NCBI GenBank assembly: GCA_000182565.2 | Contig: KQ257461.1 | Length of the DNA stretch: 64,000 bases | Source: Spizellomyces punctatus DAOM BR117 | Lineage: Eukaryota | Reading direction: 5' to 3' (one strand) | Made by a program: the position numbers and the translations under genes | Part shown: positions 1 through 64,000 of the stretch, piece after piece | Layout: each line of letters opens with the position of its first letter | Position numbering within the stretch: the stretch's first letter is position 1 | The notes under the pieces: generated by a model | What the model saw: only the letters and a program-made list of their open reading frames with translations | Database searches by the model: none | Told to the model about the DNA's origin: nothing

Positions 1-2687
1 GGAGCATCTTTGAAACTTACAGTTTTAAATCCCTCCGGTCGGATATGGACTATGGTTGCTGGTGGAGGTGCATCAGTGGTATATTCTGACGCCATTGCAG
101 CCCTTGGTTATGCCCACGAACTGGCCAACTACGGTGAATACTCTGGCGCTCCATCGGAGTCTCAAACGTACGAATACAGTAAAACGATTTTGGACTTGAT
201 GACCCGAGGAGCCCCTCATCCTGAAGGAAAATTCCTTTTCATCGGAGGAGGTATCGCGAACTTCACCAATGTTGCTGCAACGTTCAAGGGCATTATCCGA
301 GCGTTGAAGGAATACCAGCGGTCTTTACAAAACCACAAGGTGAAGATCTACGTTCGCCGTGCCGGTCCAAATTATCAAGAAGGACTTCGTCTTATGCGGA
401 CACTGGGAGAGAATCTGGGGGTAGATATCAATGTCTTTGGGCCTGAGATGCACGTGACAGGTATCGTTCCTCTCGCCTTGAAGGGCATTCATTCCCAATC
501 GCCAAATCCTACTGCGGCTGTGGAATCGACGGGCAATGGGCTTTTGGATATCTCAACGCCAACACCACCTCCGGTTGCATTGGACCGTGTTGGTGGGATG
601 GCAGGTGCAACACCCAACGAAAACGCTGCTGTCACTAAGGCAACAAGTCCCGCTCTCCCTCGTTCGGTCGTGCCCTTCACGTCTCGAACTCGTTCTTTCA
701 TCTACGGGATGCAGCCTCGTGCGGTCCAAGGCATGCTGGATTTCGATTTCATGTGTAATCGTGAGCAACCCTCTGTTGCATGTATGATATACCCCTTCGG
801 CGGCCATCACGTTCAGAAATTCTACTGGGGCACCAAGGAAATGTTGGTGCCGGTGTACACAACAGTCACCGAAGCCATTGAAAGATTTCCAGACGTAGAT
901 GTTGTGGTCAATTTTGCATCCTGTAGAAGGTATGTGCGCAGATCGAAAGCAATAAGTTCCAAATGCGTTTTTAACCAAGGCTCGATTGTCAGTGTGTATG
1001 AGAGTACTCGCGAGCTTATGCTGTACCCTCAACTGAAGACGATAGCGATTATTGCCGAAGGAGTGCCGGAGAAGCGCGCTCGCCAGCTCCTTCACGAAGC
1101 TCAAGAAAAGGGAATTCTTATAATCGGACCCGCCACTGTCGGTGGCATTAAGCCAGGATGCTTCAAGATTGGAAACACCGGAGGAATGATGGATAATATT
1201 GTGTCCTCCAAGCTTTACCGCGCCGGTTCCGTTGCTTATGTCTCCAAAAGTGGCGGAATGTCCAATGAGCTGAACAACATCATATCCCGGGCCACTGATG
1301 GAGTCTACGAGGGCGTTGCTATAGGTGGTGATAGATACCCAGGATCAACATTCATTGACCACATGCTTAGATACGAGAAGGATCCAGCGGCCAAGATTTT
1401 GGTCCTGTTGGGCGAGGTTGGTGGAGTTGAAGAGTACCATCTCGCGCAAGCCGTAAAGGACGGACGTATCACCAAACCCGTGGTAGCGTGGTGCATTGGA
1501 ACTTGTGCAAAGATGTTCACAACTGACGTCCAGTTCGGGCACGCTGGAAGTTTTGCCAACTCTGACCTCGAAACGGCGGATGCGAAGAACTCAACTCTGC
1601 GCTCTTCCGGTGTGATCGTCCCAGAAACGTTCGAAGATCTTCCAGAAACCTTGCATAAGGTGTACACATCTCTCGTCGCTAACAAGACAATTGCACCCCT
1701 CCGCGAACCGCCGGCACCCAAAATTCCCATCGACTATTCATGGGCGCAAGAGCTCGGTCTCATCCGTAAGCCAGCCTCGTTCATTTCAACTATTTGCGAT
1801 GACCGAGGGCAAGAATTACTGTACGCTGGAATGGCCATTAGCGAAGTTTTCAAGGAAGATATTGGCATCGGTGGCGTGTTGAGCTTGCTTTGGTTCAAGA
1901 GACGGCTGCCTGCCTACGCGTGCAAATTCATCGAGATGGTTTTGATGTTGACAGCGGATCATGGCCCAGCTGTAAGTGGAGCGCATAATACAATCGTGAC
2001 CGGTAGGTGCTACATGCAATCCATTCATATGAGATGAGATGACTGACCGTCACGATGTTGCCTTCAGCTCGTGCTGGGAAGGACTTGATTTCCTCCCTTG
2101 TGGCTGGTCTCCTTACCATTGGGGACCGTTTCGGTGGGGCACTTGATGGAGCCGCAAGAGATTTCTCGGGAGCGTACGATGCTAACCAAACCCCGTCGGA
2201 CTTTGTAACGTCAAAGCGCAAAGCTCACCAGCTCATTCTCGGTATTGGGCACAAGATCAAGTCCCGTACCAACCCTGATCTTCGCGTGGAGATTGTCAAG
2301 GAATACGTTCTCAAAAATTTCCCGTCAGCCGATGTGTTCCGGTACGCGCTGGAAGTCGAAAAGATCACAACCAGCAAAAAGGATAATCTGATCCTCAATG
2401 TCGATGGTGCTGTTGGTGTTGCATTTGTCGATCTTTTGCGAGGATGCGGTGCATTTTCCAGAGAGGAAGCCGAAGAGTATATCAAGATCGGCACGCTGAA
2501 TGGCTTGTTTGTTTTGGGACGGTCAATTGGATTCATTGGGCACTACCTAGATCAGAAGAGGTTAAAACAAGGATTGTACAGGCATCCTTGGGATGATATT
2601 AGCTATTTAACCCCGGAGCAAGATGGAGGCATGAGAACACTGGCGGAGGGCAATGTAGTAGTGGAGAAAGGAACTGAAAGGGGATAA
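1..2687 (+). CDS. ACL1: ATP-citrate lyase, single-chain (fused) type; 5' end lies before the window
   Basis: Motifs [37 protein letters not shown] (phospho-His), [13 protein letters not shown]-terminal citrate-synthase-like domain ([21 protein letters not shown]). Introns 930-992 and 2003-2067 (GT..AG). Confidence 0.97.
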
Positions 2688-3196
2688 ACGGCGTGAGTTG
2701 GGCTTGGAGAGTATGCGATTTTGATATCTTTGAATATATGTTAGAATTCTTGTCTATAAAGATTTTGCGAAATGAAGTTGTTGGCCAGGAATGTTACGAA
2801 ATGCGCATGAATTATCAGCACAAGCAATGACATTTGTTCGAAGATATCAACATCAGCAACTCAGATACCAACAAGAAGAGATACGACAACACAGACCAAC
2901 TCATGTACATATCACCGACTTGTGAGTTCGGCATACAACTGAAATGTAGATATTACTGTGAAATGCAGGACTTCGCTATAGATCGTTTGCGTTTCGTGGA
3001 GCTAGAATTCGGTTTTGAAATGGTCATATTATTTGGGGGCAACGCGACTTGTAGCTAGAACGGAGGTACCTCCGGTGCGGCTGGATGTGTCACCGAGCTT
3101 CGAATTACAAACCAGCCACAGCATAAAAGGGGCCCGAGTGCTTCGCGCCTATCTCGCCTTACCCTTCCTTCCTGTCAATATCTCACTCATTTAGCG

Positions 3197-4595
3197 ATGA
3201 ACGCACGCACTGTAGCTTCTCTTACCCTCAGATCAGTACGGTCATCGGTGCTTCGCCCACGCGTCACCGTATTGTCAACGACCACTGCTTTCCGACGTGG
3301 GTATGCCACGGGCGAGCAGCAGCCATCAGGACAACAACATGCTGGGCCAAAGGGGAAAGGAAGCAACAACTTGCTTTGGGCTGCTGTAGCTGGCGCAGCG
3401 GGTATCGGTGGCTACTATTATTATCGGTTTACTCAGGGCGATCTCAGTAAGTACATTGACCTAAACTTCCTCCCCATAAAAGTTGAAAATTTTGTATTTC
3501 ATCGGGATATGTGACTTACGGTATTACTTTTCACCCCCACAGCCGAAGCGATTCCTCACAGCCCTACAAAATCCAAACTTACCCCCGCACAATTCCAAGA
3601 AGTGTACAACGACATTGCCAAGCTCCTCGACTCTAACCCAGATTATGATGATGGGTTAGTGTTGTCGTATATATCAAGTGCACAGGGAGATGTCAGAGGT
3701 TTTAACCAAGGTCCATTGCATCTAGCTCGTACGCGCCCGTTCTCGTACGTCTAGCCTGGCATGCCAGTGGCACATATAGCAAGCACGACAACACGGGTGG
3801 ATCGTATGGCGCCACGATGCGATTCCCCATCGAAGCCGAATGGTCGGCGAATGCTGGCTTGAAAGTTGCTCGGGATCTTCTTGAACCCATCAAGAAAAAG
3901 TATGGTGATGCTCTGAGCTATTCGGACTTGTGGAGTGTGGGTGGTGTTGCTGCGATCCAAGAGGTATATCGCTTTCCTTCTGATTTTTGTTTTGCATAAG
4001 CTGATCAACCTGTTGGCAGATGGGTGGGCCTACCATTAAATGGCGTCCAGGTCGTGTCGATCAAACTGCTGACAAGACGACGCCGGATGGTCGACTACCT
4101 GATGCCAACGCCGAACACCCGAACCATCACCGTGAGATTTTCTACAGGTAAATTGTAGTGTAATTAGCAAAAAAATGGGCGGGTAACTAATCTACTCCTG
4201 TCAGGATGGGCTTCAATGATCAAGAAATTGTCGCCCTGCTGGGTGCCCACGCCATAGGTCGATGCCACACCTCTCGCTCGGGTTTCGATGGCCCGTGGAC
4301 TTTCTCCCCTACCACTTTCTCCAATGACTTTTACAAACGCCTCTTGGAAGAGAAATGGGTCGTGAAAAAGTGGAAGGGACCGAAGCAATACGTTGACAAG
4401 AACACGGGATCGATCATGATGTTGCCTACGGACATGTCCCTCACCAAGGATAAGGAGTTTAAGAAATGGGTGGAGATTTATGCGAAGGATGAGGAGCGGT
4501 TCTTTGAAGACTTTGCAAAGGCGTACCAGAAGTTGTTGGAACTCGGTGTTCCATTTGAGGAGGGTACACCTGTGATTGAGTTTAAGCGGCTGTAG
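3197..4595 (+). CDS. CCP1: Mitochondrial cytochrome c peroxidase (class I heme peroxidase), multi-exon
   Basis: Arg/Ser-rich presequence plus TM segment; RLAWHASG (distal), [14 protein letters not shown] (proximal His), GFDGPWT (Trp radical site), MLPTD. Confidence 0.93.
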
Positions 4596-5034
4596 ACCGC
4601 TAAAATGGGAATTGTACTGGAAGGGCAAATGAGCTTGGATACGTCATAGCAACACTAAAGGACGTCATATTATGAAAATTGTAACTAGGATCTGAAATAG
4701 GGAAATAAAGCACGATACGATCAAATCATTGCTGATATGATGTGAATGTTCTGTCGCATGACATCCAGTAATCTTTGAAATACGACGGTCGGGAAGCATC
4801 CTTATGAAATTTGATCCAGCACAGCATCACATTTCGTCATGAGGCAATGGCCCGGGCTATTCCCCTCTGAGCTTCCATACCACCTGACTCATGTGCTTTG
4901 TCCATTGAACAGGTCGAGGGTATATGCTTCCTTGGTTGTAACCCTCTAACTGTGATATCGACTCTATTATTCTAGCATTTTTAGGGTAGAGTATCGATAA
5001 ATAATTTGGCTTAAGCTCAAGCAGTTATGGGCCT

Positions 5035-6359
5035 TTATATAAGGTGGTATCCGTCACCCATATAGTAGATCATGCCCGCAGTCGCGAGCTGCCATGTGAA
5101 CAGGAAATATGAGATCATGCAAAGAAAACCTCTTGGCACCCATATACGGCACTAAAACCAGAAAAAACTCACATTTTGTATTGCTTGTTGCACCTGTTTG
5201 GGCGTAAAATTCGAAAATTGCTCGATGAGCGCCTTTTCAGTGGACCCCGGCTTATCCCGAAGAAATGCTTCCATGTCGGCATGAAGTGGATCTATAGATC
5301 CAATAAACTTTTAGTTTCCGTGGCCATTAATACTTACACGTCGATCAGCTTGGTAGTCACCTGTTCCAATTTGACCATCCATGGCACCCAGCAATTCCCC
5401 CATGTCCTTGTCCTCTGACAAGGAATTCATAAAGTCGTCCATAAATTCCTCATCCCCTTCCGCATTAACCTTTGGATTTGCGGGAGCCCCGTTAACCTCT
5501 CTTGGTATATCCGCCAGCTTCGGTGGCGCTGCGCTTCCCGGATGTGTGGGCCGGGGGGCTGGCTCGAGAACATCCCATTGAGTTGCAAACTGAAACCCTG
5601 ATTCATCATCTTCGATCGGTCGCTTTGATGGTATTATGGGTGGAGCTATGCCGGGTTTCGCTGGGGCATATGGATTCGATGGGGCCTTGTCTTGATCTTC
5701 AACTTTTGACCCGCCTAAAGAGGGTATCGCCGAAAAATAATCTTGACGGTATATTTTGATGGTTACAAGTGGACGCATAATATCCATAATCGGGTCCTCT
5801 TTGACGTCAAAACTAGTAGCCATAGATCTCAGAGAATGTCGTGTTACGCAATCACACAAGTCCTGCTCACCCATGGCAATCGATCCACCTTTCGGCGCCA
5901 ATAGTATTTGGTCCCTCCATCAACTGGCCCAAAACGTCAACATGGATTCCCTTCTTCAAACGCTGTCCCCGGGACGTGTACAAAAGCTGCGGTCGAATCC
6001 GGAAGCCAATAACACCAGATGCATCATCTATGCAGCGCAGATTATCGTTGTCAAAACTGAGCCATTTCTCTCCATCAGCTGTGAACGGCACACGTGCAAC
6101 CGGTACCAATATAAAATATGCTGTTCTCCGAATCTTGAGGATCAATGTGAATAGCGTCGGTTGGTGTATCCACTACAATGCCTGCCGCTCGAACACGGAG
6201 AAAAAAGAATGACGGGGAGCCGAATTTGTACGCGGTTTTTGGTGGGGACATTTGCTGGGGTAAAGTTACTCGGGGAACCGTGAGAAGATCCTCTATGAAG
6301 AGCACACGATGCACGCGGAGGTCGTCAAACGACTTGCTTTCCGACATTGTGGGTGCCAT
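5035..6359 (-). CDS. STN1/RPA2-family OB-fold ssDNA-binding protein with C-terminal winged helix
   Basis: Spliced product reads RVLFIEDLL..RVRAAGIVV..IFYIDDASGVI..HVDVLGQL..FDVKEDP..IYRQDYF (OB fold). The C-terminal exons read ..KQVQQAIQN|LATAGMIYY..GYHLI* (winged helix). GT-AG introns identified by eye. Confidence 0.65.
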
Positions 6360-6656
6360 GCCATTCTTTTGGCAAAGTAGAGTTACTTGGTTTGTTGAGT
6401 CCGATTAAATCACGTGATTATACTGTCACGTAAACTGTGAGCAAATTCGGCTGCGCAACCGCGGCGTGGACAGCTTGAGATTACGACCTTCAGATGATGG
6501 CGGCCAAAGCAGGAACCGTAGAATTGCATCAATAGCAAAGTCACATTCATATTTCGAATTTGTACAGCTTGAACGTTTCAATATTGCCCCCAAAGCTCCA
6601 GTTATGTCTATATACACTTTCATATCCTACTTCATATTACCCAAACACACCAGCTA

Positions 6657-7732
6657 CTACAATTTAGCAGGCAATGGCAAAAGAACATAGCGGCCCAGGC
6701 CGGTGCCGTAAGCACCCTTGTAAGCAACAGAGACATAGTCTGCACTACGATCCATAATGCACGCGGCGGGTCGCGTATCATGGTGATCGTTCACGGATCC
6801 TTCAGATTTGTTAAAGACACTCTTATTCTCTTGGAAGAAAATGTCGATCGGCGTCGCCGGTCGGCCTGTCAGAGCCAGAACATCACTTGTCACCATTTGA
6901 TAGTGTCCAGCAGCGATTGCCTGATACACTTGAACGACGGATTGAATGAACCATTCTTGAAGACGACCGGTTTCATGTTCTTCTCTAATGCGTCGCATTT
7001 GTGCACGTGCTTGAGCAATGCTTCCATTCCTAAACCTGACAGGTCGATCGATGGCCATGGACGCTCTGCCAGCAATCTCGACACCAGTGAGGAGGTCAGG
7101 GCCAGTCAGGGTATATGTGCGGTTCAGGTGTCGTGAGGGATTTGACAAGAGAGCCACGGCAGCGCGTGCTACATCCTTGGCGTGAACGGGGGCGAAACTC
7201 CCATTTGAAATGGGAAGGGCGATCGTAGGAATGGGTTGATGGAAATCGTCGGCGAGATGAAGGAAGTTTTGCTGAAGAGGTGACGTTCTCAGGATCGTGT
7301 GGGGCAGACGAGACGACTGAAGATGATGTTCCATTTCCGTAAAGTGTTCAGCAAAAGTGCCAGTTTGGTCTTCCGCGCCCAACATGCTAACAAGCACAAC
7401 ATATGCGACGTTGTGCTGCTGGGCTACATCGAGGAGGATGCGGACTCTTGCAATAGCATCTCGTGTTTGTGGAGGCACGAGAAAGATGGAATCTATTCTC
7501 GTTGTAGAAAAGATGTCCTCAAGTGAGGATACATCGGACTTGCTGAGAGATACAGTTCTTGTGTCAAACTGGTTGGGTGACTATAAGCGACATGATTCAT
7601 GTTAAAGACGCGGTCCCTTGTATAAGATAAGCAGCGACCTAGACATACCAGTGAGAGTAAATCGACGAGCGCAGACGCTGTCTGTCCCTCTGAACCAGTG
7701 ACAAGAACCGTTGAACGAGTGGTGGCAGGCAT
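6657..7732 (-). CDS. NmrA-like / atypical SDR NAD(P)-binding oxidoreductase
   Basis: N-terminal VLVTGSEGQTA Rossmann motif, PHTILR, PVHAKDVARAAVALL, TYTLTGP, TSDVLALTGRPAT. One intron near 7590-7650. Ends in AKL*. Confidence 0.85.
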
Positions 7733-8842
7733 GATTTTTTCCAGACAAGTGTCCGAGGTATACAGGTCGTCTTTTTAAAACAGAAACCTTTTGAAGCAAC
7801 TAATATTATCGATAGACGATAAGAGAAAAGGCCCGAGCGAAATTTTCCTAGTCGATAAAACCCAACGATACGAACGATATCCCAAATGGTTTTTCGTTTT
7901 TGCGGCGAGGGGGGACTTGCTGCTGTGTCCTTTTTAAATCCTTTTCCAACGCACGTTCATTTTGGCCACTGCCCCAAAACACACCAAAACCTTGCCAGTT
8001 GTTTATTCTTTATTGTATAAGCGCGCTATTCAACGTCATCTGATACGTCCCCCGACTCGCACGACACTCGATCTTGATGGAATGGGTTCCATTTCACCTA
8101 TACATGCATTCCAATTACCATGGAATCTGCCATGTGACCTGTAAAAAAAAAAGTCGCGCCCAACCACGTTCTTCTGTATTTGGACTAATTGAAATGCCGG
8201 ACGCCTCTCATTCGCCCGTTTCCTTTCTTGTCCACTTTGAATGACTTGCGGGGCCAAGCAACGTGACGTTTTTATTTTTTTATTTTTTCGGAAACTGCGC
8301 ACTTGTCTCCCCCTCCCAAAAAAAACGCCATTTCCAGAAATGAAAGAAAGCCGCAATTGCGCCCAGCCAATGAACTGCGCGCCTGCCAAGCCACAGATTA
8401 GCCAATTTGACGGCATGCATTGGCAAAGCGCCGTTGTAAAAGGCCAAATGACGGGCGGGGCGGGATGATGAACAATCTGTTGGCAAATTGCGCACGGTTA
8501 AATAACGAATGTGTTGTGCTATTGAAAAACTAGGCAGCCATTGAATAGTATATCCCTGCGCAGGCAAAACTCAAAAAGGAGGTAGGTATGAGGCGGGTCA
8601 TCAGGCAGGGCCATGATGAGCATGCCATTTGGCCCAAAGCAGGAAGCGTGACAGTGAATTAGTCGTTGCTGGGTTTAAAGCCCAAGAATGCATTTGCTTG
8701 GCGCAATGTGTGATAATAATGTCGGTTCCGAGCGGGATAACGGACGCACAGATGTGCATATCATTTTGCAACCTCATGCACATTGACTCTTGCACAACAT
8801 TTGCTCTTTATACATTGTAAACTTGTTTCAACTATCCACAAA

Positions 8843-10057
8843 TCATTGATCAAGGCGCGTATACATTCTCGCCGCCTCCTCACCTCCGGTATACCACGTT
8901 TCAACAGTGTTGCCCCAGACTTGCTTTCTGATACACACAGGAAAACCAGATGAGGCCGGTAGTGAACCAACAAGAAATATGCCAGAAAGCGTAAATACCT
9001 CACGCGGTGGAGGTATTGGTCCAAAACGGGCAGCTCTTGATACGCATGGCTTTTCATTGGAAACTCGACAGGAATCCACATGATGGACGCAAGGATCGCA
9101 AATACTGAAGCATCGACTGTAGTCGGTTTGTCTCCCATCATGAATGGCTTGTTGCCTAAAAAGTCGGCAATCGCCTTGAGATCGCGACATCCAATTTCAT
9201 AGATTTCATCCCGGGTGTGTCTTCCGAGGCCCTGAAGCTTCAATCTCTTTCCAGTCGACCTTTTGACAAGTCGTGCAATGAGGCGCATAAATAACGGAAG
9301 CGGGCTGTCGACTGGGATGCCCGTGTATGCGCGGAAAGTGTACTCTACATTTTCGACATTGCGAGAGTATCCCATACAGGCAACAGTGTGCTCAGACACC
9401 ATCCGTGTGAAGGCGAGAGAGAGTCCCCGCTGTTCCGCAGACAGCTCGAGATCGCCTGGCACGGGATGATTGGGAAAACGTTTCTGAAGGAATTGAATGA
9501 CTTTTGTGCCTATTTTAGCAGAGCACTACTATGATGTTGGGCGTAGGAGGAATACCCACTCAGCTCCGAGTCTCCCATTATCACATCATCGATCTCAATA
9601 AAGGGAATTTTGCCTTTGGGCGCTTTCTTGAGATCAAAGCCGCGCACGACAACATAAGGGATTCCAGACATGAGAAGCCATGTCTCCAGCTTGACTGCAA
9701 ATGGTGCAGGAGTTTAATTGAGAGCGCTCAACTTGACATTTCATATTTCACTTACGTGAAAATGGACTGGCATTCGGATGTCCCCACGGACGAAGATCCG
9801 GCATGTGCTATGTTCCGTACAAAACCTTCAAGCTCTCCTCAATCCAGATACATGAACTCTATCTCACTTACAACATATAAAACGCCGGGCTGCTTCTGTT
9901 CCCCAGCCTTTAGGGTAGGCGTATTCGAGACGGGGAACGTTGGGCCCATCATGGCTCTCAACCGGCGACGAGCATAGTGAATGCTTCCAATGCCAAGCAC
10001 AACAATCAGGACAATGATAGCAGCCAAAATGAGGAGAACGATGCCCACAGGTGGCAT
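8843..10057 (-). CDS. Failed-axon-connections (FAXC)/metaxin-like GST-fold protein with N-terminal membrane anchor
   Basis: N-terminal hydrophobic helix; SPFAVKLET..PKGKIPFIE..DSE (GST-N); QGLGRHTRDEI..DLKAIADFLGNKPFMMGDKPTTVDASVFAIL (FAXC C-terminus). Confidence 0.85.
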
Positions 10058-10696
10058 TCTGGATTTCTTTTTACGATGCTTGATGAGGAACTTTGATTCC
10101 CGTCCAGCGGGAGTTTACGAGCAAAAGAGGGCACTCTGGACGGGCAACTTTCTTTCACATACATTCATAAATAAATACATCAAGGTTTTGCACCGCAACA
10201 CACACACTCAATGCAACCTCCTTTCCATCATTCCGCATTCTCTAAACTCTTGTCATCTCACACTCGTCGCACTACAACTTTGGAGTCGGGTAATTGATCA
10301 ACCAGACGCGCTTTGTCGACGGAGGACACCAGCGTAAGCACTTTGTCCCGCTTGCCCGCTTGCCCGCATCTACTATATCGTGTATGTTTGATGAGATGTG
10401 AGTTTTGAAGGTAACTACTGTTGCACCACTTTCCTCCGTTTGGGACCCTCTTGACAACACGACGACCTGTGAGCTTTGTGCTATTCTCCGCGTGAGAGAA
10501 TGCATGGGCAGCGGGTCGCATAACATCGGACGATATTGACAGCATTAACATAAAGGGGAAAAACCAGACCTTGCAATCAGAGTGTGATTCCACACAAAGC
10601 CGCTATGCAATGACAAATGAATGATCTTATTTCGAACCACAGTTTTATCCAAAAATTTTAATTGCAATACATCAATGAATCTGTATCAGATCATAA

Positions 10697-13600
10697 CTAA
10701 TATCCCTGCACCACCTCTCCAATGCGATCGAGAAAACTGGAAGCCCGCGAGGTACTCCGAGGTGCATCGAGCTGGTCTTGACCAGATATCCTACTCGTCC
10801 TGTCCCAGTCTTTTCCATCGTCAAGTTGGTCGGTGGAAAGATCCATGCCAAACTCATCCATCCCAGCGATAGGTCGCTCCCGTACCGTCGCCCGTGGAGC
10901 TCCAGGCCGGGTGCCACTCCACTGCCGTCCTGTAGTTGTGACGTAACTGCTGGGACTGGGGCTGGCGGGTCTGGCTATTGGATCGGTGATGTTATTGGCG
11001 GTGCGAGGTGATACGGCAGTGAGGTTGAGTGGTGTAGTACTGATATTGATGTCCAGTGTTGGAGGATTGCTACCCGCTCGACTCCGTGACCTGCTTTGGT
11101 AGCCGTTGCTATTTATGCCCGACGTAATAACATTGGGGGAAGAGGGCGAAGGCCGCGCAAGACTCGCGCGATTTGAGCCAACATCATCCCCAACTCGACA
11201 CCCGTCTCTCTGCAACAGTAGATCCACCTGGTTTCGCAATTTCCTAGAGAGATCACCTTGAAGCCGATTCAAATCGTCATCTTTCTGGTTATTTGCGTTC
11301 CGATAAATGTTGACCTCTTCCTGAAGTCTTTGTAACTGTTCTCCCACAGACTGATATTTTAGCCCCAAAACATTGTTATCTTGCTCTTTTTGATTGATGG
11401 TCGCTTGCAAGAGTTTAATTTGTCGTTGATATGACGCTTCAATTGAGGAGAGTTCAGATATACGGGCTTCCAAACTTAGGCGATCCGCGGAAGCCTCCGT
11501 CCCGTCAATCCTTAATCGGGAAATCTCCTCATTGAGCTTCTCGATCTGCAAGGCCTTTTGTTGTAGGTTTGCCCGCAGGTTTCCAACCTCCTGTTCCATC
11601 GCCGATTTGGCAACAGAAAACTTTTCCTGGACCGCAAGGAACTCTTCCTTCTTCTTCGTCTTGAGCGACTCAAAGCTCATTGTTTCGGCGTTGAGCTGTG
11701 ATTGAAGCGACGTGACGGTAGCCTGAAGCTCCGCGATACGGCGTTCCTGACTGTCAACGACATCGTCCCTTTCTCGTACCGCCCTCCGCAAACTTGCTTC
11801 CGCCTCCCGGAATTGTTGTAATTGTCCTTGCGTCTCAGTCAAGGAAGCTTGGAGATCACTAATTTTATCAGCAACAACTACCAGACGCTCTTTATTCTGC
11901 TGCTTGAGATCCAACTTTTCAGAGATTTCTGTTTCAAGTCGTCTGGTGAGCTCCGCAAACCGCGACGACAATTCCGCATTTTCTTGCTGTTTCGATTGTA
12001 TTTCGCGCAGGTGTAGAGCGCGCTGTGAGATCAATTCCTCCTTTTCTGCACGAAGCGCATCTTCCACCAGCCGGAACTGTTGAATCTCTTTCAGTCTCGA
12101 GTCATTTTGAGTTCGCAAATCTCCCGCTGCCGTCCGCAGTTCACCCAGATCTTGCGACAGGCGTATGTTCTCGTTATGCCGTTTACGTAGTTGTTTATCC
12201 ATTTGCGAGATTTCTTCCAGCTGCTGGGCGTTCTTTTCGACAAACGCCTGGAGTTCTGTCCGCAAATTGCTTTCTATTCCTTTCAAGTGCTCAATGTCCT
12301 GAAGATATACAGACTGTCGTGCGGTCAGGCGCTCAACCTCATGAACGTATTTGCGATGCTGCGAAGAAAGCTCCTCCAAATCAGCCAGTAGCTTACGTTC
12401 CCGTGCGCCCCCTTTTTCCACTTCGTCCAAGTATTGTTTCTCACGTCGAAGTAGCCGATCAATTTCTTTCCGGGCTTCGGCAAAGGCATGTCGCAAGTTC
12501 ACGGACTCTTCATGCTCCATATTTCTTTTCTGCAACGCAGACTTCAGCAATTTGATATCTTCATCACGCTGGGCAACCGCTTGATCAAGCTGCGAGACAT
12601 GCGCTTCTAATTGCACACGGCATTCCTTTTCCTTCAAGCACTCTGTTTCTTTCTCCCGCAACAGTTGCATGATTTTCCGGGCTTCCCGAGTTCGCGAGGA
12701 TAAACGATCAGAGAGCTCTTTTCTATCTTGTGTATATTCATGTAACGTCTTCTCCTGATCCTCCGCTCGCTGCTGGTTCTCCGCTAAGAGTTTCTGCAGT
12801 TTCTGTACATTTGCTTCCAACCGCTCATTGGATTCAGTCCATTTCGCTGCTTCCTGTGCATATTTCTCTTGCCAATTTTGCAGTTCTTTACGAACCGTAG
12901 AGCACTCGGTTGACTTTGTCGAAAGCTCCTTTTCCAGAGATCGCTGATTGCTTTCATACCTTCTCTCTGTATTGCGAAGCTCTTGGAGATGGCTGCTATG
13001 CAAGGCTTGCACTTCTTTGAGCAACTGGCAAGGACGGGACGGGTGAGGTTAATCTTTCGTGCAGATGCAGATGGGGAAGTCAAGGGGAGATTCACCTTAT
13101 GGTATTCTCCTTCCAGTTGCGCATATCTTGACCGTTCTTCTTCTAGCAGACCCAATAAAGCTTTATCCGACCCGTAATGCTAGATAGTGGCTGTGAGCGA
13201 CAGATACAGTTGTGGTTAACGGTGACCTACATACCTTGGCCGTTGCCCTTTGTTCTTTATTCACCAATTCTCTCCATGCATCACCGGAAGATGCTCTAGT
13301 ACGCTTCTCTTCCCTCCCATTCGTCCCAACTGTATACTGACTCTCGCCGGCTGAGGATTGAGACTTGGACAGAGAATACGGGTTTGGAGAGGTGACATCA
13401 TCAACAAACGAGTGCTTCCCCTCCCTGTCAACATGAATCCTTCCCCGGAACCCTTCATTCGTGGCATAACACACCTCCTCATTGGATCCACCACGCTGAT
13501 TCCTTGTTGGACTGCTAGGCCCAAAATTCTTTGGAGAAATATCGAGAAGGGCTCTTATTTGAGCGGCATTCATCCGGGGTCGGGAAGATGCGCTCGTGGC

Positions 13601-13795
13601 ATTAGCAGCATTATGGCTGCCTGACGGTCCTTCATCAGCAAAGGAAACCGCTGCTTGCGACCCGTTTGGTCGATTCGACGCGGTGGAGACGGGATGCGAC
13701 AACCGATTCTGGGAAAACAATGCACGTTCACGCTCCAAATTCCGAAGACGCTCTTCCCGGGTATGCACAGGTGTATCAGCTACTGAAGAGCTCAT
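10697..13795 (-). CDS. Long coiled-coil protein of unknown function (possibly centrosomal/ciliary)
   Basis: 775-aa exon of heptad-rich E/Q/K/L/R sequence with a disordered tail, joined through short introns to an upstream disordered exon. Confidence 0.75.
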
Positions 13796-14329
13796 TGGTG
13801 GCCAAGCAGGAAACCGTAAGTGAAGACTAGGTTTCTCCAAGAATGAAAAAGCAGACTACGTAGCACACGTCGTGTTCAACCTTTTCGTCAGCTTGGCACC
13901 CCTTTAATGGGAAACAATCAATAGGTACTCTTGCCGTATATGTCAATTCGTCTAGTGCAGACGTTGTTCTCCCTCAAAAATATCGTTAAACCCTTGCCAG
14001 TAAGACGCCTCATATGGTATAAATCCATTGTTTGGAAGGACATCAAGATTGAGCATGTCGAAATCTCCGAACCCCTCAGCAGCCGCGTCTTTTTCATTTT
14101 TGTCCGAAAGTCCAGGACCACATCTGGGTGTGGTTATTAATAGATGCCATGCCCACTATGCACCTACTTTCAAATTCAAAGTTATTGGATACCACCGTCT
14201 TCATAGTTAGGTGCGACTTAACCATCCTCTATAACTGATATCAATATGAGCCTGGTATTATTGAGAACCAGAAATGTCCGATCGTCCAAATATTCCCTAC
14301 ATACAGACAAAATCTACAAAAAGAGGCTG

Positions 14330-15970
14330 CCTCCTATGGATATAAATGCATTGGAAACGGTTCTGCTGAGGTACCCAAGGTGTCCATTCCATCTTCACGA
14401 TGGGAACGGATCAGACAAGCCAGTGCTTTTTCTAGAGTACAGCTGGTTCTTGACAAGGTTCGTACGATCGTCCGTAGCGTTCGCCTCGGCCAGATGCCGA
14501 GCTGTCACGCATGAAGCCGCTCGTGTCGGCCTAATTACGCCCGAAGGTGGATGAGGTTTCCGAGCGCCGTAGAAGAGGATCGTGCTCCTCGTATTCATCG
14601 CACAGGGTAAGAAATGTCATTTTCGTTGTAAGACAGTTCGGGCATAACTCTAGAATGGGGTGTCCAGTGATGGTTCGATCTTGTCGCAAATTTAACTTTA
14701 AGAACTCTTCCATACGAATGTATTATTCAAGTACACTGTCATGCAGGGACTCTTCAGCTTCTTTACGATGGGGCTCGATTATCAGCGAGGTTTACTGGTG
14801 GTTTACAGTCTTCTTTCCCGTTCCAGAGAGATTCAACGTGCGGTTCACCATTAGATTGACCAGCTATAATACCTACAGGCTCGTCTGGCTGGATGGTACG
14901 ACGATTTGCAAAGTGATGCATTGCCCAAGCAAATGAATGCACAAGACAGTAGTATTCCAAACACTCTCACTCATAGCCATCCACTCCGTTCAACCACGGT
15001 CACCGGCAATCACAAAGCCATCCATATTTCTCGTGCACTCATGCCCCACAATTTGTGTACGATACTATTCCACTAAAGGACAAGTTGTACTCTCAAATTC
15101 ACGCAACCACTCTCCTGTAGCGACATGATCGCACCCGGTACGCTCGCAAACGCAAGTACGATATCTGTTTCGTTTTGAATTCCCATGCAACATTACAAAG
15201 TCGGCAAGGATGACAACATCATTAATGAAACAGCTACGGTAGTACTCACGAGCATCAGTCCTGACTCGCTCCACGCATTCCAATCCCTAAAGTATGTGCT
15301 TATTCTGCTTCTCATGCGTTGCTACTGCCTCCAGCACGACCTCCCTCCTCTTCCTGACTAGGAGTAAGCAACTTGCCAAACACTCTCCATGCGTCCGGAC
15401 CCCGTATCGCAAATACAGAAAATGCACCAAGCATGTTTGACGCGGTAGGGTATTCTGCCGTAAATGCTTCTAGGTGGGCTACGGTACTGGCAGCATTTAC
15501 CAACAATATCACTGCCAACAATCTCGTGGCCACTTTATACAACCCTTTTTCTGGAAGGATAAATCCACGCTGGCGAGAAGGCCATGCAAAGATTTTCCTC
15601 ATGACAACAATCCCGGGGTATCATAGTGCAGATGGAGCCTAACCGCACACTGCATAGTGACAGTACGACCCTTATGCCAGAAAAAAGGAAGGATACGCAC
15701 CTGTGATATATCACCCTCGGCTCTCCCCTCAAGCGGGGGTTGGGGGTTGGTCTTCACTTCTATAGCCTCCACCATACCGGGATTGATTTTGTCATCTTCC
15801 CAGAGCGTCACTAAAACTATGCCCGCTGCCGCGACGATGTGGGAAAATGAGAACAAAATAAATGTGGGTGTGGTGGAAGCAGTAGATGTGAGAGTCAACC
15901 CTCACTTGAGGGGAGAACCAGGCCTGCAGAGAGTAATCAACGCCTGGAACGACTTGCTTCACATGTTCAT
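14330..15970 (-). other. Possible multi-exon orphan gene (hydrophobic N-terminal part, Cys/His-rich C-terminal part)
   Basis: A chain of short minus-strand ORFs separated by GT..AG-like segments (e.g. RTCVCERTGCDHV, CPNCLT). No family recognised and the exon structure was not resolved. Confidence 0.3.
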
Positions 15971-16618
15971 TTAGATGTTTTCACACCTAGTTAAAAGACT
16001 TCAGATACCAATGATTACCGACGTTACTTAAATCTGCACTTAACTTGGACTAGATCTCTTCCCGCCGGCGCGAGCCTGTCATGGTCCTCTGGCCACGGCG
16101 GCAGAAAAACAGATTCATATATGAATCGAAGACCTCTTGAACCACATCACCTGAAGCAAGTTTAACGTACCGTTCCACTCCACGGTGTGCCCATTTTCAA
16201 CCAGATAAATAAGCGAGTCGTTGCTGACCATTCCTGTTGGATTGTTTCTGTCTACATTGTCGACAGCGGCAATTATACCCTGATGTGCCTTCGGGGGAGG
16301 AATATTCTGCTCAGTATCCCACGTTAGGGGTCCTTGTCATGACAGGGCCTCAACAGGCCAGGTGCGGCAGGCCTGCAACGAAAGATTTCTCGTACTCGCT
16401 GAACATTGGTGCGAAACAAGGTTTTGAACGTTTTTGTCATTGATCGTGTGGGTCTCTTGGCAGAGAGAGTGAAAATACGGGAGAGAAGAGTCAACCGCCG
16501 GGGCTTTTGAAATGATATCAGTTCCGGCTTCTTCCTAGTGCAGGCGGCGCGGAAAACGGCAAACGACCAATTTTGGGTATTTGACCGCTAGATGGATCTG
16601 GGGCTTGCACATGCCTGC

Positions 16619-16788
16619 GACTCACATACCTGCGATACACACGGCTTTGGAGTCAAAACGTCACCAGCCAGCTTTTTCAATGGCACACAGAACGGCAAAA
16701 GACGACACAGATATGCTACTTCCACCTATTTTGCTATTTGTTGTTGTTTTTGCCATTTGAAAAGCTGTGAAACGCAGGCATGTGAGTC
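16619..16788. repeat. ~170-bp imperfect inverted repeat (foldback; MITE-like or hairpin)
   Basis: GACTCACATACCTGCGATACACA pairs with TGTGAAACGCAGGCATGTGAGTC; inner arms AGCTTTTTCAATGGCA / TGCCATTTGAAAAGCT. Confidence 0.75.
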
Positions 16789-18112
16789 TCAGCATCCTGG
16801 CGATGGCAGTGAAAAAAGAACCCTCGTCTTCACCCCACGTCCAACAGTATCATGGCTGCTCCAGAAGGCTGCTCTGCCATGGGGGTATTAAAAAGATTCC
16901 AACGACTACCCACTTGTAGACCAGGCATCAAATAGTTTTAACAGCTGCTGCTGGCGTACAGTAGATAGTGTATTACGTAAATGATCGTGACAAGTAACTA
17001 AGCCACATGTCGGACAATTTCATCTATCCATTTTTGTACATCCAAAAGGACCATCGTTTTGGTGTAGCGAGAAGGGTAATGCACAAGAATTGCCGGAATG
17101 ACTGGCCCACCCATTCCCACCTAGTCCGACGATGCCTACGCTACGCTGTGTAGCCAACCCAATGCCAATGGTGCGCCAACCAGCAACCACATTCGGGGGG
17201 AAATCAACGCACAATTCTGGGTCCCGCAAATGTAGTTGCGTGGGCCTTGAGTTCAGGGAAATTTACGCTAGATTGCAGTGATGGCGGCTGGCTGTCGTCA
17301 TGGCCTGCAACAGCAAAGTCCTTCGTCAAAGGTTGGAATTTCCATTGCTGGAAAGCAGAAAGCGTCCTAAATTTTCTAAAGGGCATGATAGGTCTCGTTG
17401 TCGGAACTTCATTCGAACAGCATACTAGACTTTGACAGCAACGTTGCATAATTGTGTATTTTCTCCCCTTTTATCCTTATCGAAGCTATTGAAGGGGGTT
17501 ATCTGCAGCCCTAGTCTCTTTACTTTGTATGTAGAAGAGCCGGCAGGTATTCCTCCACCTCATCTTACAGTGCTCAAAGACTTCCTGATTCTGTTTAATG
17601 GCTTATGTCTAGCGTTTTTAACCAACATGTCCATGGTTTCTTATTCGTTCATGTCCGGATGTAAGCTTGATGGGGACCAGGAAAGACTATTCAACTGCAG
17701 CATGTTAATAAACTTTTCGTAACCTTTAACAACGATATGAAGAAACGACTGGGGAGATGTCTGTACCTTCTGGACGCTGCCTTTTATGGCTGACCTTCCA
17801 AAACGCGTGATGACAACAGGCGGCGGTGGCAGGGAGTGCCTGTCAACCTCCACCCATTTTAACCATCTCGATTCGACAGCTTTTCGGCGATCTACGTACA
17901 TATTCTGTCTTCTTATTGGCCGCGCAGAAGCGCTCTTCATTTGCGGTGACTTTGTAAAGGGTAAGATTGCCGATCTTACGCAGATTGCTGTTACCAACAA
18001 ATGTTGTCTGTGTGTCGCTGGGCGAACGGCAAGGTGTTTCCCAAGATGTATTGACGCATGCCTCTCCAGCAGTCCACCTAGCCAAAGAATAAGTTTATGT
18101 CATACAATTGAG

Positions 18113-19516
18113 ATGGCCCACCTCGCCTTTTCACCTTCACGGAACTCAATGCCTCCGACACCACCCGAGTATGCAAGGTTCAAAGAACCCTCCGTTGTGA
18201 TTGCCCTCCATCAGACGCCTTCCACAATGGTCGAGGTAACAAACGAAGACCATGTGCCGCCCATAGCTGACGGAAGTTCATGCCGGCGATCCACGTCGCC
18301 CTTGGGAGAGTTTCGACTATCGTCGTCCGATATGCAAGGTCAACCACAATCATCTCTAAATTGCACAACACTGATCCAAAAGGACGAGGACGACGAAGAG
18401 GCTCGTAAGGGAGTTCACTCTGCGGAACTGGAAACTATGCCTGGTACAGGCAAGAGAAAACGGGCTGAAGCCGTTGAGCTTTGGGCAAAGAAGAAACCAG
18501 CGGCAGGGGAGGCTGCTGAACCACGGTCCCTGCTTGTAAAGCTCAATCTGGAGAGCCATAACTCTGGTTTTGCTCGGAAGGATTCGTTGCCACGCCATTC
18601 ACCATCTCGAATCAAACAATCGCCAACGGCTTCCGTTACCCCCGGAGCCGGCGAGGACCGGTGTGTGGTTTGCGGAACAAGAGAAACGCCACAATGGAGA
18701 AGGGGTCCGTGGGGACCTCGCACGCTATGCAATGCTTGCGGCGTTAAATATGCCGCCGGTAATCTCATCATTCCCGGTGCCAATATTGAGGCCGACCACC
18801 CGCCAAATCGAGAACTTAAAAAGAAGGCGACCCCGAATTCACCTGCCGCGAATGAGCGGGCAGCGGACGCGCGCACGACTTCAGCAAAACCCCGACCACT
18901 TACCCGCAGGTCTACTCCGTCGAAGCGATCAACATTTGCAAGCAACGAACAAGTCGAAGTTGCCACCGTCAAATCTCCGGTTCGAGATGTCAAAGGAAAA
19001 GCGTCTTTCAGTACTCGGCGGCAGTCCCGAGCCGACCGGGAGAAGACACGAGAACAGCCTGACAGTATTAGGATAGCATGTGATGAGTCTGATACCTCTG
19101 AGGAAACGGATGATGACAATGACGATCCAGCCCTGACAAAGGCAAAATTAGAGAGACAAATTAGAGAGCTCCGACGCCGTCTTATGGTTTCAGACGCCAT
19201 TAACAAGCAGCTAGAGCAGTGCATTTTAAAGCTTGTGGGAGAAGATGAGGAACTAGACGGTTGTCTCGCTGTCATAATTCGGAAAGCGGCAAGACTTCTT
19301 CGAAGCGCGACAATAAGGCACGTTAGGCACAGATCGCCCTCTGGTCATTCAATATCACGATCGACTCTCAAGATACCCCATGAAAGAAACGATATCCCGG
19401 AATCGGCTGCCGCTAACCTGTTGCTTGGCACTTGCATCGAGGAAGAGGAACTTCCTACAATCGCAAATTTCTGCCGGGCTGTTCACGGACGGTACACGTA
19501 TATGCGACGATGTTAA
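18113..19516 (+). CDS. GATA zinc-finger transcription factor (C-X2-C-X18-C-X2-C) with C-terminal coiled coil; apparently intronless
   Basis: [30 protein letters not shown] at ~18662-18750. The ORF is open from 17786; the likely start is MAHLAFSP at 18113. Confidence 0.9.
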
Positions 19517-20540
19517 GCATGCTTCGATGTCGAATGAAGTTATCGCTGCGAATCGGGCCAGATATAGTCATGTCAAACTCCACATGTACAGATTTAGATA
19601 CCGAATGTCGACGAGTCGACCTTTCATGAGTGACTAACACTCGGCGTGATACTTGGCTGGTTTGATACGGGCGCTATTGTGGCGTAAAGTGTCCTGAGGT
19701 TATAGATTGAATGTCTATATTTGCATTTGAGAAAAGTCCTTGCAATTTCGTAAATATATACTACTGTCACTCTTGTCATTAGCTATGGTCATGCTTCCTT
19801 TTAACAACCGTTCCGTTGCCTTTATGTTTGTTTCCCTTTACGTTGTCTAAGGAGCGCGGTACCGGCGCGGTCTGTAAAGCGGGAGTCGCAGGTTAGATAA
19901 AGACATGCTACGGTCTGGATCGAAAGACAATGAAGGGAGTATATGTTCTTTGAGTATATGTTCTTCATCATGACAGAGTCTTTGCGAACGTTTGTCATAG
20001 TGGGCACTAGTGGTTGCAATGTGTATACCAATTCTTTCTCGTCACTACATGTATGGTGAACCTCTTGCCCGTAAGTTACTATTGTGCATTAAATGGATTA
20101 CGATCAGATCTTTGAGGGATGCGTCTCATTACTATACTCACTAGTTGGACTTCCTGCTGCATGACAGCATCAGCTCTCTATACTGCACGAATGGTGAGAC
20201 TGTTCGTACCTTGTCAGGTAGGGTTAGGCTATTGCACGAGATTATATTATTACTATTCTGAGGAAGCCACGCTAACAGGTGTACTGGCGATGGAGCTATC
20301 CACGACAGAGATATGATATGATTGATCCAATCCTACAGTTGTCTTAACGAGATCAAAAGCGTTCTTGCGCCCGACTTGCGGAACCAAAATTTTACATTTT
20401 CCAACCACATCACACATTTAGTAGCAAAAAAGCAGGAGCTGCTGCATATGCCCTGCGATGGGCATACTCTACTGGGTTACAAACAATTTCACATCTTCGT
20501 AGAATTTCATATCAACTTGCGATCAAATCTGGAAACTAGT

Positions 20541-23001
20541 CTACAGTGTTTCGGTGCTGTACTTTTCGTCATTTGCGTAAGATTTTCGCAGCTCAGAGTG
20601 TCGGTAACCGTAACAAACGTAAATGACGGCACCGATCGCCATCCAGATAAATACACGAGCGATACTTGCAGGAGTGGTTTGGGTGAGTAGAGCAATCACG
20701 GATGCGGCGGATACTGCAGGGAAGATTCCGTATTAGCAAATATTAGAATGAGGCAGGCACAGAGTGGGACTTACATGCTGGAATCACAAATCCGCCAATT
20801 TTGCCGCCGGGAACACTGAACCCTCTGGGCCGGTCTGGGTCGGTAATCTTCAAGACGATGGTCGACAGTGAGACGAAAAAGAAGGCCACTAAAGACAAGA
20901 TGTATAAATAAAGAATAATACATTTACAAAAATGCAATCACCGTCCACTTACACAAGGTACCGACGGAAGTCAAATTGCCCAAGATATCTACAGGAAGCA
21001 AACCAGCAAACAGTGCGCAGATAACTCCAGTGGTGATGGTAGTGACATAGGGGGTCTTGAATCGAGGGTGGAGGCGTGAAAACGTCTTTGGGAGAAGACC
21101 GTCCTCGGCCATGGCGTGGAAGATACGAGGTTGACCCAGCAACATGGTAAGGATGACAGAAGTCAAACCAGCAAGAGCACCAAAGGAGATAATGATGGTG
21201 AACCATCGCAAGTTGACACCCTGCGCCTTGGCTGCCTCGAAAATGTTGGTCGATACGGGTGCTTTGGGGTCAATCTAAAATACAATTGACCAATGTAAGC
21301 TTTCATGTCTTTCAAGTACCAATAATGCAGTGAGCACCTACCAGAGAGTATGGTCGGAGACCCGCCATGACGGCACTAACGGCAATGTACAAAATGGTGC
21401 AGATACTGAGAGATCCAATAATACCAATAGGGAGATCACGTTGGGGCCTTTTTGCTTCTTGCGCAGTTGTGGAGACAGCGTCGAATCCGATGTACGCGAA
21501 GAAGACAGTGACCGCGCCAGCAAAGATACCAGGGACTCCGTATTTCTTTGGTCCTTCTTGTGCAGGGACGAATGGTGAATAGTTTTGGGGGTTGATAAAC
21601 TTGATACCTGCGCAGATAAGAATGGATCAGTTTTCTTCTCGTTCATTTGTGGCTGGGGAATTATACATACCGGCGAAGATGAACATCAACGTAATGACAA
21701 CTTTCACGACGACAAATAAGTTGTTGACTCGCGATGATTCTTTAATACCGACGACCAGAAGAGTGGTGACTGCAACAACAATAGCGATAGCGGGTAGCTG
21801 CCAGTCGTAAATGTGTGAGCGGATTCGTCACATACAGTTGCGAGGTAGTTATACTTACGTTGATCCATGGGTAGCACCATTCGGCACCGCATTTGACAGC
21901 ATTCCTTGCAAAGTGCGCTGAATCAACCTTTTCACCTTTGTATTCAGCGCCAGATTCCAGCCAGACAAATGGCGCCTGTAATGAAATGAGGCTTAGCATT
22001 CTACATTTAACATGATAACTACAACGGCCAGATCCTTACGTTGACCAATCTGGCATCCACTGAAGTATCCGAGTCAGTGACATCGTCAATGAACTTTACA
22101 AGATAGCTGGACCATCCAACAGCTACTGTCGCAGCTCCGACCAAGCTGTAGCAGACGGCGTATGAGTTAAGAAATTACGTCAAACATGTCCAGTAACTTG
22201 AATTCACACTCACTATTCAAGCATCCTAGAGTGGTTATACCATGTAAGTACGGTTCACCTTTGCGCACGCAAAAGTAAGTCGCATGAATACTTACAAGTC
22301 CCATCCAACAATCCAAGCCAAAAACTCGCCCATTGCCGCGTAGGTGACTATTCAGTGACGCGCAATGATTGATCAACTATATGATTTTGATTACGTGAAC
22401 CGATCACTAGAAAACTCACATGAATATGCACTGCCAGAGGCGGGGATCATGGAAGCCAACTCTGCATAGCACATTGATGCTTTTGGATAATATTAGCCAT
22501 AATTATGCAACGCATTATAAAGCAATCATGATTATCTCACCAAGGCCACATAGAGTTCCCGCGATTATAAAGGAAATGATCAAGGCGGGACCTGTAAGAG
22601 AGTCATACAATTTAGAGAGACGTGTCGCATCGCATCGCAAAAAAGGTATTAAGAAAACACCTACCAGCATGATCCTTTGCGGCTGTACCCGTCAGCACAA
22701 AGATACCTGCCCCGATAATAGCGCCAATACCAAGCAGAGTCAAATCAAGACCAGTGAGTGTACGTTTGTATTCAACTTGGTCCATTTGCGCGTGAAGACG
22801 GTCGATGCTTTTGGTGCCGAAAAAACGTCGTCCGATTGACGTTGACATGACGGCACTGTGGACAGGACCAAAGGGATGCCGCCGGTGCTATTAGAGATCC
22901 AATTAGCTGCTTATAGCTGGCACCATTCTACTAATAAATCGCCTCACCCTTGACCCTTCAGGAGCATACTCCACGGGTGATGTGTTAATCTTGTCGTCCA
23001 T
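20541..23001 (-). CDS. APC-superfamily amino acid permease, cationic amino acid transporter (CAT)-like, multi-exon
   Basis: LTGLDLTLLGIGAIIGAGIFVLTG, CYAELASMIP.SGSAY, GEFLAWIVGWDLMLEY, FFAYIGFDAVSTTAQE, GQPRIFHAMAEDGLLP, DRPRGFSVP. Confidence 0.93.
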
Positions 23002-24311
23002 GTTTGGAAAATGGTTAAGAAAGAGGTCTTGATTCAGGTAATGAGGGAAGAAAAGGAAGGCGAGCTCGATTGGCCTGCCAACCGATACAAATTCAGAAAC
23101 AGCAGTTTTGTGGGGTAAAGTCCGGGGTAAAAAAAAATCCAAAGCTGCTTTTAAGTCTTCTTTTCTAAAGTGGACCGCTTAGCTGGGGCTTTTAGTGAGT
23201 CCAACCACTTGAAGCCGCCATCAGCCGGATTTGGTAGTTGCAATCTAAACGTCACCCACCCCGATGGGCCCCCACTCCCCCCATCACATCTGCGCATATG
23301 CGCCGAACGCGCGGCTCTACACCTAAATCTTGCCAATTCCCCCACTACTGCTATCTTTGGATCCAGTTCCCGATCACCGACGAATGCGGGAGACAGTCAG
23401 CAGGTTAACTTTTTTCATCAGAAAAGGCAATCTTTCCACAACTAACGTGCCGATTTGTGCTCGTAGAAGGTGATAACAAAAAAAAAAAAACGATGAGTGT
23501 GACCTTTCAAACTCTCCGCTTTGCCTCCGATCATTTTCCCCCCACAATTTACGGTTTCGAGGCGCGTCCCTCAGGCGCAGTCACTTCATCAAATACTTGA
23601 CGTTCCGGGAAAGTGGGTGTGGATATAAACGCTTGAAAATGACCCTTGGGGAACACATCACTTGCCCAATACGATGGTTGATGAAGACTGCAAAAAAGGG
23701 TAAGGCGGGTTTACGAACCTCCACATTGGACGACAAAAGTGTGACGCTGCAGGAAGATATTTGTTTTGGGCGCATGTGTCTTATCAGTAGGCTTTTTTTC
23801 CCGCTTTTCCTCCTTTATTTTTTATTTTGCATACAACTATTAGGGCCGCACTCTCGCAAAAAAAAAATGTCCATCAGTAGCGCAAGTTAAGCATGGTCGT
23901 AATTTTTTGCTTGGGTCAACGGATCGTGGATGAATGCAAATGCTACCTTTGACGCATGTAGTGCAAGGGGAGCCAAGAGAATATCTGCAAGTAATTGGCC
24001 AGGTGGGAACGCGTCTTGGTGCTACGATATGACGCTCATGTTTATCTCTGGTCGCTTGTCCCAGTTTGGGGGCAGATCCACCTGGCCAGTTGCGCCATTG
24101 CTGCTGTTGTTCTTGTCTTTAGCATATAAGCTTTATCATTCGATGGGACGCCAGCGATGGAATCCCAAAAGGGAAAAAAGATGTGGCGCCGTGTGCACCC
24201 AAGCGTTGGTTTTGTACCACAGGAAATGCAATTGCTTCTAAACTGAACGCTGCAAAGGAGTTACCTAAAACCACACAGAGCCGACACTCGTGTCACTATA
24301 GAATATGCTAT

Positions 24312-26483
24312 CTATCCAGACTCCAGAGCAACCACAGGCTCCACCCCCTTGTAAAACGGACCTTCTCGTACATATCGTTGGAATCGACCGATAATGTTTG
24401 CATCAAGTATCTCATTCGCATTAGGATTGGAACATATCGCTTGCACCACGCTGTACTTCCATTCCTTTGAGAGCAAGTGAACAATTTGGTCAGCTGCAAA
24501 CTCTGACGCACGGTGACACCGAACACACCTTGCCAGTCACTGATGGCTCAATCTGCCGGTCCATTAAAAACGATACAAAATCATAGCTGTAGTTGATTTC
24601 ACGCAGACCCCAGTCATGCATCGCCATGCCTTTGAAAATTGCATATGCAGCTACTCGGTTCTCTTCAAATGCTGCCTTTGCGTAACGCATCAGATTTTGC
24701 AATGGGTTTGCTTCTCCTGCAGTGCCAATCATGCAAAGAGCATTGAGTGGTTGGTAGCAGACGACAAGTTCAGTTTCAATAGCATACCTGCAATGCCCAG
24801 GAATATTCGATGTGTGATTGCAGATAAACCAGCACCGGAGCTTGATTTCACACCAATCAAGCAAGAGGCAGACTGTAATCCTGTTATTTTCAGGTCCCCC
24901 GTGGTAGAGTTGATTTGGTCAATAAAATCATTCAGCAGAGTTTTCTGCTCGTCAAGTGCCACCAGCCCTTCAGCACTCGATCCAATGTTTCCAATTGCGA
25001 GGATTACGGGCTCCTATTGCGCGCAAGCCTAAATGTTATTACCATGTCCCCTTCAGTATCCCGCAACGCGGCAGCGTCATACCGCCAGTTCTTTTCGATC
25101 ACTGTTGAGCTGCCGGTCGAACAAATCCAAAATCCCCAACGATGAATGCATGGCGACGAAATCGGCGGGCTGATACATGGGATAGAGCACTAAGGATTCT
25201 GAGGCGCTGGCTTTTGCTATAAAATTATGCTCGTACCTTGGTTGCAGCGACATGACCAAAGAACTTGATGATGGCAGATTTGACAAGAATGTCGTCAATG
25301 TCCCCGGCGTCGGTTTCAAGTATGCCAGCGAGTTGCACGAGTACGTTTGCATTGTGTAGAAAGCGGTTTCCGCATTCACTTTCCGACAGCTGATCGTTCA
25401 CCTTATTCAGCGAACTAAGAGAGGAATGCAGCAACGCCATGATTTATGACCTTGGTAAATATTTGCACCGCATTCAATCGAGACAGCACATCATCAGAGT
25501 GCAGTTCTTCTGTCATTGACTTCAAAAGATCGGAACTTTGGAATTGATGCAGCACCTCATCGGATATTGTGCATATTCGCATCGCGAGGTCATACACTCT
25601 AAACTTTACGGTTTCGCTTTCCGCAAGAAGCTGGTTAAGGATTGACAGAGCGTCGTCCCCAAGAATAGCTTGGAGGCCCGTCTCCGAATGAGCAATCTGC
25701 AGGTCATTACAAGCACATGAGATCCAATACGGTAGAAGCTAAGCATCACACGAGTATCACCTTGAAGAGAAGGTTTTCCACCCGTAGGGCCACATCAACA
25801 TCAGGAAAAGCAAGACTCTCCAAAACAGGAACGAAGAACGGGGATTGGATCTATCTATCTCGTCAGCAAACCTGGTTCCGCCCAACTCCGGCTTATGCAT
25901 AAGATGTACGCACCAACATGTTAATCGTAGCATCTGCGTCTGTAGCCTTCTCTAATGCCGATAAGGCTAAATGTCGCAATGGTCCGCGTGGATCATCAAG
26001 GCCCGCAATGATGAGTTGCTAGTGCGGGGTGAGAGACCTCGCTCACCAACAGATATTTGCCGCTGCACCATGTCCTACTTACCCCAAATCTACTTTGTAT
26101 TTCTTGATAAGAAAGTGGTTGTAGTAATCGTTGTATGATTTTGGCAATGTTTCTTTGGACGGAATCATCCATATGCGAGAGAGGAAGGAGGGCTATAAAT
26201 GGTTCTGGAGAAAGGTCGTATCTTGCTATCAAGTCCCGAGCGTTGTCTCCAGACACCCCTATATGGCCATGTATGAGATATAGTAGTGGCGGTGATCTCC
26301 CAACCTCAGTGATCTCCAACCTTCCAAAGCAAGGGCAATTGTTGTTAAAGCAGTGGCGAGTCTCTGCATATCGGGCGTATTTGGGACTGCTCGAACAATA
26401 GCAATGGCCTCTGATAGTACGGCATCCTGTAAATTACTGTTGTTAATACCGGTGCTGGTCGAATGTGGCATTGTGGTAGGCAT
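24312..26483 (-). CDS. PSMD5: 26S proteasome regulatory-particle assembly chaperone PSMD5/Hsm3-like, multi-exon
   Basis: ARM/HEAT-like helices; KFRVYDLA, DDVLSRLNAVQI, GSEWKY; C-terminal RYVREGPFYKGVEPVVALE characteristic of PSMD5. Confidence 0.8.
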
Positions 26484-26599
26484 AGGTATGGCAATGTCGT
26501 ACGCGTATTCAATTGGGATCTGCGATTACTCACCAGAGATCTCGTGACCGGATTCAGCTGTAAGTCATGTGACATGTGTTGTGATTCACCCTACCTCTG

Positions 26600-26660
26600 A
26601 TTGGCTGCACGTTTTTTTCGCGTATGGCGCAGTCGGCCCAGCGCGTCTATAAAAGCCGCG
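26600..26660 (+). promoter_or_regulatory. Pol II-type core promoter (inverted CCAAT, TTTCGCG, TATAAAA), divergent from PSMD5 and facing the hairpin array
   Basis: ATTGG 26600-26604, TTTCGCG 26616-26622 and TATAAAAG 26648-26655, followed by a pyrimidine-rich initiator-like tract at ~26672-26690. Confidence 0.55.
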
Positions 26661-26730
26661 CCCAGCTCGCGTTTCCTCTGCTTTCCATCCCAGTCAAGCG
26701 CGCTAGTGTCCCGTTGGTAAGATCTTTTAC

Positions 26731-27410
26731 GGCCTTCTGGAGCGGCGGTGTCGTGCTGGAATGCCTCTAGTTGTCCTGCTGGAGCGGCTCTTTTGCCGTG
26801 CTGGAGGGACTTTGGTCTTTTGTTCTGCTTGGGGCGGCTCGTGTGTTAAGAGCTGTCCCGGAAGAACTTCTGGCATTCTGGAGCGACAGTGTCGTGCTGG
26901 AGGGACTAGGTTTTTGTGTTTCTGGCTTTCTGGAGCGTCACTTCATCCTGTTTGAGCGACTGTATCGTGCTGGTAGGCCTCTAGTTGTCCTGCTGGAGCG
27001 ACTACTTGGTCGTGCTGGAGGGACTTTGGTTTTATGCTCTTTCTGGCCTGTGGAGCGATACAGTCGTGAGGGATGAAGCCGTGCTGGAAGCTATGTTGTC
27101 CTGCTGGAGCGGCTACTTTGCCGTGCTGGAGGGACTAGGCTGTTTTTCTTCTTTTTTCTGGCTTTCTGGAGCGTCACTTCGTCCTGTTTGAGCGATTGTA
27201 TCGTGCTGGAAGGCCTCTATTTATCCTGCTGGAGCGACTACTTGGTCGTGCTGGAGGGATTTTGGTTTTCTGTTCTGCTGGAGCGGCGTTGCCGTTCTCG
27301 CTGGACCTTTCTGGTCTGTGGAGCGATACAGTCGTGAGGGGTGAAGCCGTGCTGGAAGCTACGTTGTCCTGCTGGAGCGGCTACTTGGCCGTGCTGGAGG
27401 GGCTAGGCTG
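26731..27410 (+). ncRNA. Candidate structured non-coding RNA: array of ~13 related hairpins (UGCUGGAG core) in ~240-270-nt higher-order repeats
   Basis: Repeated GUCC-UGCUGGAG-CGRY-loop-RYCG-UGCUGGAG-GGAC units separated by U-rich linkers. Compensatory changes between copies, G-U pairing on the + strand only, and no credible ORF. Confidence 0.6.
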
Positions 27411-28467
27411 TTTTTTCTTTTGGCTCCCATAGGACACTTTCGATCCACATTTTATTTTGGCATCAGTCTTCGGGAAACCGAAGCGGGCTAATGGGCCTAT
27501 GGTGCGTCCCCAGCCGCACGACTGCTTTTGCAAGAACACAGAGGGGCCTGTTGTCGAGTATCGTTTTGTTTGAAAGAAATATTGGATAGTGTACAATAAT
27601 GATTACCATTTCACCAAAGAGTATCTGGAATTCTTTCGCTCAGTCGCCGAGTGCAAGCGCCATAGCACTATGTTATACAATCTCTGGCGCAAAATCAAAG
27701 TCTCACATTGGTTGTGTTTTATAGTAATATGATTTTCAGCACTGCCTTCTGAGGTGGCGGTTCCCAAGCTGACTGTTTTCTTTGAAGCAGCCAAGGATAA
27801 GAATGTGCGCATGAAAGAAACCGTTGGATTCCAAGACTTACCCCAGTCATCTACTCGACTGCTTCCGCGTTTCTACAAATGTGTTATGTAGACACATTCG
27901 GTAGGTCAACCCGTACTGCAAAAGCAAATGACACCCGGATGCATGCAATATACGGCGTGGAAGCACAGTTGTGTTGGAAACCGCGAATTGCTCAAAATAG
28001 ATTAAAGGCAAAGTTTAGGCGATTCTTCCAAAACTTGGAGAGCTTTCGACCACTTCTTGGAGATGACATTAACATCTGGATGTCAATGCATGCGGTTGAC
28101 GCAAATTCGTCCCCAGCGATGAATGATCCAATTTCTTGAAAGAATGGAAACTATTGGGTAGTAGTTTTGCTTTTTCGACCAAATGCTGTACTAAAAATGC
28201 ACATGTATAATAGTCGGTTTTACAGTCCGCTGTTCGATTTTCATGTTCTCTATTCGCAGAGCAACTCTACGGGGCATCCAGTACTGCGCAATCTGGACAA
28301 CAAAGCAAATGAAAGGACGCTAACCTTGCAGCCATGAACGTTCCAGGAAGTTAGCTAAAAGAGTAAGCACATGAGCTCTCGCCTAAAATCTCGTGATCGT
28401 ATTGCTTACGTCCGCGTCAATTTGACTTCCGCTATCCGTGATACTGACGACCTACTTTGCTAGAGAA

Positions 28468-30855
28468 ATGCTTCAAGAATATATTAGCGCATCAGAAGCA
28501 TTATGGGCTATTTTAGATGAAACTACAGGGATTCGCCCGATTGTGCACAAACATGAAATCACGGAAGTGCCCCAGGAACGAACCTCGCCTGGCAAAACCT
28601 CCACTTCAAAATCATCCAGCAGTATCAAACCTTTGAATATTGTAGAGTGTGGACATGACTGTCATACTACCTACCTCGATGGACATCTACCGCCTCTACC
28701 AGGTTCAGACCCTGGAAAGAAGCATCTGCCAAAAACCGAGCACAAGATGAATTGGAATAAATCGCATCATAAGGCACAGCTTGTATTGTCGGACGTATCG
28801 GATGAGGAAGAAGAGGGAATATTCTTAGATCCAGAAGTAGATCCCTGGGCTGAAGGTGAGGACGTGATAGTAAAGCGTAGACTTGGTCGACACATCAACT
28901 GAGACGCTCATAGTTTGCAAACGAATATCTAGCGGATCTTTCGTGGAGTGACGAGGCGCCGACTCTTAAGAAACTTTACATGTCGCAGCGGCAGTGGCCA
29001 CGCAAGAAGAGAACAGCATCGCAAATGGACTTCAGTAAAGAGTCCATACTAGGATATTTCCGCACATTACGATTGCATGATAGGAAGATAGGATACATTG
29101 ACAGGGACATCATGAAGATGCGAAATTTGGAGGAGTTGAGTTTAACTGGAAATTGGATCGATCATGTAAATAGTCTCCCGACAAGGTTACAAATACTGCA
29201 TCTGAATGCTAACCGGTGAGCAAGCAAAGCAGAACCTGAAAACACGTCTCCGTTAATTAACTCACATGCATGTTGCAAAGACTGTCAAAGTGCCCGAATG
29301 TCTCGGCCCTTCAGCAATTGGTCCACCTTGGTATTGGGTATAACTCTATTGCCAGTTTTTTGGATGTTGAACTTCGCCCCGAGTCACCGCCCAAATCGTC
29401 TTCTGCAAACCCACGTCCCAGAAAACTTTCGCCTTTGTCTGGTTCAAAACCCAGTACAACTTTGGGTTGGTTGCCACCGAGCTTGAAGTCATTAGACGCC
29501 AGCTGGAATGCTATATCCGATTTAAACGAGACACTTGAAGTTCTTGAGCAACTACCCTCGCTAAAGATTCTGGCACTTACGGTAAGCGCGAATTGCACCA
29601 GGCGTGCAACAGCGAGACATGGATTGCGATTAATGTCTTTACCTTTTCAAGGGAAATCCAGCTTTTCTTCTTCCCAAATATCGAGCGTCCGCAATTTCGC
29701 GCCTTCCAGGGCTTGTTTCATTAGATGATACATGGGTGACCGCCGAAGAGAGGACCACGTCGCTTAGGATAGTTCGGGAGGACGCACGCGACGAAGGTAT
29801 TGCATTATGATTCCAGTGGACTGAACAAAGGGTACTAAACTTTACCCACACAGTGTGTATATCATTCGGTATTCATACTCTTACCGGGTTCTCTATACCG
29901 GAATCGGTTATACCCGAGGATCCAAAGCAGCCACTGGACGAGTACACTTTCCAGCTACGAATTGTACTTGAAAGGTTCAATGGCTATGCGATATCCACCC
30001 CCGCTGTATCCCCCCCGCAGCGTGTCCACCAGCCACCAGATAAGCCGCATAAATCCGGTAAGGGGAAAGGTGGAGACGTGCAACCACCCGAGCCGGAAGT
30101 TCATCTTGTAGACTTTGCCTTCGTGCAAGAGATTGAATTTCCCATCGGAAAGCAGCTTCGGGATGCTCTGTGGGGTACGTGGAGACGCTGCTCTGTTGTT
30201 GTTGGGGTCCACGGTACACTGCTAACTCCTTGTAGATGGGGTAACTGTCATACTCAGCCGCAATAGAGTTGCCTACGTCAGGAAGGATGACCTCGCACCT
30301 GACGAGAACGACACCAGTACCCGGCCTGATAGTTCAGCCGCTACCTCTAGACGTCCTTCCCTGTCAGGTAAAAAAGGAGGGAGCCAAGCTGGAAGAAAAC
30401 CTGCCAAGGCTGCAAAAGGGAGGAAGGGCGCCAAAGAAGATGAAGCAGGTAATACACTAGAACTGTTAAATGCATTTCGCTTGTACCTGACACCTTCTCC
30501 ATCTTTCGAAGCGAACTGGAGGCCAGTAATAGCCGAGAGAACTGACATTGGTCTTTGCCGTGTGTCCACGAAACCCTTTCTCGATGGAGAGGTGAGTGGA
30601 CGAACACTGCCTATCCAATATGCTACTAACTGAGCGTCCTCTCCTTTCAAGAACGTCATTGAACAGGAGTGCGATCTAACGATTCCGGTGAAAGACTCCC
30701 ATTCTCCTACATCGTCCACCGTTGTGGGAACAGTACATCTATCGTTCCGCTTGAATCCGCTGACGGAGGAGAGGGCAGGCGGCCCAAGTGATGAAAACGA
30801 TGCGCCTGACGGAGTACGCTTAGGTCATGGCCATGAGAGTACTGAAGAAGAATAG
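28468..30855 (+). CDS. Leucine-rich repeat protein, LRRC43-like, multi-exon
   Basis: DPWA.., YFRTLRLHDRKIGYIDRDIMKMRNLEELSLTGN, LQILHLNAN, LVHLGIGYN, LKSLDASWNAISDL..L.QLPSLKILAL.GNP..L..YR (SDS22-like LRRs with cap) and a Lys-rich C-terminal region. Start approximate. Confidence 0.75.
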
Positions 30856-31130
30856 ATGTCTAAATCTCTTGATTCAAAATCTGTGGCAGGAACTGCATAG
30901 ACCGGTATATTCTCTGTAAGGCCAGCCAAACTATTGTCGACGGGATTATATGTATCCCTCTACCTAATGTACTTAATCGGATGCACAACTTCGTCTGGCT
31001 GCACCATATCAGCTATCCTTACTTTCCTATCAATCTACATTCTAGCTGTCCCTAGTGCAGAGGTGCTCCTATGTACGGCACTTGTGGACGCACACTGCCA
31101 TAGTCTGCGGGCATCGCGCACCAACGCCCC

Positions 31131-32677
31131 TCATCCACGAACCCCCCACTCTTTGCGTGCCCTATGTTTGGCATTCGCTATAGCTCGCTCGTCTTTCATA
31201 AAATGCTGCACAATCAATGATGCAGCCACAAACATTTCGGTTGGCAAAACGCACGACAGCCTTGAACCGGAGCTTTTCTTTTGATTGCGCCTAGAAGATG
31301 TTCGCGGTCTATCGATAGAGTCTAAATTTCCAGCAGTCAAAGAGACATCTACCCGGAGCTCCCATTTTTCTGGGAAGGACGGTACGGAAGGCAGTTTTTC
31401 AGAACAATGTACATTCGAAGTGGGTGCAGTTCGAAGGGACCTCCGTGCCAGATTCGATTGCTCTCGATCATGCCGTGAAGTTTGCGGAGTAGAAGGGGCA
31501 GATTTCGGGTGAGGTGAGACTGAACACTCAGTCTGAAGAGCAAATGTGCCAACGTTGCGAGACGAACCAGCGTCTTGAAACCGGAAAGACTGACCAAACA
31601 AGTCTCCTAAAAGGGCAGGAGATTTTTTAAAAAGTATGCGGCCAGGTCAAATGCATTGCAGACTCACCGATCATCACAACGGTGCCTGCTCTGCACTTCA
31701 GGCTTAACCTGGGAGACCAAGCATTGGCAGAGATCCTGTCAATCATTCCACGTAAGATCCACCCAGCCCCTCCACACGCTGTTGCCAGACCTCGTCCATA
31801 GAGATCGTAATTCATTCCACAACACTATGCATTGAAAGAATTACTTGTACCCGTGCTCGAAGGTTACCGAGATTCTTTGTTCACTTACCCCAGGACGCTG
31901 TGCGATCTTCCAAACGGCTCGTCCATTGACATCATGTAGGAACAGGCTACATAACTGGGCCGTACGCCTTTTTTGAACCGCATATATAAGGTGACCATCC
32001 CCTGCGGCTCTGATATCTCCACCTTTATTCAAGCAAAGAAATTGGTCAAGATTGACAATGTTTTCTTGCGGACATTGTAACTTACCGCAGCCGAATATTC
32101 TTCCAGTTATTGAGAATATTAATTCTCGATGAATGTTATCAAGATGTATTGGTGGCATTTTGTGCAGACCACTATGATCCTGGTACCCGCCAGCGTGTAA
32201 ACTATCTTTTCTTCTTGCGACTGAGGACTCTGGCACCGTTCCCTGCAAATGAGGCATTGTCTCGCCCGTGTGGCCGTGTTTCCTGTATTGTGGTGATGGA
32301 TGATATAGATACGTTGTGGTGGATGGTTTTTTGATGTCATCGTCGGGTGTGTGAGACCCATGGGGAAGTTGATATCGCACACTTTTTCTCGGCTTTCCAA
32401 TCCCTATTATGGCAGGCATCTTCGGGGTTCCTATTGACTTCCCAGTCGGTTGTGAAGTACTCTGAGAGTGCCTTGCAGCATCTTCTTCATGATGAAGTAT
32501 CGGAGGCATTCGGGCGTCATCCATTTTACGTGACCTCACTTCTCCATTTGAAGGAATGCTCAGCGTTCCCAGCGATCCTACTATTTTCGGCATTTTGAGA
32601 CCTTGCAGTCCGCTGCTTCTGTGTGCCATTCTTGAGCGGAGGTCGGCCGCCGGCAACGTTTGCAGAGTGGTAGCCAT
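31131..32677 (-). CDS. Hypothetical protein; disordered N-terminus and beta-rich C-terminal domain (possibly tubby/LURP-one-like)
   Basis: 293-aa and 156-aa ORFs linked by introns. The alternating beta-strand pattern ends in a hydrophobic helix (EMFVAASLIV). The family call is inference. Confidence 0.55.
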
Positions 32678-33211
32678 GTTCGAAAGGAGTGGCAGTGGTG
32701 ACGGGAAGGTGAGCGAGAGCAAGGAAATTGAGCCAGTGCCACTAGCTGAACGGGGGCACTCTCTCTTTGGAAATTACCACTGCCGTTCGTCTGGCCCCCG
32801 GGCACCTTAGATACTCATTTTCTTACTTATTAATATTGAATGAAGGATGCGGTAGGGTATTCTTGCTTTAATTTAACTAGATCTAAAAATCTCCGATTTA
32901 TCAATACCGGATAAAGCTATCGGACATTTCTTTCACCATTATGATATCTACATATGCGTTCCTGTATCTTACAGCCAAGGAAGATGCCTATGTAGTGAGA
33001 AACATCTGCAAACGCAATCCTCAATATATGTCGATGCCGTTAATCTGGCACCGCTTCAAATGCTAGCCGTATGCCATTTTTATTATGATACAACGGCAAC
33101 CCAGAGCATCGGCTTTAAAGAAATCAAGCGCAATATACGGACAGGTCATTCAAAAACATTTGCCAGCAAAAGCTTCCTATTGACATTCGGTACACATCTT
33201 TGAAATACTGC

Positions 33212-36200
33212 CTATGTATCTGCTACCCCACTTTCCGTATTATTCTCGCCATTTGGCGGCGTCCAGCTTGTCTCTTGGGTTATGACATTGAAATAGTATA
33301 TCTGCTCATCTCCGCGGTCTACTTTTCGCCAGTCGGGATACCCTTCCACTGACTCTACTCCGGAAAGTTCCGTTTCATCTCCCGAGTCTACGTCCTCACC
33401 CTCATCTGGAACTTCCTCTGCATTTTCCGAATCTTCTGGAAACGGTTTGCCAGTCTCTGGGTCGAGAATGATGTAGTTCTCCGGTAGTCGCCACATCGCT
33501 TCCTTTGTATCCGTGTTGCTGTGTTTGAAAATTGCGGACAGCGTCAGAAGCCATAAACAGAGCTCATATGGTGCTGACAGTTTGCTTACTAGTAGTAAGT
33601 CGTTCCCATAGCAGATGTAGCTTTCTTCCATATTTGGCCGCCAATATCCACCATATCAGGCTCCACATATCCTCCCATGTCCTAGACAAAGGCAAAGGCA
33701 TTCAATCATCATTCAATGAGGAGTGGGTGACATCATTGCCGCCTTACCGTTTCTGAATAGCCAGCATTTGGTCCAACATCTATTGAACCCTGCTACATTT
33801 TGAGCAATGTCAGAAAAATGTCGGACTCAGATTTTCCAATCACATAACTTACACTCAGATTCGCAAAGTCTACGTCTTTTCTTCGCAGCGTACCCTGAGA
33901 GAGGAAGATTGTAAATGTAATTTGCTTCCTGCCACATAAACAATGCTCGACGTACCCATCCTTTGAGCGTCCCTCTCAATGATCCGCCTACTCCGAGTGT
34001 GCTTCCTGCTCGCGATACTGGTCGCCTACCACCCATTCCCATGGACCAACTGCTAGGACGCACACTCCCTCGATCTGAGTCGTCCTGTGCGGAATTGAAC
34101 TGGTGGGCGAGGAAGGCACCCGTTGACATGCGTTTGTTGATGTTGTCTGCTTTTCGTGACTCTTCTGCTGCAACCTTTATGGCAGTGTTGAAAGCATCGA
34201 TCCACTTTTGACGGTCATCCTCCGATGCTGCAGCGAAAATCAAGTCTTTTCGATCTGCTGTTCCAGTTATTTGAAAGCCGTGCTTCATCCCCTTCGGTAC
34301 CCCCTCTGCAAATATGTGTATCAGCCAGGTAACGAACGTGGCTCAACAGCTTTTCGAGACCCACCTCCTTTCGCATCAACCTTGAGTGCCAGGTCTGCAA
34401 CGTCATACACCGACTCTAGAACATAGCGCCCGCCCTTGAGAGGAGTGCAAACAAGCAGAACGTCCGTGAAGAGAAGTGCATATCTCTCTCTCGGTTTGCC
34501 ATTGACAGCTCGTGCCAACGGTCCATCACGCACATGCTTCTTGTCCTGCAGCCCGAGAGGCTATAAAAGCATTTTGGCATCCAGGTTAGAACCGATAGGA
34601 CACTGACAGCAACCTCGACTGTCCGCTTACCGTTGGTGAGTCAATTCGTCCTTGCAAGGCTGCAATCCTTTCGCGTTCGCCCAACTGTCTGGTGTACTCG
34701 TTTACAAGTGCTACGACGCTTTCGATCTTTGTCATAGCGAGATTAAGCGAGATTGTGTCTTTGCTGAGCTTGTCTGTGTGCTTTTGCAGCTCCTATAAAC
34801 AGCACCAGTTGGTAAGTATCGGAAATAAATCCTAACATTATGAACACTGTCTGTACCCGAATGAGCAGAGGATACCTTTCGACAAAGAATAATTAGCGTT
34901 ATGGTGTAAGCAAGCACCGTCATAATATACTTACTTGCATATCCGCTGCACAGGTTTAATCTGGTGATTCATAGACCGTTAGTTGCTTCACCTCTAAGCA
35001 AGCACTACGGCGATTCAAGTCTCATACCAGAAATGATTCGAGACTCAACCCTCGCCCCTCTTGACTGTTCATCATAGTCTGAATTAGAGAGGATATTAAA
35101 ATCGGTGTTCTAACAATGCTGCAAGATCGGATCTTTCATACCTCCAACTTTTCTTTCAAATCTGGTCGGGCTTGTAGTTTGTGGACGAGTTTCATAGCTT
35201 CAGGATAATTGCCGCAATATATTGTGTACACTTTGAAGGACTAGAAGTTTGTTGCAACATATTGATAATCATGAGGAGAATGCTAAATATCCTCATTTGT
35301 TTACCTCTGATACATCAACGATTGCATCTCCAACTTCTGGAATGAACGGATCAGTGTCTCGCTTCTCATGCAATCGATCAAGCAGTTGCTGGTGGTTTCG
35401 TGTTAGCACAAAGTTTTTAAGCAAATGCAAGACTTGCAAGTACCTGATTGACTGGGACTAACTGATCGATATTTGAGAAGAGCGCTTGTATTTCTTCCTC
35501 AGTGAGCAATTGTGTTTCTTGTAGCTGCGGTTTGTGGAACTAGGATAGAGTTGGTGGTATTGGTGTAAGCCTCAACATTGGCATAAACAAACATACCGCT
35601 AAATACGAAACGCTTACATTAATCATTAGAGAAAGATCCCGAACGTAGTCTGCTTCTGTTTCAATAAGCTCGTAAACAGCTGATAGACGCATGAGCTCCG
35701 GCTTGGGTAAATTTGCCCCTGCCACCTCTGGTGGGAGCTTTGAAAACATCGTCTTTGGTGGGCCTGGTGATGCCGCGGGTGCCGCCGAGTCGATCGACAT
35801 TCGGGTTTTGGAGGCATCAACAAAGCTAGGTTCGGAGGCAAGGGAGATAGAACTCTGCGACTTCTGTCTATCGCTGTCGGTAATAACTGACATTGCTCGC
35901 CGTGGAATTGGCATCCCAAAGTCCATCGCCGAAGACGATACTTCCTCATCGATCGTGGCTATTCTCTCTGCAAGCGCTAGATTCCCCACCTTCCCTAAAA
36001 TATTCTGCTGTGATGTTTCAAGATCTTTGACGTTTTGCAGTAATCTGCCGATCGTGGAAATGAGTTCATCCGCTAGAGAGTCTGCTTTTTGTATCGCCTC
36101 CTTTGCATCTTCGGTAGCTGATTCTTGCTGTCGGTAAGAGGGGTCTGTTATTCCGCGGATAGTGTGTCGCTAAATTAGGAGGAGAATTCAGATATCGTTC

Positions 36201-37157
36201 ACATTTCATATTATATCGCTCATCAGGCGATTACCAGCTTTAGTTCGGCCGTTGCAGCCCGTCGGAAGACACGAGATTGATTACTTTCCACAGTTTTAAG
36301 TTTGTCTAGTAATCTCTCCAATGAGTCCTGGCTTCCATTTCGCCCATTTTGCCCTTCGGCATCCTCAATTTGGTCTGCGGCATACGCTCCATTCAACAAT
36401 GCTGGTTCACATTCGTCCCCACCTTCCAAGAGATATCGTATTCTATCGATGGGCACATCTGGGACGGATATCTGCATCGAAGATGCTACATGAACCGCTA
36501 ATGCAGCTAGAGCCTTTACCATTCCTTCATCGCCAACTGGACTCGCGTTGACAAATTCCATTGGCCGGAAGGAACCAGTCTTGTTGATGCCAAATGTTGT
36601 TAGCCCTTTCAGATTCATCATGTTAGAACAGTGGAAAAACGACCCTTCCTCCCTACTGCTAAAAGCTCTACACACAAACCAGTAGAGAATGCCGCGAGAT
36701 TTTCTAGGGCTGCCATTGGACTTCTTTCGGAATTGATATGTCGCACAGTTTTAGGAGAAAGAGCGTTGAGCGCTTTGCAAGGAAGTTGTCCATATCGCAG
36801 CTCATTCCATATTGTGTCATCCTGGGTTACTTCGAGAGTCTCTCCACCTAGTTGCAAGACTTTGGTAATCCTAGGGTATGTATAGGATGCCATCAAAGTC
36901 AGCCAAATTGCACATCCTGTCTCTTCGACCTGGTCAAATACGCACCAGAGAATCACAAGTGGTTTTATCGCTCGTATCGGATTGCTGATGCGATTGGATC
37001 CTTCTGACTGTTGTATTTGTGACGGCAGTCCTGAACCGCTTCGTGGAATTGATGATAAATCTAACGGTCCCTTGCTAGGTCGAGCCTCTATAATGCGCCC
37101 TTCAGGTAGAGCATCGGAACTCTTCGACAAGGGTAGTGCGTCGACGGCCGTGCTCAT
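33212..37157 (-). CDS. Rho guanine-nucleotide exchange factor: DH-PH with two C-terminal WW domains, multi-exon
   Basis: RLSAVYELIETEADYVRDL, LFSNIDQL, FKVYTIYCGNY, LSLESFL.KPVQRICKYPLL, PH (RYALLFTDVLLVC..FAAASEDDRQKWIDAF), WW (WKKATSAMGTTYYYNTDTKEAMWRLP; DWRKV..YYFNVITQETSWTPP). Confidence 0.9.
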
Positions 37158-37507
37158 TTCGGGTATGGGGTATTAAAGTGTCCGCTATCCCTTTGAGTTC
37201 GTCGTGATGCAGAGGAAATATAGTATGCGATGGTATGAAACGTGCTAACGCTCAGTCAGAAAGGGCAACGCAAAAGTGAAGCATAGGGTTGTTGTTCTAT
37301 GATCCCATGATATTTCCAGAACCGAGCTCATATTGTCTGGCAGGTTATTTTTAGGCACATTCGCGAACCGATGATCCAAATTTGAAGAAAGGTAGTGATA
37401 TTAAGGTAAGATTTATAACCCTTTGATGGGTTCATCTACAGGAAGGAATCTGCCTGCATTAGATTATCTACAATTGCCTAAAAATTATTTACATATGCTA
37501 CGAGTTG

Positions 37508-39259
37508 TTAACGGCGGTTCTCATATAGTTCCAGAAAATCGGCAAGTTTTGGAGTATTGACGATACGCAGGTCATCTTCTTGTCCTATTACTTTGCGCAA
37601 CTTTATTTCCTCGGCTACTCCATCGTGGCCAACGTGCCGATAGAAGCACGAAGTGCCAAATGGACATGTGCCTTGACCAAAGTCAAAGTGCTTGCAATCA
37701 ATTGTGCTAATGGCCACATCCCAATTATCTTTTAGCTTTCATCTTACAAACATGCAATTCAAATGCCTTACCTTAGCTTTAGTTTGTACTCCTCGATAAT
37801 CGCCATCTTCTCATCAAGTGTCCGGGGCCACACGGACGACGGCGTGACAAAATGGGTAATTGTGCGGCAAATTGGACAGGACTGCACACCACAGGATGAG
37901 TGACAATAATCAGAAAACACTTTGACAGCTAGCTCACCTTTGAAGTATCCATTCCCTGATTGCTGCGCCACTGTCGTATGCAGCTTAAGCACACACAGTG
38001 ATCGCAATCTTGAGGACGGATTGAGTTGCCAGTTCGGAAGATCTTCAACAGCACTCTTTTCTTAACACTTACTGAGCAATCCATACCGCGAGTCAGATTT
38101 TGTTTGCACGCTCTCCATGCATACTACACAATCAATATCTTCATTCACCCGCTCTTTTTGCTCCATTCTACTGTGACAAAGTATCATATGTGCTTTATAG
38201 CCACTTGAGTGTTTCGGTCTTCAACGAGCATGCAAAGATTGAAAGCCCCACCTTCATGCTCTTCCGCACTGCCATCCGGATCCAGACATTGTTTCAAGCA
38301 CACTGGGCAAGTCAGTCCATGTCGATATCGACATTTCTCGTCCCCAAATCGACATATCCCTTGCATAGCAAAGGGGCAAAGTGGTGTATCATCCACTTTT
38401 ACAACAGAGTCATCGGGATTCGCACTTGGAACACTTGAGCCCATGGCGGGTACTCCCACTTTCGCTATATTCGAATACGATGGCCGCATCGGTAGTTTTG
38501 ATTCCTCCGCATCATCGTCATCCTCCGACTGTTCTTGCGGATAGTCGGACGGCCATGGTTGACTTGATCGAAAGCCAGATACGGCATCGGCCTCCACACC
38601 GAAGCCGCCAGCTGATGGCTGTTCCTGACGGACATCACCCTTTCTGCCTGCTGACAGAGAGAGGCCGCACAAAGAGGTTTCCAATGGTATCTCTTCACCG
38701 TGCGGTTTCTTTTCACCCGCTACGCTTTCTCTTGATTCTACCAATGTTTCGCCACCACGTACAACTATCGATGCAGCTCCCAATCCCAATGCTGCAGAGG
38801 ACGGGATAAATGTTCTCCGATTTCCCGCCGAAGGAACGGTTGCTGGTTTCCGAGAGGATCCGGTGGTAGGACTACTTTCTACGGGTGAGGGTCTACTAGT
38901 AGATGCTTGGGACGTTTGCGAGCTGTGGGACTTTGACGTCACCGAGCCCGATCCCGCCTTTACATGTTGAAGCGCACAGTAGTTGCCAAACCGACACTGT
39001 CCCTTTTGATAATCTAAGGATGTCAGAAAACAGTCAACAGTCGGTCTCTTGACACAAGAGCCCACTGGAACGTCAAGTTATCTACGTACAAGCACACACT
39101 GCCTTGTCCATAGACTGTCTATCGTGCAAAAAGGAACAGTCGCGGCGGTGACAGGTTCCAAGCGCGTAGAATCGACAGGGAGCTTGTGGTGAACCAGAAA
39201 AGTAATATTCAATGATAATATACTTTCAACTCAAATCGTTCTATACACTTACTCGTCAT
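37508..39259 (-). CDS. MKRN: Makorin-type RING E3 ubiquitin ligase (CCCH fingers + RING + CCCH)
   Basis: CRFYALGTC..C.FLH, CRFGNYCALQH, CPFAMQGICRFGDEKCRYRHG..CPVC, RING CDHCVCLSCIRQWR..CPICR..FVTPSSVWP, CKHFDFGQGTCPFGTSCFYRH. Confidence 0.93.
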
Positions 39260-40029
39260 GGTAAAAACCTGAATGGAATGAAAGGATGAGCTGCGGGTGC
39301 CAATACGATAACGTTGGGATCAAAAGCAGAATGTTTTTTGAGGGGAATAGTCACTTTGTCAGCATTACCAAAAATGGCTTAATTACTACGCTAAGCCACG
39401 CTTTCCTCATCCAAGGGATTTAACATATCGAAAACGAAGCCGGAGGATGGCAGATTCAAGGGACTGAGGAATGGCGTAACCCTGGACGAACCCTTCGTTA
39501 GTGCCGCAAAATGCTTTACACTACTATCGGCCCCGTAGTAAGACTTCTGGCTGGATCCATGTGGTCAATGTTTTGATCTGGCCCTCCCACTAGGCATTGG
39601 ACATCACACCCGAGCTGTGTGTTAGGAGTGTGTTGCCGTTAGAGCGAGACTTGACTGGGGAACGAAGGAGAGCAAATCCACTACAAGTAATCGACTAACT
39701 CTGAGGCCAAAGGGCCAAACGATAAGGTGAATGCCATTGCAGCTTAAGGTTTATGCCAACATCTTCCGTATTGTTGGTCTTGTTAGGGGCGGTGGCTGGT
39801 ATGTTCATTGGAGCACCACAATTATGTCCATTTTGGGATAAATGAGCAAATTTAACCCAATCGAGATGGAGTCAAATGCCGATGGCAAAGGGCTCCTCGA
39901 TATTGCTCTGCATCCACCGATCTCGCTTGCTGCTGAGCGACAGAGAAGATACATCTACTTTACCTTGACGTGAAACCCATGCCCACCCTGGTGTGACGTT
40001 GTGGGCAGCTCTACTGTTGTGTCGCCGCC

Positions 40030-43000
40030 ATGAGCTCTGATCCATTTGGATTTGCCGCTGGAGCGGATACTCCCTCGCGTCGGGGGCCGCGCAAGCTGAA
40101 CTTTACCCAACGCCTTGTCCCCATCGCCGGCAGCAAGCAGGTCTCCACCTCAGAGTTGGTGAACAGGCTAAAGGTTAGTAAAATATTCAAGACGAACAAT
40201 GGACCGTGCAACAGTTCAGAGGAACTGGGGCGAGAATTGGTCTCTACCGAGACTCCGTTGCATCGTACAAGCTGTTCAACTATGATTGGTTGGCGACGAC
40301 AAACCAAGAGAGTGCTGATATATCTGACATCCGTTGTATTCATAATCATTTTGTAGAAAGTGCACAATGATTTGAGTCGGATGGACCAAGAGGATGTCGA
40401 CACGCAATCATTGAAGACTGTGCAAAAGGACTTAATATCCCCGTCTTTGATGTCCCATAAAGACAAAGCAGTGAAGATCTTGACAGCCTGTTGTCTGGCG
40501 GACATCTTACGGCTATTTGCACCAGATGCGCCCTATAACCAAAATCAACTGCGGGTAGGGATGTTATTGCGTGCGTTAAATCGGCGAATATGACCGCTCA
40601 ATCTACCTTCATTGAACCGATTTGGTAGGAAATCTTCGAATTCTTTGCAAAGCAGCTTCAGCACATTGCCGATAAGAATGGTCCCTATTTTTCGTTCTAT
40701 TACTATTTATTGGACAGCCTGTCCACAGTGAAAAGTGTTGTTCTTGTGGCCGATTTAAATGCCGAGGACCTTATTGTGGACTTCTTCCGTAATTTTTTTG
40801 ACCTAATCAAGTAAGGATCTTACTCCGAAACAATGCTGCCTGCAAAATGTTGAGAGCTAATCCGTGTCCAGACCTGATTTTACCAAAAATGTGTATATTT
40901 GCATGGTCGATATCTTACAGCAGCTTGTCGACGAATGCCATCATCTACCGCAGGATGTGATAGATATCATTCTGTCGTCTTTTCGACAAAAGAGGCAGGT
41001 AGAACGTCCTGCTGCCTTCAAGATGGCCGCGGATCTCTGCAACGCCTGTCCAGATAAGCTACAGCGTTATGTTTGCCAAGTAATAGGAGTAACTTCTGTG
41101 GTCACGTCCATATATCTGCTCTAACCAGAAGGTGTAGTACTTTAGCGATGCAATTGTGGCTGCAGGAAGGGGATTTGAGGATGAGAGCGATGAGAAAGAG
41201 TTCGAGGATGCACACAAGGTGATCTTGGAGATAAACCGCGCTTCACCAGCAGTATTGCTTAGCGTGATACCACAACTGGATGAGGAATTAAAGGTGAGCC
41301 TGAATTATACGTAGTGGTGGTACCCTTACTTACCTGTATCCCTCACGCCAGGTTGACGATGTACACGTTCGTACGTTGGCAACAAACGTGTTGGGACAAA
41401 TGTTTTCCGAGCCCGGATCGAAGCTTGCCGCGAAATATCCTCATGTCTGGAAATCCTGGTTGGGACGGTAGGCGAAAAAATGCAAAAGAGTAGATGCGCT
41501 ACGTGTGAATAAAGGAAATCCTCTTACAGACGCCTTGACAAGCAAGTATCTGTGCGCATCATCTGGCTCGAGTACTGTTTTCCTTTGTTCAAAAGCCATC
41601 CCGAATTGTCGGCGGATGTTGACGGTGTGTAAAAAAAAGCACCGGGGCTTCACGTGAGAGGATGCTAATCATGGTTAAATGGGTAGCGAGTCTCAGAGAA
41701 AAGATGATAGATCCGGACGAGAAAGTACGAGCCGCCGCTGTGAAAGTTCTTACGCAGTTGGACATGATGTCTGCGCACAATGTGAGCAAAGATACACTGT
41801 TGGCTGCTGGAGCTCGTCTGCGCGATAAAAAGGTATCATATCTGATGGCGCTGGGACTGTAAATTGGTTCTAACGGCACTACTGCACGAAACCTCTGCAG
41901 TCCACTGTGCGGGAAGCTGCGACAGAAGCGCTATCTCGTGTTTTCAATATGAAGTACGCGGAAATGTAAGTAGATTTCGGCACTATGGCATTAAATTCGG
42001 CACCATCACTTTTTTCCAATGCTTACTTCAACGGAGACAGAATGGATCCAAGCATTGGGGAAGTTGGGGCGGCTGATAAGTACGGATGGATACCCGGGAG
42101 TGTCCTTGAAATCCTTTATATGGACGATCCGGAGACGAAGTAATCATTTCAATTTTGGTGTGATATCTTGATGTGGCATTGACTTTTTTCTTGCTTAGGG
42201 TGTTCGTTGAAAAAGCTCTGCACGATCATATATTTCCTGCAATACCCGAGGACTCTGCTCGCACGGAGCGACTTTTGAACGTGACAACAGCTTGGACAGA
42301 GAAACAGAGGAAGGCTTTTTTGAGCGTTCTCGACCGTCAGGCTAAGTAGGGATTCGTCGAGTCATCTCTCCCAGCCACGGGTCAATACTCAGATTGTGCT
42401 ATTCCAGAACTGTTCATGCGACAACAATATTTTTGGATCAATGCGAAAAGTATAACGTGAGTGGTTCCTAATTGAAGTTTGTCCGGACCGTTGGTGACAT
42501 ATTATTTCAGGGAGGAATCATGGACTCTGACGAAGACGCGACGGAAAAGGTTTTACTTCAGATTATCACGTATTTGGCATGTGAGTATTGAAGGATATTA
42601 ATATAGCGCATGAAATGATGGGCTTTCTTACATATTATTATCATAGCTCGGTTTCCGGACCCGAAGAAGGCGCAGGCGCATTTGCAGAAATTTGCTAAAG
42701 TCAACGATGGTCGCCTGTACAAGCTCATGCGCACCGTCATGGACCCACAGAGCGATTACAAGCCTATAATGAAAGCCATTGTAAGACTTCGAAAAGCATT
42801 TGGTGCCCATGGATACTGGCTAATAAGATAACTATAGAAAGAGATTGTCAAACGCGTAGAACAACAAGCGGGGGTCATGGAGACGTTGTCCATTTTGTTA
42901 CGAAGAATATGTCTCACACTCGTACCGAAAAGCTCAATACCCTATTTGCTGGAGAAAACCCAAGCAGCTCGGTCCAGCCAGGACGCCTTGGTTCAACGTC

Positions 43001-46000
43001 ATGGACAGACGGCGGAACGACTGTTAAAGGTTTGGGAAGATATATGGTCTATGCTAGTCCACCCAAAGTGTTCATGCCTTTCCTCGCAGGATATATCGAC
43101 GGTTTTCCCGGCGTTGTACAGAAGTAATTTGGAAAACTTCACTCAACTGCTGCGAAGTCCGGATGAAGCTCTTGGTAATGCGACTTGCGTATCTCAGATC
43201 TGAAGTGGATTCTGACAATGTACCGCAGTTGCCGACTCCTTAGAAGCTTTGGCGAGATTTACCAAAACATTTCCCGACGAAGCTCCGCAGGACAGGTAGT
43301 ATCGTATGGCGGTTACGCGGGATGAACAATTTTAATGAGCTTTTTGCAGGCAATCGAAGGAGCGATTGATCAAATTTGCACTGAAAGGATCACCACAGCA
43401 GGCGAAGAATGCAATAGTTGTCCTGGCACACACACGAAATCCGACAGAAGCCTGCAATGAAGTGTTGCAGGTGGGCTGAGCACATGATATGATGATTGTT
43501 TTCGGATTCGGGTTGCTTAATTTTGTCCATTAGGAAATATTGGGCTCTCTGTCCTTTGACAATGAGAAACTCCTTTCTCATCTGCAAGCCCTAGCGCAAA
43601 TCGCTCGCAACGCCTCAACACTCTTTGAACCGCACAATACTGCGATCACGAACTTTATCGTAAAGGACCTATTACTTGTCAACCGCAGAAAGGTGCGATT
43701 CACTTGTTAAAGGTGTTTGTAGCCCGGTTTTTGAAGACCTTTATGTACAGGCTGTCGAAAACGATGTTGATTGGGTCGAGTACGAGAGTCTCGAGCGAGA
43801 AGGCCAATTAAAGGTACAAGGCTTGTGCGTTTTTACCTGGTCGCCCTCTGACTTTAAGTCTTGTAGATTATGGGTATCAAAATATTGGTTAAACGCTTAA
43901 TCGCACTCGCGAACAACGAAGACGCAGACGTGGCTGCCCCTGTTCTCAAATTACTACGACGCCTTCTCGAATATGATGGTGAACTTGTTGCGGAAAAAAC
44001 TACTCCGTACGTGGACTTGGGACATACACTTAAACGCTAATTACCGGCTTAACCCAAGTTTCAGTCCCGCGGTTCAGACTCATCTGCGATTGATTGCGGC
44101 TATTTCCCTGTTGAAGCTTGCTCGGTGTCCTACATATGCCTCGCAGATTGATGTTACGTATTTGCAGAAGCTTGCCCTTTGCATTCAGGTATTTGCTCTA
44201 GTTTCGATCATGAACTGGGGGCACTGTTAAAATTAAGATTGGTAACACAGGACCCCATATATCAAGTTCGAAACGCCTTTGTGGAAAAGTTGGTTATGTA
44301 CTTGTCAAACAAGACGGTGCCCTTCGACTACATGGTTATATTGATGTTGGCAGCACATGAGCCAGAGGCAGAGCTTAAATTAAAGGTTTCTATTGGTTTG
44401 CAAAGTTCTCTGTTTATCGGTGCTAAGTTTGGAATGATACAGGTCAAGAATTTCCTGTCGCGCAAGGCCAAACAGCAGAGAGCAGGTACGGACAGTGGCT
44501 AAAGCTGGTGAAAACTGACAAGATAGTCTAACGAAGCATATACAGAGGAAAACCCGCAGGCATCGCTGCTCGAGCACACAATTGTGCGGTTTCTGCATGT
44601 TCTTGCCCATCATCCTGACTTTAACATCGAGGTCGAGGATCTTCAGATGTTTGCAGTGTACGTTAGTTGCGGTTTTTGGATAGACCATTTGCAGTTTCAG
44701 ATATGATCCCTTACTCCATCTTCTTTAGATACATCGAGTTCTTCCTGGACTCTGTCGCCACATCTGACAATGCGTCGTTTCTCTACTATATGACTGCAAA
44801 GGTAAAGACGGTGCGGGATATACATGCACAGAGTTCAGAGGTATGCTTATTGGATGTGTCTGTAAATCGTGCATGGGCTAATGGCAAATTTCGACAGAAT
44901 TTATACGCGTTGAGCGATTTGGCACAACTTATCATTCAAGAGAGGGCGAATCACGCTGGATGGAGTTTACCTTCTTACCCCGGAAATGTGCACCTTCCAA
45001 AAGACCTATTCGTAAAAATGTCGTCACAGAATGCCGTTGAGGTGAGAAAAGTGTGAACCTTGCTCCCCTCCGGCCGCTCAAGTAATCCGCGCTTTTGACA
45101 GAATACACGCAAAAGTTACCTTCCTCAGGAGTTTATTGACATGCGGGCCATGTCCAGCGTCCTAGGTCATGGGCAGAAGTCTAGGGTACGTGTGTGCACG
45201 GTTGCTATACGAGCTTTACCATGGTTCCAATTCTACGAATACTGTAGGCAAGTCGGAAGGTTGAGGCAACCGGTCGACCAGCCCGATCTCGCTCAATGAC
45301 ACCGGACAGTGACGACAACGGCTCCGTGACAGGTACGAAACGGAAGGCGTCAAGACGAGCGCAAACACCGTCGTCTGCCAAGAAGCGACGACAAAGTGAT
45401 GAGCTTCCTGAAGAGACGCCACAGCGAAAGTACGTTCGCTAATCCGTTGAACGGTGTTGAATCATACTTATATTTATAATAGAAATGCACCACGGTCTGC
45501 AAAATCGCGCACGAAAAGCTTCAAAGAGGTTAGTGACGAGGAGGAAGAAATGGAGGAGATACCGGAGGAGGAAAGAAGTGAAAGCGAGGAGTCGGAAATC
45601 GAGGACGACGACGCGGACATCATGGAATCCTCCGAAAAGCCCGTGCAACATATTCAAGCATCTGTCAAATCTGTCGCTATGACCCCAGTGACGTACGTGT
45701 TATCACCGCTCTTCTGGCGGAACGCATACTCATGGAGTTCTTTGACAGAAGTAGACGAAGAGCTAGAAAAGTTCTTGCGGATTCCAAGCAAATGGATACC
45801 TCAGAAAAAGAGAACGAGAGCGATGGGGAGAATTTGAGCCGCCGGACCAGAGGGTGAGCTTTGCTTCGTGTGCTCGACTTGAGAACAACAGCTAAAGCAT
45901 GCCTGATTAGACGAGGTCGAGGAACCGCAAGTTCTACAACGCAGCCGAGAGCAGTAAGTGACCGTGTCGGATAGATTAGTCATATATAAGTTTGCCAACT

Positions 46001-46748
46001 CTTTTGGTGCGTCCAGACGTCGACGTCTTCCCACCCCGTGTCAAAACAAGTTGTCGATGATGAACTTTCCGAAGAAGAGGTTGTAGAAGAGCAAATTCTA
46101 CCCACAAGAGCAAAACGAACAAGAGCCAAGCCCAAAATGGATACAACACCGGTTGTGGAGGCGGAATCTGATACAGCTCCTGAAGATGAGGTCGAACCTG
46201 TGAATTCACGAGGAATCCGCCAAAGGAGGGCTGCGGCGATCAAGGTGGGTGCATTTTACTGTTTTTGGTTCAATCGTGAATGACGGATGTTAATCTGTCG
46301 AAATATTGGTTCCAATAAGAAATCCAAAAATGACGCGACTGTCGAAGGAACACGGCGTTCAAAGGTATGGATTACCCGTAAGATTGAGGCGACAGTATTC
46401 ATTGCCAATACTCTACATGCAGCGGGCAGCAAAGACAGATAGCGGTATCGTCGCGAGCGATGAGATTGTGAGTCCTGTGCGGGTGTCGGATGAGGACCAG
46501 GACGGGACAAAGGGGGCCAAGCATGAAGTGGTGAGCTGGCATTTTGGCAATTGCTACTTGTAATCCGCCTTTACTGAATGTTGAGTTTTAGAGAAATACG
46601 CGACGAAAGAAGGCGCTTTCGGCGGTTCACAATGAAGGGGATGACGAGGAGCCAGTGGTACGCATTCAATGACTTGCATGTCGTCGTGTTTGCGTCGACT
46701 TTAACGTGCCTGCAGATCCGTAGACCGACACGAAGGATTCATATCTAA
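40030..46748 (+). CDS. PDS5: Sister chromatid cohesion protein PDS5 (very many short introns)
   Basis: HKDKAVKILTACCLADILRLFAPDAPY, LLSVIPQL.EELK, DPDEKVRAAAV, RLRDKK, YGWIP, HLRLIAAISLLKLA, QDPIYQVRNAF, LAHHPDF, NLYALSDLA; acidic/basic disordered tail. Confidence 0.95.
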
Positions 46749-46972
46749 GGAGAGGCAAGAAGGATAGCTGTGACAGTGTGAACAACATGTGATACTGGTT
46801 TAGGCGCCAATATATAGGTTTTTTTTTTTTTTTTGAAGAGATTCTGTAGCCATTTTATGTGGAGGGCAAGTACGGACTAGTTGAGAATGACAGGTGTTTT
46901 GATACACAGATTTCAAAAAGAATGTGACTAAATTCTACACGTTACGGTGCACCATGTTAAGATTGATTATCT

Positions 46973-47922
46973 TCAGATATGTCCGTTGGCTATGAGGTCG
47001 TCTATTGTAGAGAGGAATCTGTGGCATGGGAATCCTGTCAAAACAGCAAATGAGTCTGTGCGTCACCTCCATTCCAAAGGCGTAGATTCTTGCACTCACC
47101 CACGACATTATAGTAACATCCGTTGATCCGCGGAATGAAGGCAGACGCTAGGCCCTGATATCCGTATGCACCAGCCTGTATGAATATTTATACTTTGATG
47201 AGCATCAAGGAGGATGCATAACGAACCCGCTATGAGTGCACCTTATCCCTTTAACAACAAAAAGGTGATCAATCTGAGAGGCCGATCGGCCAAGAGACGA
47301 CACGTCCAACTCACATGGGTTCCCCCGTCTCCACATACGCATCAATAACCGCATCCCCAATCACTCCAAACTCGACTAAAGTCCTCTCTACAGCCGTTTT
47401 ATACAATGGCTGACCAGACGCTGATACACCAAACACGACGACAATGGCCGTCAAGACCTCATGTACCCGTCCCGATAAACTAGACAGAATCCTCTTTGCA
47501 TGGGCAGCATCCACCGGTTTTTCTAATATCTGGTCATCGAGGACGATAATAGTGTCTGCGCTAATGACCAGTGGGTTTGTATTTGTGAGGGATTGGTAGA
47601 CTTGGAGGCCTTTTTCGAGGGCGGTGCGAGTGACGTAGTTGTTTGGATTTGAGAATATGGTCTGTTTTTGTAGATTTGTGTTTGGGTATATTGAGTGGAG
47701 GAGAAAAGGAGGACAAGTTTTACCTTGTTCAAGTCTTCTGGGAATGTCGAGGGGTTGATGTTGAATTTTACGCCCTACGCGCAACAAAACACATGAACAT
47801 GTGTACATGTGATTCCTCACTACAATATGGCGTACCAGTCGCTCGAGTATTTCCTTTCGTCGGGGTGAACCTGAAGCAAGGATGACATTACGTGTGTTGA
47901 GTTGGGCAATGGCTGGGAGCAT
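46973..47922 (-). CDS. Maf-family nucleotide pyrophosphatase (YhdE/ASMTL-like), multi-exon
   Basis: [61 protein letters not shown]. Confidence 0.93.
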
Positions 47923-48689
47923 CGTTTCGCTGTGGACAGAGCAAAAGGAAAGTCGGACCTTTGCCCACTTGACTAATGTCGATTAACCCATAAATGGATA
48001 AATGACGAAAATAAGATTTGGATTTCTTTAAACGTTGGATCCGATCCTAGTCATGTCACATGTGTGCCATGGGTTCTTTCATGGAAATATTATAAACTTT
48101 TGGTACATATGATGGTGCTACTTAATATTGAACCTTGCATAGCTTGCATGAATATGAGTTCATGCTGCCTGCAAATCCTTGCATAAAATCCAAGAATCTT
48201 GGAAAGGAACAGCAATGAAACAAAGCTGACCATTCTTGTTTTCGGCAAACGTTTTGATCTCACATTACATAATCAAAACCTTAAATCGGTGCAGTCGCCT
48301 CATTGGCTGTCCTCGCCGACATCGGGGGTTCGGAGGTGACAAAAAGTACAGATCGGCATGTAAACTTAAGATCCAACCTCTTGAACCGTGAAACTCGCTC
48401 CGATGAAGGCGGATGAAAAGCGTTAGGGGAACTGGCCTCGGGTGCATTCACCATAGCCAAGTCTCTACTTGTAGTACGAATGTGAAAAGATTCGGAAGAC
48501 CATCAATGCCATTGTAGATTTTTTTTTAAATAGCATGCATTGTCTTGACTCGTCCATCTAGCTCGGGGGTTGTTCTGACACGATCAACGTGCAAAAAAAA
48601 AAGGAGATGGTCTCAAATATAAAAGGACCTGCACTGAATGGGTGCGCTTGCACAAGGTCCACAGTTCTCTCTCTTGACAAGAAACAAAA

Positions 48690-50678
48690 TGTTCAAAGGC
48701 TCTCCATCTGCAACCCGCCGCGAACTTGGCCTGTTCTTTGCAGGACTCGTTGCGCTTTTTGGTGGCTTTGGCGTAGCAGTTTCTCTAATAAAGTATGATA
48801 CGGAGTGCCGTATCACCTATTGCATGGACAAACCCGTCGGAAACGATCGGCATTGGATGGTTCTTAATTCGGTTTATGGTGCGGTTGAGCGTTCGTTCCC
48901 ATTATGCAGTTCGCTTGCTTATACTCTGTTGTCGTCATCCTCCAGTATTTTACTCTTACATCCTGGCTGTCTGCATTGCAACGTTCATTATCCGTCAGTT
49001 CTCGAGCCTTGACTCTTTTTTCCGGCGCCGGCTGGCAATTCCCTTTGGCGTCCGCCGCGTTCATCTCCCATTCTCCATCGGCGAGGGACTCTTCCTATCC
49101 ACAGCCCTTGGTGTACTTTTGTGGAAATTCGCCTACTTTGAAATGTACTATTATCGCAGCGGTGTCAAGCCAAAGGGCAAAAACAGTTACATGTTTCAAT
49201 GGTTCAACCTGTTCAGCCATTCAACAGGAAACCCGCTCGACATGTTCATTGGGTTTGTTCTCATCCCAGTCTCACGCAACAGCCCTGTGGCAACGTTGTT
49301 GAAGGTTCCGTTTGATGGTGCCCTCCGGATTCATCGGTTCTTTGGGTACTGCATGTTCGGGTGGAGCGTTATGCACGCGGCATCCTTCTTTACAAAGATT
49401 GGCCTTTCGGTCCAAACCTACGCTGAGGCTCTGTTTGCTACGAGCGTTGCGAAGCCAGATATCCACAGGTAGGTTTCTGTTCACGTCTGCGGCTCATGTT
49501 GCAATGATCTTTGTCCTGACGTGTTGTTCCCGTCAACAGTTACAGAGACCTGATGGGTCTTTGCGCATTCGTATGCTTTGTCATTGGATCTTTATCATCT
49601 CTTCCCTTTATCCGGAGGCGCCACTTCAACACCTTTTACATTCTGCACGGGTTTATGTTGATCATGATCCTGTTTGCTTGTTTGCATGGGTCCACCAACT
49701 TTTATTTCGCTGTGCCCGGTATCATTCTCTGGATCGTGGACATTGCAATCCGTGCCACGGGGAGGTGGAACCCACAATTGTCCATCGACAAGGTTGTACG
49801 GGAGGAGCCAGGTTACCTTCGGTGAGTACTAGTTGGACGAGTTTTGTCGAAACAGCCCATCTAACGCCTCTTTCGGTAAAACCAGTCTCGAAATCCAAGC
49901 GACTCGACCATGCTCCTACACACCAGGTCAATACATCTTCCTCAACATACCTCGCATCTCGACACTAGAATACCACCCTTTCAGTCTCTGTGGCTCTCCA
50001 ACATCCAACCGTTTCACTATCCTTGTTGGGCCATCCGAAAAACCCAAAGAATGGACTGCCAAACTTTACGACGCGCTAACACAGCCCAAAGACATGGAAG
50101 CAGGGTCAATGATCCACACGTCTGTCCACATTGAAGGCCCGTTCGGACAGTGTGGGTTCGATGTCACTCAGGCTGACGTTGTAGCATGTTTTGTAACGGG
50201 GACGGGTGTGGCACCGGCATTTGGACTCGTGCAGTGCGTGGAAGCATTGAGACGCAGTGGGGAGGGTGGCCGCCTCAAAAAACTTTTAGTATTTTGGAGC
50301 ATCAGAGCCAACGGGGCACAACGAACAAGCGCTGTGAATCAGCTGTTGGCGTCCCCCCAATTGGCCGGTATACTCGAGTTTCACATCTTTAACACAACCG
50401 TACATGAAATCAATGTCACGACGACAAACGTATCATCGAAAACTCTGGAGGAAAAACTCGACGAGGGACTCGAGACTGAGAACGGATCTCTAACAGTCAC
50501 ACCTCACCGAATGTCCCCTCACACCATCTTCCAGTCTCAAATAATACCACACCTTGCACCGTCTTCCCGCCTAGGCGTCTTTTTGTGTGCCGCAGAGGGT
50601 CTTGCAAAAAATGTGCGGGATGAGGTGGCGGACTTGAAGCGAGATGTTTGGGTACATGAGGAGAGTTATCAATTTTGA
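48690..50678 (+). CDS. Ferric reductase / NOX-family transmembrane flavocytochrome
   Basis: SRNSP..HRFFG..MH and FYILH..LH heme ligands; PGQYIFL, HPFSL (FAD), EGPFG, TGTGVAP (NADPH), HEESY C-terminus; three short introns. Confidence 0.92.
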
Positions 50679-52172
50679 TTGCTCTGTAATGACAATGTTA
50701 ATAGGACAAGTGGGGGTTGGAAATTGGAATAAAGGTTTAGACGCTGGTTGATCCTCGTCTTTTGCCGTCAATAAAAACACAAGATTATCCAGAACCGCCT
50801 GGCAAAAAGTAGTTTGGACAAAAGCATGTCATCTCAGCAAGTGTCCTCTCACGTGCTGAGTCAACGCCACACGTGGCTGCAGAGTCCGTTTGCGCAGCAA
50901 GTCACAATGCCGTGTTTAATTCACATTAATTAATGTGTTTATCTTTTTCAATGAAGAGTCTACTCCATGTAAATGTTCATCTGGCTGCCTAGTGTTGTTG
51001 GCAGGCCGAAAGTAGCAAGTCCAGAAAGGAATCCCAAAGCACGAGATGATAGCATGACAGTTGGCATGTCCACTCCTCGACTGGAAAGGCATAGTCATCA
51101 GACGCAAAAGCACACACAGGTCTGCACAGAGTGCCCGTGTTGCCCAATTGGAGACTAGCGCTTTTTTGCCTCGCTGCTTTGCGCGAAAATAACAGTCAAA
51201 GGCATTGGTGCTCTTGCATTCTGTAGGGAGTTGGTCAGGCAGCACAGTTGGGTTTTTTGGCTTTGAAAAAAAAAAAAGCCGCTTTTTCAAAGGAAAAAAA
51301 AAAAGTAGACCGCTTTGCTCTTGAATGTGCACTCTGTGAACATGTCCATTGTTCCAAAGGCTAGATGCATTCTGTCTATGACGCTGGTTTCCTTTGACCT
51401 TTTCCAACCTTTACATACAAATGCTTCCATGCCAAATACCAATGTGTTAAAGGATATCCCTTGTAATGAACGTCATGATGAAATCAAACATTGTTTTGAG
51501 AAAAAAGAGGATCATTATCCTCAGCCAGATGACCCCAAAAGGTCACCCGCCCTTTACAAGTCCCATTTTCAAACTCCGCATAAATCTATTAATAGTGATG
51601 TGTTTTGTAATTGGTTTCAACCCATTTTTTGTCACAAATTTCCTTGTGCCTAAATTTGGAGAGATTTTCTTCAAGGGCAAAACTGCGCTTTTTTTTTTCT
51701 TGGATTTTCTTTCCTTCTGATTTTTTTTTTCTCAAGGACTTGTAGCAAGCAAGTAACACACACGACAAGTTTTGGTTTGTTGCAATCTCGCAACTCATCT
51801 CGCTTACACGCATCTCTACTCTCATCTCTCTCGTTCGCTGACACCCATTCTGTTACGCGCATTTCACGCATCTCGCGTTTTCTTGTTCTCTCGCGTCTCT
51901 ATTACTCACACCTATCCGTCTTTACGTCTCTCTCTCTCTCTCTCTCGTTCGTGGCGGAAACACTCACTTGGTTTCTCAACAACCACCCTTTTTCTCTCAA
52001 CTTTCAGGACAGGGAAACGAACAGCAACTAGGATAAGAGAGCGCGCTCGGCCCGGTCGTTTTTGCGCACAGGAACGCGTTCTTGGCACACTGGACACAAT
52101 CAACTTTTCGTCGTCGTGTGTGTTTTTCTAACAACTGACGCGCAGCCTTACGAACAGCAGAACCTCATTCAC

Positions 52173-53627
52173 ATGGCGCCAGCAATTCGCGCTGCCTCAT
52201 ATAGCGGGGTAAGAGTCTACGAAATACAATGTCGCGGCGTTCCTGTCATGCGTCGCGTTGCCGATGCCTATATCAACGCAACACAAATCCTCCGCGCAGC
52301 GGGTCTTCCTAAACCCCAGCGAACAAAGATTCTAGAGCGAGACGTCACTGGAGGCGTTCACGAAAAAGTTCAAGGAGGATATGCTGGTTTTCAAGGCACT
52401 TGGATACCCTTGGAAAGTGCGCGGACGTTGGCCGCTGCACATGGAGTTGAACAGGATCTTGTTGAGCTATTCGACTACAAACCTCAGCCTGGTGATGCCG
52501 AACCACCGGCAAAAGAAAAGAGAAAGAGACCTGCACCGCCAAAAGAGGAACCCAAAGAAAAGTGGAGTTCCTCCTCGTTTGTTTCATCTTCAGACGGTGA
52601 AGGTACGCGACCTTTTAGCACTTTTGTGAAGCAAGTGGACCGTGGCTTCAACTCTACCTTTGAATGGTCAGGCGGAGATGAGCAACAACGGGAGGGCTCC
52701 CTCGAGGATGATATCGAAACACCCGAAGCCCGACGCACAACAAGAATGGCTCTCCGGCCTCCGGGTACACGCCTCAAACGTCGACCCGTTTATCCTGGGG
52801 AAGACGAGGAAGAGGGAGCATACTTGTCGCCAAAGAAGCGTCGCACAGAAAGTCCTTTTTCGCATGCAGCTAGCCCAATGGGTCCTTCCACCGTGGATGT
52901 GACAAAGTCTGTGGCCGCATTCACGCAGCCCGTGCGTGCACCATCGTTTGTACGTGACAAGACGCCTCCCCATGCCGGAAAGCGATGTGAAGGTTGTGGT
53001 GTGACGTCTACGCCTCAATGGCGCCGTGGTCCGTCCGGAAAGCGCACTCTGTGCAATGCTTGCGGAGTAAAATGGAGTTTTGGTCGCTTGAACACCAAGG
53101 GAAAATCCCAGGATGATTACAACAGTGACGATTCTGACCTGATGGATAATGAGATGGATCTGGATATCGACGGACCGGATCTTGTTCCCGAATCCTCGCC
53201 CATGCGCCCAGTCCCTCTGGCAGAGAAAACGACACGCGACCTCGAGATGCAAGTCAAGCATTTGAAGCGGCAATTGCGCGAGTCTGAACGCAGTCGCAAA
53301 CGTCTCCGCAAGATCCTCGAAGAGGCCGTCACAGATGACAGCGAAATGGATCGAAACTTTCGACAGGTGGTAAACAAATGCACCATTAGAGCAGCTGTTT
53401 ACACCCCACCTGAATACGCTCCCACGGCCATTGATTACATGAGCGGCGATGACGACTCGTTTAGTGATGAGGATGAACACGAAGCACTGGTTGTCACACG
53501 CTTCCTGAGGGCGGTCAAACAGAACCGTGCCAGGATGGAGTACAATATCAGTCGCATGCACCTCAACAAGGACTGGGCTGTGAACGCACCAAATGAAGCA
53601 CGAGCGCCGGATGCGATTATGGTTTGA
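52173..53627 (+). CDS. Transcription factor with N-terminal KilA-N/APSES (Mbp1/Swi4-type) domain and a GATA zinc finger; intronless
   Basis: [77 protein letters not shown]; coiled-coil C-terminus; no ankyrin repeats. Confidence 0.92.
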
Positions 53628-54255
53628 AGAGAAGCAAAAATTGGTTGTTTAGAGGCATTACCCCGATATTTTGGGCCAGCTTTGGCATAGACAGGCAGAA
53701 AATTATTTCTTTTGGGTTCTTTATGAGCGGACGATGTTGAGCCGATTGCGAAGCTGCAGACGAGATGCAGGACACTCGGTTTTTTTCTCGTTTCAGTGAT
53801 ATAGTTTTGGCGATTTCTTTTGGGTCTGATTCCTTTTTGTGAATGTTGTTTTTTTTTTTTCCCTTGTGACCTCCCTGTTATTGATATTCAGATGCATTCT
53901 GGGATTTTATTTTTCTTGTTTTCGTTCTGCATGTGTATTATATACAATTCTTTAGCAATATTCATTATCATTAGCATCATCATCTTATCGGTTGTTTCAA
54001 TTTGTTTTTTGCTGTGCTTTTTGAGTAAGGTTACAAATGAACTCGTAAACATGAGAGATGTGACTGGAGGGGGGTAGGGCTTTTTGTAGAGTGTGCCAAT
54101 TTGATGACGTTTTGCGTTTGTCTTGGTTACAGAGTGCGTAAAGAGTAGCCTCGTGCTGCTGAAGTGTGCATAGCCATTTGGTAATCTGTTTTTTATAAAT
54201 GTGAAGTGTAAATGATTCGTTTATGGATTCAACAACCCTTGACAATGTTGAGAGT

Positions 54256-54310
54256 ATTTGCATAAAAGCATTTGCATAAAAGCATGTGGATAAAAGCATG
54301 TGGATAAAAT
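54256..54310. repeat. 14-bp tandem repeat x4 (ATTTGCATAAAAGC x2, ATGTGGATAAAAGC x2)
   Basis: Directly visible; the last copy is truncated. Confidence 0.85.
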
Positions 54311-55047
54311 ACTCGAAATAAAAAAGCAATCGTAAACAAAAGGTTGAAATGATAAACAAGCCCCCAGAACGCTTATCATTCTTTCATAGTGAGAAATCTC
54401 TTAAATCTCCCTCCACTCTACCCGCGTGATTCACTCCCCGTGGCTTTTATTGAACCATATCTCTACTCTCTCCTCCACACACATATCTTTCTCTTGTTCT
54501 ACCCCACACAGCACAGCACACACACAGAGTCCAAGTTTTTTTTTTTTATTATTTATTGAAGAACTCACACCCTCGTTTCCTTTTCTTTAACCATCAAACG
54601 CTTCTTACACTGTTTACGGTGTCGTCGTTCTATGAAGTGACAACGTACTCTTTTGCATTGAACCCTTTGGACAAACATTCGGAGCATTACAAGAGTTAGG
54701 GAAACTTGTCGTTTGAATCACTATACACACGACAAGAGCAATCCAGAACGTTATTAAAGATTAACAGAGTACGTTGTTATCTGCAGTTGGAAAAAAGATG
54801 GCGGAATGCCCGAATCCCGCAAGACACGTTTTTTTGGCTGAGTCCTTACTGTTTTACTTCCCTCAGAATTAGGGTTTCCTTGAACGAGTTATTCTCTCTC
54901 TATTTTGCAAAAGCACAAGGCAAACCCACAAGTTTATACCAACTTTCGTATTCCCATATTTACAAAGAACGGCGAACGTACTGCATTCCGCCAAGTTGAC
55001 AGTTTTCCGGTGCATTCTTCTCCCCGTTATCCACCGCACAAACCCGA

Positions 55048-56058
55048 ATGCTACAGTGCCCGCCAGACGCCCTAGGGCGGGCAGCATCTCCCTTTATCGA
55101 AACCCTTTTCGGAGAATGTGCCTACACAGACCGTGAGGTCGCTTCCGTTCTCTTTGGATACCTGTCCATTGGATTCTGGTTATGTGCGCAAATGCCCCAA
55201 TTGTACAAGAATTGGGCGCATGGGGATGCTAGTTCGTTGAGTGCAACGTTTTTGGCGAATTGGCTTGCTGGGGATGTGGCCAATGTGGTGGGGTGTGTCT
55301 TGACGGGGCAATTACCGTTTCAGGTGAGGCAAACCTCTTGCTGTAATCGATGCAACTGTGAATGCAGAATTCTAAATTCTTTTGTGTGTGCATGGGCATA
55401 GACGTATCTGGCGTCGTATTTTGTGTTTATAGATACCTTGCTCATGGTGCAGTATCTGTTTTATACCAAATGGCGCTCTTTCCGTCGCAAGAGAAGAAGA
55501 ACATTTGATCACCCTTCGGTCGCTGTGACTCGTGCTGTTCACCAACCCACCGAAGACACGCCTCTTCTTGCCAGCCCAAGTCTCAGCCGCCGGAACTCAC
55601 CACTATTTGCCGTCATGTTCATGGCACTCTCCACATTTGCGACTCCATCACTACAAACGCATGACAAGACAATGGCCAAAATACTCAGCGACCCGCTATC
55701 AGAGACTGAGCAGACGCATACGATTGGTCTCTTAATGGCGTGGACCTGTACGTTTCTCTACCTCTCGAGCCGTCTTCCGCAACTCTATCACAACATGTGC
55801 CGTGGATCCACCTACGGATTAAGCATATCCATGTTCTTTTGTGCCGCTATGGGGAATCTGACATATGTCGCATCCATTTTACTGAGATCGACTGAACCAG
55901 AGTTTTTGAAGGGTGCTTTGCCGTATTTATTGGGGAGTGGTGGAACATTGTTCTTCGATTTCCTAATTTTTGGGCAGTGGGTTTTTCTTGGGTCGAGTGA
56001 GGAGCGGGTTGTTGTTCACGATGAGTTTGAAGAGTTTAAAGTGGAGGATGCCGTGTAA
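55048..56058 (+). CDS. PQ-loop vacuolar/lysosomal amino acid transporter (PQLC2/Ypq-like)
   Basis: AQMPQLYKN and SRLPQLYHN PQ repeats, WLAGD..N..G, EDTPLL dileucine sorting motif, LPYLLGSGGTLFFD. One intron ~55324-55401. Confidence 0.92.
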
Positions 56059-56281
56059 TGATTGGATGTTGTGATTTGGTCATGGTGTGGCATTCTTTGG
56101 CTATCATGGACAATGTTTTGTTTTTTCTTCGGTTTAGAGACTTGAGGAGGAAAGAGGGAGGTTTGTCCCTTTTCTGGGGTATCTTTACACAAGTGTATAT
56201 AGGTTTTATTATACCATTTGAGCATCGGTACTAATAAATAGTATGTTACTATCGAAAAAAGTGTGTACATTATGCCACTAT

Positions 56282-57325
56282 TTACAATTCCCATCTATCG
56301 TCATCCCAATCAATTTCTTGCTCGTCCCCAGGGTCTCTCGCGGACCTTGTCCGTCTCTTGTCCTGTCCCATCTCAATTTCCTTTTGTTTTCCTTCTTTAT
56401 CAAGCATCTTGATCCGCCCATTTAGATGCAACAAGCACTTGACACGACCTTGATCCGGGTAATACAAGTACGTCCCGTAATCAGCATGTCCTTCCAGCCC
56501 TCGTTGTTTAATATCATTCAACTGAACATGTCCAAAAGTGTCTTCAATAAAATCTCCACGTTGAAAGTACCCCTTTGTAAAGACCCTAGTTCGATAATAC
56601 TCTGTAGAAGCAATATGGTTTTTATCAAACCAGAAAAATAACCTTGCCAATGGCACTTTATACGATTTTTCGTGAATGATGGAACTGGGTAACCCCTTCC
56701 CTTGTCCCTTTTTCCGAGCATATTCCACAATCCGTGGACTAATAAACCCCACATAATTGATTTCTGGGTTCGTTTCCATTGTTTGTATAATATCCTGCAC
56801 AGGTATCGGAGCCGTGAACGCCCAATCGTGTTGAAGGACCATCATGTAGGGTGTTTTAACGTATGCAAGGGCTGTACGGATTGAGAGTGCAAAACCTAGG
56901 TGCGTTGACGCTTGGATGAGAGTTAGGGGTGTATGTTGAGGGGATGTGAGGAGGGTGGTATGAACAGTGGCGGTGGTAGTTGCTCCAGTGGAAATGGTGA
57001 CAATGTCATTCTGGATCGTGTACGTTGTGTCTTGTCGTTTGTTGTGTGAAGCCCATCTCGTTGATAACCATCTCTTTGCATCATGTACATAGGTTCCATA
57101 CGTCTCTGCCAACTCTGTATTCAACCGACCTTGCTTGAGATTGGGCGTGTGATGTAACGGGGTATTGTACCCGTCAAAAGTGACAATCAAGTCGCATGAT
57201 GCCAATTGTGTGGACGGGAGGAGAGATTCGAGTACGGTTGTCAAGAGATGTGTGGACGGATGGTGTGGAGAGGGACTGGTTGTTAGGACGAGAGTGAGCT
57301 GTGATGGGAGGTAGGACGGCAGCAT
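56282..57325 (-). CDS. Putative GT-A-fold glycosyltransferase-like protein, intronless
   Basis: N-terminal strand LVLTTSPSPHHPST, IVTFDG, HLGFALSI..AL..VKTPY.MVLQHDW (HD in place of DxD), WFDKNH, C-terminal LHLNGR. Confidence 0.65.
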   Translation of the reverse strand: MLPSYLPSQLTLVLTTSPSPHHPSTHLLTTVLESLLPSTQLASCDLIVTFDGYNTPLHHTPNLKQGRLNTELAETYGTYVHDAKRWLSTRWASHNKRQDTTYTIQNDIVTISTGATTTATVHTTLLTSPQHTPLTLIQASTHLGFALSIRTALAYVKTPYMMVLQHDWAFTAPIPVQDIIQTMETNPEINYVGFISPRIVEYARKKGQGKGLPSSIIHEKSYKVPLARLFFWFDKNHIASTEYYRTRVFTKGYFQRGDFIEDTFGHVQLNDIKQRGLEGHADYGTYLYYPDQGRVKCLLHLNGRIKMLDKEGKQKEIEMGQDKRRTRSARDPGDEQEIDWDDDRWEL

Positions 57326-58534
57326 CGCGCAACGCCCCCGTTACTGGAGTGCTCCAAAGTCCAAACACTAGCTAGCTTGGGCGATCCCAAAAAATGTGAT
57401 TATGTAATCATATCAAAAAGCGTCTTGGGGGATCGGACCCTCCGATAGGCGCCAACCTTCAGAGATTTGCGAATTTCAAGACGGCGCTTTGGATCCTTGG
57501 ATTTCTGAACCAGGGTATTTAAGGTTATGCTTCTACAAGAGTAGCTCCACATTCGAAAACGCTACGTCAAAGACAACGCCTTTTGATTTCACCAGCCTGG
57601 CACAAGAGCAAACCGCCTTTTACTTGCAAGCACCTGTTTTCCACGTAAAATGACCTCCATAAAGCAAAACGTTCCATAGCCCATCTTCCAACCGCTTCCC
57701 TCCATCTGTGGAACGCCTGAAAACAGCCTTTCCACGGACTATGACGTTTTTTGAACGTTTATAAATCCTTGCCCATTCCGAATCCCCAGACTTTGTTCAA
57801 AACCCCCCAAAACCTCCGACAAAAACCCGAAATGAACGTCCCATTTACCGTAAACGAGTTCCGATGGTACGATGGACGCTTTGAACGATGAGCGGCACAG
57901 TCAGCTACCGGACGCGTAAGTGTGGAAATATACACGTGTGATTAGGAAGCGTTGTTTTTTTTTTGTGGTTTGGGTTTTGGGCGTTTCCTTTCCCAATCGT
58001 GTATTTAAAAGGATTTGCGATGGTTTCCCGTTTCGTTTTTACGCTCTAATGGGTATGTGTTTTGCCAACGTTTTTGTGGTGCATTCGGTCGTTCGCATAA
58101 CGGTTGAGGATGACTCCTGCAGCTCCCTTATCTGCATCAATCGACTCGGTCGGTACGCACATTGCTTGTTTGGTATGGAGGCCCTTTATCAATGCATCTA
58201 CTTGTTCTAGGTGGGGACCGCGGCATTGACTGCTCCTGTTAATGCATCAATGGTGCAAAGTGCTCGTCGCTCGCTCGGTTGCGCAGTCACCAGAGGTGCT
58301 CGACATGTCTCGTAGCGCGAGACCATGGATGCGCTCTCGGCACTGGCAGCCTCCAGTCTGAACTTTTCCTCGAGATGCCATGTCTGTGATGGATGCTCTA
58401 CGCGCGTACTCGTTCCCAACGACGTTGTCTCCCTGATCGTCTCGTCTTCAGACATGGATCGATCACGTGTGCTAATTTCCTCGCAAGACAGTCGTTGAGT
58501 GGATGTTACTGCGCGAGCGCGCAGCACCCGGCCG

Positions 58535-58570
58535 GCGTCTCGAAGCGCGTCTCGAAGCGCGTCTTGAAGC
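58535..58570. repeat. 12-bp tandem repeat x3 (GCGTCTCGAAGC)
   Basis: Directly visible. Confidence 0.8.
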
Positions 58571-59993
58571 CGCATCCACCTTTGTTGGTGTCATTCGCAC
58601 AGTCCCTTGTGCACTGCGCAAACGTGTCTCGTACGTCAGCTGACGTTGACGGTTGTCTCCTCATCTGGGACCACCGCTGCAGACTCTTTTTCCCTACGCC
58701 AGGCGCAGTGTCTTTTACGAGTCTGTGGTTCGGGTCGACAGCCTGTTTACGTGCACAGAGTGTCTATTTCGTACGCGTCTTGGCTGTCTAGACTCGCAGA
58801 GTTGTTTGAAGGGCCCAGCGCGCGTGTATTAATTTTGCTTCATTTCGAAACGGTCGTAAGGGAATTTGGTTTGGTGCGTACGGGCAATATTCTGGCGAGA
58901 ACCATTTTTTGGTCTTTTCAAGGCTTGGCGTTGGTCTTTATCAGCGGACAATCGGCGGCCGTCACCGTCAACCGTCAACGCTGACTGTTATTATACGATC
59001 CTTGTTCACTGTTACCCAATGTGGTATCGCGCGATCGGTCATTTGCCGTGTATGTATCAGTCTTTGGATCTCTGGATCCTTGATCATCAACACAAAAAAA
59101 GACAGAGACCCGCGGATATTGTGGGGATTTTACCCTCGCGTTCTCGATGAAGCTCTCTCCTGAGTGTATTTCGTGGGTTTTGCATACGTATGGGTTGAGC
59201 TGCACACAAATGAAGCTGAACATGTGCCCCGCGGGGTCCGAGTCCCTTTAGCGATACCTCTCTTTTTTATTTTTTTCCACCTGCCGTCACGCTCTCCTTT
59301 GGCGACAAAAAAAAAGGCGGTAGCGGGTCGTTTCACACAAAATCCATTGTGGTGCCTCTTCTTCCTCCTCCTCCTCATGGGCTCATGTGGGGGATCCTCG
59401 ATCGTCAAGAACCTTCATATATCGTAAACAGATTCCGGGCGATACACCCCATCGGCTACGTTATGGAGAGTCCTTGAATCCTGGAGGGATCGCTTACAAA
59501 TGCCTGTGGTCATGAGCCTTGGACACCCTATGGACAACCCGATTCCAAGCCCGTTTCGTTTTACTCCAACGTTACCCTTTTTTCAAGATGGGCTGTGTGT
59601 GGTGCAAAAGAAGACGCGAGTGATCGTGTGCTAAGCAGGGCAGAGACCGAATAGCAAAATTCCCTCCTAGTGGTTGTGGAAATAAACCCCACACGGGGGT
59701 GCAGTTATAAAAACTTGCCCAAAAGAACAATGGGACATAATCGACAGGAACAATGGAGATCTGGTTAGACACACGAAATTTACAATTGTCTGTATTTTGC
59801 TGTGCTTTCCCGCTTTTATATAACGCTTTTTTCTACAAGAATCGGAACTGAACGGGTAATTTAACGTCTGATTAAACCTTGCTTCTCACAATATCCTCTA
59901 CAAGGAAGATCGTTTTGCGTCTTCCCCATGAACACACACACTGGGTGCACACTGGACGCGATACTGCACGAGATCCATGCCAACCGATACGTA

Positions 59994-60052
59994 GGCCTAA
60001 GCCTATAGCAGCCTATGGCCGCCTACCGCAGCTATGGCCGCCTATGGCAAGC
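59994..60052. repeat. Degenerate ~10-bp tandem repeat (GCCTATGGCC-like) x5-6
   Basis: gcctaa gcctatagca gcctatggcc gcctaccgca gctatggcc gcctatggca. Confidence 0.7.
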
Positions 60053-61312
60053 AACGTATGCAGGATGCGTTAAAGATGGCGTAACGTCAATCCCGTTTGT
60101 AAATGTCTACAAGTTCTAGATCCTCAACAAGGAGGGGTCCAGAACCTCACGACCTGTGGGTCATTATGATATTTATTGTGGAGACACGCGGGCCCTAGAG
60201 TCCCCACAGCCTGGCTCACGGGCTCTCAATCGCCTAATCCACAAACCAGGATTAGCAACTCTGGGAAAAAAACTGACAGCTCGCTAGTCATGGAGAGTCA
60301 TCGTAACACACAAGGGGCTGTTACACCAAACCCAATTATATTTATTATATATACAACATTAAAACTCCGATCAATTGGCAATACGCATTTTGACGGGGCG
60401 CAAAAGGGCAGAAGGAGGGCGGGGAGATGCCGTGCGCAGCAAGAGTGTGACGTTTTAGAGGGGACCGAGTTTTGGTTGCAAGGCGGTGTGTGTGGTGGGT
60501 GGCAGATGGCAGGTAGGAGGAGGGGAGACAATTGTCCGCTTCGTCGTCGCTTTTTAGCCGCGAGATTTTATGTCATCTAACATGGTTGTTTTAGATGGAT
60601 GAATGTTGTTGTTTGCCCCCATTGTCCTTCTTCCGCGTGCGTTATTGGCAAAAAAAAACTATTTTTTTTTTCTTTTGCTCTCCTCGTTGCTGCCGATTGT
60701 CTTTTGGCCTTTTACCCCTCGATTGTTTGTTCGAGTGTGTATTTTATGAAAACTCGCGATCGTTCGGGATTTCGACCTTTATCCTCTCTCGCCTTGCTCC
60801 ATCCACGGCTCGCTCGCGCGTCTCTTACGCCAAACGCATCTTTTTGAACGCGACTTTTTCTTGTCGGGTGTGTCATTAACGGGCTTTGGTGCTTTTACGC
60901 CGTGTCGGATCCTTACCGCTTCCGTGTCGGATCGCGTGTGCCAACCCGACGAACAAGACACTCTTCATTCTAACAACACCGCCGCCGTATTCTCCCCGAC
61001 TGCGCCCTTTGCTTTTGGAAGGGCTAACGTGTTCGATTTCACGTTGCTCTCGTCGTTGCTCGTTCTCGTTGTCGTCGTCATCGTCGCCGTTGTCGTTCCT
61101 TGTAAGTACTGCGCCCTTTTTTTCTCCGAGTGCTGCGAGCCATGCAGTCACTGCTAGTTTTTTGCTAAATGTCTCCCTGTCTCGTTTTCTTTTCGTGTTA
61201 CGTTGACTTGTCGTCGTCGTCGTCGTCGTCGTCTATTCAACAATGCCACTTTTTTTTCATCTTGACCAAACCATCTAGTTTACAATTCTTCTGGATCTCG
61301 GCCGAGCAAAAC

Positions 61313-63335
61313 ATGCTCTACTCGGGAGAGCACCACGGCGAGCACACCCCGCCGAACGCGTCCCACGGACGCCCAGACTCGGGTCTGGGCGATCTGGCTC
61401 TCCCAACTCTTCCGACTGCCGTCGAATCGGACGCCACCAGTATCCACTATCGTCCGGAACGGAGCATTACGCCTCCATCAGCCCTTGAGAGACGCGGGAG
61501 TGTCGACGGGGACCACGTTGCGTCATTTGTAGCAAAGCTTTATAGGCAAGTGTCCTCGCTATCTTCCTCGCCAGTGGCCGTCCCTCTGGGTCGACAGCGT
61601 GTGTTGGGGGCAACCACTCAAATTTGTTGTAAAGCCCAGAATGGGATCGCCTTTTTTTCTAACGTCCTTTTTTTTGTCTTGCTTCTGTTTCCAGTCTGCT
61701 AGAGGATCCGGATCATCGTCGCTTCGTTGAATGGAACGAGGCCGGTGACGTTTTTGTTGTTTTCCACACCGATGAGTTTGCAGAAACGGTATGAATAAAG
61801 GTTTTATGGGTTGTAGCATCCGTGCCCTTTCTCATTCATGGCCATGTTGTAGGTCCTACCAAAGTACTTTAAACACAGCAAATTCCCATCCTTTGTACGG
61901 CAGTTGAATGTACGTAAACAGATCCAACAAGTAGGAGACTGTCCGACACATATACTGACTCATGTGCTCTATTCATAGATTTACGGATTTTATAGAGTCT
62001 CTGATGCCCGCAAATCCCCTCATGTTCGCAGCAAGGAAGCTTGCGTCTTTTCCCATCGCTATTTCCTTCGCGGTCGCAAGGACCTTTTACCAGCGATTCG
62101 TCGCAAAGTTCCAAAAAAGCTACCAAAGTCACAAGACGATAGTGGAAACGAAAGTAACGGCCCACCTCGTGCCGTCGTTCCCAAGAAAACCAAAATAGCC
62201 AGAATCATAAACAAGCCCCCACCGCTCACTGGTATCGGAAAGATGCAGCGGGCGCCACCGCAAAAGGAGGATGTCATGAAACTTGTTCAAGCGTATGGCG
62301 ATATTCATACCGACATGAAGCGATTAGATGATTATGTCGAGACAAGCATTTGGCCGACAATAGAAGGATTCAAGGAGTCAATGCAAATGCATGGACATAA
62401 TGTTACCACTGTGCAGGATTATATGCATGCCATTCCCTATCCTGGTAGGCATACAGCCTTTCGAATTATCATGCTCTTGGATATAATTTGCTCATCATTT
62501 CCACCTCTTTGTTAGAAGTCGAAAAAGTACAAAAGGCACACAAACGCAAAAGAAAGAGCGAGATCAGCCCAGTCGCTGAAGATCTTATCAGCAAACAGAG
62601 CCGGTTCGCTCCCACCCTCCGCAGATGGGAAGGCCCGAAGCTCACACATCTGAATCTACACCACTCGTAAAGTCCTCTCCACTCATCATGAGGGAACCAA
62701 CACCAGTGGCCGAACCTTTTTACATTCCAAGTCCTGTCGACCTGCTACCCCGTGGAGTCCACAACGACGACAGTCTCCCAAAATTAAGTCAAAATGAAAT
62801 TGAAAACCTGACGGAACGATACGATATGGACCCGTCTTCGTTTCCAGAGGCCACCACGTACGAGCCCAATAGGTACTCACCCGGTCGAACGCCCGAGAGT
62901 CTAAGGGATACAAGTCCCAGCCAAACAGAAGAAAACATGTCAAGTGTCAAAACGACTCTATCACCCGTCGCAACGACAGATACCGTGGCAGCCCTGCCCA
63001 TTACCGCCCCAACCACTACTTCAAAACCCCACTCCGCTCCCCCGATCATTGAACCTCCAAGCTTCCCAACAACAACCCTATCCCCATACCATTGGTCCGC
63101 CCCGTCGTCAGCTCCTATATACCCCTGTCGGACAATGTACCCATCTCAAGATACATGCTGCCAATGCTCCGAGATGGCTCCGCTGCCATACCCAACAGCA
63201 TGGCGGAGCCCAGTGTCGCCCCCGCTTGCCCGCTTAATGCCTTACCGTCCTTCCTTTATGCCCCAAACGATTATGACACCCACGCCGTACCAACCTCCTA
63301 CTGTGCGGAACCTTTACACTGATCGGAGAGCATGA
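61313..63335 (+). CDS. Heat-shock-factor (HSF) type transcription factor, multi-exon
   Basis: Spliced DNA-binding domain [76 protein letters not shown], then a short coiled coil and a Pro/Ser/Thr-rich tail. Confidence 0.93.
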
Positions 63336-64000
63336 GCAGAAAATAAACAAGGGTGATACCCCCCCCCCCCCCTTCAGAAAAAGGAGGAATGGAAGGACAT
63401 GTTTTTAACTTATGTGGATAACCAACATAGAAATACAGAAACAGAAAATGCGGGATAAACAACAAAAAAAAAATTGGACAACGCCCAAAAGAAAAAAGTG
63501 ATGCAGATCGTTTTTGGATCTTGAAAGAGTATCCAATACTGTATTTTCTTTATTCTGTACATTATCTTGGAACTGTACATTTTTTTTTGTTGTTGTGTGT
63601 TGTTTGTGAGAGAAACCTTAGAAAGTGTTCAACTGTTTGTAAAGAAGTTTGTGGAGGAAAAAATACGAAAATGTAGATAGTGAAAAAAAGAGCAAACAGC
63701 TTGACAAAAATGATCAGTGGACATTTATACAGTAAATACAGTTTTGAATTTATGAATTATCTTTGGGTAGTTTGCCTTTGTTTTTTCGGTTACTTTTGGA
63801 TTTCGCTCAAGGCGGATATATGTTTGATATGTGAGGAGCAAGGAAAATGGTGTTTATGATCCGATCGGGTTGCTGCGATAACAAAAAGCTTCGTCATACT
63901 TGATTGTCAATTCCATTCAATTCATCTCCCTCCATCTTTGTCCCATTCCAAGGAAGTTCCCCTCTCCTCTTCTCGCCCTCCTTTCCCGCTTTGAGCCTCC

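Follow-up and report, generated by a model that had tools for sequence, protein, structure and literature searches.

The array described here lies in a 64-kb stretch of DNA from the chytrid Spizellomyces punctatus (the window), between two ordinary genes, a minus-strand PSMD5-like gene and an LRR gene. It is composed of 13 hairpin modules on the + strand at 26729-27405, and it accounts for approximately the first 710 nt, about three quarters of the length, of a transcribed unit in which U-rich linkers separate the modules (Table 1). A gap of 226 nt is common to the array unit and the divergent PSMD5-like gene. This gap contains the sequence ATTGG, which we take to be a CCAAT box in reverse orientation, and the TATA sequence TATAAAAG is located ~49 nt upstream of the pile of read starts. 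The original prediction had noted an upstream TATA box in the + direction; a + strand TATAAA is present, and its position has been corrected to a start at 26648.

Table 1. Features of the array locus, with positions in the window and covariance-model scores of the modules.
Feature	Position	Strand	Description	Score (bits)
ATTGG	26600..26604	+	in 226-nt gap; second copy at 26512	
TATAAAAG (TATAAA)	26648..26655	+	sole + strand TATAAA in 26400-27900	
Transcribed unit, ~0.93 kb	26697..27631	+ (probable)	from RNA read depth	
Sharp left transcript edge	26697..26713	+	read starts pile at 26697, 26698 and 26713	
M1 (module 1)	26729..26767	+	inner stem CGGC/GUCG, one G.U	44.6
H1a (module 2)	26771..26812	+	full hairpin	65.8
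M3 (module 3)	26820..26869	+	diverged; 15/15 positions pair	40.1
H2z (module 4)	26870..26908	+	inner stem CGAC/GUCG, outer stem degenerate	48.7
LHa1 (module 5)	26922..26981	+	5' arm, long hairpin of super-unit 1	26.4
H1b (module 6)	26985..27026	+	full hairpin, tip of long hairpin (super-unit 1)	64.7
LHb1 (module 7)	27043..27093	+	3' arm, long hairpin of super-unit 1	8.9 (weak)
H2a (module 8)	27096..27137	+	full hairpin	65.2
LHa2 (module 9)	27158..27217	+	5' arm, long hairpin of super-unit 2	30.7
H1c (module 10)	27221..27262	+	full hairpin; outer pair A-U, G-C in other copies	61.5
Ins (module 11)	27270..27308	+	extra module on 32-nt insertion of super-unit 2	44.1
LHb2 (module 12)	27311..27361	+	3' arm, long hairpin of super-unit 2	9.7 (weak)
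H2b (module 13)	27364..27405	+	full hairpin; outer pair G.U	62.5
3' tail, non-repeated	27406..27631	+	UGUA 27590, AAUAAU 27595-27600	

Transcription of the locus

Transcription, which the original prediction presupposed, is observed in raw reads across ~26697-27616 and in two metatranscriptome assemblies. From the raw RNA run 26.4 million records were sampled, of which 308 were placed on a 3-kb stretch. The read depth was 4.6-26.5 over 26708-27616, 0 in 26506-26606, and at most 2.5 past 27617, and at about 300 reads in 13 million pairs the level of expression in this run is no more than moderate. Root metatranscriptome contigs from two runs of one study (X4 and X5) span 26702-27345 with a word depth of 9-17. 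These contigs start at 26702 and 26711 and are ~99% identical to the window, and both neighboring genes have zero depth in them. No splice joints were reported in the RNA reads or contigs over the locus. Run X1 was rejected as expression evidence and was taken as DNA because its low-depth contigs also span an intron and the promoter gap; it may be the very sample from which the window was assembled. Run X9 was also inspected; 0.06 of the words were present and nothing was inferred from it.

The read starts at the left edge of the unit fall on purines, and a non-templated G stands beside the aligned part of the consensus at 5 of the 6 loose-end sites listed. The loose ends at 26697/8 carried no T-run. 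Discrete internal read starts were found at 27501 and 27506. At the right end, read coverage drops 20-35 nt past the AAUAAU sequence in the 3' tail, which has no excess of structure (z +0.83).

The original prediction also anticipated that the transcript would be a + strand RNA. All first mates over the array locus were in a single orientation, on the + strand, and in a library of undocumented orientation such reads are compatible with an RNA of either strand. The commonest stranded libraries have first mates antisense to the RNA; were this library one of them, the array RNA would be the C/A-rich, poorly folding minus strand. The minus-strand PSMD5-like gene also has first mates on the + strand, over 25900-26101. 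Those + reads that fall at 26001-26101 are mostly over the 64-nt intron 2 of PSMD5 at ~tenfold the depth of exons 1-2, so they do not represent plain PSMD5 mRNA and provide a poor calibration of strand. A few minus-strand first mates lie over PSMD5 exon 1, and the LRR gene is almost without read coverage. A + strand RNA is favored by the promoter, the poly(A) signal and the structure, while the read orientation over the PSMD5-like gene argues for the opposite strand.

Architecture of the array

The number of hairpins was originally put at ~13, and a covariance model built from 9 of the modules arrives at the same number, with 11 strong (E <= 1.5e-5) and 2 weak matches. The weak modules at 27043-27093 (E 0.07) and 27311-27361 (E 0.04) were obtained in a search of 1.1 kb. 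The model found no further copies in the rest of the 64-kb window, the best match outside the array having an E of 0.6. The five full units (starting at 26773, 26987, 27098, 27223 and 27366) have exactly the sequence first given for them, and every one of the reported stem variants (CGAC/GUCG, CGGC/GCCG, CGAU/AUCG, AUCC/GGAU and GUCC/GGGC) was located. The shorter variants that accompany the full units are real modules according to the covariance model, but four of them are not local hairpins in the minimum-energy fold, where they pair over long range to form two hairpins of ~175 nt.

The sequence TGCTGGAG occurs 16 times in the 64-kb window, and the 12 occurrences at 26777-27399 are all on the + strand; the mean in shuffled sequence was 2.16, and a count of 16 was reached in 0 of 100 shuffles. 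Within the array CTGG is found 27 times and CCAG 0 times, whereas the counts across the whole window are 243 and 252. The modules are organized in a higher-order repeat with a super-unit of ~236 nt, which consists of a 122-nt part (3 copies) and a 109-nt part (2 copies). The last two super-unit copies are 93-95% identical, and a 32-nt insertion is unique to super-unit 2. The insert of LHb1 is complementary to the insert of LHa1, including an 11-bp pairing CGACUGUAUCG/CGAUACAGUCG. No DNA inverted repeats of 14 nt or longer were found, which for this 64-kb window bears on the possibility of a dispersed transposon or MITE.

Fold and strand specificity

Each module is predicted to be closed by a near-symmetric duplex of ~12 bp in which 5' YUGGAGCG pairs with 3' CGUGCUGGA. 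This closing duplex has a tandem U.G/G.U at its center, along with C-G/G-C pairs and two G.A mismatches that are placed symmetrically. The UGGAGCG 5' half-site is kept in 12 of the 13 modules, while the linkers and loops drift. RNAalifold recovers the identical 14-pair structure unprompted. The five full units form 38-nt hairpins with energies of -16.6 to -20.2 kcal/mol, and their z scores are -2.7 to -4.1 on the + strand and -0.5 to -1.6 on the - strand. For the array as a whole the fold energy is -314.2 kcal/mol (z -8.87) on the + strand and -173.2 kcal/mol (z -1.56) on the - strand, in agreement with the earlier claim that the fold is strand-specific. The half-sites are all mutually compatible, so that either 13 local hairpins or two composite hairpins of ~175 nt can form.

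Variation between copies

The differences between copies were thought to preserve pairing, and for the most part they do. When the modules are placed in a shared register, 121 of 126 cells (96%) pair on the + strand and 86 of 126 on the - strand. In a control in which the partners were slid by 1-3 columns, 41-57% of the cells paired, compared with 96% in register. Double changes are seen at 4 pairs of the shared register, and the covariation score of 0.246 (0.160 in shuffles) was reached by 1 of 500 shuffles. At the two G.A positions 5 of 18 cells are replaced, always by a Watson-Crick pair (U-A, U-A, G-C, A-U and G-C). In M3, one G.A position and one G.U pair have each become G-C. Among the modules that are old and diverged, M1, M3 and Ins retain pairing at 12 to 15 of 16 facing positions, which comprise the 14 scored pairs and the two G.A sites.

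Between super-units 1 and 2, all five single transitions in shared helices yield G.U (binomial p 0.03), and there is one double change from G-C to A-U. The substitution of U by A at 26974 would give an A.G mismatch if homologous pairing is assumed. Paired and unpaired positions do not differ in their density of substitutions (9/150 and 7/86, respectively; p 0.59). One metatranscriptome contig carries four variants: 26967 G>A and 27002 C>A each disrupt a pair, 26783 A>T makes a pair better, and the fourth is neutral. Independent events are few because the copies are young. The covariation on which the original prediction relied is upheld in part: only ~5 double changes count as independent, together with 5 wobble changes, the substitution density is equal in paired and unpaired positions, and the signal may not withstand a stringent correction for recent duplication.

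Coding potential and searches for relatives

As described earlier, all frames of the array contain only short open reading frames; the longest is 101 aa from stop to stop and 64 aa from an ATG. A first protein search with the 101-aa and 97-aa reading frames of the array found no relatives, and a second returned a single match (E 2.8e-5) to a 246-aa repeat ORF whose repeat is unrelated. The array had also not been recognized as a known fungal RNA, and a scan of 26000-28200 at E <= 10 against Rfam 15, whose families include snoRNAs, snRNAs, microRNA precursors and known lncRNA domains, gave no match within the array. The lone match in that interval was sR4 at 27742-27816 (-), which lies outside the array and with 14.7 bits stays below the family's gathering score of 50; the whole window had 0 matches at the gathering score. 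No snoRNA family matched in the transcript, and no C/D or H/ACA boxes were seen when the modules were read by eye.

Several other candidates were set aside. A metagenome scan with the pattern TGCTGGAGCGRC-N(4-8)-GYCGTGCTGGAG returned 11 loci, which were taken as chance because each has a single match, none has an array, and the contigs have 55-74% G+C. By the usual motif definitions, the modules are not kink-turns (there is no bulge, and each G.A pair stands alone in a symmetric arrangement) or Smaug-type elements (CUGG is in stems, not loops), and the one module that resembles the loop of the histone stem-loop is without that stem. Among the matches listed, the literature on UGCUGGAG concerned siRNA, primer and microRNA contexts and contained no relevant RNA element, and no literature linking Spizellomyces with lncRNA in a relevant way was found.

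Proposed function and alternative explanations

This transcribed, apparently non-coding array looks like a new structured repeat RNA. Two of the features that mark repeat-module lncRNAs were found at the locus: the transcript is stand-alone and non-coding, and it presents many copies of one element (13 modules). Our best overall explanation, offered tentatively, is a stand-alone ncRNA gene of ~0.93 kb, in a Spizellomyces-type chytrid, whose product is a multivalent scaffold or decoy of 13 modules. RNA polymerase II would most likely make the + strand RNA, driven by a putative CCAAT/TATA promoter that stands back-to-back with the PSMD5-like gene, and the transcript would start at ~26697 and end at ~27625, past the AAUAAU signal. 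The 13 modules, each closed by one near-symmetric duplex, would fold locally or with one another. The repeated duplex would then be a putative binding site that is shown many times, probably to a dimer-binding protein, and the RNA may act as a multivalent scaffold or decoy. A multivalent protein-binding role as either a sponge or a scaffold is plausible.

A more specific version of this proposal is possible but doubtful. The 26 compatible half-sites may combine into 13 symmetric G.A/G.U duplexes that constitute a new element read by a dimeric protein. Since any half-site can pair with any other, the RNA could switch forms, with pairing in cis or between molecules giving beads-on-a-string or networked arrangements. 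In that case it might seed or buffer a condensate of RNA and protein, with the RNA-rich zoospore as one possible setting. If this design is true, it would be the first such structured repeat lncRNA in an early-diverging fungus.

Several alternatives must be weighed against this explanation. We consider it unlikely that the locus is a young, transcribed minisatellite without function, in which a ~22-nt quasi-palindromic unit was amplified, the hairpins are passive, and the transcript is a by-product of a bidirectional PSMD5 promoter. Such an origin would account for the higher-order repeat with its near-identical last two copies, the equal substitution density in paired and unpaired positions, the two of four population variants that break pairs, and the lack of a relative in the metagenome scan or the protein searches. 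By our own arithmetic, ~3% of random 12-mers are self-complementary at 5 of 6 symmetric pairs when G.U is allowed. A minisatellite does not lead one to expect that 5 of 5 single transitions in shared helices would preserve pairing by wobble, that ~5 independent double changes would be present, that the diverged modules M1, M3 and Ins would still pair with G.A positions turning Watson-Crick, or that UGGAGCG would be kept in nearly all 5' half-sites despite drift of linkers and loops; the unit also comes with a TATA box of its own, and its 3' end is well defined. Even as a passive minisatellite, the array would illustrate cleanly how a quasi-palindromic repeat can imitate RNA structure that is under selection. 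A different proposal is that the first AUG (26761) of the + RNA, 63 nt from the 5' end, opens a translated cysteine-rich ORF of 64 codons. A small-protein mRNA of this kind is very improbable. Further along the repeats the frame is closed again and again, an indel of 32 nt, not a multiple of 3, distinguishes the super-units, the lone variant within the ORF is non-synonymous, and the searches with the 101-aa and 97-aa frames, of which the 101-aa query overlaps the 64-aa ORF in frame, found no relatives.

The read orientation raises the question of whether the RNA is instead a C/A-rich, weakly structured minus-strand transcript that runs from ~27630 toward the PSMD5-like gene, downstream on the same strand, and could modulate PSMD5 by transcriptional interference. 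We regard this as rather unlikely. First mates on the + strand both over the array and over 25900-26101 of the PSMD5-like gene are consistent with it, as is a TATAAA on the - strand at 27718-27723, and the prt lncRNA, which is reported to act on pho1 in fission yeast by transcriptional interference (PMC4911910), is a precedent. The + reads at 26001-26101 are mostly intronic and calibrate strand poorly, however, and the few minus-strand first mates on PSMD5 exon 1 are what a library with a sense first mate would give. Coverage ends ~90-100 nt from the - strand TATA but 20-35 nt past the + strand AAUAAU, and the loose ends at 26697/8 are without the T-run expected of an antisense-read poly(A) tail. 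The G.U-dependent structure and its preservation would also be a coincidence. The hairpins themselves could be cut, either as ~175-nt hairpins or as 38-42-nt hairpins with 17-bp stems, into small RNAs, which would make this a polycistronic microRNA-like or hairpin-siRNA locus. They are long, G.U-rich, mismatched and strand-specific, several occur on one transcript, and the internal read starts at 27501 and 27506 are discrete. A small-RNA precursor is nevertheless quite improbable, as conservation falls on a short duplex within each module and not on a 21-24-nt arm, the piles of read starts lie outside the hairpins, and coverage of the array by RNA-seq reads and contigs is unbroken.

To our knowledge, almost nothing is known of the non-coding RNAs of zoosporic fungi. 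The present locus is compact and experimentally tractable, with a short transcript, a putative promoter of its own and a single repeated duplex of sharply defined form. Recognition by a protein would make this duplex a new RNA recognition element.

Comparison with known systems

The multivalent scaffold or decoy that we propose can be compared with several known RNAs. In bacterial sponge RNAs of the CsrB/RsmZ type, a dimeric protein is titrated by the many near-identical hairpins arrayed on one small RNA. No CsrB-type match to the array came out of the Rfam scan. Those RNAs are bacterial and carry a GGA motif in the hairpin loops, whereas the conserved element here is the stem.

NORAD is reported to be a human lncRNA that restrains PUMILIO (PMC7617650, PMC8192489, bioRxiv 10.1101/033423). 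The array has no sequence relation to NORAD; what it repeats is a two-fold symmetric duplex of paired bases, and its modules are 40-60 nt long. In NORAD, which is conserved among mammals, the PUMILIO elements are single-stranded and the units measure ~300 nt. The two are alike as stand-alone, non-coding transcripts (of RNA polymerase II for NORAD, and probably here) that consist mostly of repeated units showing one element many times, and each has units made up of a structured part and U-rich spacers.

The Xist A-repeat (PMC10870365, PMC5742192, PMC6917512) served as another comparison system. Our array occupies about three quarters of its transcript and is found in a chytrid. The A-repeat differs in that it lies within a 17-kb mammalian RNA, recruits SPEN and has an unrelated core sequence. 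Both have short G/C-rich cores, ~8 to 13 repeats and U-rich linkers; the cores can fold on themselves or form inter-repeat duplexes, and the A-repeat is read as a multivalent protein platform, as we suggest for the array.

A fungal parallel is the meiRNA of fission yeast, which is reported to be a decoy for Mmi1 (PMC4077057). It is a fungal non-coding RNA in which many copies of a short motif lure an RNA-binding protein. Its DSR hexamers are single-stranded and scattered and not hairpin modules, and they have no sequence relation to the array. If a protein does read the repeated duplex, the chytrid array would be an independent fungal case of the logic by which NORAD, the Xist A-repeat, meiRNA and CsrB display many copies of one site.

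Repeat Organization of the Array

The array of hairpin repeats is confirmed, and the original description of 26698-27420 is borne out by the sequence. The motif TGCTGGAG is present in 16 copies in the 64-kb window, 12 of them + strand copies at 26777-27399; in dinucleotide-preserving shuffles the mean is 2.16 copies per window, and 0 of 100 reach 16. CTGG and CCAG occur 27 and 0 times in the array versus 243 and 252 times in the whole window. The composition of the + strand of the array is G 34%, T 33%, C 21% and A 12%, and an AT skew of about -0.45 with a GC skew of +0.2 to +0.28 is found at 26650-27400 only.

Tandem Repeats Finder gives periods of 22-23 and 111 for the array, and a higher-order repeat was resolved by the repeat finder in which a 122-nt part and a 109-nt part form a super-unit of ~236 nt. 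The last two copies of the super-unit are 93-95% identical and the first copy, with 71% identity, is older. A 32-nt insertion is present in super-unit 2. Apart from the array, the window has one tandem repeat with a score of 80 or more, made of 3.6 copies of the 14-nt unit TGCATAAAAGCATG at 54259-54309.

Features of the array and its neighbors (window positions)
Feature	Position	Strand	Remarks
PSMD5-like proteasome-chaperone gene	24315-26471	-	at least 6 exons; divergent from array
PSMD5-like exons	26471-26319, 26259-26083, 26018-25758, onward	-	
122-nt repeat part	26705, 26919, 27155		3 copies
109-nt repeat part	27039, 27307		2 copies
Weak module matches	27043-27093, 27311-27361	+	covariance model; inside array
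LRR gene	28468-30633	+	weak matches to LRR_4 and LRR_8, below Pfam cut-offs

Hairpin Modules and Competing Folds

A covariance model was built from an alignment of nine modules (single hairpin copies) and applied to the whole window. This resulted in 11 matches with E ≤ 1.5e-5, all on the + strand and all inside 26729-27405, and no strong match in the other 63 kb, where the next best had an E of 0.6. With the two weak matches the modules total 13, split 4 + 4 + 5 over three super-units, which agrees with the ~13 hairpins counted originally. All modules share a closing duplex that is close to two-fold symmetric, with the 5' half-site YUGGAGCG and the 3' half-site CGUGCUGGA. UGGAGCG is kept in 12 of the 13 5' half-sites (UGGGGCG in module 3), and the half-sites pair through C-G, U.G, G.U and G-C with one G.A mismatch on either side.

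RNAalifold predicted a 14-pair hairpin from the same alignment with no structure supplied. Nine local hairpins have energies of -13.6 to -26.0 kcal/mol on the + strand, and their reverse complements -3.1 to -14.2. The five full 38-nt units have z scores of -2.7 to -4.1 on the + strand (0-3 of 200 shuffles equally stable) and of -0.5 to -1.6 on the - strand (15-61 of 200). For the whole 721-nt stretch the values are -314.2 kcal/mol and z -8.87 (20 shuffles) on the + strand versus -173.2 kcal/mol and z -1.56 on the - strand; the fold is thus specific to the + strand, as the original prediction held.

Every half-site fits every other, and therefore two architectures compete in the array RNA. In the minimum-energy folds module 5 pairs with module 7 and module 9 with module 12, and this pairing of distant modules produces a composite hairpin of ~175 nt that has a full hairpin at its tip and contains the 11-bp helix CGACUGUAUCG/CGAUACAGUCG. 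No excess structure was found in the non-repeated tail at 27404-27635 (z +0.83). At 27467-27485 this tail contains a hairpin whose 6-bp stem is perfect and whose loop is GAAA (CUUCGG-GAAA-CCGAAG).

Evidence for Pairing Preserved between Copies

There is positive, though modest, evidence that the pairing does not follow from repetition alone. In the nine-module alignment standard pairs occupy 96% of 126 cells, and sliding the 3' partners by 1-3 columns lowers this to 41-57%; in the shared register 121 of 126 cells pair on the + strand and 86 of 126 on the - strand. Both sides have changed in 4 of the 14 pairs (6 cells), the covariation score is 0.246 versus 0.160 in shuffles (reached by 1 of 500), and ~5 independent double changes are traced on the duplication history. 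Of the 18 cells at the two G.A positions, 5 depart from G.A, and all five hold a Watson-Crick pair instead (2 U-A, 2 G-C and 1 A-U); this fixes the register.

Sixteen substitutions separate super-units 1 and 2, and 7 of these fall within helices shared by both folds. Five are single transitions (26945, 26960, 27047, 27073 and 27134) that all exchange Watson-Crick and G.U pairs (binomial p 0.03, assuming one half for each), and all five would be C.A mismatches on the - strand. The remaining two, at 26987 and 27024, are one G-C to A-U double change. Counting against selection on pairing, substitution density is alike in paired (9/150) and unpaired (7/86) positions (p 0.59), and 26974 U>A would create an A.G mismatch on the assumption of homologous pairing. 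Also counting against it, 26967 G>A and 27002 C>A, two of the four variants that one metatranscriptome contig carries, break pairs; the other two are 26783 A>T, which converts G.A to G.U, and a change to the super-unit 2 state.

Transcription of the Array

The array is transcribed. A search found 24 sequencing runs, and four of these were mapped onto 25900-28900. About 6% of the raw RNA run X18 (26.4 million records) was sampled, and 308 records were placed on this interval. Its depth is 0 at 26506-26606, 26.5 at 26708-26808, 4.6-9.8 through the array, 12.5-24.3 at 27415-27616 and at most 2.5 past 27616, with read starts piled at 26697, 26698 and 26713. Additionally, contigs from X4 and X5, two root metatranscriptome runs of a single study, cover 26711-27253 and 26702-27345 with a word depth of 9-17 and differ from the window at 4 positions and by one 1-nt deletion. 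Both have zero depth on the two flanking genes, which indicates RNA rather than contaminating DNA. Expression is moderate (~300 reads per 13 million pairs), clearly above both neighbors in the same sample but not extreme. No splice joints were reported, and so there is no sign of introns. Transcription of the locus, which was to be checked by RNA-seq, is thus seen in X18, X4 and X5.

A second pile of read starts is located at 27501 and 27506 (7 and 8 reads), where the tail reaches a depth of 24. It may mark a site of processing, an additional start or an independent RNA of ~130 nt; 27501-27616 has no Rfam match.

The start codon of the PSMD5-like gene, at 26471 on the - strand, is 226 nt from the left edge of the array. 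Pfam PF10508 matches this gene in descending order, and a fragment shares 91% identity with a Spizellomyces sp. 'palustris' protein, which puts the window within that chytrid genus or close to it. The LRR gene is nearly without reads in the RNA sample, and 0.8 kb at 27632-28425 has sparse reads in two directions. As far as these data go, the array stands as its own unit within 2 kb of intergenic sequence and is not a UTR of either neighbor. The spacer to the LRR gene (27617-28525), which has no other features, has low read cover in both orientations, at a depth of 0.2-2.5.

Strand of the Array RNA

The array RNA is probably the + strand. TATAAA at 26648, the sole + strand copy in 26400-27900, lies 49 nt upstream of the read-start pile, in the direction originally predicted, and ATTGG (reverse CCAAT) is at 26600. 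The piled starts sit on purines, and no T-run, as expected from a poly(A) tail read antisense, was found at 26697/8. Of six listed loose-end sites, five show a non-templated G in the consensus beside the aligned part, which we interpret as a trace of capped 5' ends, as in sense-reading libraries. UGUA at 27590 and AAUAAU at 27595-27600 are followed by the coverage drop at ~27616-27631, and the G.U-dependent structure as a whole points to the + strand.

A minus-strand transcript is unlikely, with several observations in its favor. X18 first mates over the array transcript are all on the + strand, and most stranded libraries yield first mates that are antisense to the RNA. First mates also lie on + at 25900-26101, inside the - strand gene, at a depth of 4.7-7.1, and a - strand TATAAA is at 27718-27723. 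Calibration of strand from the PSMD5-like reads is weak and fails owing to these + first mates: most of bin 26001-26101 falls in the 64-nt intron 2, at 10x the depth of exons 1-2, and a few first mates are on - over exon 1. Nearly all X18 first mates open with a stretch of ~9-10 near-random letters that do not align and that resemble a tag within the read, and second mates are rarely placed (10 of 308); the library layout is not standard. The reads at 25900-26101 are largely over intron 2 (26019-26082, GTAAGT...TAG on -) and exon 3, with exons 1-2 at a depth of 0.5-1.0, and may come from antisense transcription, from an internal start or from retention of the intron.

Interpretation and Comparison with Known RNAs

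The reading of the array as a structured non-coding RNA, including a scaffold or decoy role, is the best supported one and is held tentatively, at a little under even chances. A functionless transcribed minisatellite is also unlikely, marginally less so than a minus-strand transcript; the like substitution densities speak for it, and the covariation and wobble-preserving transitions against it. A small-RNA precursor is improbable. Translation as a short-ORF mRNA is very improbable: an ATG ORF does start at the first AUG of the + RNA (26761), but at 64 aa it is the longest, the longest stop-to-stop frame in the array is 101 aa, and frames are broken in each repeat, the 32-nt indel not being divisible by 3, in line with the short ORFs originally described. 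A search of 5.8 billion proteins found no relatives of the array frames; a single match among 1.8 billion representatives (E 2.8e-5) was rejected as an unrelated repeat ORF.

Rfam, the check named in the original prediction, found no family in the transcript with a cut-off of E ≤ 10; at gathering score the window as a whole likewise had no match. Matches from a metagenome pattern scan were rejected as relatives, being chance only (contigs of 55-74% G+C). Literature searches on Spizellomyces non-coding RNA, lncRNA or transcriptome turned up no such RNA, and a literature search for the array motif returned noise only. The array is a good candidate for a new structured repeat RNA in an early-diverging fungus.

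The closest designs are the repeat-module decoy or scaffold RNAs NORAD, the Xist A-repeat, fission-yeast meiRNA and bacterial CsrB. In the Xist A-repeat, cores rich in G/C are joined by U-rich linkers, and the repeats pair with one another. The logic of the array RNA is like that of these four, whereas the sequences are unrelated, and its repeated element is a symmetric duplex, unlike the single-stranded or loop motif repeated in RNAs of their kind.
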